Assembly: GCF_964355755.1 (NCBI RefSeq)
Contig: NC_092673.1
Location: 33,353,648-33,417,647, forward strand
DNA from: Antedon mediterranea
Lineage: Eukaryota > Animalia > Echinodermata
Direction of reading: 5' to 3'
Length of the DNA stretch: 64,000 nucleotides
The notes under the pieces are model-generated. The model saw only the letters and a program-made list of their open reading frames with translations. It was not told the DNA's origin and made no database searches. This document shows positions 1 to 64,000 of this stretch, one piece after another (position 1 is the first letter of the stretch; the number at the start of each line of letters is the position of its first letter). A program made the position numbers and the translations under genes.

Positions 1-190
1 ATACTATAGGCCTAGAAATAATGAAACCAAACACGACGAAACAAATTTACGACGAGAAAATCAGTATTATCATTTTGCAGTCTATAAATCATAATGATAA
101 AGGGACTAGGCGTTAACACACCAGACGCATTAACAGTATTCTGAATAAGATATGTGAAATAAGTATAGTATACAGTCATATTGCTAATAA

Positions 191-372
191 ACTAGGCCGT
201 TGTGGTCATCCCACTAGGCCGTTGTGGTCATCCCACTAGGCCGTTGTGGTCATCCCACTAGGCCGTTGTGGTCATCCCACTAGGCCGTTGTGGTCATCCC
301 ACTAGGCCGTTGTGGTCATCCCACTAGGCCGTTGTGGTCATCCCACTAGGCCGTTGTGGTCATCCCACTAGG
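191..372. repeat. 22-bp minisatellite (ACTAGGCCGTTGTGGTCATCCC) x8 plus a partial unit
   Basis: Identical head-to-tail units starting at 191, 213 ... 345; no spacers. Confidence 0.97.
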
Positions 373-1818
373 CGTTAAATACACAAAGATCCGCTGCATC
401 AGATACATTAGAAACATTAGAAATAAATTAACTAGGCCATGTAGGCCCAGGCGTTAATACAACAGGAGCTACATTACAGAAAAATGCCATGTGTAGTTAG
501 TGAAGAGATAGTCAGACATGAAATGGTAAAAGACCAGCTGCTGGGCCACTATTTAACATCTGTGAGAGTGACAAAGTTAATCTGGATACTTCTTATATTA
601 ATGCATTATGATGACGATATAAAACTGTTGCATAATTCATGAGAAGCAATTATTCATAAGAATATGGAAATATGTATCATGCGTTATGTGTTGATTTCTG
701 TTGAAAGCAGAATAAAAAGAAATAGTGATGGCCATGCATGAATATTACTGTATATTATAATACTATTATATAATATGTTATATAATATATGCATTTAAAA
801 TAAATAAGTTGACATAAAAAGTTCCCGTTGCAATTTATACTCTTCTCCAGGTAACTAATAACCAAAAAAATGGTAGGCCTAGTAATCCAACGTATACACA
901 TAATTACAATACAATTTCAAATTGACCAATATATAAAGTCAAATAAGAACGAATTTCAGTCAAATAAATTAATACAAATGTCAAGCAAAACGTAGGCCAC
1001 AAAATAATATAAAACATTATCAAAAATATAAGTGTACGGTCGATAAATACGTATGAATAGTCTGTCATAATAGGAATATCCTTCCACGAATAGCTGAGTA
1101 GTATATAATGATTATAATATTATAATTACATAGAGACGGAAATGTCAAAATCTTCAAATAAAGACGAATAATAATAAAGTTTACTTGCTTAGACGTTTTT
1201 AAAATATGTAGCAATGTTATCATTAATTTCTAATTGATATTTTAATTAATCACACTATTCAAAGAAATAGAATCAATTGCTTCGTGTAGGTATTATACGG
1301 TACTAACCGAATGGGTGGGGACGGTGCCTATCATATTATATTCAACGTCAATAAATATTATAATTAATACGGGTTAGATAACGCAATGTATGACAGATGC
1401 TTTGAGCATCGTCTAAGCGCTGGTCAAACATAGAGAACGGCTGTTAGGCCTAAGTAACTGTATACGGTATTTTTAAAGGGGCGTGATGATGCATACTATC
1501 ACACGGTAGAATAAGCCAATATTGGGACGCGTGCATAAACTGATAAGTCATAAAAAATGAACTGATGGAATTTTCGAACAATTTGGATTTATGATGACAT
1601 TAACATTAATGTTTAATAATAATAATGTATAATGAGAGGTATTTAAGGGTTATTGTACGGGGGAGTGATTTGCATATTTTAGTATTTACATTCTTAAATT
1701 GCATAGTAAAAGAATAATAAAAATAATAATCTTACCTTTGTTAACTGTAGAATATAATCATATATAATATAGAAAGCAAATATATAGAATATCACAAATA
1801 ATAAAAAAATCAATAGAT

Positions 1819-1826
1819 AAGGATAT
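1819..1826 (-). other. U12 (minor spliceosome) AT-AC-type 5' splice site
   Basis: Minus strand reads TGG CC|ATATCCTT, the U12 donor consensus, exactly where Cav2 similarity stops. Confidence 0.85.
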
Positions 1827-2045
1827 GGCCAGCTTATTACCCAGTTGGCGCACCGTCGTATAAAATTCTCCTCGCTCAATATGAACAAGGCTCTGTTACT
1901 GCACAGGAAATCCCAGATAAATCGAAAAACGGTTCTTTTTTCCTGGGTCTCGGCCGGCGCCCGACCGCCTCCTTCCCCACCATTTGGTTTGTACGCTACC
2001 TCCATGTTGCTCGTGACGTAACCGGCTGTTGTCAAAGATGACATT
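1827..2045 (-). CDS. Voltage-gated calcium channel alpha1 (Cav2-type, CACNA1A/B/E-like), N-terminal exon before domain I S1; gene continues beyond the left edge
   Basis: Translation ends SNRALFILSEENFIRRCANWVISWP, matching the Cav2 motif NRSLFxxSEDNxxRxxAxxIxEWP. Acceptor ttttttcatcag ends at 2046; the 3' boundary is followed by ATATCCTT (U12 donor). Confidence 0.85.
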
Positions 2046-3353
2046 CTGATGAAAAAAGAACCATTATTAACGCGTCAGTCTTAGATGTACAAAATACAAC
2101 AATTATAATATTACATTCGCCTGTCGTTTCCGTCTGTCTTAACTGCCAAATTTGTACGAAAATTTCTTTTTCAACAACAGCATAAATTCCTTGGTTTATT
2201 GTAGCGCGGCTACGCCATCGTTTTTGCCGCAGTAAAATGTATAGAATCCTTAGTGTAGCAATTAACGTGTGATCGCCAGCAAATGGCTCTGTACAATGTT
2301 ATTTCCTCGCTACAGCTTCTAGCTATGATCACCGAAGCAGCCAAGCGAAATACATATTTATTAATTAATTATTTATGCGGGTTACGGAGTAGCTCGATAT
2401 GCGGGCGGCGACGATCGACAAATTCACACTTTAAAGAGGCAGTCACGTTTAAAATAAAAACTGCAACATTAATAATCATACATTTTAAATATTTATACAA
2501 CTTCTGTCAACATTTTATTTACTGATTACAGCATTGGTCTCGTTGGCTTATACGAAACGCTTGACTGCACAAACGCAGTTTTTCTAACAATAGCAGACAT
2601 TTTTAGAACAATACTTAGCACACGACACAGCTAATTTGCTTATAGATTATTAACATTTGCTCATAAATAATTCATTATTACAACTAGATATTAGCATAAC
2701 TGAAGGAAAACAGTTTTTCATTTAATATTGGTTTAACTTTCTGATGTTTCCGATAATAGCAGTTTTATATAATAATGTTATGCAAATTGAAAAATTGTCA
2801 TACTTGTCTGATTAAAAAAAGGGATCTAGAATACGAGGTATTCTCTGTAAACAGATTTGGCAGGGATGCCTATCCCTTCCCCCACACTAAACATTCTGCC
2901 AAATAGGGGAGCGCGAGTAAGTAATGTGACATTTTGGTTGGAACTTTTTTTCCGCGGAACCCAATGTAACTCGGTGATACTTTAATGCTCAAATTGAATT
3001 CTAAATTTTGAATCCTCAGTACTGCTGGAGGAATGATTGCAATTGAGGGCCATCTATTGCCGGCCCTATTTTGTCCGCCATTAAGGATCTATTTTGGAAC
3101 ATAAAACGTATGGTAACTCCAATTTTGGACCACGTATGAACTTTATTTCGTTGTCAAATCGTACAATATCATGACCAAGTCCGATGGTACAATTTGTACT
3201 ACTAGCAAATGTTGGCCATATTTGATTCCAAGATGGCTGCCATTAAAATGTTGCTGGATTTTATGTATTCAATTATCTATACTTAAAAGTAAGATAAACC
3301 ACTGTTTATAGGTTGATATCAGGTTTATCAAACTAACTATGGGTATCCTATAA

Positions 3354-3514
3354 AGCACTGCCTACACTATCAAACTAGTTTGACAAAAAAAATGTGATGT
3401 GCCCAAATATGGTGGTAGTAATATGCCCAAATATGGTAGTGTGGCATCATCATGTCCATATATGGCCACATTACATTTTGTTGTCACATAAAGTCTGATA
3501 GTGTAGACAGGGCT
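3354..3514. mobile_element. Harbinger/Tourist-like MITE, family B
   Basis: Terminal inverted repeats agcactgcctacactatca...tgatagtgtagacagggct, TAA on both sides, internal gatgtgcccaaatatgg motifs; several other copies in the window. Confidence 0.75.
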
Positions 3515-6178
3515 TAACGCTTATAAAAAAAATTGTGTTCCTGTATAATTATAAACATTACATACACACATCTTGTTTTAATCTCCTTACTAATGTAGCG
3601 AAGGATGTTAATGTTTACCAATTTTGATTACTTTCTTAGAAGAATTGGTCTCGGTAGTACAGTTTGAGGTATTTATGGAAAATAAATTCAACAGGGATGG
3701 ACAAAAGATGTATAAACGTAGATTAAGCCTACACAGTATTTGGAATGTGAGATATTAAAATATGGTACACAGTAGAAACCCTCCTGAACACCACTTTTAA
3801 TCGGGGACATCACTTCTATTTGAGCATCACTAATATTTGGGGAAACAAATCCTATTCAGGGCATTCTCTATTAACGGGACATTTGCCAGTAAGAAGAACA
3901 AGGGACAATATGTTTTAACATTACGGCAAACTCCTAGTGGAAACTGTGTTGACTCCCAAAGGTGACCACAGTTTTACAGTCTTAAAAAAACAATGATATT
4001 CAGTTTTTAAAGAAAGAGCCTTCCAACGATTACAAGACAAACTATACTGTAAGATGTCCTCCTAAAACAACACTTTAAATAGAGACTAAACAATGAATAG
4101 GCTTACTTATTTAATGAAAATTGTTTTAAAATATAATAACACTACCCCTTTAAATTAGCAATCACTCGAGAAACTGCGCATGCGTATGAAGGACGATATG
4201 CTCTGTACACATGCATTATTATTGGTTTTTCTTCTTCATAATAAGTTCATATTGATTCGGGATGTTAGTAAATATTACATGGTATCACTCTATTAATTCT
4301 TGTTAGTAATTTCTAGCAAAGATGATTCTGCTCGGTTTAAATCATGTTTGAAACGAATAATTATAATATTTTGATGAAATGAAGAAACTGTATATGCGCA
4401 GAGAGCTGAATTTATTTTGTAGCGTGACGTTGCATGGCAATTACATATCATTTGGTTATTCGTCGTGTAGTATGGGTAGGATGATGGGCTATATAAAGGA
4501 GATGAGAAATGTTATAGTCAACATCTTCGTGGAATATTTATATAGACTTAAAGATGTATTGTCCCCCTGAAAAAAATGGTTAAATATGCCCTTTTAATGT
4601 CACATACTAGTTATGTTGGAATTCAATAGGCTTTTAGTTGGATTTAACCGTTTATTTTGTGTTTTTATAAGTGAAACTTAACGTTTTTAAGGGTTTTTTT
4701 CTACGTAAGGGATTAACTTATATAATGAAACTGCGAAATGGTATAGGCCTATTCAAAGTGTTTTTGTTTGTTATTAATCTTCATTCTTCATATTTTTTGG
4801 AGGTGTGCTAAATTTTAAAAGACAGTTAAAGTATAGGCCAAAGTAACAGCCTATTAAAATACATATAATTATAAATATAATGGTGATGATATACTTATTG
4901 TAAATTCACTACAAGTCCTTATTTTTAAAATTAAACTTAGGCCTACAATATTGTAATTTCTTAATCAACCACTACCGTATTTATAATTACAATATGATTG
5001 TAAACAATACGAACAATACATCTACCGAAAACATAATATAATTTCTTTTTGATTGATATTGTTTAGAGCGTATTCATCGAACTATAAACTTAATACAATT
5101 ATTCATTAATATTCAATAACGTTTACAGTCACTAACATGCGCGATGTGGCATGCGCAGATAGAGGTGCGCCTTACGGTCTTATTCAGACGATTTTACGTA
5201 GCGACATACATACATTATACGTTTGCCGTTAAAACGCATAATATAAACTGCAGTAAAGTGGCGTGAAAGTAGCTGTAATTTTGTCACTGCCGGTCAGTGC
5301 TCTCGTGTCAATAGATACTTGTCAAATGTGACACCTTTTGTGATAGTGACACGCGACAAAGTCATTGATATACAGTTAGCCGGATGCCAGAATCGACAGC
5401 AAAGATCAGACAACGCACCTGCATGTATATTGTTACAACAATCCGTTAATCACACCAAAAAGAAACACTAGTACACGCGCGTATAAAAACCGGTAAAGTA
5501 TTATCATTGTTTAAACGCGCGCGTAACACATTATTATGTGCCCGCTTAGACTTTATTTACCCAGGTAAGTTGTTTTCACTTACCACCCGGATAAACTAAC
5601 CTGAATGGAACCTGTTTCTCCATGATTTGCAACTTTGCAAATAAATATATGTATCTTGTAAGCTCATCATTTATTTTGTGATGGATACAAAAAATGATTT
5701 TGAAAAGAATACAAAAAGGGCATAATGGGCAATAACACCCACTCCGCCGACACAACCACAACAAAGCGACGGCACCGCTTCAACAATACTGAAACCAATA
5801 TCAGGTTTAATTTAATACCAAGTGTATTAGAAACTTCTCCAGAAGAGATAATTTGTATTCACGAAATCATTTCCTAAGTGCTAAGCCTGTGGAGCTGCGA
5901 AGAGGAGCGGTGCTTTAGGTACCCGTTGCCCCGTAGTAATCTGTACGGCCAGAACGAACAACTGTGAAAACAAGGGAATAGCACGCTAACGATTAAACAC
6001 GTGTCCAAGTGTGTTGTAATATAAAACTGTATTATTAGTTGGTATATACGGTGTAGGTGGTAATTGATAATTCAAAAATTAAAATTTGAAATGATTTTAC
6101 CACTAGCTAAAGTTATTGAAGACGAAATTGAGTATTGGGTGTTGGGATTGCCTACAGCCTTTTTTTGTTGATGTATTA

Positions 6179-6351
6179 AGGCCAACTTATAGACGAGTGG
6201 TAACGGTAAGCAATAATCGGAAAACAAAAAATGTAGAATCTTCTTTGTTGTTTCTTATGACCATTTACACAAAACGCGGAGCGAAAACCGCTCAGGATAG
6301 ATACAGATTCTACGTGTAACCAGCTACGCGCTTGTCTGTCTAAATTGGCGT
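6179..6351. mobile_element. MITE family C, degenerate copy
   Basis: aggccaacttatagacga...tgtctgtctaaattggcg; shares internal tagaatct and acagattctacg motifs with the 7239 and 22632 copies. Confidence 0.55.
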
Positions 6352-7238
6352 TTATTGGTACAAAATATAATAATCAATAATTGCTTATATTCACCGGTAA
6401 ATGTTAGGTTATTTTGAATAATGTATACCTGAATATAATTTTAAAAATAATAGTACATTGCAATACACATTAGAATAGTATTGATGTAAGCCTACACAAT
6501 AATTATGCATGTACAACGATGTAATTCATTAGGGACATAAGAAGACGGCATGTTGCGGTATGCACCATCAAGATTGTTTTCTACTTATAGTCAAATTTAT
6601 TCACGAGGAATATATATTTACGCAACTAATCAGAGATTTGCCTAGTGGAAGCAATGCTTAAAGGAGAAAATAAAACGTAGGAACGAAAGTAGATGAATGA
6701 GCTATGGTGTGCCAAGGGTTAATTAGCGTAATGAAGACCCCTTAAGTAGAAGTGAAATCCGAACTAATCAGCGGTTCATAGACCTTAAACTTGTTCAAGT
6801 AATTGAAGCGTATCATATTCTAACCCAAGATTTGTTCCATGATGAAGACTAGATACACCGTATGCGTCCGACCTTAACATCAGACAACCAAGATAGAAGC
6901 TTACAACTGAAACAACATTCATTTAATTGAATAATTATGTAGTGCTAGGGGGTCAATTGAATGTCACGCATGCGCAGTTTAATTTCAACAAAGTTCCCTT
7001 ACCCGTAACTTGCAAGCGTACAGTATTATCATTATTATAATCTATACCACAATGTTATTCTGCTAGTAAATACTATGCAAGACTATTATTTGACTGGTAG
7101 ATGGACATTAATTAATTTCTATTTATAAATTTACGAATTTTATTTTGATTTGATTGAGACAAACATTATTCCCACAGGGAAACGCACGAATGGAACGCAT
7201 TTATCTATCTAGTTCGCTATAGTGTTCTATATGCGTAA

Positions 7239-7434
7239 AGGCCAATTTACACAGATGGGCGGTAACGGTAATAGAAATATAGAATCTATGTAGTATGTTA
7301 TTGACTATGACGATTTACATAAAACGCCGATCGAGCAGCCACGGACGGGAGGTTTCCACTCATATAAACAGATTCTACGCGGAAGTTACGTGGGTTTCCA
7401 CTACCTGTTGCCACTCGTATGTGTAAATTTGCCT
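7239..7434. mobile_element. Harbinger-like MITE, family C
   Basis: TIRs aggccaatttacaca...tgtgtaaatttgcct flanked by TAA/TTA. Confidence 0.65.
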
Positions 7435-7732
7435 TTACAATAACAATAGTTCATAAGGCGGAGATCCTTGCCACGAGCCGGTGACGCGTGTTGACCTGTG
7501 GTGACGCGTGTTGACCCGCTGACGCGTGCCGATAAGTTTCCAAAATACTATAAACTACAATCTTTACTTCCGATTGAAATATATTGGTCCTTTAATGGAG
7601 AGTTCATATCATTGCTAATCTTAATGCAATTTAATCAAGGGAGGTGTAACATAGAGAAATATATTTATAACGCCCTGGTAAACTACATATTAAACGGTTA
7701 GGATCAGGAAGTCTGTGACAAAAATATGCACA

Positions 7733-7802
7733 ATCCGAGCGAGATTCGAACCCGGATTCTACTACTTGACATGCATACATCCTACCATTAGACCACTTAG
7801 GC
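7733..7802 (-). other. tRNA-derived sequence (SINE head or tRNA pseudogene)
   Basis: Minus strand has A-box-like TGGTCTAATGG and B-box GGTTCGAATC at tRNA-like spacing; stems pair poorly. Confidence 0.55.
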
Positions 7803-9512
7803 TTTCATGGTGTGTTATATATTTATTGAAACAACGCTCGTCAATAGAATGTATAACGTCACAACTTATAAATATATAACTTATAACGTAAAACATAACG
7901 TATATAACTATAATAACAAGACGCGCGTGTGATAGCATCCGTGATTACGCCAAATTGAAAACAAAATGGGGTTAGTCACGGAAGTTATCACAACACAAAA
8001 TAGTTGTGTTAATTCATTATGAAATATTAATTTACAAATCGTCGTATTATTAGCTGTACACTTTGTTTGTTATTCAGTCATAAACAGACGAACCAGATGA
8101 CATTTTAAAAGTATCAGGCATTAAAGTAATCAATTTTATGAATATATTAATAAATTAAATATCCGTTATCATAAAGATCAACTTTAATTCATACAGTTAC
8201 GTGATCAGCTATCATAAAAATATGAAATTGTATGAGTTAAAGATACCCAAACACGTGAGTCACACACTTTTCTTTTGCAAATGAATTGTATTTCAATAAA
8301 TTTTATAAATCATTTTTTTTTTCACATACCGGTGGATCTGAATCTAATTTCAATTATTTTCGCAGACAATATTAAACGAGAAGTATTCAATTTTACGTTT
8401 TCTACTTATTTAACCTAGAAAAACTGCGGAGTGTACACACACTTTTACACACGCGGACGTTTTGTATCGTGGGTGTGAAAAAGTGAGGAACCCGGAGCTA
8501 CCCTTTAAGCCAATCGAATACGGGTATAAGTTTACTTTAACGGTTTACTTTTCTGGGTTTTTTTATATTTAATTTTTTTTTATTGGCAATCAGATGTTGT
8601 GACGTCATCTTATGGCCAGTTGAATATAAATGATGAAACCGCCACTAACAGGTTGAATAAATTCATGCAATTCAATGCATTAGTAGAGCAATCGAATGGG
8701 CATTTATTCGCAAGATTTATTTAAAATTAATAATTTATAAAGTTTTTAAAAAGATATCTTTATCAACTGGAAAAAATGTCCTGGCCTCAGTGTACTGTAG
8801 GCCTACTAAGGACGAATTCGAAGTGACGTAAGCAAAAGAGTAGATGGCCAAAGCCACTGTGGTACCTACGGATGATCCACACGTAGGACAGTGCCCTGGG
8901 CTATGGCTACTCTTTGGATGATGTCTAAATGGCATAGCCAAAGTCATGAGATGAGGCCTAGGGAACTGTAACCTACGAACCTAATGCAAGAAACGCAACA
9001 CAAAGACGTGAACGCAACGTAAGTGATTTGACCAATCACAAGGCGATGGATTATTCGAACATTCGGCCGCCATTGGTCAACTTCAACGCTGTGTCTTCGT
9101 CCGTGCGTTGCATCACGTCCGTGCGTTGCGTCTACGTACTTTTCGTTGCGTCTATAGTGGGACCAAGTTTAAGAACGGGGTGACATAAACAAAAAAGTAT
9201 AGCCTTTAGCCTAGGAAAAGAGGTCTACGAACCTATAGAGATAAAGAGTCATCAGCAAATGAGTGTTATGACTAATTCAATTAATTTGGAAACAAAGTTT
9301 AATAATTCATCTATACGATATCGTTTAGAATAAAATATGACACATGTCAATAAGGTAAGTGTGTAGGCGTTATCAGTTTCTTAAAGAGCGAACTTTATAC
9401 ATACGTTCTTCTTCTAAAATAGCGTCAACATGACGAGATGTAAGCCCACGCTGAAATATAACTAATATGATGGTGGCAAAAATTAACCAGTGTTATTTGA
9501 AAAAAAGCGTAA

Positions 9513-9621
9513 AGCTCTGTGCACACTATGTGTGTGATGTGCCTATATATGGACACGATGACATCATATCACTGCCATATTTGGGCACATCACACTTGTT
9601 GTTGACAGTGTAGACAGCGTT
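9513..9621. mobile_element. MITE family B, internally deleted copy
   Basis: agctctgtgcacactat...acagtgtagacagcgt ends with family-B internal sequence. Confidence 0.65.
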
Positions 9622-11342
9622 TAAGACCTAAGAACCGAAACAGTGTCAGGTCTACAGCTCTTATTTTGTTATTGTTCCAAATTCCCAGGCCCACTAAATT
9701 TCGAAATGTACAGTGCAAAGGAGAGGATATTATGTTAAGATCAGTGCTTAATGCAACTGAATACAGAGATAGCCAAGTTAAGATCAGTGCTTAATGCCAC
9801 TGAATACATAGATAGCCAAGTTTTCTCAACAAATACGACGACGAGGATGTCCCAGTGTGCTGAATTTAATATACAGCGCAGTTCGTCACAAAAATGATGC
9901 ACACTGAATATAAAAACTGACTAACTTATGCTGCTCAATCGATACACGAACGATATCATGTCTAGTGTCAATAAACAGCGGGCACTATCGTGAATTCTGA
10001 CAGAGAGCTCTATCCCATGGGAAACTGAGCCTCCTGATACTATACAGTATAGCCTCTTCTCTTAAAAGCGTTATGTAAATGGATTTCTGCCAGCCAACGT
10101 GGTCGTTAAAAGTTAATATTTATGGGTTGGATGCTGTGGTATAAGCCTGTTGCAGTCAGCAGACACGATACTGTAGATTGTTTATGGTTATTAGACATAG
10201 TAAGTTAAGTAAAGTCGGCTGGTATGCTCAGCAAGGTACGAAAGAAACCGCTTCATTTCTACATGGTTAAATATATTTGATCAGTTTAAGTTAAAGAATT
10301 CAAATTGTATGGATATATTACAAACAGCATCTTGACATTTTAAATGTATCATTGCAACGTATGTTGGTAAAAACATGAGCGATCATACAAACGGCATTTG
10401 TAACAAATGACGCATACAAATCGAAATACAAATGTTAACATTTTAATACGCAAGTATGGCTTCACTAATGACATTACATAGTTTTTGAACGGTGTTCTAT
10501 TAGTGGACATCTGTATACATATCTTAGTAACGAGGAGAAGCGTTATATGAATTTATAAATATACTTATTTGGATATTAAGAGAGGCATTAGAACTATTTT
10601 CTTGCCTTTAGGTTTCTACAAGTTAAGAAATCGTTAATTCGTCAATGGTAAAAGAGACATTATATTATTACGCGCGCCTACAATTATTGATGATACGAGT
10701 CTTTACGCGCGCGTCGACTTCTGTGTTAAATTCCCTCTTTTAGGTCTACACAGCAGGGCTACTGATGCATTTGTATTCGTACATAATATTAAAGTATGAG
10801 CTTTTTGGATCGAATTGTGTACCACGTCAAACAAGATGCCTTTATTTAACCATTATTTAACCCAATTGATGCGTATAAATATAATATAAACTGATCATTG
10901 TACCTTTCAATGCCGCTACTGTAAGATCAATACATTAAATGAGTAGGCCTAGTTGTAGCATTTTACGAGATATCTGTTCAATAAATGATGATATATTTTT
11001 ATCTTACTCCTGAATTAAAATATATGCTTACGACTAAATAGACATATATAATGCGATGTGTTCGTTTTTAAAGTAAAATTGTCGTTTTATACCGAATGAA
11101 ATGATAGTCTGCTGCAATGTATATACCAATATCGTAAGGGATCATCTGAGAAAATGTTACTGTGGGAGGGAATGTTAATTTTTCGCGTGGCAATATAATT
11201 ATTGATGGCGACTTAATCCTATACGATTACTTGGTCATTAATAAAACTCCGGGATCGTCTCCTATATTTGTATTTTCTTCATACATTATCAATATGAAAG
11301 TGGATGGACCGACTAACCGACCGACGGACATACCAACGCTAA

Positions 11343-11504
11343 AGCTCTGTCTACACTATCAAATTGTATGTGACAAAACAATGTGATGTGCCCATATATG
11401 GACTCGATGATGTCATATCACTACTATATTTGGGAATATAACTACCATATTTAGGCACATGACAGTTTTTTTTTTCAAACTAGTTTGATAGTGTAGACAG
11501 AGCT
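11343..11504. mobile_element. MITE family B, near-intact
   Basis: Perfect TIR AGCTCTGTCTACACTATCAAA / TTTGATAGTGTAGACAGAGCT with TAA target-site duplication. Confidence 0.85.
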
Positions 11505-13651
11505 TAACATTCCAAATTATATTCAATGACAAATGGTTTTATTGAGAAAGATTTTGAGAAGTTATTTTCGACAAGTTTGGTTGGTTTTCAGGGACTGCTC
11601 AACCTCCAGAAGATATATATAAATGTTGATTTGTTGAAAAGTAACTTTCATATTTATTTGTTCTCTACCAACGAGATGAATATAAAAGTTTTTCTCGTTA
11701 TCTCAATGGAAATGTTTTCAATTTATGCATATTGCATCTATTTAATTGTTTTATGTATTTTTCAGTTTTTATTGTTCAGATTTTACCTTATTTGTCATCT
11801 GGACGAATAAATGACACGTTTAAACTGTTTCAAATGAAAAAAAATCTAAAGACAGTTCCAATAATTATGGTAAAAATCTAGGTGCCAAGAAAAACGTCTT
11901 TCTAAGCTTAGCGTCTAATAAAATGTTATCAGATGTAATCTGGTTTTATAGGCCTACCCGATTCTCAGTGCCGTATCTTCACATTATGACAACATTTACC
12001 CAGTATCATGGAATATTCGGTAAAACAGCAGCTCATGTGTATCCCATGGTGCCTGTATCATACGGGTTAGGTATAGTCTAAAATACTACAGATACAGTAC
12101 TGGGAATCGGTTGGTTTGTAGCCTAATCTAATTATATCTTGTCTTGTCAATTCAGTAAGACAATGAATAATGTTACCGATGTTGGCTTAAATAATATCGA
12201 TTTTAGTGATTGGAAAGTGATCGTGTAGAAACAAAGCTTTGTGTATGTCAACCGAATTTGATGTTATATCGACTGGTATGAGCATTATAATCAATAATGT
12301 TTGTTATATCGACTGGTATGAGCATTATAATCAATACTGTCTGCAGATAGCTACAGCCGAAAACAAGTCAGGTAGGGAAAAGGAGTAATCGGCGATAGTG
12401 CTGGACGAATGGAACGTAATAGGAACCTAAACGGTAAAGATGAGCCCGTCAACGTAGGCTCGAATTTTGGTATGCTTGATCACCGGGTAATATTATATCC
12501 AAGCGCTCTTGTTATACCACCGGGATGGACAGATATGTGGGTAGCAATGCCTGGTATTCTTGAACTCTAAAAAAGCACGTATGGCTCACGTACTCTTTCT
12601 TACGCACGCACAAGTGAGTGAATCTTCCTGCTCCATGATCTGTTAACATAAGGTCGTAGGCTCGAATCCCACTTTGATCAAATCATGGTATAGTGTTGAT
12701 AGTTGAGCATTAATTATAAATACAGCTGATTACATTGTGTTTGTGCAAAAAAATATTTCTAATTTAAATATTATTTGCATATTGCATTTTATTCGAATGT
12801 TTTGTTCTTATCCATTTTCTCATAAACGTAGTAACATGCACAGCAATTTTCTTACGTAGCAATTTTAGTTACAATTCCTTTTAGCGTTGCAAATAATATG
12901 CAAATGCTAACATTCTGTCATACGAATTGAAGCAGTCTTCTTTTTTTTATTCATGCGTCACACGAAAACAACAATAATGATGACCAACCACATTAGTGAT
13001 GACGTCACAGTGACTCGGGGTCATTTTCTGCATATAAGCAGCTAGCAGCTTAATACTTGAGTTCTTCGGTTGATTGGAAACAAGATGCGAATTTCGCATA
13101 ATCGATTTTCCTCAACGCGTAATCTGTGTTAAACGTATGATGAACGCTGCAGCCAAACCCGGGATGAATATAATGTTGCAATAATGATAACACAAATTGA
13201 AGAGAGTATGAACACGTGACGTACGTGCATATATAAAAAGGTAATACAATTTGTCTACATAAAATACATATAAGACTATTATATTAGATTGTACATATTA
13301 TTCAGAGATGAGATCTACTGCAGAAAACATTTCTGAGAAAATGACATCGTAATAATATCATGAGATATTAAAACTGATCAATCGGGTTGGCCATGTACGG
13401 TATCATTCAAAAATATAATTTTGTCTGCATAAAATACACAAAACTATGTTAGAGGCCTACACTGTAATATATTACTTATAGATCTCCTGCAGTAACCATT
13501 TCTGGAAAAATGACAACTAGGCCTAATTACAGGATGGATTTTCCTGCAGTAACCATTTCTGGGAAAATGACAACTAGGCCTAATTAAATTATGGATTTTC
13601 AAATTTCTGATGTCCTTCATGGTGGTGGGCCTATGCCTACATTATATTTAG

Positions 13652-14017
13652 AGATGTATTGTCCACCAAAATTGACAAATAGCCTAATGATGAATAAAAT
13701 AAAATGTTGCATAGACCATTCTGCAGTTGTAATAAATATATTTCGAAAGGATAACAAAATTACGCCAGGAAAAAATTAAAAAAACAAAACTAAAAATACC
13801 GTAATGATTTCGTTTAATAGAAAAAGACAAGGAGAGAATCCACATTTAACTAAAACCCGTTAAATTCTGGGCAATGAATGGGCTTCCAGTTCAATTTTTT
13901 CTTTAAATTACAGTATTTGGGTAAATATTTTTTCCTGATCTTTATTATTACTGTATACTGTATTAAAACAGCTATTCAACATGTTTTAAAACTGTTTTTC
14001 CGGGGAACAATATATCT
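13652..14017. mobile_element. Kolobok-like non-autonomous DNA transposon, degenerate
   Basis: Ends agatgtattgtcc...gaacaatatatct|ttaa resemble the 60109-60648 element; related ends at about 4552 and 49240. Confidence 0.5.
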
Positions 14018-14420
14018 TTAAATATAAAGAATCGTCTGTCTCGGTTGCCCATGTTTTAACTGTATATTACACTGTTTGTGGCTGTATCGCCTTAACGTTC
14101 AATTAAACATCTATCGATTAAAGTTGTTTGGATGAATATGCGAACACCACTAAATTAAGTACATCAACATGTACTCTACAAAATATATTTGGCAAGTATA
14201 ATTTTATTTTTAAATGAGATTTCACTTTGCATAACGAGGTTGCCATGGTTACATAATATCATTAATGTGTGGTAATTCGTGTATAACATTTGTGTTAAAC
14301 AATTTCTTAAACGTTCTAGCATGAGATATTTCTCCATAAAAAATGTGCATTACCTCTAAATATAAATACAATGGAAAGGACCAAGGAGATACATTCGGAA
14401 CCTAAAAAGTGTCCCCCTTC

Positions 14421-14618
14421 AGCTTGGTTCCCACTAGAACGTAACGCAAGGACGTGAACGTAACGCAAGGACGTAAACGCAACGCAAGCGTTTTAACCAA
14501 TGACAAGCGAAGTTATAGACAGTTAGCAATCACAAGCGAATAAGCCATCGCTTGTGATTGGTCAATTCACTTGCGTTGCGTTAGGTCCTTGTGTTGCGTC
14601 GCTAGTGGCAACCAAGCT
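14421..14618. mobile_element. MITE family A
   Basis: TIRs agcttggttcccactag...ctagtggcaaccaagct; palindromic body with aacgcaag subrepeats. Confidence 0.85.
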
Positions 14619-16120
14619 TTAATAGAGGTGTCCCCTGAATAAGGGCTTGGTCGTAGTAGGCTATACTGTATATTTCCTCTCGTTGGATTCACAGGAAAGT
14701 TTCCCCATAAATAGGGGTGTAACCTGGATGAAGGTGTACCAAATACGGAGGTTGTAGGCCTACTGTAGTTGAATACAGCGTAATCTATTTTTAGAACATA
14801 CGATTATCATTTATCTAATATCTCATTAAGGCTATCGTTAATGTATTACCGTAGTTGGCGGTGTTGATAATTTTTGAACTGATTCTTCCACGCCCATATT
14901 TAATTATAATTTTGAACATTACTTCCTGAAAGAGTGGGTTGAACAAAAACAAGAGTGTGGATTTACGAAAAGAGTCTAAAAGGGGCGTAGAACTGATCGT
15001 GTCGCAGCCACAGATACACCCTTTGACGCCATATAGAAATGATCTGGTCTTTTTGATTTCTCTTTCTTAAATGACTTTATACGAAATCTCCTGAACCGTC
15101 TTTCGTCAGGATTAATAAAATAGGCCTATATGAACATAAACTATATGTATTACTCAGGCTCTTAGTAATAAAATACCCGCCAATATATATCATCATTTAT
15201 TATCTTTACCATAGCTTTGGTTGTGGGCCCATCATTTTCTGGAGTAAGCCTAGGCCTAATTCGTTTACTGTGTGTTTTTTCCCTCTGAATGGGAGTTAAT
15301 GTCTTTTTTGGGCAAATTACGAGCTGTAACACTTTCAAATTATTTATTCTTAAAGAAATAGCTCATTCTTGAAATATTATGCGCAATCGATTTTAAAAAG
15401 TATCGTCGTATTAAATAGGTAATAGGCAGCTAAGGAAAAATATCGTCTGCTAGGCACGTGACGTATATTCGCATGCGCAGATTGCAAGTGAGATGATTGT
15501 TGAGAATGAATGAAGACAGTAATTATTTTTATGAATATATTTACAATATTTTCGTCGACATAAAATATGAATACGTACACTGGACTGGTTAAAAGAATAA
15601 GATCTCCATCTCTTTTTCAGAATAGGTTTGATTATTGGGACAGGATTACGCATTCACAAAGTTTTTGACCCATTTTCACTAGGTCCAATCAATAATACCT
15701 GGTAATTTAATTCATAATTGGGACTGCTATGTTTCTTAATTATCATTATTTCATTCAATAATTCATGTTTTCATTTTAAGTAAAGCCACCGTGAGTTAGG
15801 TGTGGTTAGGAAAGTTCTAGAGCGTGTTAACCTCTCTCAGTCAAGAGGGCGTTGTTCAGTCCAGACGGTCCCAGCAAGTTCATAAACGCGCCACATTTTG
15901 TGATGATGTGAGTCACAGCTCGCGTTTGAAGAAGAGGCTACGGTTTGTGTCAGACCAAAGTATACAGTAGGATGAAAACTTGATACTCTTCGCGACGCAC
16001 GGTGTCTGCAAGCGGCGTGAAACAGATCGTTTCGCAGTCACAGCCCTTTGATCTCCGGAGCTCAGCATCCTGTTGTTCGATTGCCATGGTTAGGCCTATA
16101 GGCCTACTGCATGCCGTTTA

Positions 16121-16299
16121 AGCGTGGTTCCCACTAGCGACGCAACGCAAGGACGTAACGCAACGCAAGTGAATTGACCAATCACAAGCGATGGCTTATT
16201 CGCTTGTGATTGCTAACTGTCTATAACTTCACTTGTCATTGGTTAAAACGCTTGCGTTGCGTTTACGTCCTTGCGTTACGCTATAGTGGGAACCAAGCT
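16121..16299. mobile_element. MITE family A (opposite orientation to the 14421 copy)
   Basis: agcgtggttcccacta...tagtgggaaccaagct in TTAA context; body nearly identical to 40252-40426. Confidence 0.88.
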
Positions 16300-16845
16300 T
16301 AATGGTCGCTAGACATGATACCGCTCATTTATCGGGTGATATTGCCATACAACATCTATTTAAACAATAAAAACTTTACTGTTTTCAACAATCAAATTCT
16401 AATCAAATTAATTCATCTTAAGAAGTTTCCGCCGATGCCTGAAAATTTGCTTATAAATTAATTCGGTTATAAATCAAAGTTAATTAGCATATAAATAGAA
16501 AATAAAGAGTGAGTTTTAATTACTTCAATCTTGAATAATGGTAAGTTAACAACATTCAGCTCTGGTTTGACTTTTTAGATTTGCCTACAGCGTCAGATCT
16601 AATTTAATTCGACAAAGATAAAACCGGCATAAAAAGAAAAATAAAACTCAGTAAACTATATAGATGCATTATGGTTGCCATGGACACCAACTGTTGATAA
16701 TAAGGACAGCAACGTCATAATCCGTAACATAGTTACAGCATCAGTAATTTGAATTTAGATAATTCCAAAGATTCTCTGATAAAATTTCAATTTTTCAGTT
16801 TTACGTACCAAAATAACAATGGTATAGGCCTACTGTAGGGTTATT

Positions 16846-17282
16846 GTGTTTCAAAAAGCCGTTATTTAACGGTAAGCCAAGGCCGATGTGTTTTCAGTAA
16901 GCCTACTATATTTGAAAAGCGGCGTGTTTTTTTTAAAGTTATGCTATATTTCTTTAAAAATCGGTATTTTTTCTGAAAAAAAATATACAGTAGGCCTATA
17001 GTCTATTTTATATCTTTCTAAAAAAAGGGTAGTCTATATGTTTCTTTCAAAAAGGTAATGTATGTTTCTTTAACAAATGTATAGATCTATGTTTCTGAAA
17101 AAAGGTAGTCTACAGCATGTTTCTAAAAGTCACGGCATGTTTCTGAAATCCGGTAAGTACTAAAGGCCGACATGTTTCTTAAAACCAATATGTAATTTTC
17201 TAAAAACCGCTGTGCCATATTCTTTAATAACCGGTATGTTTGCACCGGTATTTCTTTAAACCGGCATCCATATTCCAAAACA
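16846..17282. repeat. Degenerate ~20-25 bp minisatellite (atgtttctnnaaaaancggt-like)
   Basis: Recurrent tgtttct + A-run + ggt/cgg motif over about 430 bp. Confidence 0.6.
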
Positions 17283-17959
17283 ACCGACAGGGGATTACCC
17301 TTTCGCTGTGTTCTTAATGTCGACCAAACCCATCCAATTACTGTTTCCTTTTAATTATCAACGGTTTCCAGGCAACGACCAATTATCGAGCAACTAACAT
17401 TTTGCATCAATAAACTATATACTGTAGGCCTACCTATGAAACGCCGTAAGCGCAAACATTGTTAGCAAAGCAACGATGAAGTCGATTGACCGTCTAGACT
17501 CGTAATGTTTTGCAATTATCAACTTGTGTTTAAACATTGGTGTTAATTTGACTCGCCATAGACAAGTGAATTATTGACTGACTAGTTTCCCGACTAAATG
17601 CAATTTCGAACAAGTAATTGACATGACTAGAGTACGAACGGAGCCAGTGGTCAATTTCCTTACCGTTTTGCATAATGTATCTTACTTATCAAATTGTAAT
17701 TGCATACTGTATATTATTGTATACCCTTAATTTATAAATAATCTAACTTATGCACAAAACGAAACTTTGTTCTAAACCTTCTGATAAAACCACACGACTG
17801 ATACTTGCATCGATAAAATTGTTTTGTTAAAATGTATTTTTAACTCAAAAGCTGCGTCGTTCGGTTATTCTTGGCCATTTTCTCTACGTCACAATAGGGT
17901 CAAAGAAGGGTCATCGCGAATCACCAACTACGGTGTCCGTCTAATAGACCACGGGAAAC

Positions 17960-18287
17960 GGCTAGTTGCCTGTATATCTACGTATTACAGGCTAGTTGCC
18001 TGTATATCTACGTATTACAGACTAGTTGCCTGTATATCTACGTATTACAGGCTAGTTGCCTGTATATCTACGTATTACAGGCTAGTTGCCTGTATATCTA
18101 CGTATTACAGGCTAGTTGCCTGTATATCTACGTATTACAGGCTAGTTGCCTGTATATCTACGTATTACAGACTAGTTGCCTGTATATCTATGTATTACAG
18201 GCTAGTTGCCTGTATATCTACGTATTACAGGCTAGTTGCCTGTATATCTACGTATTACAGGCTAGTTGCCTGTATATCTACGTATTA
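17960..18287. repeat. 30-bp minisatellite (GGCTAGTTGCCTGTATATCTACGTATTACA) x~11
   Basis: Near-identical tandem units; source of the spurious RLVACISTYY ORF. Confidence 0.97.
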
Positions 18288-19176
18288 TTGACGGACAGGA
18301 AACCACTAGTTGTATTTCTAATTCTAAAAATGAATTTTTTTTTAAATAATTATTTAGTGAACAGGATTTCATACCGCAGTTCTGCCATCGTGCACGTTTT
18401 CCTGCCGCCCGCCTGCAATGCGCTTTCCGCCGTAACCCATATGCGCTGTGAATCACTTAAATATGATCTTGACGATAATTTTTAAAGAAAATCAATAACA
18501 TAAATTGTGACTGTATGCTACTTTTAATGCAATGTGATTAGCAGCGAGGACATTTTCGATATTGTTGCTTTCAGAAGACGCGATGCAAGTTGTTTATCTT
18601 CACTAGAATAGGATGAATTACAATAATAATATGCATTCATAATATCGTCGTATATTGCGATGGACACGCATTAACAATGAGAGTCTAATAGTATACTGTA
18701 TACAACGGACTGAGTAACGCCTTAATTCAGCATTAACATTAAAGAAAACTGAACATTTAAATTGTTACTCTTCATTGCGTACCGTACCGGTATATAAATT
18801 CAAAATATATTATTATGGAACATACGTTTTCTTCCTGCCTGCTTTGAAATATTTTTTTTCTTTGCGCATATTTGTCATAATTTATTCGCAGTACAACTGC
18901 GAGTCTACATTAAACAGCGTATTTATTCTTAAAATCACTATCCGCATCAATGATAATGACGTATTGACATTGGTAACTATAGGTAACCGTAATTTTCTTG
19001 TACAAATAATGTTAAACCATATACTTCGTATCAAATCATGTCTGTGGAGCGCATAATATACTGTTGTCACATATCATTAAAATCTTCAAGAATTATGCTT
19101 TCGTGCGCTGCTTGTTTTCATCAATTATTAACGATAACAAAAAATGGCGGTAAATAAAAATATAGTTTGGACTTAC

Positions 19177-19414
19177 TCAAGCAGTCTGCGCTCCCTGCGC
19201 TGTATTTGTTCCTTTGTTAGTTTGCCTCCTTGTTTTTCTTTCCATTCTGTAACTGTTTTCGAAGCTAACTCTACCTCAGGTTCATATGCAACGTTGATTA
19301 CTCCACCGTTTGCCTCAGCCTCGTTGTAATTGGAGACCGAGGCATTACTGGACCTGCGCACTCGTGGCGCCACGTTCAACATGGCGACACGGCCGCCAAT
19401 CGCACCTGCCGCGG
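19177..19414 (-). CDS. Upstream N-terminal exon of the Cav2-type channel
   Basis: Acceptor ttttttttcag, donor GA|GTAAGT; open frame AAAGAIGGRVAMLNVAPR...QRRERRLLE. The phase-2 end (GA) plus the single A before ATG at 2045 gives GAA, in frame with the 1827-2045 exon. Confidence 0.7.
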
Positions 19415-20463
19415 CTGAAAAAAAAGGGGAAAACATAAACATATATATATATAATTTCAACATACATTAATCAATAGTAAGTCTTATATAAAAAATGTTA
19501 ACAAAATAATTTATGTAATGATTATAATTATGATGATGATGATTTATCGAAATATAAATAGGTCTATAAAACTAGGCCTAATTCTTGAGTGATATTTAAA
19601 GTATGGTTTTATTAAATTTTTGTTCAAGATATAAAATATAAGATAAAAGGAAACAATGCATAACTGTCATTCCATAGATTGGAGGAAAAAATCTACAGTA
19701 GAGCCTCTTTACCAAAGTACTCAGCAAAGTGTTCCCTCAAAAGGAGTGTGGTGGGCCTACTGTACGAAGTGCTATCTCAAAAGGAGTGTGGTAGGCCTAC
19801 TGTACGAAGTGCTATCTCGGAGGATCCCAGCACATCCGATTGCAGTGTCACTAAATACAGTTTAACTAACTATCGCAAGTCATTGAAATATACTGTCTGT
19901 ATTACAGGTTCTTTCTGCAGCTAAGGTATAATGTAATGTAAACCCAGTGAAAGCAGGTATAACATGTATTAAAAGTATTTAATCCATATAGGCCTAGCTA
20001 CATTTCCTGTGTCACCAACTAGGGTGAGTGCATGTTTTTTTTTTTACTTGATTTTGAAAATGGTTCCATGATAGTTCTCTGTCATTACATTTTGTATTGA
20101 AAATATACAGTAAACGTTTTTTTAATTTGTACCTAGACTTGTACCTCAATGACTTGCGACAGTCAGTTAAGATGTATCGAAGTGACAGTTCCAGAATCGG
20201 GTGCCCAACCATTGTATATACGATAATACAAATAATTGTATTTATTAGGCAAGTATTTGGGAGCAAAAATAGGCATTAGCCAATCAGAATAACTACTCAC
20301 TGTGCTCCATCACCACTCTCCCTCCTTACTTTACATTTTAATACGTCATTGGAAACTACCATTAGTTTAATTATAAATAAAATCATATATTTTTTATTTT
20401 ATTTATTTATTTTATTTAATCGAAACCAACAGAGATAATACCGCCACTAACAGGTTCGATAAA

Positions 20464-20623
20464 AACAAAGCCAGGATTGTTTCAAGCACCTTGATTGGTC
20501 CTAACAAAGCCAGGATTGTTTCAAGCACCTTGATTGGTCCTAACAAAGCCAGGATTGTTTCAAGCACCTTGATTGGTCCTAACAAAGCCAGGATTGTTTC
20601 AAGCACCTTGATTGCTCCTAACA
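20464..20623. repeat. 39-bp minisatellite x4
   Basis: AACAAAGCCAGGATTGTTTCAAGCACCTTGATTGGTCCT tandem copies. Confidence 0.95.
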
Positions 20624-22631
20624 TTGATCAAGGGCTTCTCTCGTCTATTTGATACCCAATGTAACATCAATTCTAATTCTAGAGAATCTGTGATGACACG
20701 TGCGCAAAGTGTTATATCTATCGTATGTGCGGTTTTCGAGCCATTTCTAAAAAATGTTTTGATTTTGTTGTGCATGATTCATATACATAACGGTCTTCGT
20801 GTATTATTAAATAGCTCCCTCTATACTGTAGATTAAGTGTATTAAGCTAAAGTACCATACATGCAGATGAAGGTTAAGAATATAAAATAAATGTTTTAGT
20901 GTGGAGATAATAATAAAATTATACAAAACAATGAACTAATGGATCTTATATTAGCTTAGGCCTAAATCTATAATTACCGAGTAATAAGTAGAAATTTGTT
21001 TTCAGATAGGCCTATGCGCTTATAGTACATTCGTGTATGCTGTATACCGTATATATATGCACAAGTAGTATACTAGTATTAGGCCCAGTAGGTTATGTCT
21101 GCGCGCAAAACAAAAGTTCGAGAGTGCATGAAATCTAAATAAAATTAAATAAGATAGATAAAACAATTGTTAATAAAACTACTATTATTTTTAAGAAATT
21201 GATATTGATTAGCTACTACTGTAGTAAAAGCATGGAGGTAAAAAATAATTTATTTTTTACCTCCATGGTAAAAGTATCGAACAGTTTCATATTATGTTTT
21301 CGCTGTGGACAGTCATTATTGATTATGTTGTTTACTCCCGTCGCAAGATGGCTCACTACTAGATTTTCAATGTATCATTACTCCTATTTCAATCAAAATG
21401 ATATCGGAGATTTTCTACGGGTAATTTAAATAACCAGACTAGTCGTATAAATGTTTAATGATTATCATGTTTTCTTTGACATTACAACTTGCATTTAATA
21501 TATGACATAGTTGAATTATAGCGTGGTATTTATTTACCATAGTTAGGCCTCGATTACGGAAGCATAATACGTATAGAATCGAAGATATACACACAGTACG
21601 ATATGCCTAAGATTGAATATTTCATCAGGAGAGGCCCATTATAGGTTTATATGATTAGGCCTCTGGTATTAAAGCTTGTGTTCAGACATGGAGAAATAAG
21701 TTGAGCTAACTTATTTCGCCATGGTGCTGACGACGATGATGATGATGATGTTGATGAGGATGACGTCATATGGCTTACATTTCGATATACTTAATCCCCG
21801 ACCTGATCCGAATGAATATTAAATCATTCTCTTCTAAGCATATATATTGATACTTTTAATAAATTTTACTTACAATTCATATCAATAGGATAATAAAAAT
21901 AAAGGTAATCACTTCCGTAGAATAATAAATGTTTTCACTTATAAACAGACAGAATAAATGGTTACATTCAATCAAAAACCCTTGACTTCTCGTCAATTTG
22001 ACTATTTTATTTTCTTTAAATTAGGCCTACAGTTTTTTCGAGTAGACTAACTTTTTTTTCGATCTAATTTTTTGTAAACGTGAATACTGTAACTAAAATG
22101 TCATATTCAACCGAATCATTTAAAAATGTATATATTTTTTCAGAGAGTACCACAGTATATCTTTAATGATGAATATTAACAAAAAAGAGCCGAAGTTCGC
22201 CGCGGCCGACTCCCTTTACATTGTTAGCTGCACACTTGACACAAACGCGTTTAACTTACACAGTTGAGATACATTCATTTGAGCTTGACGTTTATTGTAC
22301 TAAGGGAACAAATGAAACGATAACATTTCATAATTTCTAGTTTTAGAATTTAAATTGATTTTTACACATTTTGACACAAATCCTGTAGCAAAGCTCGACA
22401 CACCTCATATTGGTCGATAATTCGATATGTGCTTTTATCCGACAATAGGTTTTGTAACTGGACATTTTAAACAGCAAAACAAGTACTGTAGATCTATAGA
22501 AAGTTGCTGCAGCGCATGCGATCGATTCCAACTTTTACATTGCGATGACGCAATTGTTTTGTAGGTTTTAACATGTAGAGGTAGCATATGATGTTCAATC
22601 GCCACTCCATTATCTGTGTATCTCCATACCA

Positions 22632-22831
22632 AGGCCAATTTACACAGACGAGATGAAACGCTAATATAAATATAGAATATATATAAATGTTATTCCTTAT
22701 GATCATTTACAAACAATGCGGAGCCACGGACGACGGGAGGTTTCCGCTCACGATAAAATAGACAGATTCTATGTGGGACAAGCTACGCGGTTTTCCTAAT
22801 TTCGTTACCGCTCGTCTGTGTAAATTTCCCT
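22632..22831. mobile_element. MITE family C
   Basis: aggccaatttacacagacgag...ctcgtctgtgtaaatttccct TIRs; interior similar to the 7239 copy. Confidence 0.7.
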
Positions 22832-24174
22832 TTACAGTATGTTTTCCAGTATCAGGATAAATCCCGTAATAAATCATCTCATTTGTATCACATGTGTTGC
22901 CTGTATCATGTAATGGTTATAAGGATATGGTTTATAATACTAGGCGATGAATGTGAAACACAAGCGATCGCAAATCAAGGAAACGTTTGTTATTTATAGA
23001 TTTCAATTTCTGAATATTATATCCTAGATTGTAGTCTAATAAAAGTCCGTTCTTTAAATGTGTTTAGCTACTGTAAGCAAACCAATTATTGGGTAATATT
23101 GCATTTTAAAATATATTACCATATCTCTACTTTAACTTCTATTTAATTATCAATCATTATTATTAATGAATGAGATTGGCCTGCAATAAAACCGACCGAT
23201 TGAATACTTCAGTATAATAGCAAAAACACTATTCTATACTATAGTGGGCGCAGCCGAGTGGAAATAATAATTTTGGAGGCAGTTTTTATGGCACTAGCTG
23301 TATCTAATCTATCTGTTTAGGCAAATTATGTAATATTCAAATCCACGTTTCGCGGTACATCTGAGATAGATCAGATAGGTATCCAAGGCGGAGATTTTGT
23401 CCCGAGGTTTTTCCATTGTGCTCGCCTATGTTAAAATTAACCATAATTTATTTATATATAGATGCAGTGTCACATTAGGTATAATGTGAATTGGATGGAT
23501 TTATTTTGATTGAAAGTAAAAAAATGAATAGGCCTACTACATTTTATGCATTCATTTGATTTTATGGAATTTTGAAAAATAGAGTTGGTTAAATCACGGG
23601 GTAATAGTTACGTCATGGTTATTGATTGTTACCATGGAGGAATCGGTTTGTACAAGCCTCACATGTTACACACATGTGAGGCTGTATCAAGGAAGGTCTA
23701 TGATACTGTACAGTATATGAAAATCCCTAGACCCGATTAAACTATAAAAGGACAATGTAACTATTTATGTGTATGTAATTTGTTCATATTGTTTTTCCTT
23801 TTATATTTTATGCTAACATTGTCATGTATGGTGAACTGAATTGTGAAAGTCAGTAAATGAATTGTATACAAAAATCATTATGCAAATTACAACACCGTCA
23901 AGACACCGACACAAACCAATAAAATACCGGTAATGAATAAATTAAACATTAATATATTATATAATAACTGAATGATTTATTCACTAAGATGTATAATATG
24001 TGTATTGATTTTGCATTTGATGAATTAAGTAATTTACAAAAGATGCAGATTGCTGCATGCTCTAACAAAGCTAGTCTAGAAACATCGACACATGTTACAA
24101 ACATTTACATTTATCATGTAAAAGAATAATATACATATAGAATCAATATTCACCAAAACAAAGAGTCTTCATTT

Positions 24175-24285
24175 GGGGGAAACCCCTATTACGGAGACAT
24201 CACTATTCAGGGGTGAAACCCCTATTACGGAGACAGCACTATTCAGGGGGGAAACCCCTATTACGGAGACATCACTATTCAGGGG
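24175..24285. repeat. ~36-bp tandem repeat x3
   Basis: aaacccctattacggagaca(t/g)cactattcagggg units. Confidence 0.9.
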
Positions 24286-25491
24286 ACGGTACTATTCAGT
24301 ACGTACATACGGGATACTTTCCAGTAAAGCAACCTAAGAAAATACATGGACTGTACACATTTGATAACACAGTAACTCGCTATTTGGGGGACACTCCTCC
24401 TAATTAATTACAGATTCGGCTCCAATGAAAAACCATATAAAGTATACTGTAATACAGTTTCATTTATTTATAAATGTCTCCCCTAATTAAAACAGGTATG
24501 AAAAAACACTGCATACAGTATGAGGTATTCTACTAGACTGCCAAAAAATTGGAATTTGGTTTAATGGAATCTTACTTATTAAATGGAGTATAATAATCGT
24601 ATGAAACCGTGAATCAGAGCAGGTAGGGCAAAACGTTATGTTATAATGACCTCTGTGACATAGGATTGTTAATAGAAGAAACGGTCGACTTTCTAATGGG
24701 TTATAATTAGCAGTCTCTTATAAGTCTAATTGATTGGTTTCAGCCTTTCTTAAGCCTAGCACCAAATAATGCCAGGCAGAGTATATAGTATTCATTACAA
24801 CGTAGATTACGATATAGGTAATAACAATTTTACCAGTATTATATTGAAATGAAATATATTTTTACTTCAGCGAAGATCAATTACGAGTTAGACATTGAAA
24901 ATTGCCGATTAAATTTCAAGATTTTTTTTCCATGATTTTAATCAATACATACATTCTTCTTTTATACATTTATAATATCTTAACCTGTCTAACCAACCAC
25001 ACAGCAGCGTTCGATGCAGCATGCCTTTATAATCAATATAATGTTTGAAAAAAAAACATATTTGGATGCGGCGGAACATCCGGAACTCTCGCTTGTGATT
25101 GGTCTAAAGTGGCCTGCTTGTGGTGTACGGTACTACATAGAAACGAAGTTTAAGAAATGTAGTCATCTAAGACGGGTGAGTTAGTTACATTGTGTATCGA
25201 CTCTTGATGTCGACTTAGCAGGACATTTCAGTTTCAAGAGTCATGAGACTCATAGTACCGTAGCTGTCTAGTCGAACAGTCATTCTGCTCACGCTTACCA
25301 ATGAACGTCCGCAGACTAACTGAAGGTATTGGACTCGATAGTTGCATAGCCGGCCGTGTGATGAGTTGTGAACGCGATAGTCGGTAAATGAAATATAGGC
25401 CACTTGCCGCTGTATAGTAATAATACAAATTGCTGTTTGTAAAGCATGGTTCGCACTACAGATGCAATGCAAGGACGTAAGCCCAACGTTA

Positions 25492-25826
25492 AGCTTGGTT
25501 TGGTCACTATGAGACTCAACGCAAGCGAGTTGACTAATCACACGCGACTTTTCGAATAATCCATTGCTTGTGATTTGTCAAATCACTTTGCGTTGCGTCT
25601 TCGTGCTTGCGTTGCGTCTCTAGTGGGAATAAAGCTTAAGTGATTTGACTAATCACAGCGATGGATTATTCGAAGTTTCGTTTTGTGATTGGTCAACTTG
25701 CTTGCGTTGCGTCTACGTCCTTGCGTTGCGTCTACGTCCTTGCGTTGCGTCTACGTCCTTGCGTTGCGTCTACGTCCTTGCGTTGCGTCTACGTCCTTGC
25801 GTTGCGTCTTTAGTGGGAACCAAGCT
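25492..25826. mobile_element. Two adjacent family-A-related MITE pieces; the second has a 19-bp tandem expansion
   Basis: 25492-25636 is bounded by degenerate TIRs; 25640-25826 ends in tagtgggaaccaagct and contains (ttgcgttgcgtctacgtcc) x~5.5. Confidence 0.75.
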
Positions 25827-28800
25827 TTGTACACATGTATTTGTTGGAGGCGGCGAACAGAAATAAATCAAGTTAATACGGAATGAAAATAGAAACCAAA
25901 CAGTATATATTATAGTAATGGCATGCTTCGATAGGATCTGTACACATGTGTAAAGTGCCATTTTAATCTATTTTGTTGTTTTAAGAAACGTGCATTTATT
26001 TATTTAAATGTATAATATAAAACAGTGTACATACCACCTCCAGCCGGGTCTTTATTTGTCGGTAAACCTTACGTAATTCCAAACGTTAACTTTTTCCTTC
26101 ACTTTGAATCCGATTATTTGCTTAATATTATTATCATACATATCTCAATTTAGTTTAGTAATAATATAGTATTGATTGGTACGTATAGACAAGATAAATA
26201 AATATTGTAATAGCACAGCATAAAAACAGATAAAAATAGAGTAATTTAATAAATGACGTCATCGTCTAAAGAAAATATGGTAGTCTCCGATATTATTGTA
26301 TAGAGTATTTACTAATTATCTTATTTATAAAAAATGCAATATGCATGTATATTGTGAATCTCATCGGATACTACTGTGCAATACTGTGTGTACAATTCTC
26401 GGTTACTGTATCTATAATGTGTCCAGTATCATAGGCAAGTTATATGATACCGCATCATATATGGATCCCATGTTAAGCATGTAAGCGGTGTGCAAATAAA
26501 AACAAAATGCACGTTCTATTTTTTATTTCACCATAATTTCTATTTCACCATAACACTGCATTGGTATGGTATCATATCCTAATTTTCAGCTATTTTATTT
26601 ATTTTTAGTTAAAATTTAATATTAATGTTGTCAATTGGTGGGGGGGGGGGTGGGGGTGTAAAAACATTACAAAAGATAATAAAGGATACACATTTAATCC
26701 GCGCGTTCATCAGTTGATAAAAAACGTGCGATATTTGTACGCGCGCGTCAAATTTAATTTCCACGACGCGCCACGTGATGCGCAGACAGTTAGATTAATG
26801 GTTTTGCACTGAAAGGTCGCTCTCTAATAAGGATGTGGATCTCAAAGATCGCAGCTTTAAAATGGCGTTTTGAATTACAGAATAGTATAAGTCTGCAGAA
26901 GCGGTCAGTTTAGGATACAGCATACATAAGCTGATGGAAATAACACGTTTGGTAATAAAAGGCGCCATACAATAATTTTAGTTCAAACACAAAGTATAAT
27001 TCTTTTGAAACTAAAAACTGAGCCTAATAAAGCGTATCATGTCAGGGAATAAATCCAATGTAAATAGCTACAATAACGACAGAAAAAGCATTTACCCTGG
27101 AGATAAAAGTAAGGGCACATCGCTTAACCTTATTGTAAAAATGTATTCTTTAAATTGGATGGATTGAATAAATTAACATAATATCAAGACGGACGGAATT
27201 CTGTTTAGTAATTGCAGAAACAACAAAATAGAATATGTTCCTTTTCAATAATATGACAAACAATAACGTTATGATAATGATGAAATAATTTATGATAGCT
27301 AAGTGCTTGTAATTTAAGCCGAGATCCTCAGAAAAACCATTCCATTAATACGGGGATATACAGTAACATGGGGTTTCCTCAACCTGCTGTACTGTAGATG
27401 TTTTTAAAACTGAAAATAGGGGTGGGAGAGGAAATAGGGATTGGGAACACACTCACAAGCGTATGTGACTTTGTCTTTTCAATATAGTAGTAGAGTAGGC
27501 CTGTATATAACAATTATAAATTGTCTGAATATACGATTTACGTTATCCTCAAATTTAAGTTTTGCCGGAGTCATGAACCGAACTTAAGACCATTCCTTAA
27601 CCATTTCAACATTGACGAAGATTGTCCCTTATAAACAATATACCTCCATGCTTATAAAAAGGAAGCTGCGTCATACAGTGTTGGATTTTTAAGATTGTAT
27701 TTCAAAAAAGACAATACGGTACACATTTATTCATTGCGTGTAACTACTCTAGAACAATCAATCTGCCATCCGTGGTTTCCTTTTTTTTTATTCCACTATA
27801 GTAATTGGCTACATTGTATAGAGTCATATCATTTTCACTAAAAGTGTGTGCTGTAATAACGTAAAGCATATAATCACTATAAACTTGAGAATTTACCCAA
27901 CATATTGTCTTTCAATGAATACTGTACACTTTTTTGTTCATACACTTATTGGATCATTCGTATTCATTTGTATTACAAATTGGATGCGATTGATATTAAA
28001 TATTATTTAACAAGTTGGATGAATGAAGAATTGCAGCGGTTAAATCAATAAATTGGATCACGTAGATTGACATGACGTGAAATAGAGAAGAAAAGCATGG
28101 GTGGATTCAGAGAGGAAGAAGAGAGGTGGGAAGAAGGCGACTTCTTCCCACCTCTCTTTTCCTTTCTATTTTTAAAAAGAATATAAAATAGAGCTTATAA
28201 AAAAAAAAAAAAAAAAAAAATAGAGCTTTTAGTTTAAGGTACATTGATTAAGGTATATTAACATTAATTCTCAGGTCTCAGCAAGAAAAATAAAGTAAAC
28301 CAGAGCAGAAGAACGACTAAATGAAATAAAAGACGTCCATTATTATTATTCTTATTATTAATATTATTATTATTGGAAGTATTTTGTACTCTCATAATGA
28401 AATGTTTGAGCAATATGGAAATAAACAAACAGTACCCCTCTTTTTATCATCCCATTCGATTATCTGTACTGTACCTCTATATGGCATTATGGTCAGTATC
28501 ATAGGCAATTGCTGTAATACAGCGTCACATATAACATCTGTATTACTGTAAGATGTAACACTGTATCACAGTGAGAATTTGCTTATGATACCTTAGAAAT
28601 TATAGAGAGAATCGACTAATCATCCAAAAGGAATACGTGTTGTAGCAATACAGTATGAAAAAAAAACATTGTAACGTTGAAAATGTTTGTTATGCTTTTT
28701 TATTATTTTTACAACATATGCCCGCAGGCCGATAACCAGAATGTTTCCACACTTAATAAATAAAAAAAACTGACCGTGAAGCATGACTTTAAACGAAGGG

Positions 28801-29075
28801 CTTAGCTCGAATGCTGACAGACAAGACGATGACCCTAAACTGTGTAATTTGGCCGAGTTTATACTAATGTTTTTCCTTCATCAGATAAGTGAACGATTAA
28901 CTACAGAATCAATATATAGTGCGCATTACAGTATATGCAGTACGTAGGAGTAGCGTTGAAGTCAGTAGTAAAGAGAATATTTAACTTGATCCATTTCGAT
29001 CTAACAAAAAAAATGCTGGCTAAAAGAGGAGTCCGCTACAATAAAGATATTAAAAAGAGATTGGTGTCGGATTCA

Positions 29076-29231
29076 GAGCAAACCTACGTCTAGGAGTCCG
29101 AGCAAACCTACGTCTAGGAGTCCGAGCAAACCTACGTCTAGGAGTCCGAGAAAACCTACGTCTAGGAGTCCGAGCAAACCTACGTCTAGGAGTCCGAGCA
29201 AACCTACGTCTAGGAGTCCGAGCAAATCTAC
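29076..29231. repeat. 24-bp minisatellite (GAGCAAACCTACGTCTAGGAGTCC) x~6.5
   Basis: Direct tandem units; source of the spurious RRRFARTP ORF. Confidence 0.95.
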
Positions 29232-29997
29232 CGTATAATGCGTGGATAAGGAGGGTCACGAAAATACTACAACAGTGCTATAAACCTCTTTAATATTATA
29301 ATTTCGATATAGTCAATTATTTCATTATTATTTAGTTAATTAGCCATAATTAAAACATTTTCCAATAATGTAGGACAAGGACATATATACCGTATGTTAC
29401 GAGTTGAACTTGATGTCTTACATTTTAGGATGGGTACTGTAACACTAAGGACATGGATTACCCTAACCTTAACTACTTGATTCGAAGCCTTTATTAACAG
29501 TATGACAGCATCAACAATCAAGGAGTCCATAACACAAAACATGTTTTACAAACCAAAAAATGTCCTGCTGCAGGCGAGATTCTCTTTTCAATACAATAAA
29601 GAGTAAATTTATAAATTGTCTGAATAGGCTACTACTATTTTCGACCGATATCCTCAAAGTTTTGTCGGAGTCTTGGACTCCCCTCTTCAAATGGAAGCTG
29701 GATCATACAGTGTTGGATATTAATTGTATTTAAAAAAAGACAACACGGAATATTCCACGATGTTCATTCTGCTTCAGGCGCGGAATAGCAACACAAAATG
29801 ATTAAGTTGTTTGAATGAATAGGAATAATCAATGGTCAATGGTGGAGAGTGGCATACATTCACGTCAGGATGAAGGTAATTTAAAATGACAATATTAATC
29901 CACGATTAGGTAAGTTTGTTGTTCAATTGGTTTTATAGCCAGAAAGAATAAACTAATAAAATGCAGGCTATGCAGAAGAAGCAGACCGTAAAAAGGG

Positions 29998-30198
29998 CAA
30001 GCGAAGTTATAGACAGTTAGCAATCACAAGCGAATAAGCCATCGCTTGTGATTGGTCAATTCACTTGCGTTGCGTAACGTCCTTGCGTTGCGTCGCTAGT
30101 GGGAACCACGCTTAACTGTCTATAACTTCGTTTGTCATTGGTTAAAACGCTTGCGTTGCGTTTACGTCCTTGCGTTACGTTCTAGTGGGAACCAAGCT
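29998..30198. mobile_element. Rearranged MITE family A (both halves in the same orientation)
   Basis: Two segments each ending in ctagtgggaacca(c/a)gct, at 30112 and 30198; a further related element ends near 30428. Confidence 0.75.
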
Positions 30199-31943
30199 TT
30201 AAGGGAGAACTTTCTTGTGACACTCTAAACGCAACGTAACGCAACCTAAAGTACGCAAAATAAGCAAATGCCCTCATAATGATTGTGTTTGCCCCCGCCT
30301 GCGTAATATCAAACCTGCGATGTTTCCAGCACTGTTGCGTCGTCGGTTCCCACTTGTGATTACGCAATACAGCACTTTGCGTCAATGCGTCGTTGCGTTC
30401 CGTTGCGTCGCTAGTGGGAATCACGCTTAAATGAGGGAACACTTTGTTGGGTCCTGAAGGTGTCCCAATAAAAAGGTTCAACATTAATCATCTCTATTCA
30501 GCTGATATCCCTAATAAGTGGACACTTTGCTTGGTCCTGAAGGTGTCCTCTAATAGGGGTGAGCCTACTATTATATTCTATATCATATTATGGATTGTAT
30601 TCACATTTTCTTGACCTACGATACTATATACTGTCAACAGATATTGACGATCTATGGAATGTGACATCCGCTTACACTCATTAACTATTAATGATTATTC
30701 TGGGATCAATTCCTTGTAATATTAAGGCTCGTGAGTTGTACAGGTTAAGACAAAATCAATTCAGTCGTTTAGTTTTGCATAAAGGCCAAGCAACACTAGA
30801 TTTAAAATGGCAAACACTGTTCCTGTACATTAGGTATAGTGAAACTTATGAGGGGTTTGCATAAAGGTAAGCACATCCCACTCTTGCAACATGGTACGAT
30901 CAGTGACGTAGTAAAGTCACAAAGTTGACGCGGACGCGCGCGTACAAATATGTTTTTATCAACGTTTCAACGCGCGCGTGAGGTTATGTGCGCTTTCAAC
31001 GATCGCGTAAGTTTGCATAAATGTTTCATACCAACATTTTGACCTTCTGGAGTGGTGGCCATTAAAGAATAATAAGAGGATAACAAGAATAACTTATTAT
31101 GCCTACTGTACTATTATCACATCAAAATGGAGAAATCACTTTTCTGTGTGCCTCACATAGCAGAAATATATTACTGTAGGTACGTTCATTCAATCAGTCA
31201 CGTGCAAAAACAAATGTATGTATTTATTATTAATATATAGTGAGTTTTACGCTCTGACTAAATCGTCATAGTATAGGAAACTATTACTGTTACGCTCTAC
31301 TACATTTGTAAATAATATTTTGAACATTATGAATTTATAATATAGAGTTTTAGGGTAGTATAACATATTATTCAGTGGTGATTTAAAACCCACTTGTATG
31401 TTTATTTGTATGCCCGGTGATAATTAAATTTTGCGCAAAATGTCATGATATTTAATATAGCCAATAACTGAACGGTATTCGCATGCCAGATTGCATACCA
31501 TAACACGCAAGGTTCGAGGCATGAATAATACTAGAACCATTAATTATAATTCCTGTATTTATATCTGATAGGCCTACGTCGAATTCCAACATATTAGCAG
31601 CGCAGGTACTGTAGACATCAGTAATATCATGATGCATTATTATAAGCGACATGCGAACATTATATAGACCATTAGCACTGTAAACTATGTAATTCTGCAT
31701 AATTGACGTTCGTACGTACGGACGGATATGGTAAGATTCGTCTTATATAGGCCTATCGGACGCAGGTTATATAGAAATATATTCTATTATAAGATAATTC
31801 GACGGATTAATAATGCCAAACAATTAACACGTACGGGACAGTGACAATCGGAAATCCATGTAGAACTTATACAGCGGTAGGGTCCATACTGTCAGTCGGA
31901 CCCTGGTAAGTGAACATCTTATCTAAAATAAGTTTATACTTAC

Positions 31944-31947
31944 CCAT
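31944..31947 (-). CDS. Candidate start-codon exon end (ATG G) of the Cav2-type gene
   Basis: Minus strand TTCGAC ATG G|GTAAGTA: good Kozak context and a perfect donor. Phase 1 matches the CC that opens the 19414 exon (ATG GCC GCG = MAA). Inferred only. Confidence 0.4.
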
Positions 31948-34426
31948 GTCGAAGACTTGACTCTATGGCTATGTAAATATGTCCGAATATATAAGATCCA
32001 GAATTATATGATAGTAGTTTTGTGAGTCAGCATCGCGAACGGGCTGGATTGTACTCTGTTGGTGTCAACTGTGGCTTTTCTCTTTTTAGATTTCGTTACG
32101 CATGAAAGGGCCTTCATAATAGGGGGATAACCGATTCTGGACCGTATCTGCATATCAAAGCCTATTCAACACCGTACCAAAATAATCAATAACCCTCGGG
32201 CATTAAAAAAATCATATTTGTCATTTTTCTACTGATTTTCAATAGATTGAAGGTTGAGGCAGTCATGACAAGGCATAATCAATAGGGTTTTTTTTATATA
32301 GTATATACGATATATCGATTGCGTATACGTAGGTCTACATCACACACCAAGTGCGTACGCTTCGAGTACGCGTAACGCGCCATGTATGTATACGGTCTTT
32401 AGTAATAGGCCTACTGTGTTGGATTTTGTATTTTAGCAGATTAATTAGGCAAAAACGTGGAAGTTTAACATTGGATCTTTTTCAGGTGATCTAATAATGT
32501 CAAAGTTCACCAAGCAGTCGCAATGAGCGTAATTCTATTTTTTTTTTATATTTTACCATGAACTATCAGAATCGAAGCACATATACGATTTTTAAGTTCT
32601 CAGCATCCTTCTCCTCTAAGTCGCTCCCTCAAACTAAAAACTTATTTCAGGGTTTTAATTAAAGAGAATTGTACATGTATGTGTCTATGAACTTTCATAA
32701 TTTAAAGCTGGCTGACGGTTGGACGCAATGCAAGGACGTAAGAAGAACACGTCCTATCACGACGACGCGAAGGACCATCTAAAGTGTCCTGATTGGTCAA
32801 GTCACGTGCGTTGTTCCTACGTCGACGTAAAGTATGAAGTAATAATATTACAGCCTACAGCGACTCCATAGACTGTATTTATAACCTGGCGTATGAGGGC
32901 AGTGTAATGGTATACATGATGCTGACGCGCGCATGATCATGTAGATGCATATTCAGTATAAACGAAAATAAATGCATTTCTAGATTTTGCCAACGGAAAG
33001 TTATTTGAAAATATATAAGTGTATATTGCCTCTATGCCATCTAAAATAATAGGCTACAACTCTAATAAAAACGAATTACATTTTAACACTATTGAAATGT
33101 AGATACCCTAAAATGATGATAATAATTTTAAAACGTTACTAGTCAGCACTAAAACGATATTGAGAGCAATATGAAACGGTCATATTTTAGTTTTGACACT
33201 ACGAACGAAGAGACTTTTACGCGCGCGTTCAAATGACCATGGTGCGTTCACAATCCGATGATATAGTACAGCATTTTACACGCGCGTCGGTGTTGCTCAA
33301 GAGAAAATTTCGTTTTTACGACGCGCCTCGCGATTGCGCATCTGTCTAGTCGAAACATCAGTCTCAGAGATATATTACGAGCATGCACAGAGTGACTTTT
33401 AGACTCAATGGCCACATAATCGCGTGGTGCGTCGTAAAAAATCGTGCATGTGTAACTAACTATGTGTTGGAGGGCATCTCCCAAAAAATGATTGTGCGAA
33501 GCTACACTAAAAGCATGATTTAATCCGTGTGATGCGTATTACGTATTAAAAGATGAAATAAGCCTAAATGTGTTAATTAAAAGCTAATATTCTGATACTA
33601 TCCCATAGAGTACATTTGACAATGTCGGAAAAAGACTCCCAGCCTACAAAATGAACGTAAATGAACGTTACGTAAACGAACGTTACGTAAACTCACCGTT
33701 ACTGCTTGTCATGATGCAATTACTGATAATAAAATAATAAAATATAAATCCAAGATATTGAAAACAATTATCATCATTGTTATATCTTAAAAATAAGAAA
33801 AACAACGTTGCACGCGGCAGGTCTATCATTAGTGACAACAGTTATAGTAAATAGATTTTGAAACGTCATCGCTGAACAATACGAATAAAGTGATTACGTC
33901 ACAAAACTGACAAGATAGACAATAAGGTGTGAACAGATTGTAAGATTAACACATACGGTTTATCAACAATCTATTTTATACTTTTAAAAAACAACCATTT
34001 CCACATAACGCTGTGTTCACACTTTCATTAAAATTCGCATCATTTGCATATTAGGCCTATAAATTAACATTTTAATGATATGCGCGCGATTTTAACCAAA
34101 ATAGAGTATATGTACAGTATTATAATTTTGTATTATTGACTATGAAAAAATTGTTTTAATTAAAAATTAAAGTGCATTGCTTTCTTCTTAATTATGCATT
34201 TTGTTTGCATAATTTAGTTGCTTTATAGCCATTATTAGTGGTATATATCGTTTATGTTAACGGAATTTTTCCAATCGACAATAAAATTTGATTTTCTGAT
34301 CACAGTAAATTTGTTGAGAGGTTCTTTTGTTTAGAGTGGATTGAAGTGCTAGTGGTAATTTAAAACCGGCCTACTCACGATTTCGTCTTATTCTAACCTC
34401 AAAATAATAATAACTCTAAAAAATAA

Positions 34427-34689
34427 TGCTCTGTTTACACTATCAAACTAGTGTGATGTGCCCAATTATGATGGTGATATGCCCAAATATGGTAGTGATA
34501 TGACATTATCAGATTCAGATTCAGATTCAGATTCGATTTATTAGGTTATTCATACATAGCATAATGATAATTGTTTTCTTGGCAGAAAAACACAAGCAAA
34601 ACAATACACACATAATATTTACATGTCCATATATGGGCACATACATTTTGTTGTCGAGTCACATAAGGTTTGATAGTGTATAAAGAGCT
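34427..34689. mobile_element. MITE family B interrupted by a ~110-bp insert containing (TTCAGA)n
   Basis: Left TIR tgctctgtttacactatcaaac, right TIR gtttgatagtgtataaagagct, TAA on both sides. Confidence 0.7.
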
Positions 34690-37600
34690 TAATATAGGCT
34701 AGCTGACAAAATTTAAGTGCTTTTTGAGGAAATTCGTTGTCAAAAACATCGGTGTTAGCCCAACATATATAATTTATCAAAGGGTTTTCAGATTGGTTTA
34801 GAGTTTTTTGGCCGATTATCAACATTTCTGAAGACATCAGCAATGTATTTTGTATTTTTCAGCTTCATGATGAAAGGAATGTCACGTGTGACCCTGTAAT
34901 TAGAAATTTGCCTATAGCCTATATACAAGTGTTAATTACACTGTATACTAATTGACTAATGTTGGAGGGTAGTGCGTTTGATTCAGCATCAACAGCATAG
35001 CTATCATAACACAGAGAAATAAAACCGTCGGTAGAAATAAAGAACTTTGTAAGTGTAAAGGTCCGTCTACACTATCAAATTTTTTATGCGACAACAAAAT
35101 GTGATGTGCCCATATATGGACATGATGATGTCATGTCACCATTATATTTGGGCAAATCACTACCGTATTCGGGCTTTACTGTTCTTATATTTGATGCTTT
35201 AAAGGTGATCTCCGGGTTTAAAATTTATATTGCTTATTATGAAAGGTAAACATTTGCAACAGCATTGCTAACAACTCCCCCCCCCCCACCCCCTCTGCTT
35301 ATTTTTCTCCGTCAATGGTAAAGTAGAAGGAGTAGAAGGAGTAGAAAGAGTAGAAGGAGTGTATGCAAAATAAGCCTGCCGATAAATAAGTTGGGTTATC
35401 ATCAATGTTGTTGAAAAGTGTTATATTTTATAATAAAACTTTATGCCCGGTATCAACCTTTAACAGAAAACTTTTCAAGATAAGGAAAACGACTTACCTT
35501 TATTATTAATAGGTTATGATTCCAATGGTGGTATTATCCAGGCATTATTCACTTTAAACAGGACTACATTACGGAATATAGATTGAAACAGGTTTTCATA
35601 TATTTCCTTTAAAAAATGAAAATTTAAATAGATTAAACTTTCGGTTTAAAATTAATTTAGGAAATGTAGAACTCCAGTCGTACAGCATTGGGATTCGAAC
35701 CAACCATTTTCTGTTTTATCGGCCATTAAAACAAGTCAATTAAGCCATACAATAGTATATATTTAACAAGACAAACATGAATACTCTCTACCTTCATTCA
35801 GATATATTTTTCTGAGTCATATGATTTGAACTACGTACTGGAAGCTTCTCATTAGATAGTGCTTGATTAAATCACTATGTTTTATAGTAAAAACTGATTT
35901 ATAAATATAGAATCACTACTGTATTATTTTACAAAATATTTATTCAAAGAAACGGGAAAATGATGGTGGTACGACGACTATTGGTAAACAGTGTGTAGGC
36001 ATAAAGACAATATACAGCACGTGTTACTCAAAATATTACTATTATTAACAGACTTTTACTAAAATAATCTAAATTTGCAATGTCATTTAACAGAACAAAA
36101 GAATAATCGTGATGATGTATAAATAGCAAATACTGCACAACAAGGTGTTTAAACATAACGCTGTTTGTCGAGATTTTAGCGTACGGTGTTTGATGATATT
36201 GCAAGGATAGAATGAATGGCATATTGAACGAGTCGAGGTCATTCTTTAGAGTAAGTGGCTATTAAAAAGGACATTACTTTATTCAAATATCACTTTATCT
36301 TGTTACAATATGTATGACATGTACAAACAGGTTCAATGTGCGTTTAAACGTTGATGAAAATGATATAGTTGTACGCACGCGTCAAAATTGCGTCACAATC
36401 ACAACGCGCTTCCGTTTCTTATGTGCCGCAGGCACTAGGCCAATGGAGCACCCGTAAATTAAAATAAAAGTCTCTTATGGGGGTTATGAAGTGAATACCA
36501 GAGAAATTATTGAAGTTTGATGACTTAAAAAGGAAATATTTCACTTAAGTGTATGTGAATACGGCCACAAAATCCATAAAATCATAAATAACTTTTTTCA
36601 GAGATTCTTACCATTTTTATATTAATTTGTGGTTATTTTTTATCTCTCCCATCTTTTTTTCTTTTATCTTTTTCAAAGGAAATGTAATTCGAAATATCAG
36701 AAGGTACCGTACCCGAATCAATAGTCACTTGTTCACATTGATTAGGTTTCAAAATCTGTACACTGCGTCACTTTTACAATCGTATTTACACACGACTATC
36801 AATATCTGAGTCATTTAAACGTATAATAGCTTATTAACACAATAATTATAGAAAAACAGTTACTGAACAATATATGTAATTTAGATTAAATATTGATGCA
36901 TAAATGCATAAAATTCAATGAGTATTTAGGTTGATACCAGTATAATTTAGGAATATTGGATATTGCTTTGAATTGTACACTATTATTATTATTTATTGTC
37001 CTTGTCACACGTAGGCTGAATTAAATTCAAATTTAAATCACGAACGGTGTGGGTACAACCGTGACCTTAGTATCCGCTAAGCATCACGAAGAAAACGTAT
37101 AGAAATATGCTTAACTTCTTAAATGTTCCTTGCTACAACAATATAGCAACTAATAAATCATATACTCCAGTCCATAAGGCGAGCATGGCAAGCTACCGCA
37201 ACTTAGGATAAAATATAACGAAGCTGCCGCCTTACCTGGTCTGTATAATACTATGGTATGTAAATTACCAATGGAACAGAAACAGTTGCTAGGTCTAATA
37301 AGCATAACAATTAGTTAATTATTTCACTATTTATCTACTTCGGAATTCTATTTTCTGAGAGGATATGTAAATTTGTCAATAAAAATAGGCCTACGTAAAT
37401 TTCGCTATAAAACAGCTTAACAACGAGTATTGATAATACTAAGAATCAATATGTTTAGACCATCTCGAAAAGAAGCCTTCCTCTTTTGTTTGCAAAAGTA
37501 TTCTCGGAAAGAAGCCCATCTAAAAAAGACGCCCACAAGAGTTTTAACAAAAGAAGAACATGAGCTTCTTTTCGAGCGTTGTGATAACTTATAATATATT

Positions 37601-37730
37601 ATTCATCTTCATCTTTTATCTTTATTTAAAACTTATTATCAACTCTTTTTGTTTGGTCTTACGTGGTTTCGTCCAATTTATATTTCTCCATTTGTCAATA
37701 GATAATTCTGAAAGTAAAAGTGTATTTCCA

Positions 37731-38480
37731 CTGTCCACTATCTCTATCTGTCCACTATCTCTATCTGTCCACTATCTCTATCTGTCCACTATCTCTATCT
37801 GTCCACTATCTCTATCTGTCCAATATCTCTATCTGTCCACTATCTCTATCTGTCCACTATCTCTATCTGTCCACTATCTCTATCTGTCCACTATCTCTAT
37901 CTGTCCACTATCGCTATCTGGCCACTATCTCTATCTGGCCACTATCTCTATCTGTCCACTATCCCTATCTGTCCCCTATCTCTATCTGTCCGCTATCTCT
38001 ATCTGTCCGCTATCTCTATCTGTCCGCTATCTCTATCTGTCCACTATCTCTATCTGTCCACTATCTCTATCTGTCCACTATCTCTATCTGTCCACTATCT
38101 CTATCTGTCCACTATCTCTATCTGTCCACTATCTCTATCTGTCCACTATCTCTATCTGTCCACTATCTCTATCTGTCCACTATCTCTATCTGTCCACTAT
38201 CTCTATCTGTCCACTATCTCTATCTGTCCACTATCTCTATCTGTTCACTATCTCTATCTGTCCGCTATCTCTATCTGTCCACTATCTCTATCTGTCCGCT
38301 ATCTCTATCTGTCCACTATCTCTATCTGTCCGCTATCTCTATCTGTCCACTATCTCTATCTGTCCGCTATCTCTATCTGTCCACTATCTCTATCTGTCCG
38401 CTATCTCTATCTGTCCACTATCTCTATCTGTCCACTATCTCTATCTGTCCACTATCTCTATCTGTCCACTATCTCTATCT
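37731..38480. repeat. 17-bp satellite (CTGTCCACTATCTCTAT) x~44
   Basis: Uninterrupted array with occasional variants (ccgct); explains the two long low-complexity ORFs. Confidence 0.98.
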
Positions 38481-38699
38481 TGATAATAACAGTTATAATA
38501 ACTCTTTCTTGTATTCTTTGTTTAATAAAAAAATAAAATCGTAGAAAGTACTGAATTGCATTGATATTACAAATAGGGAAGAGTTAAATTGTAATTTAAA
38601 ATCTTCCCTCGTTGTAATATCTGGTTATATTTGGTTACAACAAATACAACAACAAACAAATTCAAAGAATAGTACCGACCACACTCTAGTCAGATATTA

Positions 38700-38900
38700 T
38701 ACCAGTAAGCTGTTTTGAAAACGTTTTAGTTCTATACCTTTTTTCTACAGATTGCTATGAGGTAATGAGTCTTTTTAACGAAAATATTTTCTAAATTGGA
38801 ATATTTTTGATAATGGTAAGTTGTTCCAAACTTTTAATCCTTACCTTTGATATGAGAAGTATTCCTAATTCTGTTTTTATTTCACTTGTAAAATACCGAT
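38700..38900 (-). mobile_element. Possible CR1/L2-type LINE 3' relic
   Basis: Minus strand encodes GLKVWNNLP near 38815-38841, resembling the G-x-K-L-W-N-x-L-P motif at the C-terminus of CR1/L2 ORF2; otherwise degraded. Confidence 0.35.
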
Positions 38901-40001
38901 GGCCATAACACTAACTGACTGTATTTAATATTTCCTACCGGTAGAATTGCAGTATCGTCATTGACTTGTTTGGTTTGTGATTTGCGTAACTAAAAACATC
39001 ATTACATGATAATAGACAACATCTGGTATTCCATGCTTGTCACTTGTTGAAAAATCCACAAACGCCAGCACAACCCACCAATCAGAACGCCACAGTAGTA
39101 GAGCAGATTTGAATGCGTTGGAACCGACCTAACAGATGAGCGGTAAACGGTAAGCGGAATACCGTGTGCTTTTCCAATTTATTACACATGTGGAAAGTTC
39201 AGTCTAAACAGAGTCGCGTGTCATTCGAATTTCATCAGCGGAAAATTTGCGTAGAGATGGTAGACGTTTTCCGAATATATTGTCCCATTTATTACACAAA
39301 CTCTAAATTACGCCGAATACCGCGTAGCTTGTCCCATTTATTACACAAACTAAAGCGGCAACGGCATGATACATTTTTCGTAAACATAAAATGTGAATCT
39401 TCTTTGCGTGTGTCGAAACAGTGACGATTCAACTTCTAGAAAGAGGTGGATGCGAAATTGACATAACGGTATATTCGTATGTTGCGTCGTACGTTGCGAT
39501 GCGGCAGGATTTTTTATTTTCTAATGGGAACCAGGTTTTATGTACGTTCTGCATGCCATAGTCTTGGCGGAAACATTTCTTCATTGTGAACAAGGTTTAA
39601 ATGAAACACACCGGCTGTACACACGAGTTGTTCTCAAGGAATCCATCAATTTGTTTAGTTAATTCCAAGGAACAGCGTGGACATTTCTTCTTACATGTTT
39701 CCACCGATCTCATACAGTAAAAGAAAACGTGTGGACAATCTTCGTTATTAACGTTACCCGTTCAAATGTTATTAACGTAAAAACGGATAGTGTGAACCAG
39801 TTCAAACGTTATTGAAGTAAAAACGGGTAGTGTGAATCAGTTCACGAGTTAACGTAAAAAAGGCTAGTGTGAACCAGTTCACACGTACGTTAACGTAAAA
39901 ACGTCTAGGCCTCGTGTGAACCAGTTCGCACGTAATTAACGTTACGACCGTCCAGTGTGAGCCAGTTCACACGTAATTAACGTTACAATCGTCGAGTGTA
40001 A

Positions 40002-40227
40002 AGCCTGTTTTCATGTCGGCGTTAGGCTTAGTCGACGCTATCGTTCGTAACAATCGTTCGTAACAATAATCAGCAATCTTCTAGGTAAACATTGAAATGT
40101 TAACGATTTACAGGCAAAGGTACTCGCTATCGTTATCATTTCAACTTGATCGTTTTCAAACGATCGTCGTTGAACTGTTAACGATCAACGACGAAAGCGT
40201 CGAATAACGTCGACAGGAAAACAGGCT
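40002..40227. mobile_element. MITE family D
   Basis: TIRs agcctgttttcatgtcggcgtta...taacgtcgacaggaaaacaggct flanked by TAA/TTA. Confidence 0.65.
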
Positions 40228-40251
40228 TTAATCAACGAAAACCCAACGTTA

Positions 40252-40426
40252 AGCGTGGTTCCCACTAGCGACGCAACACAAGGACGTAACGCAACGCAAG
40301 TGAATTGACCAATCACAAGCGATGGCTTATTCGCTTGTGATTGCTGTCTATAACTTCGCTTGTCATTGGTTAAAACGCTTGCGTTGCGTTTACGTCCTTG
40401 CGTTACGTTCAAGTGGGAACCAAGCT
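40252..40426. mobile_element. MITE family A
   Basis: TIRs with TTA on both sides; near-identical to 16121-16299. Confidence 0.88.
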
Positions 40427-41352
40427 TTAAGCAACGTTACGGCCGTCCAGTGTAAGCCAGTTCACACGTTATTAACGTTGCGATACACATGTGTATAAGC
40501 TTTTGATTTGCATGAACAAATTCGGCTAGTGAAAAATCGGCTATATATACAATACAAATTCACTAATTAAATTATCCTGTTTTTAAAACAATTTAATAAA
40601 CAACAAAATCTGACATTTTGTGCGTAAAACACATACATAATTCATATATTTAAAACTACAGTATTCAATAACAAATTAAATTATGTAAAATTTACACAAA
40701 ATATCATAAATGAAGCAATTTAAATAAAACATTTTTATAGACTGAAGTACTTTTATCAACACACACACCAATGTAACAATTCTCATTTAATATATACTGT
40801 ATTGAATAAAAAGAAAAATTCTCTAAGACAATATTGAAATTGATTGTTGTAAATTTAATTACACCACATTGTTAAATTACGACGTTGGTGGCAGCATTTT
40901 GAATTGATGTTTACCTATAAAAATAATGCACACTTTCACAATTATGAATTACTGAGGTGCGACCAAATATATGCACACAAAAAGAAAAAAAAGGTTGGTT
41001 CACACTTAGATGCAAGACGACAAGCTCAACGCAAGTGGGTCGACCAATCACAAATAAAAGTTTGGATGGTCCATCGCATGGTGATGGGTTAAAATTCTTG
41101 TGGAGCAGTTACATCCTTGCATTGCATCCACATAGAAACCAAGCTTTAGAATATAATAGCTCACTGGCAGCCCAGGCTCAAGAACCCTGTATACTGAATG
41201 TATTGTACTAATGTCTACATAAAGGAAAAAATATTTACAGAAGTGCTCTTAACACAAACTTAAAAATAATTGTTAAAATTAAATCTATGCCTTTTTGAGA
41301 ACGTCATAAAACAGTGTCCGAATCGATCAAACATTCAACTAAATTAACGAGG

Positions 41353-41497
41353 TTAGTCAACAACAATTTCTTCTTCAGTTTCTGGATCTTCTTGTTCTTG
41401 GTCGGGTCGCGGTAAAGGATGTTTACAGTACGCCGAACCGCAACAGCAATTAAAATATTTGGATTTGATTGCCCAGAATTTATCACCATAATCAAAC
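41353..41497 (-). CDS. EHMT1: EHMT last coding exon (SET end, post-SET, stop)
   Basis: [27 protein letters not shown]...EEEIVVD*; TAA at 41355-41353. Confidence 0.93.
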
Positions 41498-44400
41498 CTA
41501 TAAACACATTAATTGAAGTTAAAAACAACATAGCATACAGTAAGACACCTTTGGGACAAAACATAATGTCTTCCTTATAGGGGTAAAAATGCACAAAATT
41601 TATTTTGTGCACATGGGTGAAAGATAGTCGCACAAAACCGAAGTCAATGAAGCAACTGCTCAAACGTTGACCCACTCAATTACAGATTATTAAATGTACA
41701 GTTACCTTGCCCAGTGGGCTAGGAGGAAAAAACGAAATTAAGCAAAAAAAAAAAAAATCAAAATCTAGGAAGCAAAAAAAATCCTTTGTACATACCCTAA
41801 TTCTTCATAAGCATCAACGTCGCGAGAGGTAAAAAAGACAATGCGTGGGAACCTCAAATCGTGGTGGTCTATGAAAATCCTAACCGGTACAATATTTGGC
41901 TCACATAAATGGTTAATGAATCTACTGATATTGCCATAGTAACGTGCATCAATACAATACACATCTCCTTCCTGGAAAAACAATGTTTATTATTACCATT
42001 ACTTGTTTTGTGGACAAAATAAAACAAGTAAAATCAGTAAACTGTGCCGGTTAGTTAGGAGGTTGTTACACTAAATGGCACTGTGTAATCCAAATCTAGT
42101 GAAAGCCTCTATTACAGGGACACCCTCAGGACTAGAAGATTTCAAGACTGTGTCCCTCTTGACCACCAGAACATATTATTCCTATGGACTGTATTTTAAC
42201 TTTGCTGTATACAAGTTTTTGGTAGCATAAAAACATATAGTTCCCTTCGTAATAAGGGTACTGTAGTTCCTAGGACGACAAGATACAGTACTAGGAGTTC
42301 GATGATAATTTTGACCTTATAATAACCTTGACGTTTCATCGGTTGATAATATCTCAAAGTAAAACAAGAGTACAGTAGCCAAGTGTGCAATACATCACAA
42401 TTTGCAGAATGCTACTTACCCTATTGTCTAAATCAAAGAGGTAGGAATCATCTTGTCTTCTATCTGCTTCTTCATCTGATATTAACTCGCCAGCATATCT
42501 GGAATAATAAGAAATAAAGCATACGTAAATATTTTATTTTAACATTAAACAAAAAACCATTTGTTGGCAGCCAATTTGACTAGTTTTTGCTTTAAATTAC
42601 AGTTTTTTCAGGTAAATTAATTTTTTTTCAATCCAATTTTAGTATGTAACATTAAAATGGCGTATTCAACAAAACATTTTTTCAGGGGGAGAATTCATCT
42701 TTAGGAATCAGTAGAAAATAATATTTGTAAAGAAACAAAAACAGTTAAAAGAGTCTTAAGCTCTGTCTAAACCATCAAACTAGTTTGACAAAAAAAGTGT
42801 GCCCAAATACGGTAATGATATGCCCAAAGATGGTAGTGATATGACATCATCATGTCAATATATGGGCACATCACATTTCACATAAAGTTTGACAGTGTAG
42901 ACAGAGCTTTAAATAAACAAAACTTGCTATTACTTACTCGCATATAAATGTTCCTTTGGGAATTTTCTGCATCGCCCTCAATCCCCAACCCATTTTATTC
43001 GTTCTAAACAGTTGAAGATGACAACGGATGCCATGCTGAACGACACGATTCTTGCAATTCATCCAACAATTACACGCTCGACCGCACTCAAAGATTAACG
43101 GTGGATCCTGGTAATTGAACTCATCGACAAGCTTGCCATTCTAAATTTTAAAATAAATTTTTGTTCATTTAAATAATTTTTAATTTTAGATTGGGAAATT
43201 GTATTGCAGATTATGATGTTTTAAAGGTGGCCTCCAGGGTTGAAATATTTAAATCTTGAAATGGAATTGTATTTAGCCATAACATCGGCAAGAGGCTCAC
43301 TCACTCCATGGTTCTGGTGGTAGAATGAGTGTTCTCGAATAAGGACTATAAACCGTATACACATTTAGCTCATGTGCACTTTAAAAATCTAGTGTATCTA
43401 TCGAGACAAGTAGGGGGCTACCCCGGTATACTACTACAAACAGTCACCATCACACACAACAATAACTGGGCCCCTGGGAGAACAGTCTCTGACTGAAGAG
43501 GCTACCCAGTATAAAGAAAAAGAGATTTAAAAAAAGTATACCTTGTTGTACCAGCATTTTGTGCTACTCTGGCAACAGAAACAGGAATCCAATGCACAGT
43601 CATCATCACATTTGCAACCCTACAATCAATAACACAAAAAAATTATTAAATAAAACTCAATCAAAATGATTCAAATACATACATGATAAGCACCTGGGTT
43701 TAATGCAAATAAGGTGATTATATATCCTAAAAGGCACAGCTACTAATTAACATAAACATTAAATTCTCTACAGAGGAATGTAGTCATTGAAGAAAGAGTA
43801 AAACTTGTTGATAGGGGTGTCTACTGAATATGGGTCGGCAGTAGTATATTACATATTTTTTCCTGAGTTCGTTTTAAAGAAAGTGTCTCATGCGACATGT
43901 GATAAAAAAAAAAGTGAGAAGAAAACTGTCAAAATATGCACCTTCATGTGGATGATACGTCTGTCAATGTTTAACGATGATTTTTCGCAGCTATTTGCTA
44001 CATACAGGAAATCAGTCGGAATTGGAAAATTATCGACTGCATTGACAACTTGGATTGGTCTTGCCTCCCGACCTCGTGAAATATCCCTAAAAACATAACA
44101 AAGAATAAGTTAACATCTACCGGTATCAGGTATAACCAACCAAGTCAAGTTGCAGGTAAGGCAGAGGCATCACAAATAAAAGTTACAAAATCGACACCGG
44201 TTGAAGGTACTCCTTCCCCACAGTTCTGATGGTAGGACAAGTCTTCTTGGATAAACTTCTAACTGGAGGTCCATTGTACACAACTGGCACAAGAACCTAG
44301 TGTATCTTTTAACATGTTGTGGATAGACGAATGAGCTGCAACACTATCTAGAGATGGTAGGAGCGGTATTTATTAAGTTCAGTTAAAAAACTCTGCATGA

Positions 44401-47400
44401 AACGACCCTTAAAATGTTTTGGTTTAATATTATTGTCAACATTAACAGATCTTGTCTTACTTTGACAGTATTCGCTCTGACCGAACAGTACGCAGCGCAG
44501 AAGCCTGACGTATTTTCTGGTTTACTTGTAATGCAAGATACACATTAGACTTGGCATCGCAACAATCTAAAGCTGTGTCCTTTTCTCGATTTTTCAAGAG
44601 TGTGTTTGCTTCTCGCATCAATAACGTTCTGAAAATTACAAATGTTAGACAAAAGAGTTTCATTATAGTGCTATGACACCATAGCTGGAAAGAAGGAAAA
44701 ATGGATGATAAAATTACTTTTTTAAATAAGCTAATTATTAACGTTTGCATAGTAATTAATAAATTACCATACTTATTCGAATAAACACAATAGGGTTTAA
44801 TAACACATTTCAACAGTATTTGTAGTAGAATTCACGACTTCCAAGAGCTACAATTTACCAAGCATTTTGATACCATTTTTACTGTATTTTATCACTTCTT
44901 GATATTATTTGTGTTGTATTTTTTCATATCTAGGATATTTTTTTGGTTAATACATTTTACCATATTAAACCCATAAAAATAAATGCCTCCCAAACAATTA
45001 ATTTCCCAAAGCATTTATTCGAATTAAATATGATAGCTTATTCTAAAAAAAAAAAAATTGTATCATCCATAAAACTTAAGAAGCCAAATGAAATTCTTTG
45101 TAGAGGAACGAAAAATGTTAGCATTTATTATCATTATATTATGCTCATATTATTAAGAAGCGGTTTAGTGACTAATATTCTACTGAAGTTTCAAGTGTTT
45201 AACTTACACAACGCTATCATATCTATCCTCCCTGGCAGCAATATGCCTGAAAAAATTAACACAATAAGCTTACTTACTCAAATTTGATAACTATCAAAGT
45301 CTTTTGCATGCTTGCAGGTAGATAATTTAATTTTTTATTTTGTTGATGATAGGATTATATTACTTGATAATGAAAACATTAGGATAGAATGGCTTTTTAT
45401 AATTGTGTTTCCATTACTGTTTTACCTTTTAATACGAGACAAGCATTATAATTTTTGGACGAATAAAGATATTTTTCTTATCTTTTTTGTAATATATAAT
45501 ATATTAACGTAATAATACTGTTACTAAATACTCAATAGTCCTTGATTAAACAGGCCAACTTTGAACAATAATTATTATAGATTAGTTTAAACAATAGAGG
45601 GTGTTACACTTACAAGGGCGTGTCTCCATTATGATTGGCAGCATTCACGTCACAATTGCTTTCAATAAACAGTTTGATGATGTCATGGGCACCAGCATAG
45701 GCTGCCCAATGCAACCCAGAGTTGCCTTCCTAAATGTGTCAAAAAGATTATAGTAACAACACAAATGATGGCAGTATATTGTACAGAAACAGTACTGTAA
45801 CAGAATACAAGGCTGCAGTGAGTCTATTTTACGATAACAGAACAATTCACATTATACATACCTGATCTGTGATGTTAGGATCACATCCTCTATCAAGTAA
45901 ATGTTGAACAACGTCTAAATGCCTAGCCTCTGCACCCCAGACTAGTGGTGTCCAGCCACCATCATCCTGCAATGTACAATCACATTGAAAGACTAAACGT
46001 TGATTCAGCTAAGAGCTGTCTATAAGCACCAGATTGTCAGTGCTGTATCTTGTTTGTTTGTTTGTTTTATTTGATTTCCACAAATAATACATAATATATT
46101 TCATTATAAATAATTAGTTAACTATAAATGTGGATGGTGGTCAAAATAAGTCTAAGAAAAAGCAGAGACCATATGACAATATTTGTCCAGTATAACAGGC
46201 AACTTCCATAATACAGCATTGTATCAAATTTGGTGCTTTTATCATGAAAGGTTAGGGTCTACCTATCTACGATACAGGTGACACATGCGTGAAACACAGA
46301 ATTTGCCTACGATATTGGACAACTTTAGATACAGTATCGAGAAATGGGTGTAATAAGAAACCTGTAATAACAACAAATGTTTACCTGGATGTTAACGTTG
46401 GTAACAGAGAGTGAAGTGAGATATTGGACACCTTCTAAGAAACCATTCTTTGCTGCTATATGTAAGGCAGCCGTACCTTCATCATCCTGCGAAAAAAAAA
46501 ATCCATAAACATTTACAGTTTACATAAACAGTTTCAATGTGTTTGTTAATTATAAACTACATCTATCTAGTTATAGTATTATATCAAAGATTTTTTTCAT
46601 TTGAATAAAGTAATTTTAGAAAATCTAAATGGTCCTGGGCTTGGTTAACTACTTTTTCTGCTCCTGACCAGTCATCCATTCATTTATTGAGGAAGAAAGT
46701 CTGGCGGTAAGAATGCGCCAAGAATTCAATTTCTACCTCTTTTAGTTGACAAGATAAAGGTATATTTGTACTGTAAATTGAAAATAAAATAACATCCGCT
46801 CCATTTCATACAATTAAGTCTCGAAAAATGTGACCTTGGGAAGAGGTCTTCTGAAGCCAAACTCCTCACCTTACAACTGACGTCAGCTCCATTGAATATA
46901 AGCTGTTTGAAACACTCAATGTGCTTGTTTGCTGCTGTGCACATCAGGGGTGTCTGTGTGTCCTCATCTTTGGCATTGCAATTACCCCCAGCCTGTAGCA
47001 GCACATACAAGATGACATGATGACCCTTCGTGGCGGCGGCATGCATCGCAGTTTCGTAATTGTACTCAGGAAATCGATGATTGGGATCAAATCCTTCAAC
47101 TATAGTAAGAAGTAAAAAAAAAAGCATTTTCAGAAAACTTCTGCCTCAAGACCTTGATTGACCTCTTTGACTACTACATCCATGGCACATGAGCTTAGAA
47201 CAGGTTCAAGAGAATGAAAAATGCAGATTGGTCAAACATAAAAAACATGCACTCTAAAATTTTTTCTATAAACTATAGCAGAAAAAATAGTTTACTTGAC
47301 TCAACTGAACGATAAGTTTAAAAAGCTAGTTTAGTAAACAACAATTAGAAACACTTCAAGAAATAAGTAGTTCTATATTGTACTAAAGGTTTACTGTAAC

Positions 47401-50400
47401 ATTAATGGTGTTAGTGTATTTTGTCTATAATTAGCAGTCTATATACTGTATATTATTTATAATTGTAGAGAAACTTGTAATAAAATGGAGTTTCTTACCT
47501 AATAAGGCAATTACTTTCATCAGATCTCCTTTCAAAGATGGTAAATACAGGTTTTTAGGAGTAAATCCAAGCTTCTTGGACCTAAAAGGGAAAAAATGAT
47601 CACAAACTGAAACACACTACAAAATAGTTTTTAAAAAAAGGCATGTTATTGGGAAAAGTCCATATACATTTAACTTTTTAGAGATGGAAAATGACTGCAA
47701 ACCCAATTCTGAATATTAAGCATGCATTTTGCAATCCAGACCTTCAAGAAAGTAGAAATATTGGTGATTCAGATTTGATTTGTTCAGTCATACCTAATGA
47801 CCTAATAAAGTCTACTTTTTAGCAGATTTCTTAATTTAGTTGGAATTTTCTTTACTTTTATGCACAAAGGCCAAGAATTGGAAGAAGACTTACTTGAATG
47901 TATTAATACACTTTAGTGCAGCAATTAGTGTACTTCTACTTGGTCCAACAGAAAGAAAATCTAGGAGAAAAAATAGTTTTGATAGTAAAAATGGAGTGTC
48001 ATATTAGAGAAGTCCTAAGACCAGGAGAATCACCAGTTCTAGAAACATGTTTCTAAATGAACATGAGAAGAAGTAAACTTGAAGAGTGCAATGGAAATCC
48101 AGTCAACTCTACCAATACTGGACTTTCTGGAAAACTGGAAACTCTTCCAAAACCAGACCTTTCTTAAGGTTCAAAAGGTGCCAACAACACATTCATAATA
48201 CCAGACTTTCCAGCAAACCATAATAGGTCAGGACCAAGGGTGTCCGGTATTGGGAAGGTTGACTGGATAAGCTTTACATAAGTAATAGCAAGCAAGCAAA
48301 CCTGTGCATATGGACTTTCCATTTTTCAATTTAACGGAACATGATTCCTTATCCTGCTCATTTTCTTCAGGATTGTTGGGTAAACACAATGATTTACCTC
48401 CCATTCTTGCCCTGCAGAAACAATTACATAACAAATGAAGAAAAGACAGATTCTTGACAATCACAAGAAGTGCAAATCACTACAGTACATATAAATTATC
48501 ACAGCATAAATTAGCTACTTGGTTGGTATCAAGATTTATTAAACAACAATGAAGGAAATCACATGAAAATATATAATTTCACAAACCTTTTATTACTACT
48601 TTCATATTGCTCAATGAAACTTGGAATGATGTTGCTTTCAACTGTTTCCAACAACGCTATCGGCAGTCTAATCTGCCGCTGCATTTGCAACTCTTGTGCC
48701 GTGATAAGAGAAAGATTATCTGGAATGATATTAGTAACTTTGTGCGCTCTGGACGCATCTTCACCACAATGAGGACAATACAGTGTATTGTTGACCTCGG
48801 CAATACATTCGCTGTGGAAATGATGACGTGTGTGATCTCGTCGACACTCCATAAATGTTCCCTATAATCAAATTAAAAATAAGTAATTGGTTACACATAA
48901 ATATATATTTTTTATGTTGCTTCTCTAGACCACTTATACTTAAATTAAGAAAATCAGACTTTGAATAGGCCATTTTGTAGTTTTAATAAAGTTAATCACT
49001 TCTGAAAAACCAGAAAAAATAATGTTTTCGTTTATAAAAAGACAATTTAACAAGTAAAATTCAACCAAAAACCTGTTGGTTTTTACTCTTTTTTGCTTTA
49101 AATTACAGTTTTTTCAGACAAATGTTTGTTTTTTTTTATCAAATTTGTTTGTCAAAGTGAGAACCTATTATGTGACATTAAAATGGCATATTTAAAACAC
49201 AAAAAAATGAAAAAAATTGATTTTCTGTGGGACAATATATCTTGAAATGTTTATCAAAAAATTCTTAAACTTACCATTGAGCAAAAGCAGCCACATCCTG
49301 GACACCAGCCATGAACAAGTGCTTTTCTCCTGTGACAAATACAATTAAATAGTTACTAAAAATTCTGTACATGACCGAAAAAAGTAAAATAAACAAAATA
49401 TCAGTAAGGTGTTGACACTTTTAGAAAAATAATATAAAAACTTAGAATATAGTAGAACATCTCATCTGGGACACCTCTTTTAAGGTGACACTTTCTAATA
49501 AGACAGTTTGGGACACTTGAAAGGTCTTTTCTAATGAAACAAATGTGTTTCATTGTTACGTTACTTTACCTGTGGTCTTTACAAAGTGTTATTGCAGAAA
49601 TTTTTGTTGATGGTTGACATAAAACAGGATATTCAACTTTTTCTGTACATAATAATATCTGTTAGAAAAACAAAGACGTAAATAGAAAGGAAATCTGAGT
49701 AGTAAAAAAAAAACATTTGTGAATGGAATCAATTAATAATGATCAAAAATCTCAAAACTTTGTGTCCAAAAACTCAATAGGGTTGGTGAAATTCAGTCCA
49801 AAATACGCAGAATTTTTTCCAAAATACGTCAAGTTGAGGGCGCTATACTAATCCAAAATACGCGAGTCTTTCCAAAATACGTCAACTTGAGGGCGCTATT
49901 CATTTTTCAAAATACGCGAATTGTCAAAAATACGTCAAGTTGAGGGCGCTAGTCATTTTCAAAAATACGCGATTTGTCCAAAATACATCAATTTGGAACC
50001 ACTTGTAATTTTCCAAAATACGTCAACTTGAGAGCGCTATTCATTTTCCAAAATACACGATTTAAATAATTACTTTACTTCTTCTAACCAATTATTGATA
50101 TTATTTTAATCACAATACCATATGCTTTTTATTATTATATATTATATGAAATAATTATTATGTTAGATTTCAGATTAGGTAACTTATTAGACCATAAGTA
50201 CTGCGATGTTGGTCTGTCGAGCTCGGGAAAAATATCGATTTTGTAGATCACCAAATATATAACACATACCTGACATACATGACTATACTTAAATACTATA
50301 TACGTACATGCTGGTTTTGTAGTCGGTTTATGCCGCATTTAAACTAGCTACGCCTGGCAATGCAATCGTACATCGTTCAGACAATATTAATGTATATTAT

Positions 50401-53400
50401 AGGCACTGTCTATTGACTGATGTTGGCACATATTTGTTTTTATTCAGTAATAAATGACATTGAAAAAAAATAATTGGCTACTATGGCCCCGTTTCTGCTG
50501 CCAAAAATATACCGTATATTTTATATACGGTATATTTTTTGGCAGCAGAAATGGGTCTCATAAAAAATATACCGTATATATTTGCGGTATATATACTGCA
50601 TAAATATCCCCATCGTTTGTGGATATTATACGGTATATTCCAAAATATACCGTATATTTCGTTCCCCGTTTCTGCTGCACTCAAAATATACCGTAAATGT
50701 GACCCGACTCATGACACGAGGTCAAAAACTAACAGAGCGCGACGCGTTTGTTTTGGTTTTTCTGCTGCATTGAAAGTTGAAACACACGTGTAAAAGCAAG
50801 CAACAGATCAAAATGTCACTGTGGACCGAACAAATCACTATTTTTGCAATTCAATTGTGGGGGGAAGCGAAGGTTGGGGGGAGACTGCATGGCAACAGAA
50901 GAGATACCGAGATTTTAATTACAATAAATCGAATGTTCTTACACGACAACAACGTTGATACTGTATAATAGAAAATGGAAATTAAAACGGCAATATAGGA
51001 TAATATAGCATAATATAAACTCAATTTGAATAACAGAGTTTATTTATAGTGACATTTCTAGATTGTGCTTGTATGTGCGGTGTAAATTCGTTGCCACTTC
51101 TGCTCATTAGATTTAAAATAGAAAGCAATGCTACGACGTTTTGAGAAACCATCATTGTTTTGTTTTTGTCAGCATGTACCGGTAGGTAAAAACCTCACTA
51201 CACGAGGTCAATCCATACTTCCGTCTCACGAAATGCATTTTGGGTAATGAAAGCCAACTTTTTTACAACCCACCCACGAAGTATGTGCAGCGGAAACGGT
51301 GCACGAATTTCATATACGGTATATATACGGTATATTTATACGGTATATTTATACGGTATATTTTGGGTTGGCAGCAGAAACGGGCCCTATGACATTTTAT
51401 TTACAAAAAATTCTGCCTTCTAATAATTTCATTTACAACTAAAATGTACTTGTTTGTTTTATTCCAAGAAACTTTTTTTAATACATTAAACTGTAATTTT
51501 ACCTTACACTCTCAATATGATACATTTGGAAAGGCTCTCGTATTTTGGAAAAAAGATTGCCGCCCTCAAGTTGACGCATTTTAGAAAATTAATAGCGGTC
51601 CCAAATTGCAAATTGACGTATTTTGGACAAATCGCGTATTTTGGAAATGAATAGCGCCCTCAATTTGACGTATTTTGGACAATTCACGTATTTGGGATAA
51701 TTTATAGCGCCCTCAACTTGACATATTTTGGACAATTCGCGTATTTTGGAAAATGAATAGCGCCCTCAAGCCGACGTATTTTGGAAAGACTCGCGTATTT
51801 TGGATTAGTATAGCGCCCTCAACTTGACGTATTTTGGAAAAAAATCTGCGTATTTTGGACTGATGTTCACCAACCCGACTCCAAAAACTGGAATTGCAGC
51901 AATTTTAAAATGGATATTATTTTGTGATACATCTTAAATATCTTTAATAAAATTAAATTTGTCACTGTCTGGAGAAGTTTGATTCCTGCAGCAGCCATTT
52001 TGTCTATCTAGGATCACATGACTGCAAAGAATGTAAAGGCTGACTCTTTTTTGATTCATCGAGTTCATAAACCTCAGCAAACTAGTTTGTCAATAAGGTG
52101 AATAAAGGTTTTCCAAAGTTTTCCAGACCATTTGACAAACTTTGGAAAACTGCAGAAAACAAGTTTGCAGAAGTCTACATTTAGCAAAATTTAACAGAAT
52201 TTGCAAACTAAAGTTTGCTAGTGTAAACAAGACTTTATTTTTAAAATTCATGATTTAAATTTTTGATTTTGAAAAGGTTGAATAACTTACCCCTCCGTCA
52301 ACATATTCAACAGCTTCACATATCCCTGAGTTAGTCTGGCTAGAGGTATTTTCCATTAAACAACAGCATATGGATGTATTCACCTACAGAATAAAGAATT
52401 TCATTCAGAAATGAATCCTTGAAATAGCCTTGGATATTTATTTCTTATACATAGGCCATTAGACCAAATACAACCATATATAAGATCAACTTGTGCTCTC
52501 TGACCCAGAGATAAAAACAATGGAACATACCTTTATATTTTTCCTTTTTGTGCTCTCACATGTTTCTAGTAAACAAAAATTAAAAGAAATTAATTTAATT
52601 ATTAAACATTAATTGTAGAGTAGTACCCTTCCTTTGGAACAGCTCTATTCTGGGGACACATTAAGGAGATACTTTGAAACAATCAAGGGGAATGACAGTT
52701 TTTGACAAGTGTTACCAACCTGATAGTATCGAGTCATCGAAAACAGTAGTGGAAACCCTAGGTTGTACAGTTATGTCTTCAGAAACCTCATGCTGATTAT
52801 CTAAATATCATTAATAGGAGTAAAAGTATACATGAAAATAAACATAACCTTTTTTTCAGTTTTACTAAAAAATATCATACCTCAAAAGTGAAAAGCTCCA
52901 TCTAAACTATAAAACTTTATGCGACAACAAAATGTGATGTGCCCATATATAGACATGATGTCACATCACTACCAAATTTGGAAACATCACATTTATTTGT
53001 CAAACTAGTTTGATAGTGTACACATAGCTTAAGAAATCAACATCATATTAAAAGTGACATAAAGAAAGTGAATTACCTATGGCTTCCAAACGTTTTAACT
53101 TATTTTTTTGTCTCATCTGTTGTGCTCGGTACTCATAGGTCACTTTGCGTTTTCTTTTCCGTTTTTCCTCAGCTTTCTTCAATGAGTATTCAGTTTCTGT
53201 CAGTTTGTTTTTCAATTTCATTTGATTCATTTTAAAGGTATTCTGGGATGGCTCGTTGAGTTCTGAAGTTTGTTCCAAGATTTCTGGATATAAATCAACA
53301 GACATATTTTCTTCCAAACTCTCTGTTACTTTATTATTCCATTGTTTTAAGTTTTTTTTCATGTCATTTAAATCAATCATCTCAACTTTTTGAAAATGTC

Positions 53401-56400
53401 CATCATTTTGTTTGATGTCTTGAGTAGGATTATTCGAAACCACATTATTTGTTATTTCTGATGCTTTGATGCTATTACTTTGTATAGAGTTTTTACCTAG
53501 TTCATGATTAGAAACAGATAAGAAAGACATTGATCCAGACACGTTAGATCCATTTACACATGATTTAAACAGTTTAACTCTGTCGGTACTAGAGTCAGTA
53601 TCTTTCACTACTTCAGGTTCAGTGCATTTTAATGGAATACTTCTTTCAGATTCTCGTTTTATTGATTTAAACACAGAGAAAATGTTGTCTATTTTATTTC
53701 CTCCTTTTGCAGGCAAAATGTCTTTGTCCGATTTCTCATCCTTTCTGGAGAGTTGTACCTCTTGCACTGGAATTTCAATTGCGCTTTGATCATATTGGTT
53801 CCTGTCAGAAACATTTTGTTCAACTGCTGAATTTTTGGTTGTATTAAGTAATGTTTGAGAAATTTTAGAATTTCCATCTGACAAATAATTTTTATGTAAT
53901 TTGGAATTTTCATCTGCAACCGATTTCTTATCGATCTTTTCGACAGAATCAGGTGAAGTAAAAGATGATGTAACAGGAAGAACAGTTGGCATCTGGTGTT
54001 GTATTACAACTTTTTGTCCTGTGTTGCTTGAACCTAAACTAGTAATTGGCGAAGATGTTGGTAACAATAAGCTAAGAGGGCGCTCTCCATTTTTTATAGG
54101 TGCTTTTGACATATCAACTATACTCAGCAGTTCATTGACTGTCCGACCTTTAACTAAATTGGTTGGAATAAGAACGTTTGCTTTTGAAGCTTTAACACAG
54201 TTCAGGAGTTTTGCAGAGGCCAGCAAAGAATTTGTTTTTTCAGTTAAAATATTTTCTTGCTTATCACCAACATCTTGTATTTTATGTGTTCTATTAAATT
54301 TTTTATTTTTGAACATTTGAATTTGCAAAGGTCTTTTGTGTGCTTTTTCGCGGAAAAAATTAATTCCGTTTTTATGTTCTATGTTCCGTTTTACTAATTG
54401 TTTCTGGTTTGGTACAGGTTGTTTTTCTTCATCACTTGACTGACTTGATTGAAATCTACGAGGTGCCTTCCTTTTTCTTTTACCTCTTCGGATATCAACA
54501 CCTTTTCTAGATGTTTTCTTCAAAAAATTGTTCACAGATGTTACAGGAACTTTATGTTTTGAAATAAGATCATTTACTGGTATCTTCACTGTCCCTGGCA
54601 AATCTAATCCATTTTCTACAGCTGTGGCAATCTGAGGTTTTTCCACTAATACCCCAGTAGACTTTTGACGGTCAGATTGTCCAGGTATAGGAACCAGTAC
54701 ATAATTTGTAACAATGCCTTTGTTATTAGTTTGTTTTAACATATGCATTTTGTTTGCAGATTGCAAACACTCCTGTTTTATTGTTTTATTTAAATCTTTG
54801 CATTCAGGTGTATTTGAAAGCGAGGTAATAGATTTTCTGGCTGTTTTTGGAAGTGAGGAAACAGACTTCTTGGCTATTTCTACGAGTGAAGGGACAGACT
54901 TCCTTGCTATTTTTTTAAGTGAAGGAACAGACTTCCTGGCTGTTTTTAGAGGTGAATGAACTGATTTCCTTGCTGTTTTTGGAAGTGAAGGAACCGACTT
55001 CCTTGCTGTTTTTGGAAGTGAAGGAACCGACTTCCTGGCTGTTTTTAGAGGTGAAGAAAATGATTTTCTTGCTGCTTTTTGAAGTGAAGGGAGAGACTTC
55101 CTGGCTGTTTTTGGAGGCGAGTGGAAAGGCTTCCTGGCTGTTTTTGAAAGTGAAGGAACAGACTTTCTGGCTGTAAAATAGCGATGAGGTTTACAAAGAG
55201 ATTTCCGAGCAGTTAATTTATGATGCGGAGGTGGAACATATAAAACTTCAACACATGAATCACTGGAATCATCCAATGTAAACGAAGAATCCGACTCCTC
55301 TGAAGTGCTGATTAAAATTCTTTTGCTCATTACATTGTTTGATTTTCTATCTTTCAATGTGGAATTTGTTTGTAAAATTCCTTTTTTAGTGATGCCATTC
55401 ACACAACTTTTTCTAGCTGTTGGAATGAAACCACAATTGGCTTTCTTATTTTCTACTTTTAAAAATAAAACATCATTTTCGGATTCTTCTGACGATGTTA
55501 GAATTGGTGGCTTTGCATTACATTCCTCTTCTAAGTCATGATCCACCGTTCCATCTTTATTTACGGTAAGTACAGAACTCGATACATGACTAACCATTTG
55601 CATGTCCATAGTTACCTCTTTAACCACAAGATGAGTACATGGTGTGACTGTCGGTTTAACAGCTTTTTTTAAGTAATCCTTCTGTCTCAGACCGATATTA
55701 ACAGGTCCTTTAAAATCACTACGTGGAATGGGTTGTTTAGGATGACTATCTAGAAGCTTATTATCCTTTTTCAATGTTTTCTGAAAATACTCTGGTACCC
55801 TGCTTTCCGAGTGATCAGAAAGCAATTTTCGAGCTGCAACATTTATAGACTTTGGAGATTCCTCTTTTGCAAGAACAAGTTCCTCATAAGCATTTTCAAC
55901 TTCATGGCCTAATTGTTTCCATCTTTTTTTTTGTGAACTATAACCATCCATGCTTGGAGACCAGGTTTTATCAGTATCCGAAGCAGAACTCCAATTTTCT
56001 GATTCAGTAAACTTATCAGACGAATGTTCCAAGTCAGTTTCATCAGGACTTAGCAAGTTAAGAGTTGTTTGAAAGTTTTTGCCTAATATCTTTTGAGCCT
56101 GCTCATTAATTTTGTCATGTTGGTTTGTACAGTTAGTGTTATTTTGAATACCAGGTGAAGTAACTATTGTTTCTTCTGCAGCTTTCTTATCTGGATTTTC
56201 AGTTGGTAATTCTTTACTCATTCCTGCAACTATTGGCAATGATGCATCAGTTGTTTCAAGACTCCTTTCTTTTTTCTCTATAGAGTCGGTTTTCACTAGT
56301 TTTTCGTCAAATACATTGATTTGCTTGGTTTCCATTTTACCATTGCATAAACTATTTGAATGTTTATCGCCAGCTTGTTGTTGGTTTTCATCAGGTCCTG

Positions 56401-56404
56401 TCAT
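41353..56404 (-). CDS. EHMT1: Euchromatic histone-lysine N-methyltransferase (G9a/GLP family; EHMT1/2 co-ortholog), 22 coding exons, 5802 nt, ~1933 aa
   Basis: Hand-spliced GT-AG exons give one open frame: long disordered N-terminus, Cys-rich domain ([14 protein letters not shown]), ankyrin repeats, pre-SET, SET ([17 protein letters not shown]) and post-SET (CCCGSAYC). The symbol denotes the family; EHMT1 versus EHMT2 cannot be resolved. Confidence 0.95.
41796..41971 (-). CDS. EHMT1: EHMT SET exon
   Basis: [26 protein letters not shown]...EELG; cag/gtatgt boundaries. Confidence 0.95.
42420..42498 (-). CDS. EHMT1: EHMT SET exon
   Basis: [27 protein letters not shown]. Confidence 0.95.
42759..42908. 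mobile_element. MITE family B in an EHMT intron
   Basis: Family-B TIRs with TTA on both sides. Confidence 0.8.
42938..43140 (-). CDS. EHMT1: EHMT pre-SET/SET exon
   Basis: [37 protein letters not shown]...[19 protein letters not shown]. Confidence 0.95.
43290..43520 (+). mobile_element. SINE relic resembling the Deu/Nin-domain core
   Basis: taaggactataaaccgt...gtgcactttaaaaatctagtg...tcgagacaagtaggggg...ccccggt resembles the Deu/Nin core as recalled; not aligned. Confidence 0.4.
43542..43619 (-). CDS. EHMT1: EHMT pre-SET exon
   Basis: [26 protein letters not shown]. Confidence 0.93.
43942..44086 (-). CDS. EHMT1: EHMT pre-SET exon
   Basis: [18 protein letters not shown]...[11 protein letters not shown]. 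Confidence 0.93.
44461..44628 (-). CDS. EHMT1: EHMT ankyrin end / linker exon
   Basis: [23 protein letters not shown]...ERILSK. Confidence 0.9.
45208..45246 (-). CDS. EHMT1: EHMT 39-bp ankyrin exon
   Basis: (L)[12 protein letters not shown](V); ttttcag/gtaagt boundaries. Confidence 0.9.
45614..45729 (-). CDS. EHMT1: EHMT ankyrin exon
   Basis: [39 protein letters not shown]. Confidence 0.93.
45862..45966 (-). CDS. EHMT1: EHMT ankyrin exon (methyl-lysine cage)
   Basis: [35 protein letters not shown]. Confidence 0.95.
46385..46486 (-). CDS. EHMT1: EHMT ankyrin exon
   Basis: [34 protein letters not shown]. Confidence 0.93.
46870..47099 (-). CDS. EHMT1: EHMT ankyrin exon
   Basis: EGFDPNHRF...[11 protein letters not shown]...[11 protein letters not shown]...GADVSCK. 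Confidence 0.93.
47499..47581 (-). CDS. EHMT1: EHMT exon
   Basis: [27 protein letters not shown], similar to G9a KKLRFHPRQLY. Confidence 0.9.
47894..47960 (-). CDS. EHMT1: EHMT exon
   Basis: [23 protein letters not shown]; splice phases fit both neighbours. Confidence 0.85.
48302..48411 (-). CDS. EHMT1: EHMT exon
   Basis: [12 protein letters not shown]...[10 protein letters not shown]. Confidence 0.85.
48587..48861 (-). CDS. EHMT1: EHMT Cys-rich domain exon
   Basis: [19 protein letters not shown]...[10 protein letters not shown]. Confidence 0.9.
49275..49329 (-). CDS. EHMT1: EHMT Cys-rich domain exon
   Basis: [18 protein letters not shown]. Confidence 0.9.
49570..49658 (-). CDS. EHMT1: EHMT Cys-rich domain exon
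   Basis: [30 protein letters not shown]. Confidence 0.88.
49775..51879. mobile_element. Foldback/MULE-like non-autonomous DNA transposon with ~280-bp modular TIRs
   Basis: Arms made of ~52-bp subrepeats (ccaaaatacgtcaagttgagggcgct) in inverted orientation; flanked by the direct repeat TCCAAAAACT at 49765-49774 and 51880-51889. Confidence 0.8.
50485..51387. mobile_element. Harbinger-like non-autonomous element nested inside the foldback element
   Basis: TIRs ggccccgtttctgctgccaa...ttggcagcagaaacgggccc, TAT on both sides, subterminal ataccgtata repeats. Confidence 0.75.
52291..52383 (-). CDS. EHMT1: EHMT Cys-rich domain, first exon
   Basis: [12 protein letters not shown]...[11 protein letters not shown], similar to G9a LCSCRME...CMATESVDG. 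Confidence 0.88.
52531..52565 (-). CDS. EHMT1: EHMT 35-bp exon
   Basis: [12 protein letters not shown]; needed to convert phase 1 to phase 0. Confidence 0.75.
52720..52800 (-). CDS. EHMT1: EHMT 81-bp exon (symmetric phase 1-1)
   Basis: [27 protein letters not shown]; tttag/gttggt boundaries. Confidence 0.65.
52894..53029. mobile_element. MITE family B, degenerate
   Basis: Family-B interior and right TIR gtttgatagtgtacacatagct. Confidence 0.7.
53077..56404 (-). CDS. EHMT1: EHMT giant first coding exon (~1109 aa, disordered, ARKS array, basic NLS-like clusters)
   Basis: 3.3-kb stop-free frame from ATG 56404 (MTGPDEN) to donor ATAG|GTAATT at 53077/53076; candidate acceptors place the exon start at 56444 or 56492. 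Confidence 0.88.
54812..55174 (-). repeat. Coding 33-bp tandem repeat x11 encoding histone-H3-like TARKS units
   Basis: [121 protein letters not shown]. Confidence 0.97.
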
Positions 56405-57438
56405 CTTTCTTTTCTTTACAAACACTTCCAACACATTATAGTTTCTGAGGGGAAAAGGTGTGCATTATAAATGAATGTTCAGTACAAAATCACTGGAATA
56501 AATGAAAAAAAAAGGAATTCTGTAAATATTTAGTATGAATCGTTGGCAGTCACAAAAAGATGATGCTGCATGGTATTTAAACATTTTTCGCAATTTAAAA
56601 AAAATAATGTCGCCAATGGTGCAACACTGTAAAGAACATGACCTAAATATGGGGGTGAGTTAAATGGCTGTATTCACCAATCAAAAACAAGTTTTCATTA
56701 TTTTCACTAATTGAAGTCAATCAAATTTCAGGTCAGTAGTACCTAGATAGAAGAATTTATTTTTTCCCAAATCTAAGTGCGATACATAAAGCACTTAGTA
56801 CTGTAGAGTAGCTGTATTATTGTAGTAGCTGGAGTATTTTTTGTCCTACCCTTTTTGAATAAATGTTATTGAACTTGAGTTAAAACAACAATATTTACAT
56901 TAAATATACAGTAATGACAAAACCTTGTTACAATCTCTTGCGTCAAGTAAACTAACTACCCAGGTTAGAGACAATCTTCTACTGTATACTACAGTATAAA
57001 ATTATATTTCTAACCAAAAAAAAGTTTCCCAGAAAAATAAAAACACACTCATTGTTTGACACAGTTTTAGAAATGGAAATAAATGTAGTACCAGAACAAA
57101 AAAAACATGTGAAAAGACGGTCAGTGTTAAGTTTGTCTAGGCAAATGTGAATACTGGTAAAAATACTAATGGTAGATCTATATTTAAACAAAATCTAAAC
57201 TTCCGTTTTCAAAATAACTTAATAAGCATTTTTTTCTTTTCTGAAGATAATGTTTGTTTGTTTGTTTTATTAGTTTTCCACACACAAATAAATACAATTA
57301 ATCACATGTTAAATAATATAGTATTCAATAACTGAAATAACAAAATTAGGATAAGTGGTGTGTGGATGGAGGCCAAAATAAGTTTGTTAAACAAACTTTA
57401 AGCCATGGCCACCGGTTAAAATTAAAATCAAAATAAGT

Positions 57439-57695
57439 TTGGATAGTGAATCTTTGACACCCTCGGCTTGGTAGATTGCAATAACAACAATACCTGGTAG
57501 TAGCTAAGTTTTATTTTATATACCTGTTAGATAATGCACTGTTGACGTGATTGGTGTAATATTAGTACAATTATCAGATAAAAATTTACTGTTGGATCAG
57601 GCATTCTTCAGCAAAAACTATCTTTATTAAAATAATTTGAGAAAGAATTAAGATAATAATTTAAATTTAACTTCAATCAGAAAAACTGTATTAAA
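57439..57695. repeat. Left arm of a ~257-bp inverted repeat
   Basis: Reverse complement of 59146-59402 apart from a few substitutions and short indels. Confidence 0.93.
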
Positions 57696-58659
57696 CATAA
57701 CATATACATTAATACAAACAAATTATATAGTATTTCTAGTATACAGTAACAATTTAACCATTAATCAGATGATTAATCGGTGACAGCGTTTTGTTTAATG
57801 CTTTCCTCTCTCCTCGGCTTCGTGTCTTTTCCTTCATATATATTTATTTTTCTATGTTTTTGTAACTTTTATTTTATGTTTATTGCCGAAATGAATAAAA
57901 TGAAAATAAAATAAGATAAAAAAGGATTTTTTTATAAAGCCTCAGATTTTCACTTAAGTACAACTATCTTGACTTAAGCAACCAGCCTAGCTAATGTTCT
58001 AAGCACATATTACCATCCTTCAGTTCCTTTAATTTAAAGGTGTACATACATGGTTCACCTAAAAAAAAAGATCAACAATTTTTACCATCTTCTACATTTG
58101 GGTACAATCTAACAATGCTTATACTTATAGTAAGTACTAATTACATTTTAATAACCAACTAAATTTTAAGCTATATCTTTAAAAGATATTTTAAAATATA
58201 TAAATATATACAAGATGACTATGGATATGACTATCATGATTGTGTAGTTACTGTACAAGTAACAAAACAGAAGTGACCTTTGTACTCTTGAACTATAGAG
58301 GGCTTTATTACAGCAATACAGTGTACATACCTACACACAGAGAACAAAGGAAATTAGTATAGTAATAACAATACATAACTTTAAATATTATATGTGTTAA
58401 TAATCAAAGATGTCTTTAGTTTATACAGTAATCATCTGATTAATGGTTAAATTGTTACTGTATACTAGAAATACTATATTATTTGTTTGTATTAATGTAT
58501 ATGTTATGTTTAAAGCCCCATTCCCTACATTTTTTAGATCTAATTTAAGATCACAAACTATATATAATGTAAAAATAATACTATATGGTCCTATTGCGAT
58601 AACTTTTTTCGTCTTTAAACGGTTAAAAATGTGAAAAATAAATCGATTCTAATAATTAT

Positions 58660-59000
58660 AGCGGCCCGCTATAAATCCCAAAATGCATTGCGCGTGGATT
58701 GATATTTTTGTTTTTCACCAGTGTAATTCGCCCACTTTTCGATCGATTGTGAAGCCAAAAAAAATGGAAGACTCCTAACTTTTCAGCGAAAATACCGGGT
58801 TTTCCCCAATTTGTATCAACGGAGTCTGGCAAAAATAGAAAGACAATTAATGCAGCAACTATACAACGTCAGGCTAGGTATATAGCTAGCGTACGATGTT
58901 CGTACGTTATCGATGTTTACCAGCTAGGCCTACAAAACTAAGCCTAGCTAGGCTAGGCCTAAGACCATCCACGAGAGGTCGATCGCCGCGAGCTACTTAG
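58660..59000. promoter_or_regulatory. Promoter-like CpG-containing island with a ZNF143/Staf-like site
   Basis: TCCCAAAATGCATTGCG at about 58676-58692; local CpG cluster in CpG-poor surroundings; possible + strand donor CTAG|GTATAT at 58878. Confidence 0.5.
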
Positions 59001-59145
59001 GTAGTGCATTGTTTCTCACTTTTTATCATAATTTACCATAAAACGTACATTTAATTTAAGACAAGGAATGACATGGTTTAATGTTTTTAAAGTGATATAT
59101 ATGTATTATTTTCAAAAAAACGTCCAAAATTGCAGGGAAGGGGTC

Positions 59146-59402
59146 TTTAATACAGTTTTTCTGAATGAAATAGTTAAATTTAAATTATTATCTTAATTCT
59201 TTCTCAAATTATTTTAATAAAGATAATTTTTCTTGATGCTTGATCCAACAATAAATTTTTATCTGATAATTGTACTAATATTACACCAATCGCGTCAACA
59301 GTGCATTATCTAACAGGTATATAAAATAAAACTTAGCTACTTCCAGGTATTGTTGTTAATTGCAATCTACCAAGCCGAGGGTGTCAAAGATTCACTATCC
59401 AA
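59146..59402. repeat. Right arm of the ~257-bp inverted repeat
   Basis: Reverse complement of 57439-57695. Confidence 0.93.
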
Positions 59403-60108
59403 TAAAATAAATAAATTGTTAATGTACTGTTTTTGGGATAAAATTCAGCTTTTATACATTATTCTTTTTGGGAAAAAAAAGTAAATTATTTATGTACCGT
59501 TCACTAAATATTGTGCAACAATATTATCATATTCATGAGCTATTTTGAAGAAATAAAAGTGGGAAGAACCCAGAAAAGACAAAAAAATTGTATATTTTCT
59601 AGTTTTTTAAGCAACTTGCTCCACTATGAATAAAAATATTTTACCATTAATCATGAGCAACAATTTCCATTAACATCATGAATCTCAGTGGAACCAATCA
59701 AACAAAATATTCTAAACTTCTGATTATTTTAAAAATATAAACATCTGGGTAGAATAGAATGTATATCTTACTTCTATTTCTGATGATAGCAAAATACAGT
59801 TTGAAAATTTTGGTTACAAAAAAAATCTACAAATTTTAAGTTTGACAAAAAAAAGTGTGATGTGCCCAAATATGGTAGTGATATGCCTAATTTTGGTAGT
59901 GATTTCTCGACAGCGCTTGGTAAGTAATCATTTCTATTAGACGGAAATTATAAATATTTTATTGGGACTCCTTAGATTAGTCAATTTATTTCCTTTGAAA
60001 ATGAAAACATACAACAAAAGACATACATTTTATGATTAAAAATTCATAAGGAACATTTTTATACATTCTAAGTGTACATAAATTAAACAAACTCTCAATT
60101 ATCTTTAA

Positions 60109-60648
60109 AGATGTATTGTCCCTTGAAACACAAAAAATGAATCTAAATTTAAATTGGCCATATCAAAGTAATATTAAAGTTATTCACTTTAAGTCGAAAA
60201 TTCGAGCCAAAAACAACAAGTTCACGTAATTAACAGGTAAATTAATTTGATTACATTTCGTCTGGAAAATCGTCAAGAGCGAAAGTAAACTTGGTTTCAA
60301 ACCACGAGTATGCATTATGCTAATTGGGATTGTTTACAACTCGTCACGGTTGAGAAGGTGTTTTCACACAGATCGCGAGGAAGTTTTATGATTACCTGTA
60401 TGCATACAGAGTAGCCAAACAAACGTGTTGCATTATGAGATATGTTCTGATCAAAAACTTTGACTGGAAGTCAAAGTTATTTTTTGAACAAAAAAAAACG
60501 TCTGTATTTCAGTTAAATTATTATTTTTTGGACTAATTTTTGGTGAAAGTTAATACCGTAACTATTATGATACTTCAAAATGACCCACTTTTTTTCGAAA
60601 GATTAAACAAAAATTTTTTTGGGAATTAGTCAAAGGGACAATACATCT
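60109..60648. mobile_element. Kolobok-like non-autonomous DNA transposon (540 bp)
   Basis: TTAA|AGATGTATTGTCCCTT...AAGGGACAATACATCT|TTAA: perfect 16-bp TIR, TTAA duplication, purine-purine 5' termini. Confidence 0.8.
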
Positions 60649-63600
60649 TTAATCATTCAGAGTGTACATAAATTAAACAAATATCTTTTCTTCAAGATTG
60701 AAGAAGAATGTGTGCAGAGAGAAAATTTTCTTCATCATAATGTATACAGATCAACAACCTTTTGTTTTTGATTTTCTTTCTAACACTCTGATAAATTGTA
60801 TCCTTATTTGTATACTTTAATTGTCTATCTGTGTAATTATTATCAGGCCTGATGATGATCCAATAAAGATTGAAATGTTGAATCATGACTTCCCTCTCAT
60901 TTTTAGAGTAAGTTTTTAACGGTACAGTTAATACATTGCGAGAAATGCCCTTTATGGCTCAGCAATGGATGCAAACTGGCGTTTTCTACTCCAAGAGTTA
61001 AAATATATTTGACAGCGCAACTGCAGCCTTGTTGGTATAGTTGTGCATATAAAGAGTTTTTTTATGTTATTTATATTTTTATATATACAAATACAATGAT
61101 TAATAAAAAAGAAAATAAATGAAATGTATAATCATTTAGTGTAGAGAGCCTCTTGACTGTTATTTTTGTTATAACATTTAGGTAATCTTTATTGATTTAC
61201 ATTCTTTTGTCTGTATGTTTGTTTTTGTTTTCTATGGCGAAATAAATGATGAAAGGTGCTGCAATTGGTTTTACAAGACAGACCATATAATATAAACAAT
61301 CATTTTCATAACTTCTCTGATTTATGCTTCTTTTGATTCACCTAATTCATAAATTTGACTAAAAGGATTTATTTTACATGTTTAAGATTTTTTGGTATAA
61401 AGCTAATTTTAAAAAACTATAAAAATCATTTGTTGACAAAATTTTAATTAGTTTGTATCCGGATGTTTTTTTTTTTACTTTGTAACATTTTACTAAAACA
61501 AAAGGAAGGAAATTTTAATGTCGCCATACTTCACATACTGCATTACTACTGCGGTGAATTGCATTATGAATAAATGACTTCTTCCAACAAAGCCACTATA
61601 TCTTATTGTTTATGAAATAAGTCTTTTAATTTTTTAAATAATTGAATTTACTATGGAATGAATTCAACACTGGACTTAATTTGTTAAAATTAACTGAGTC
61701 GTTGGCCAGTGACCAAGAAAACTCCAATCCGAACAATGGCTACAATTCCCACAGGTTTAACAAAGTCCGATACTTTTTTTACCGATCTCTGCCTGCCTAA
61801 TAAAACTTACCATGGTATCGGTAAAATTAACCATCCAATTCAAACATAAGATTATGTTGACACATCCGAGTCAATCATTGTTTTTAACATCACAGTTAAA
61901 TTTTTTGGTAAAGTTACGGTAAAACTAACTGTGTAAAAATATCCAAGTGCGAACGGATGATCAAATCTTCCAATGAAATTGGTTAAAGCTACGTGTTTAA
62001 ATTTACCATTTTCAAGTCCAGTGCGAACAAGGCTTTACAATTGAAAGTGTTTGCTCTAGTCGTGTATCATTTAGCAATTTCCTGCCTAACAAACTATTTG
62101 GATTAATAATGGTATATTTCTAAAATCACCAAAATAAATCTTTTTCTGTCGGTTTTCTGCTATTCTTTTTTCTAAGCTGTTAAAATGATTGCAGGAGACT
62201 ACATATACAGTAGACTAATGGAATAATAAACAACAAACCTTAGATAGAAGGCGCTACATATGTTTTTATATCAATACAAATTACGATTACCATAATTGGA
62301 TAGATAAAAGTTATATATTCTGTTTAGTGTCACTAAATGATCAGTTTTAATCTGTGTTCTAACCAAGTACCAAACAAAACTAACATCCATGTATGTTGAT
62401 AAGATACTAAAAGCAACATAGGCCTACTGTCAATTTTACAATCATGTATCATGCAACTGGAATATTAGGCCTAGAGACTTGTGTTAAAATCTTGTTATGG
62501 ATATGTAATCGATACAGCTAGATAAATGAAAATTAAACTAGATATAATAAGGATATGTTGTTAACCCTCAAAGATGGGTACATTGCAATTTGAAAATTCA
62601 GTTGATATTATAAACATATTACTTCCTGCTTCAAGTTTAATCTACATTGATAATCTGCTACTAGTTAGCATTGCTGATGTGGTCACAAAAATACAGTAAA
62701 TCTATCCACCTACTGTATATATACTGTTACCTACAAAGACCATACTTACAGTTCATTAAATAGAATTTAAAACTACTATTAGATATGGACAGGTTAGACA
62801 ATTTTGAGGTAAACCACCAAACAAACATTCATAAAAAGAGAAAAATAAATAGGCATAAAAATGGAAGAGTAATGAAAAAGCTATGTGCATATCGAAAGAG
62901 GTTACTACACAGTAATGTAATGAAGGTAATGAATTGTACTGGGATCGATAACTGATACCATAAGAAAAGATCTTAAAATCGCATCTCTAAAATACAAATT
63001 TAATTTGTTAATGAATTTCATCATGGACCTATATGATTTCATTTTAAAATTGACCTTAATTCACTTACAGAACCTCAAACTAGACATGGCTAAGTACAAT
63101 TGTAATAGTAATTATTTAAAAAAATCTTTTATTCATTTTAGAATTTTTCTTCTACTACTAGTATTAAGGATTTATTTAATGATTTGGTATATTTCCACTC
63201 CAAAAAAAAAAATAATGCAGGAAAATATAACTTCCATTTTCTTGGCAGCAGGAGGAAAAAGTTTTTAAAATGACATTCACTTGATTAATAGTGAAAGATG
63301 CAATTCCTATGTTTCTTGATATCAAATTTAAAACTTGGTTACCATATAGCATACGTTAACCTCCTCTGTGTCAAAAAAATCTGGAGAATTGATTTAAAAA
63401 ACAAGAAAAAACACAAAAAAAAGTTTGATGATTCATGAAATTAACTGTTTCTTGTTCAATGTTAGCTACTAGAATTGACCTTTAACCTTGGATGGACGCT
63501 ACTTTTAATCTGGCAAAGTGAGCCATTGGTCGCAACATTCTATTTGAAAGTTGCATTTTTGTTTATTTCATTGTCGTGAAGTTAAAAAAATATGAATACT

Positions 63601-64000
63601 GTATATTGCAAATTTACTAATGGTCCTAATCAATCACATTTATTCAAAAATTGTACTACCTTGCAGGGAAATCGTAAAATCAGAAATATCAGATGAAAAT
63701 TACATTTTATTAAGAGACAATAACAATTGAGTGGTTTTTTTTTTACTGACCGGGAGAATTGTTATATTTGTTTTAACATTTTGTGACACTGAGAGAATCT
63801 GCCAGTTATTTTGAAGAAACAAACAAACCTTAAATCTTTGAAAACTGAAAATAGAAAAGGAGAAAGACTTGTTACAGTATTGATAGAATTGTTTTTTAGA
63901 TTTTTTGTCCTCGTCAGATTCAAGTTAAGCAACAAGTTGTTACATGGAGTTATAGCTCCATGGCATGGTTGTTCAATGACGAAATAGTTATTTTACCAAC

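Follow-up and report, generated by a model that had tools for sequence, protein, structure and literature searches.

A tandem array of ARKS motifs in the N-terminal region of an EHMT (G9a/GLP) protein from the crinoid Antedon mediterranea

The closest described counterparts of the protein reported here are mammalian G9a/EHMT2, with K185 (K239 in mouse), and GLP/EHMT1, with K205, which belong to the same family and likewise carry an N-terminal ARK(S/T)-hydrophobic motif. The G9a site is described as automethylated, as binding HP1 and CDYL, and as switched by Aurora B (PMC2175347, PMC8541646). According to PMC2175347, automethylation of the ARKT of mouse G9a is about as efficient as methylation of the ARKS of histone H3, with a kcat/Km of 165 for the mammalian mimic against 137 for H3, and it generates an HP1 site. 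The substrate preference reported for G9a is Ala-Arg-Lys followed by a hydrophilic and then a hydrophobic residue, and phosphorylation of the adjacent Thr by Aurora B is reported to counter the methyl-dependent function (PMC8541646). On the reader side, the HP1-gamma chromodomain is described as burying six residues (positions −4 to +1), of which the Ala at −2 occupies a pocket, and as binding G9a K185me2/3 at 9 to 14 µM (PMC3325965). In G9a, automethylation is known to act through one docking site that is either on or off.

The window analyzed here is the whole stretch of 64,000 nt from A. mediterranea (contig NC_092673.1, positions 33,353,648 to 33,417,647), and it contains an EHMT (G9a/GLP) gene encoding a protein of 1,933 aa. 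The features of this gene are as follows, in window coordinates.

40985 to 56444, minus strand: whole spliced EHMT model, 22 exons, 1,933 aa, with at least one further 5′ exon
53077 to 56444, minus strand: first coding exon, 3,368 nt, first ATG at 56404, with a long low-complexity N-terminal region
55406 to 55420, minus strand: upstream TARKS (TARKSC..GI.KK), whose ortholog is the first of the Anneissia motifs
55199 to 55213, minus strand: upstream TARKS (KLTARKSL), whose Anneissia counterpart, KLTARKTL, is part of a duplicated 49-aa unit
54815 to 55177, minus strand: array of eleven 11-aa units with an 11-residue consensus (nine ARKS, one ARKP, and one AKKS)
48587 to 52383, minus strand: exons of the EHMT Cys-rich region, with a Pfam PF21533 match on exon 48587 to 48861
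44461 to 47099, minus strand: ankyrin-repeat exons, from Pfam and the exon model
41353 to 44086, minus strand: pre-SET, SET, and post-SET exons, with the stop codon at 41355 to 41353 and intact catalytic motifs

The exon model begins at 56444 and ends at 40985, each of its 21 introns has AG/GT ends, and its translation from the first Met is identical to the 1,933-aa RefSeq protein of A. mediterranea (P0001), which is public under the annotation "uncharacterized." Searches of the exons against Pfam returned EHMT1-2_CRR, Ank, and SET above the cut-off and Pre-SET below it (single exons were searched), and no Pfam match was found in the first exon. The Cys-rich region, ankyrin repeats, pre-SET, SET, and post-SET domains follow one another in a single polypeptide. 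In a PDB search the SET region aligned to human G9a without gaps (E value, 3e-126), and GLP was also matched. The EY.GE, RFINH.C, and FDYG motifs and the post-SET cysteines are intact by comparison with human G9a chains and six EHMTs, and we take the matching residues to have their usual catalytic and zinc-binding roles. The ankyrin Trp residues and the Glu of the presumed cage, which we take to be a methyl-lysine cage, are identical to those of vertebrate EHMTs in an alignment of six EHMTs. A FastTree phylogeny of 37 EHMTs (542 columns), built from EHMTs only with no non-EHMT outgroup, placed Antedon as sister to Anneissia (support, 1.0) within the echinoderms (0.999). The Pfam domains, the human G9a match, and the tree thus agree with the G9a/GLP family call of the initial annotation, which was made from the DNA letters. 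The SET region (around residue 1803 of P0001) reads CEYAGE in all four aligned echinoderm EHMTs and CEYVGE in all three vertebrate ones.

The minus-strand open reading frame from 53048 to 56464 contains exactly 11 ARKS motifs. The array units are contiguous, head-to-tail, and in frame (11 × 33 nt) within the first coding exon; TRF reported a period of 33 with 11.1 copies and 78% matches (54809 to 55174), and the mean pairwise nucleotide identity among units is 0.76. Two of the eleven units lack an exact ARKS motif. The composition of the array and the two TARKS motifs upstream of it, starting at 55213 and 55420, are exactly as first annotated. When the 1,147-aa N-terminal region was shuffled 2,000 times, ARK[S/T] occurred 0.05 times on average and at most twice, against 11 observed. 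No further ARK[S/T] was found in minus-strand frame 0 of the window, and the other five frames hold only two. Position −3 is Thr in eight of the eleven units, Ile in two, and Ala in one, while position +2 is V, L, F, or I in all eleven, and L and C in the two upstream TARKS motifs. ARKSVPS occurs in five units and KAARKS in one. The array has a net charge of +31 and 14 prolines in its 121 residues.

Two other parts of the N-terminal region are shared with Anneissia. A conserved block at about 55760 to 55910 (minus strand), within an otherwise divergent N terminus, includes VAARKLL, the ARK of which could be an additional methylation site. A basic stretch of 27 residues at about 54440 to 54520 (minus strand) is nearly identical in Anneissia and looks like a putative nuclear localization signal beside phospho-sites.

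Connection of the array to the catalytic domain is provided by a 6,200-nt contig (record 1 of run X1), which carries both the array and an intact SET domain. Its pieces are listed in 4 of the 22 exons (the last, ankyrin, Cys-rich, and array exons), and all its listed record coordinates (511, 1724 to 1954, 2214 to 2488, 2843, and 6179) equal the cumulative lengths of the exon model minus one 33-nt unit, so that the array and the SET end lie on a single spliced contig. This contig is a short-read rather than a long-read assembly and is classed as RNA by the tool's guess (none of the runs listed as matching the locus is recorded as RNA), yet it has no introns. It extends the model by 21 nt at an upstream 5′ exon. 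With the 22-exon model, it confirms the exon-to-SET connectivity on which the initial annotation had made its proposal depend.

An assembly or annotation artefact was considered as the source of the array and rejected: three DNA-like runs from one sample cover both array halves, and their contigs break at a 38-nt exact repeat inside the array, as an 11-unit graph would. The X1 contig holds ten units and lacks exactly one 33-nt unit (54966 to 54998). Because the ten-unit form omits exactly one lap of the 38-nt exact repeat, an allele and an assembly collapse look alike here, and the form may be either.

Other repeats and frames occur in the window. An EHMT intron contains a Foldback/MITE-like insertion (49780 to 51876) with very high contig depth and with 238-nt inverted arms that are 88% complementary and consist of 53-bp subrepeats. 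The contigs of all four runs omit 50483 to 51386 inside this insertion, which suggests a second, nested element. A non-coding 17-bp tandem repeat of 44 copies (96% matches) lies at 37731 to 38480. Exon-like frames of a second gene lie on the minus strand at 1879 to 2074 and 19176 to 19466; Pfam and PDB searches gave no match, and the first, to our eye, resembles a segment of a voltage-gated calcium channel.

The ARKS codons are constrained between units, and the spacers drift neutrally. Pairwise pN/pS among the 11 units is 0.06 in the ARKS codons and 1.14 in the seven other codons. Counting distinct alleles, synonymous and replacing changes stand at 5:2 in ARKS and 4:18 in the spacers (P = 0.016), and on a minimum spanning tree of the units the ratio of synonymous to nonsynonymous changes is 10:2 in ARKS and 7.5:30.5 in the spacers (Fisher P = 1.9e-4). 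A neutral simulation of 50 events expected 13 replacements in the four ARKS codons (P = 7e-5; P = 8e-4 when any four-codon window was allowed). The events behind these tests number about 50 in 363 nt, the comparison is between units of one gene rather than orthologous DNA, and gene conversion makes the units non-independent. The target Lys and the −2 Ala are unchanged in all eleven units, and the +2 residue varies (V, F, L, and I) yet is always hydrophobic. The Ser at +4 is also invariant (11/11), but by an estimate from the counts it is not significant alone among the seven spacer columns. The ARKS motif is therefore more conserved than its flanks, and three sites are common to Antedon and Anneissia. 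Two of the conditions under which the initial annotation would have been refuted, a missing splice to the SET exons and ARKS positions no better conserved than the spacers, thus do not hold.

The motif is the EHMT family's own automethylation site and is usually single. Among 106 other proteins longer than 1,000 aa, mostly vertebrate EHMT1 isoforms, ARK[S/T] occurs exactly once in 104 and is absent from 2. Among 44 EHMT-like proteins (of 150 representative matches, in a search crowded by ankyrin proteins), the motif is absent from 21, some of which are N-terminally partial and the named ones of which are arthropods, and it occurs once in 16, twice in 4, three times in 2, and five times in 1. 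By comparison, 106 non-EHMT ankyrin proteins contain 3 ARK[S/T] in 284,479 residues. Several EHMTs lacking ARK[S/T], of which the one named is from a sawfly (P0249), have an AIARKEKS-type motif, which may be a diverged mimic. In the echinoderms the counts are 1 to 2 in urchins, 2 in Apostichopus, 3 in Acanthaster, 4 in Patiria, 4 in Anneissia, 7 in both Asterias, and 11 in Antedon. With 4 motifs in the sister crinoid, 1 to 2 in urchins, and none in 21 of the 44 proteins, high valency is not required by the EHMT family.

Three Antedon sites have Anneissia counterparts in the same order. The Anneissia amplification is a duplication of 49 aa at the second site, while Asterias rubens has five and Asterias amurensis six 43-aa units, each with ARKSAP. 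The AARKSAP units of these two proteins (P0005 and P0145) are closer to the H3K27 context than the Antedon units are. Ray EHMT2 (Hemitrygon and Mobula) has five ARKS about 50 residues apart, with a distal identity of 0.19 to 0.24; the ray and starfish units were anchored on the motif, which makes their core identity partly circular. As the unit lengths differ and lie on separate branches of the tree, the motif, judged from these comparisons, is separately amplified in Antedon, Anneissia, Asterias, and ray G9a. A search with the array alone recovered only P0001 among 1,954 candidates (1,063 to 3,383 aa), though this was a weak search that also missed Anneissia. We found no expanded mimic array in an EHMT, and no report of the ray five-motif region, in a literature covered by titles and abstract openings, mainly outside subscription journals. 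The initial annotation knew of no described expansion of this kind, and the lack of a report in that literature agrees with this; the array is nevertheless not unique, other EHMTs having expanded the motif separately. The Antedon array is real and under selection; a known motif was amplified in a lineage-specific event of a kind repeated in several lineages.

The best reading of these results, with a probability of about 0.6, is the multivalent docking already put forward by the initial annotation, in which the enzyme would methylate its own array and HP1-type chromodomains would dock on it. The constrained positions are those that the writer and the reader need, and from this we infer docking; the hydrophobic +2 kept in all eleven units agrees with the substrate preference given for G9a in PMC8541646. 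Comparison with Anneissia suggests a common ancestor with three motifs, the third of which Antedon would have amplified by 33-nt duplications. By analogy with mammalian G9a, the array lysines would be di- or trimethylated in cis or by a dimer partner. Each methyl-ARKS would then present a six-residue chromodomain footprint, and since the period is 11 residues the footprints would remain separate, with five-residue linkers between them. Such spacing would raise the avidity for dimeric HP1, and the readers would come off jointly once an Aurora-type kinase phosphorylated the adjacent serines. Against docking stand the far lower motif numbers of close relatives, the two units without the motif, the ten-unit form of the X1 contig, and the helices that AlphaFold draws in units 7 to 11, since the peptides bound by SET domains and chromodomains are extended.

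Tolerated slippage is an unlikely explanation, in which one to three ancestral motifs would suffice for the normal function and the remaining units would form a minisatellite that is almost neutral and lies where the protein tolerates it. Copy number is indeed labile (11 against 4 in the two crinoids, 5 against 6 units in the two Asterias, and possibly 10 against 11 within A. mediterranea), the spacers evolve neutrally, tandem repeats abound in the flanking introns and in the intergenic DNA, and the Littorina EHMT (P0217) has an N-terminal repeat free of the motif. However, the ARKS codons carry many silent changes and nearly no replacements, a separation that neutral copying or homogenization would not produce, and the motif is included in all four separate duplications.

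We consider it decidedly unlikely that the array is a decoy or brake, competing unmethylated in cis for the SET site or, once methylated, titrating readers, demethylases, or Aurora kinase that would otherwise act on H3. Every unit fits the G9a substrate consensus, eleven tethered copies would give a high local concentration, the mammalian mimic matches H3 in the kcat/Km values of PMC2175347, and automethylation is cited as regulating Clr4 activity in bioRxiv 2025.10.22.683908. Docking and this explanation account for the selection pattern equally well, so that it does not separate the two. However, mutation of the single mouse G9a site is reported to leave catalysis unaltered (PMC2175347), the SETDB1 double mutant is reported to retain activity (bioRxiv 2025.10.22.683908), and the array lies some 1,100 residues away from the SET domain. 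The units also lack the GG of KSTGG, which according to the review PMC2887955 should block binding by the protein's own ankyrin repeats, so that self-binding of this kind is unlikely.

A reading in which the array binds DNA, RNA, or some other surface as an amphipathic or basic 11-residue repeat, its histone likeness being inherited and incidental, appears very unlikely. The charge noted above and three SPxK motifs would suit it, of five harmonics tried the 11/3-helix one is strongest (0.51), and a PDB search with the array returned no histone peptide but weak matches to designed helical repeats and one ribosomal protein. The single-sequence AlphaFold model gives units 1 to 6 low confidence and draws units 7 to 11 as helices, with a pLDDT of 87 to 94 across units 10 to 11 and the next 30 residues. 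This model was made without an alignment, however, and its mean pLDDT is 52; the 11/3 moment is not significant (column permutation P = 0.06), the array contains 14 prolines and Leu is changed to Pro at the would-be helix face in three units, and conservation extends to Ala and Ser rather than to charge alone.

That the array mimics H3K27 or H3.3 and recruits Polycomb chromodomains or PRC2, a flavor given to it by the initial annotation, is scarcely credible: the ARKSVPS units, the single KAARKS, and the AARKSAP of Asterias do recall the H3K27 context, but a hydrophobic +2 and Pro at +3 are common in single-copy EHMT mimics (Pro +3 in 34 of 58 motifs of 26 other EHMTs, or 21 of 44 by subtraction of the two Asterias proteins), ARKSVPS is already present at the single orthologous site of Anneissia, the array does not favor KAARKS over TARKS, its predominant Thr at −3 being the K9 context, and the HP1-gamma chromodomain is described as reading −4 to +1 and not the downstream residues (PMC3325965). 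As EHMT mimics typically have such downstream residues, a K27 or Polycomb reading is unnecessary.

A selected array of eleven units together with separate amplifications in at least four lineages suggests that valency itself matters. A further idea, which we advance tentatively and regard as doubtful, is that mimic number on G9a/GLP is an evolvable dial, with Antedon as the extreme: a self-written synthetic histone tail that would gather many HP1 dimers, nucleate an HP1 compartment without nucleosomes, and be released in one step by mitotic phosphorylation. Natural EHMTs with 1, 2, 3 to 4, 5, 7, and 11 sites would form a ready-made valency series, and with its short and regular array Antedon offers a simple means of testing whether reader avidity, H3K9me spreading, or HP1 condensation scales with the number of sites, a scaling that the one-site mammalian enzyme cannot show.

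Set against the known systems, mammals have one dominant site (vertebrate GLP has one), whereas Antedon has 11 exact ARKS, nine of them at an 11-residue period; the Antedon motif has Ser where mammalian G9a has Thr. Ray G9a resembles it in multiplying ARKS in the EHMT N terminus but differs in its spacing of about 50 aa, its HRARKS context, its identity as the vertebrate EHMT2 paralog, and its separate origin. ATF7IP K16, LIG1 K126, and histone H1.4 K26 are described as lying in motifs of this type, which chromodomains of MPP8 or HP1 read (PMC6172828, PMC3325965); unlike the Antedon array, these are single trans sites on other proteins. The nearest published precedent is SETDB1, an H3K9 methyltransferase described as having two self-methylated mimics eight residues apart (K1170 and K1178) that bind HP1-gamma, CDYL, and SUV39H with catalysis unchanged (bioRxiv 2025.10.22.683908). 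As presented in that preprint, its two motifs lie inside a SET insertion of an enzyme from another family and not in an N-terminal tandem array like that of Antedon.
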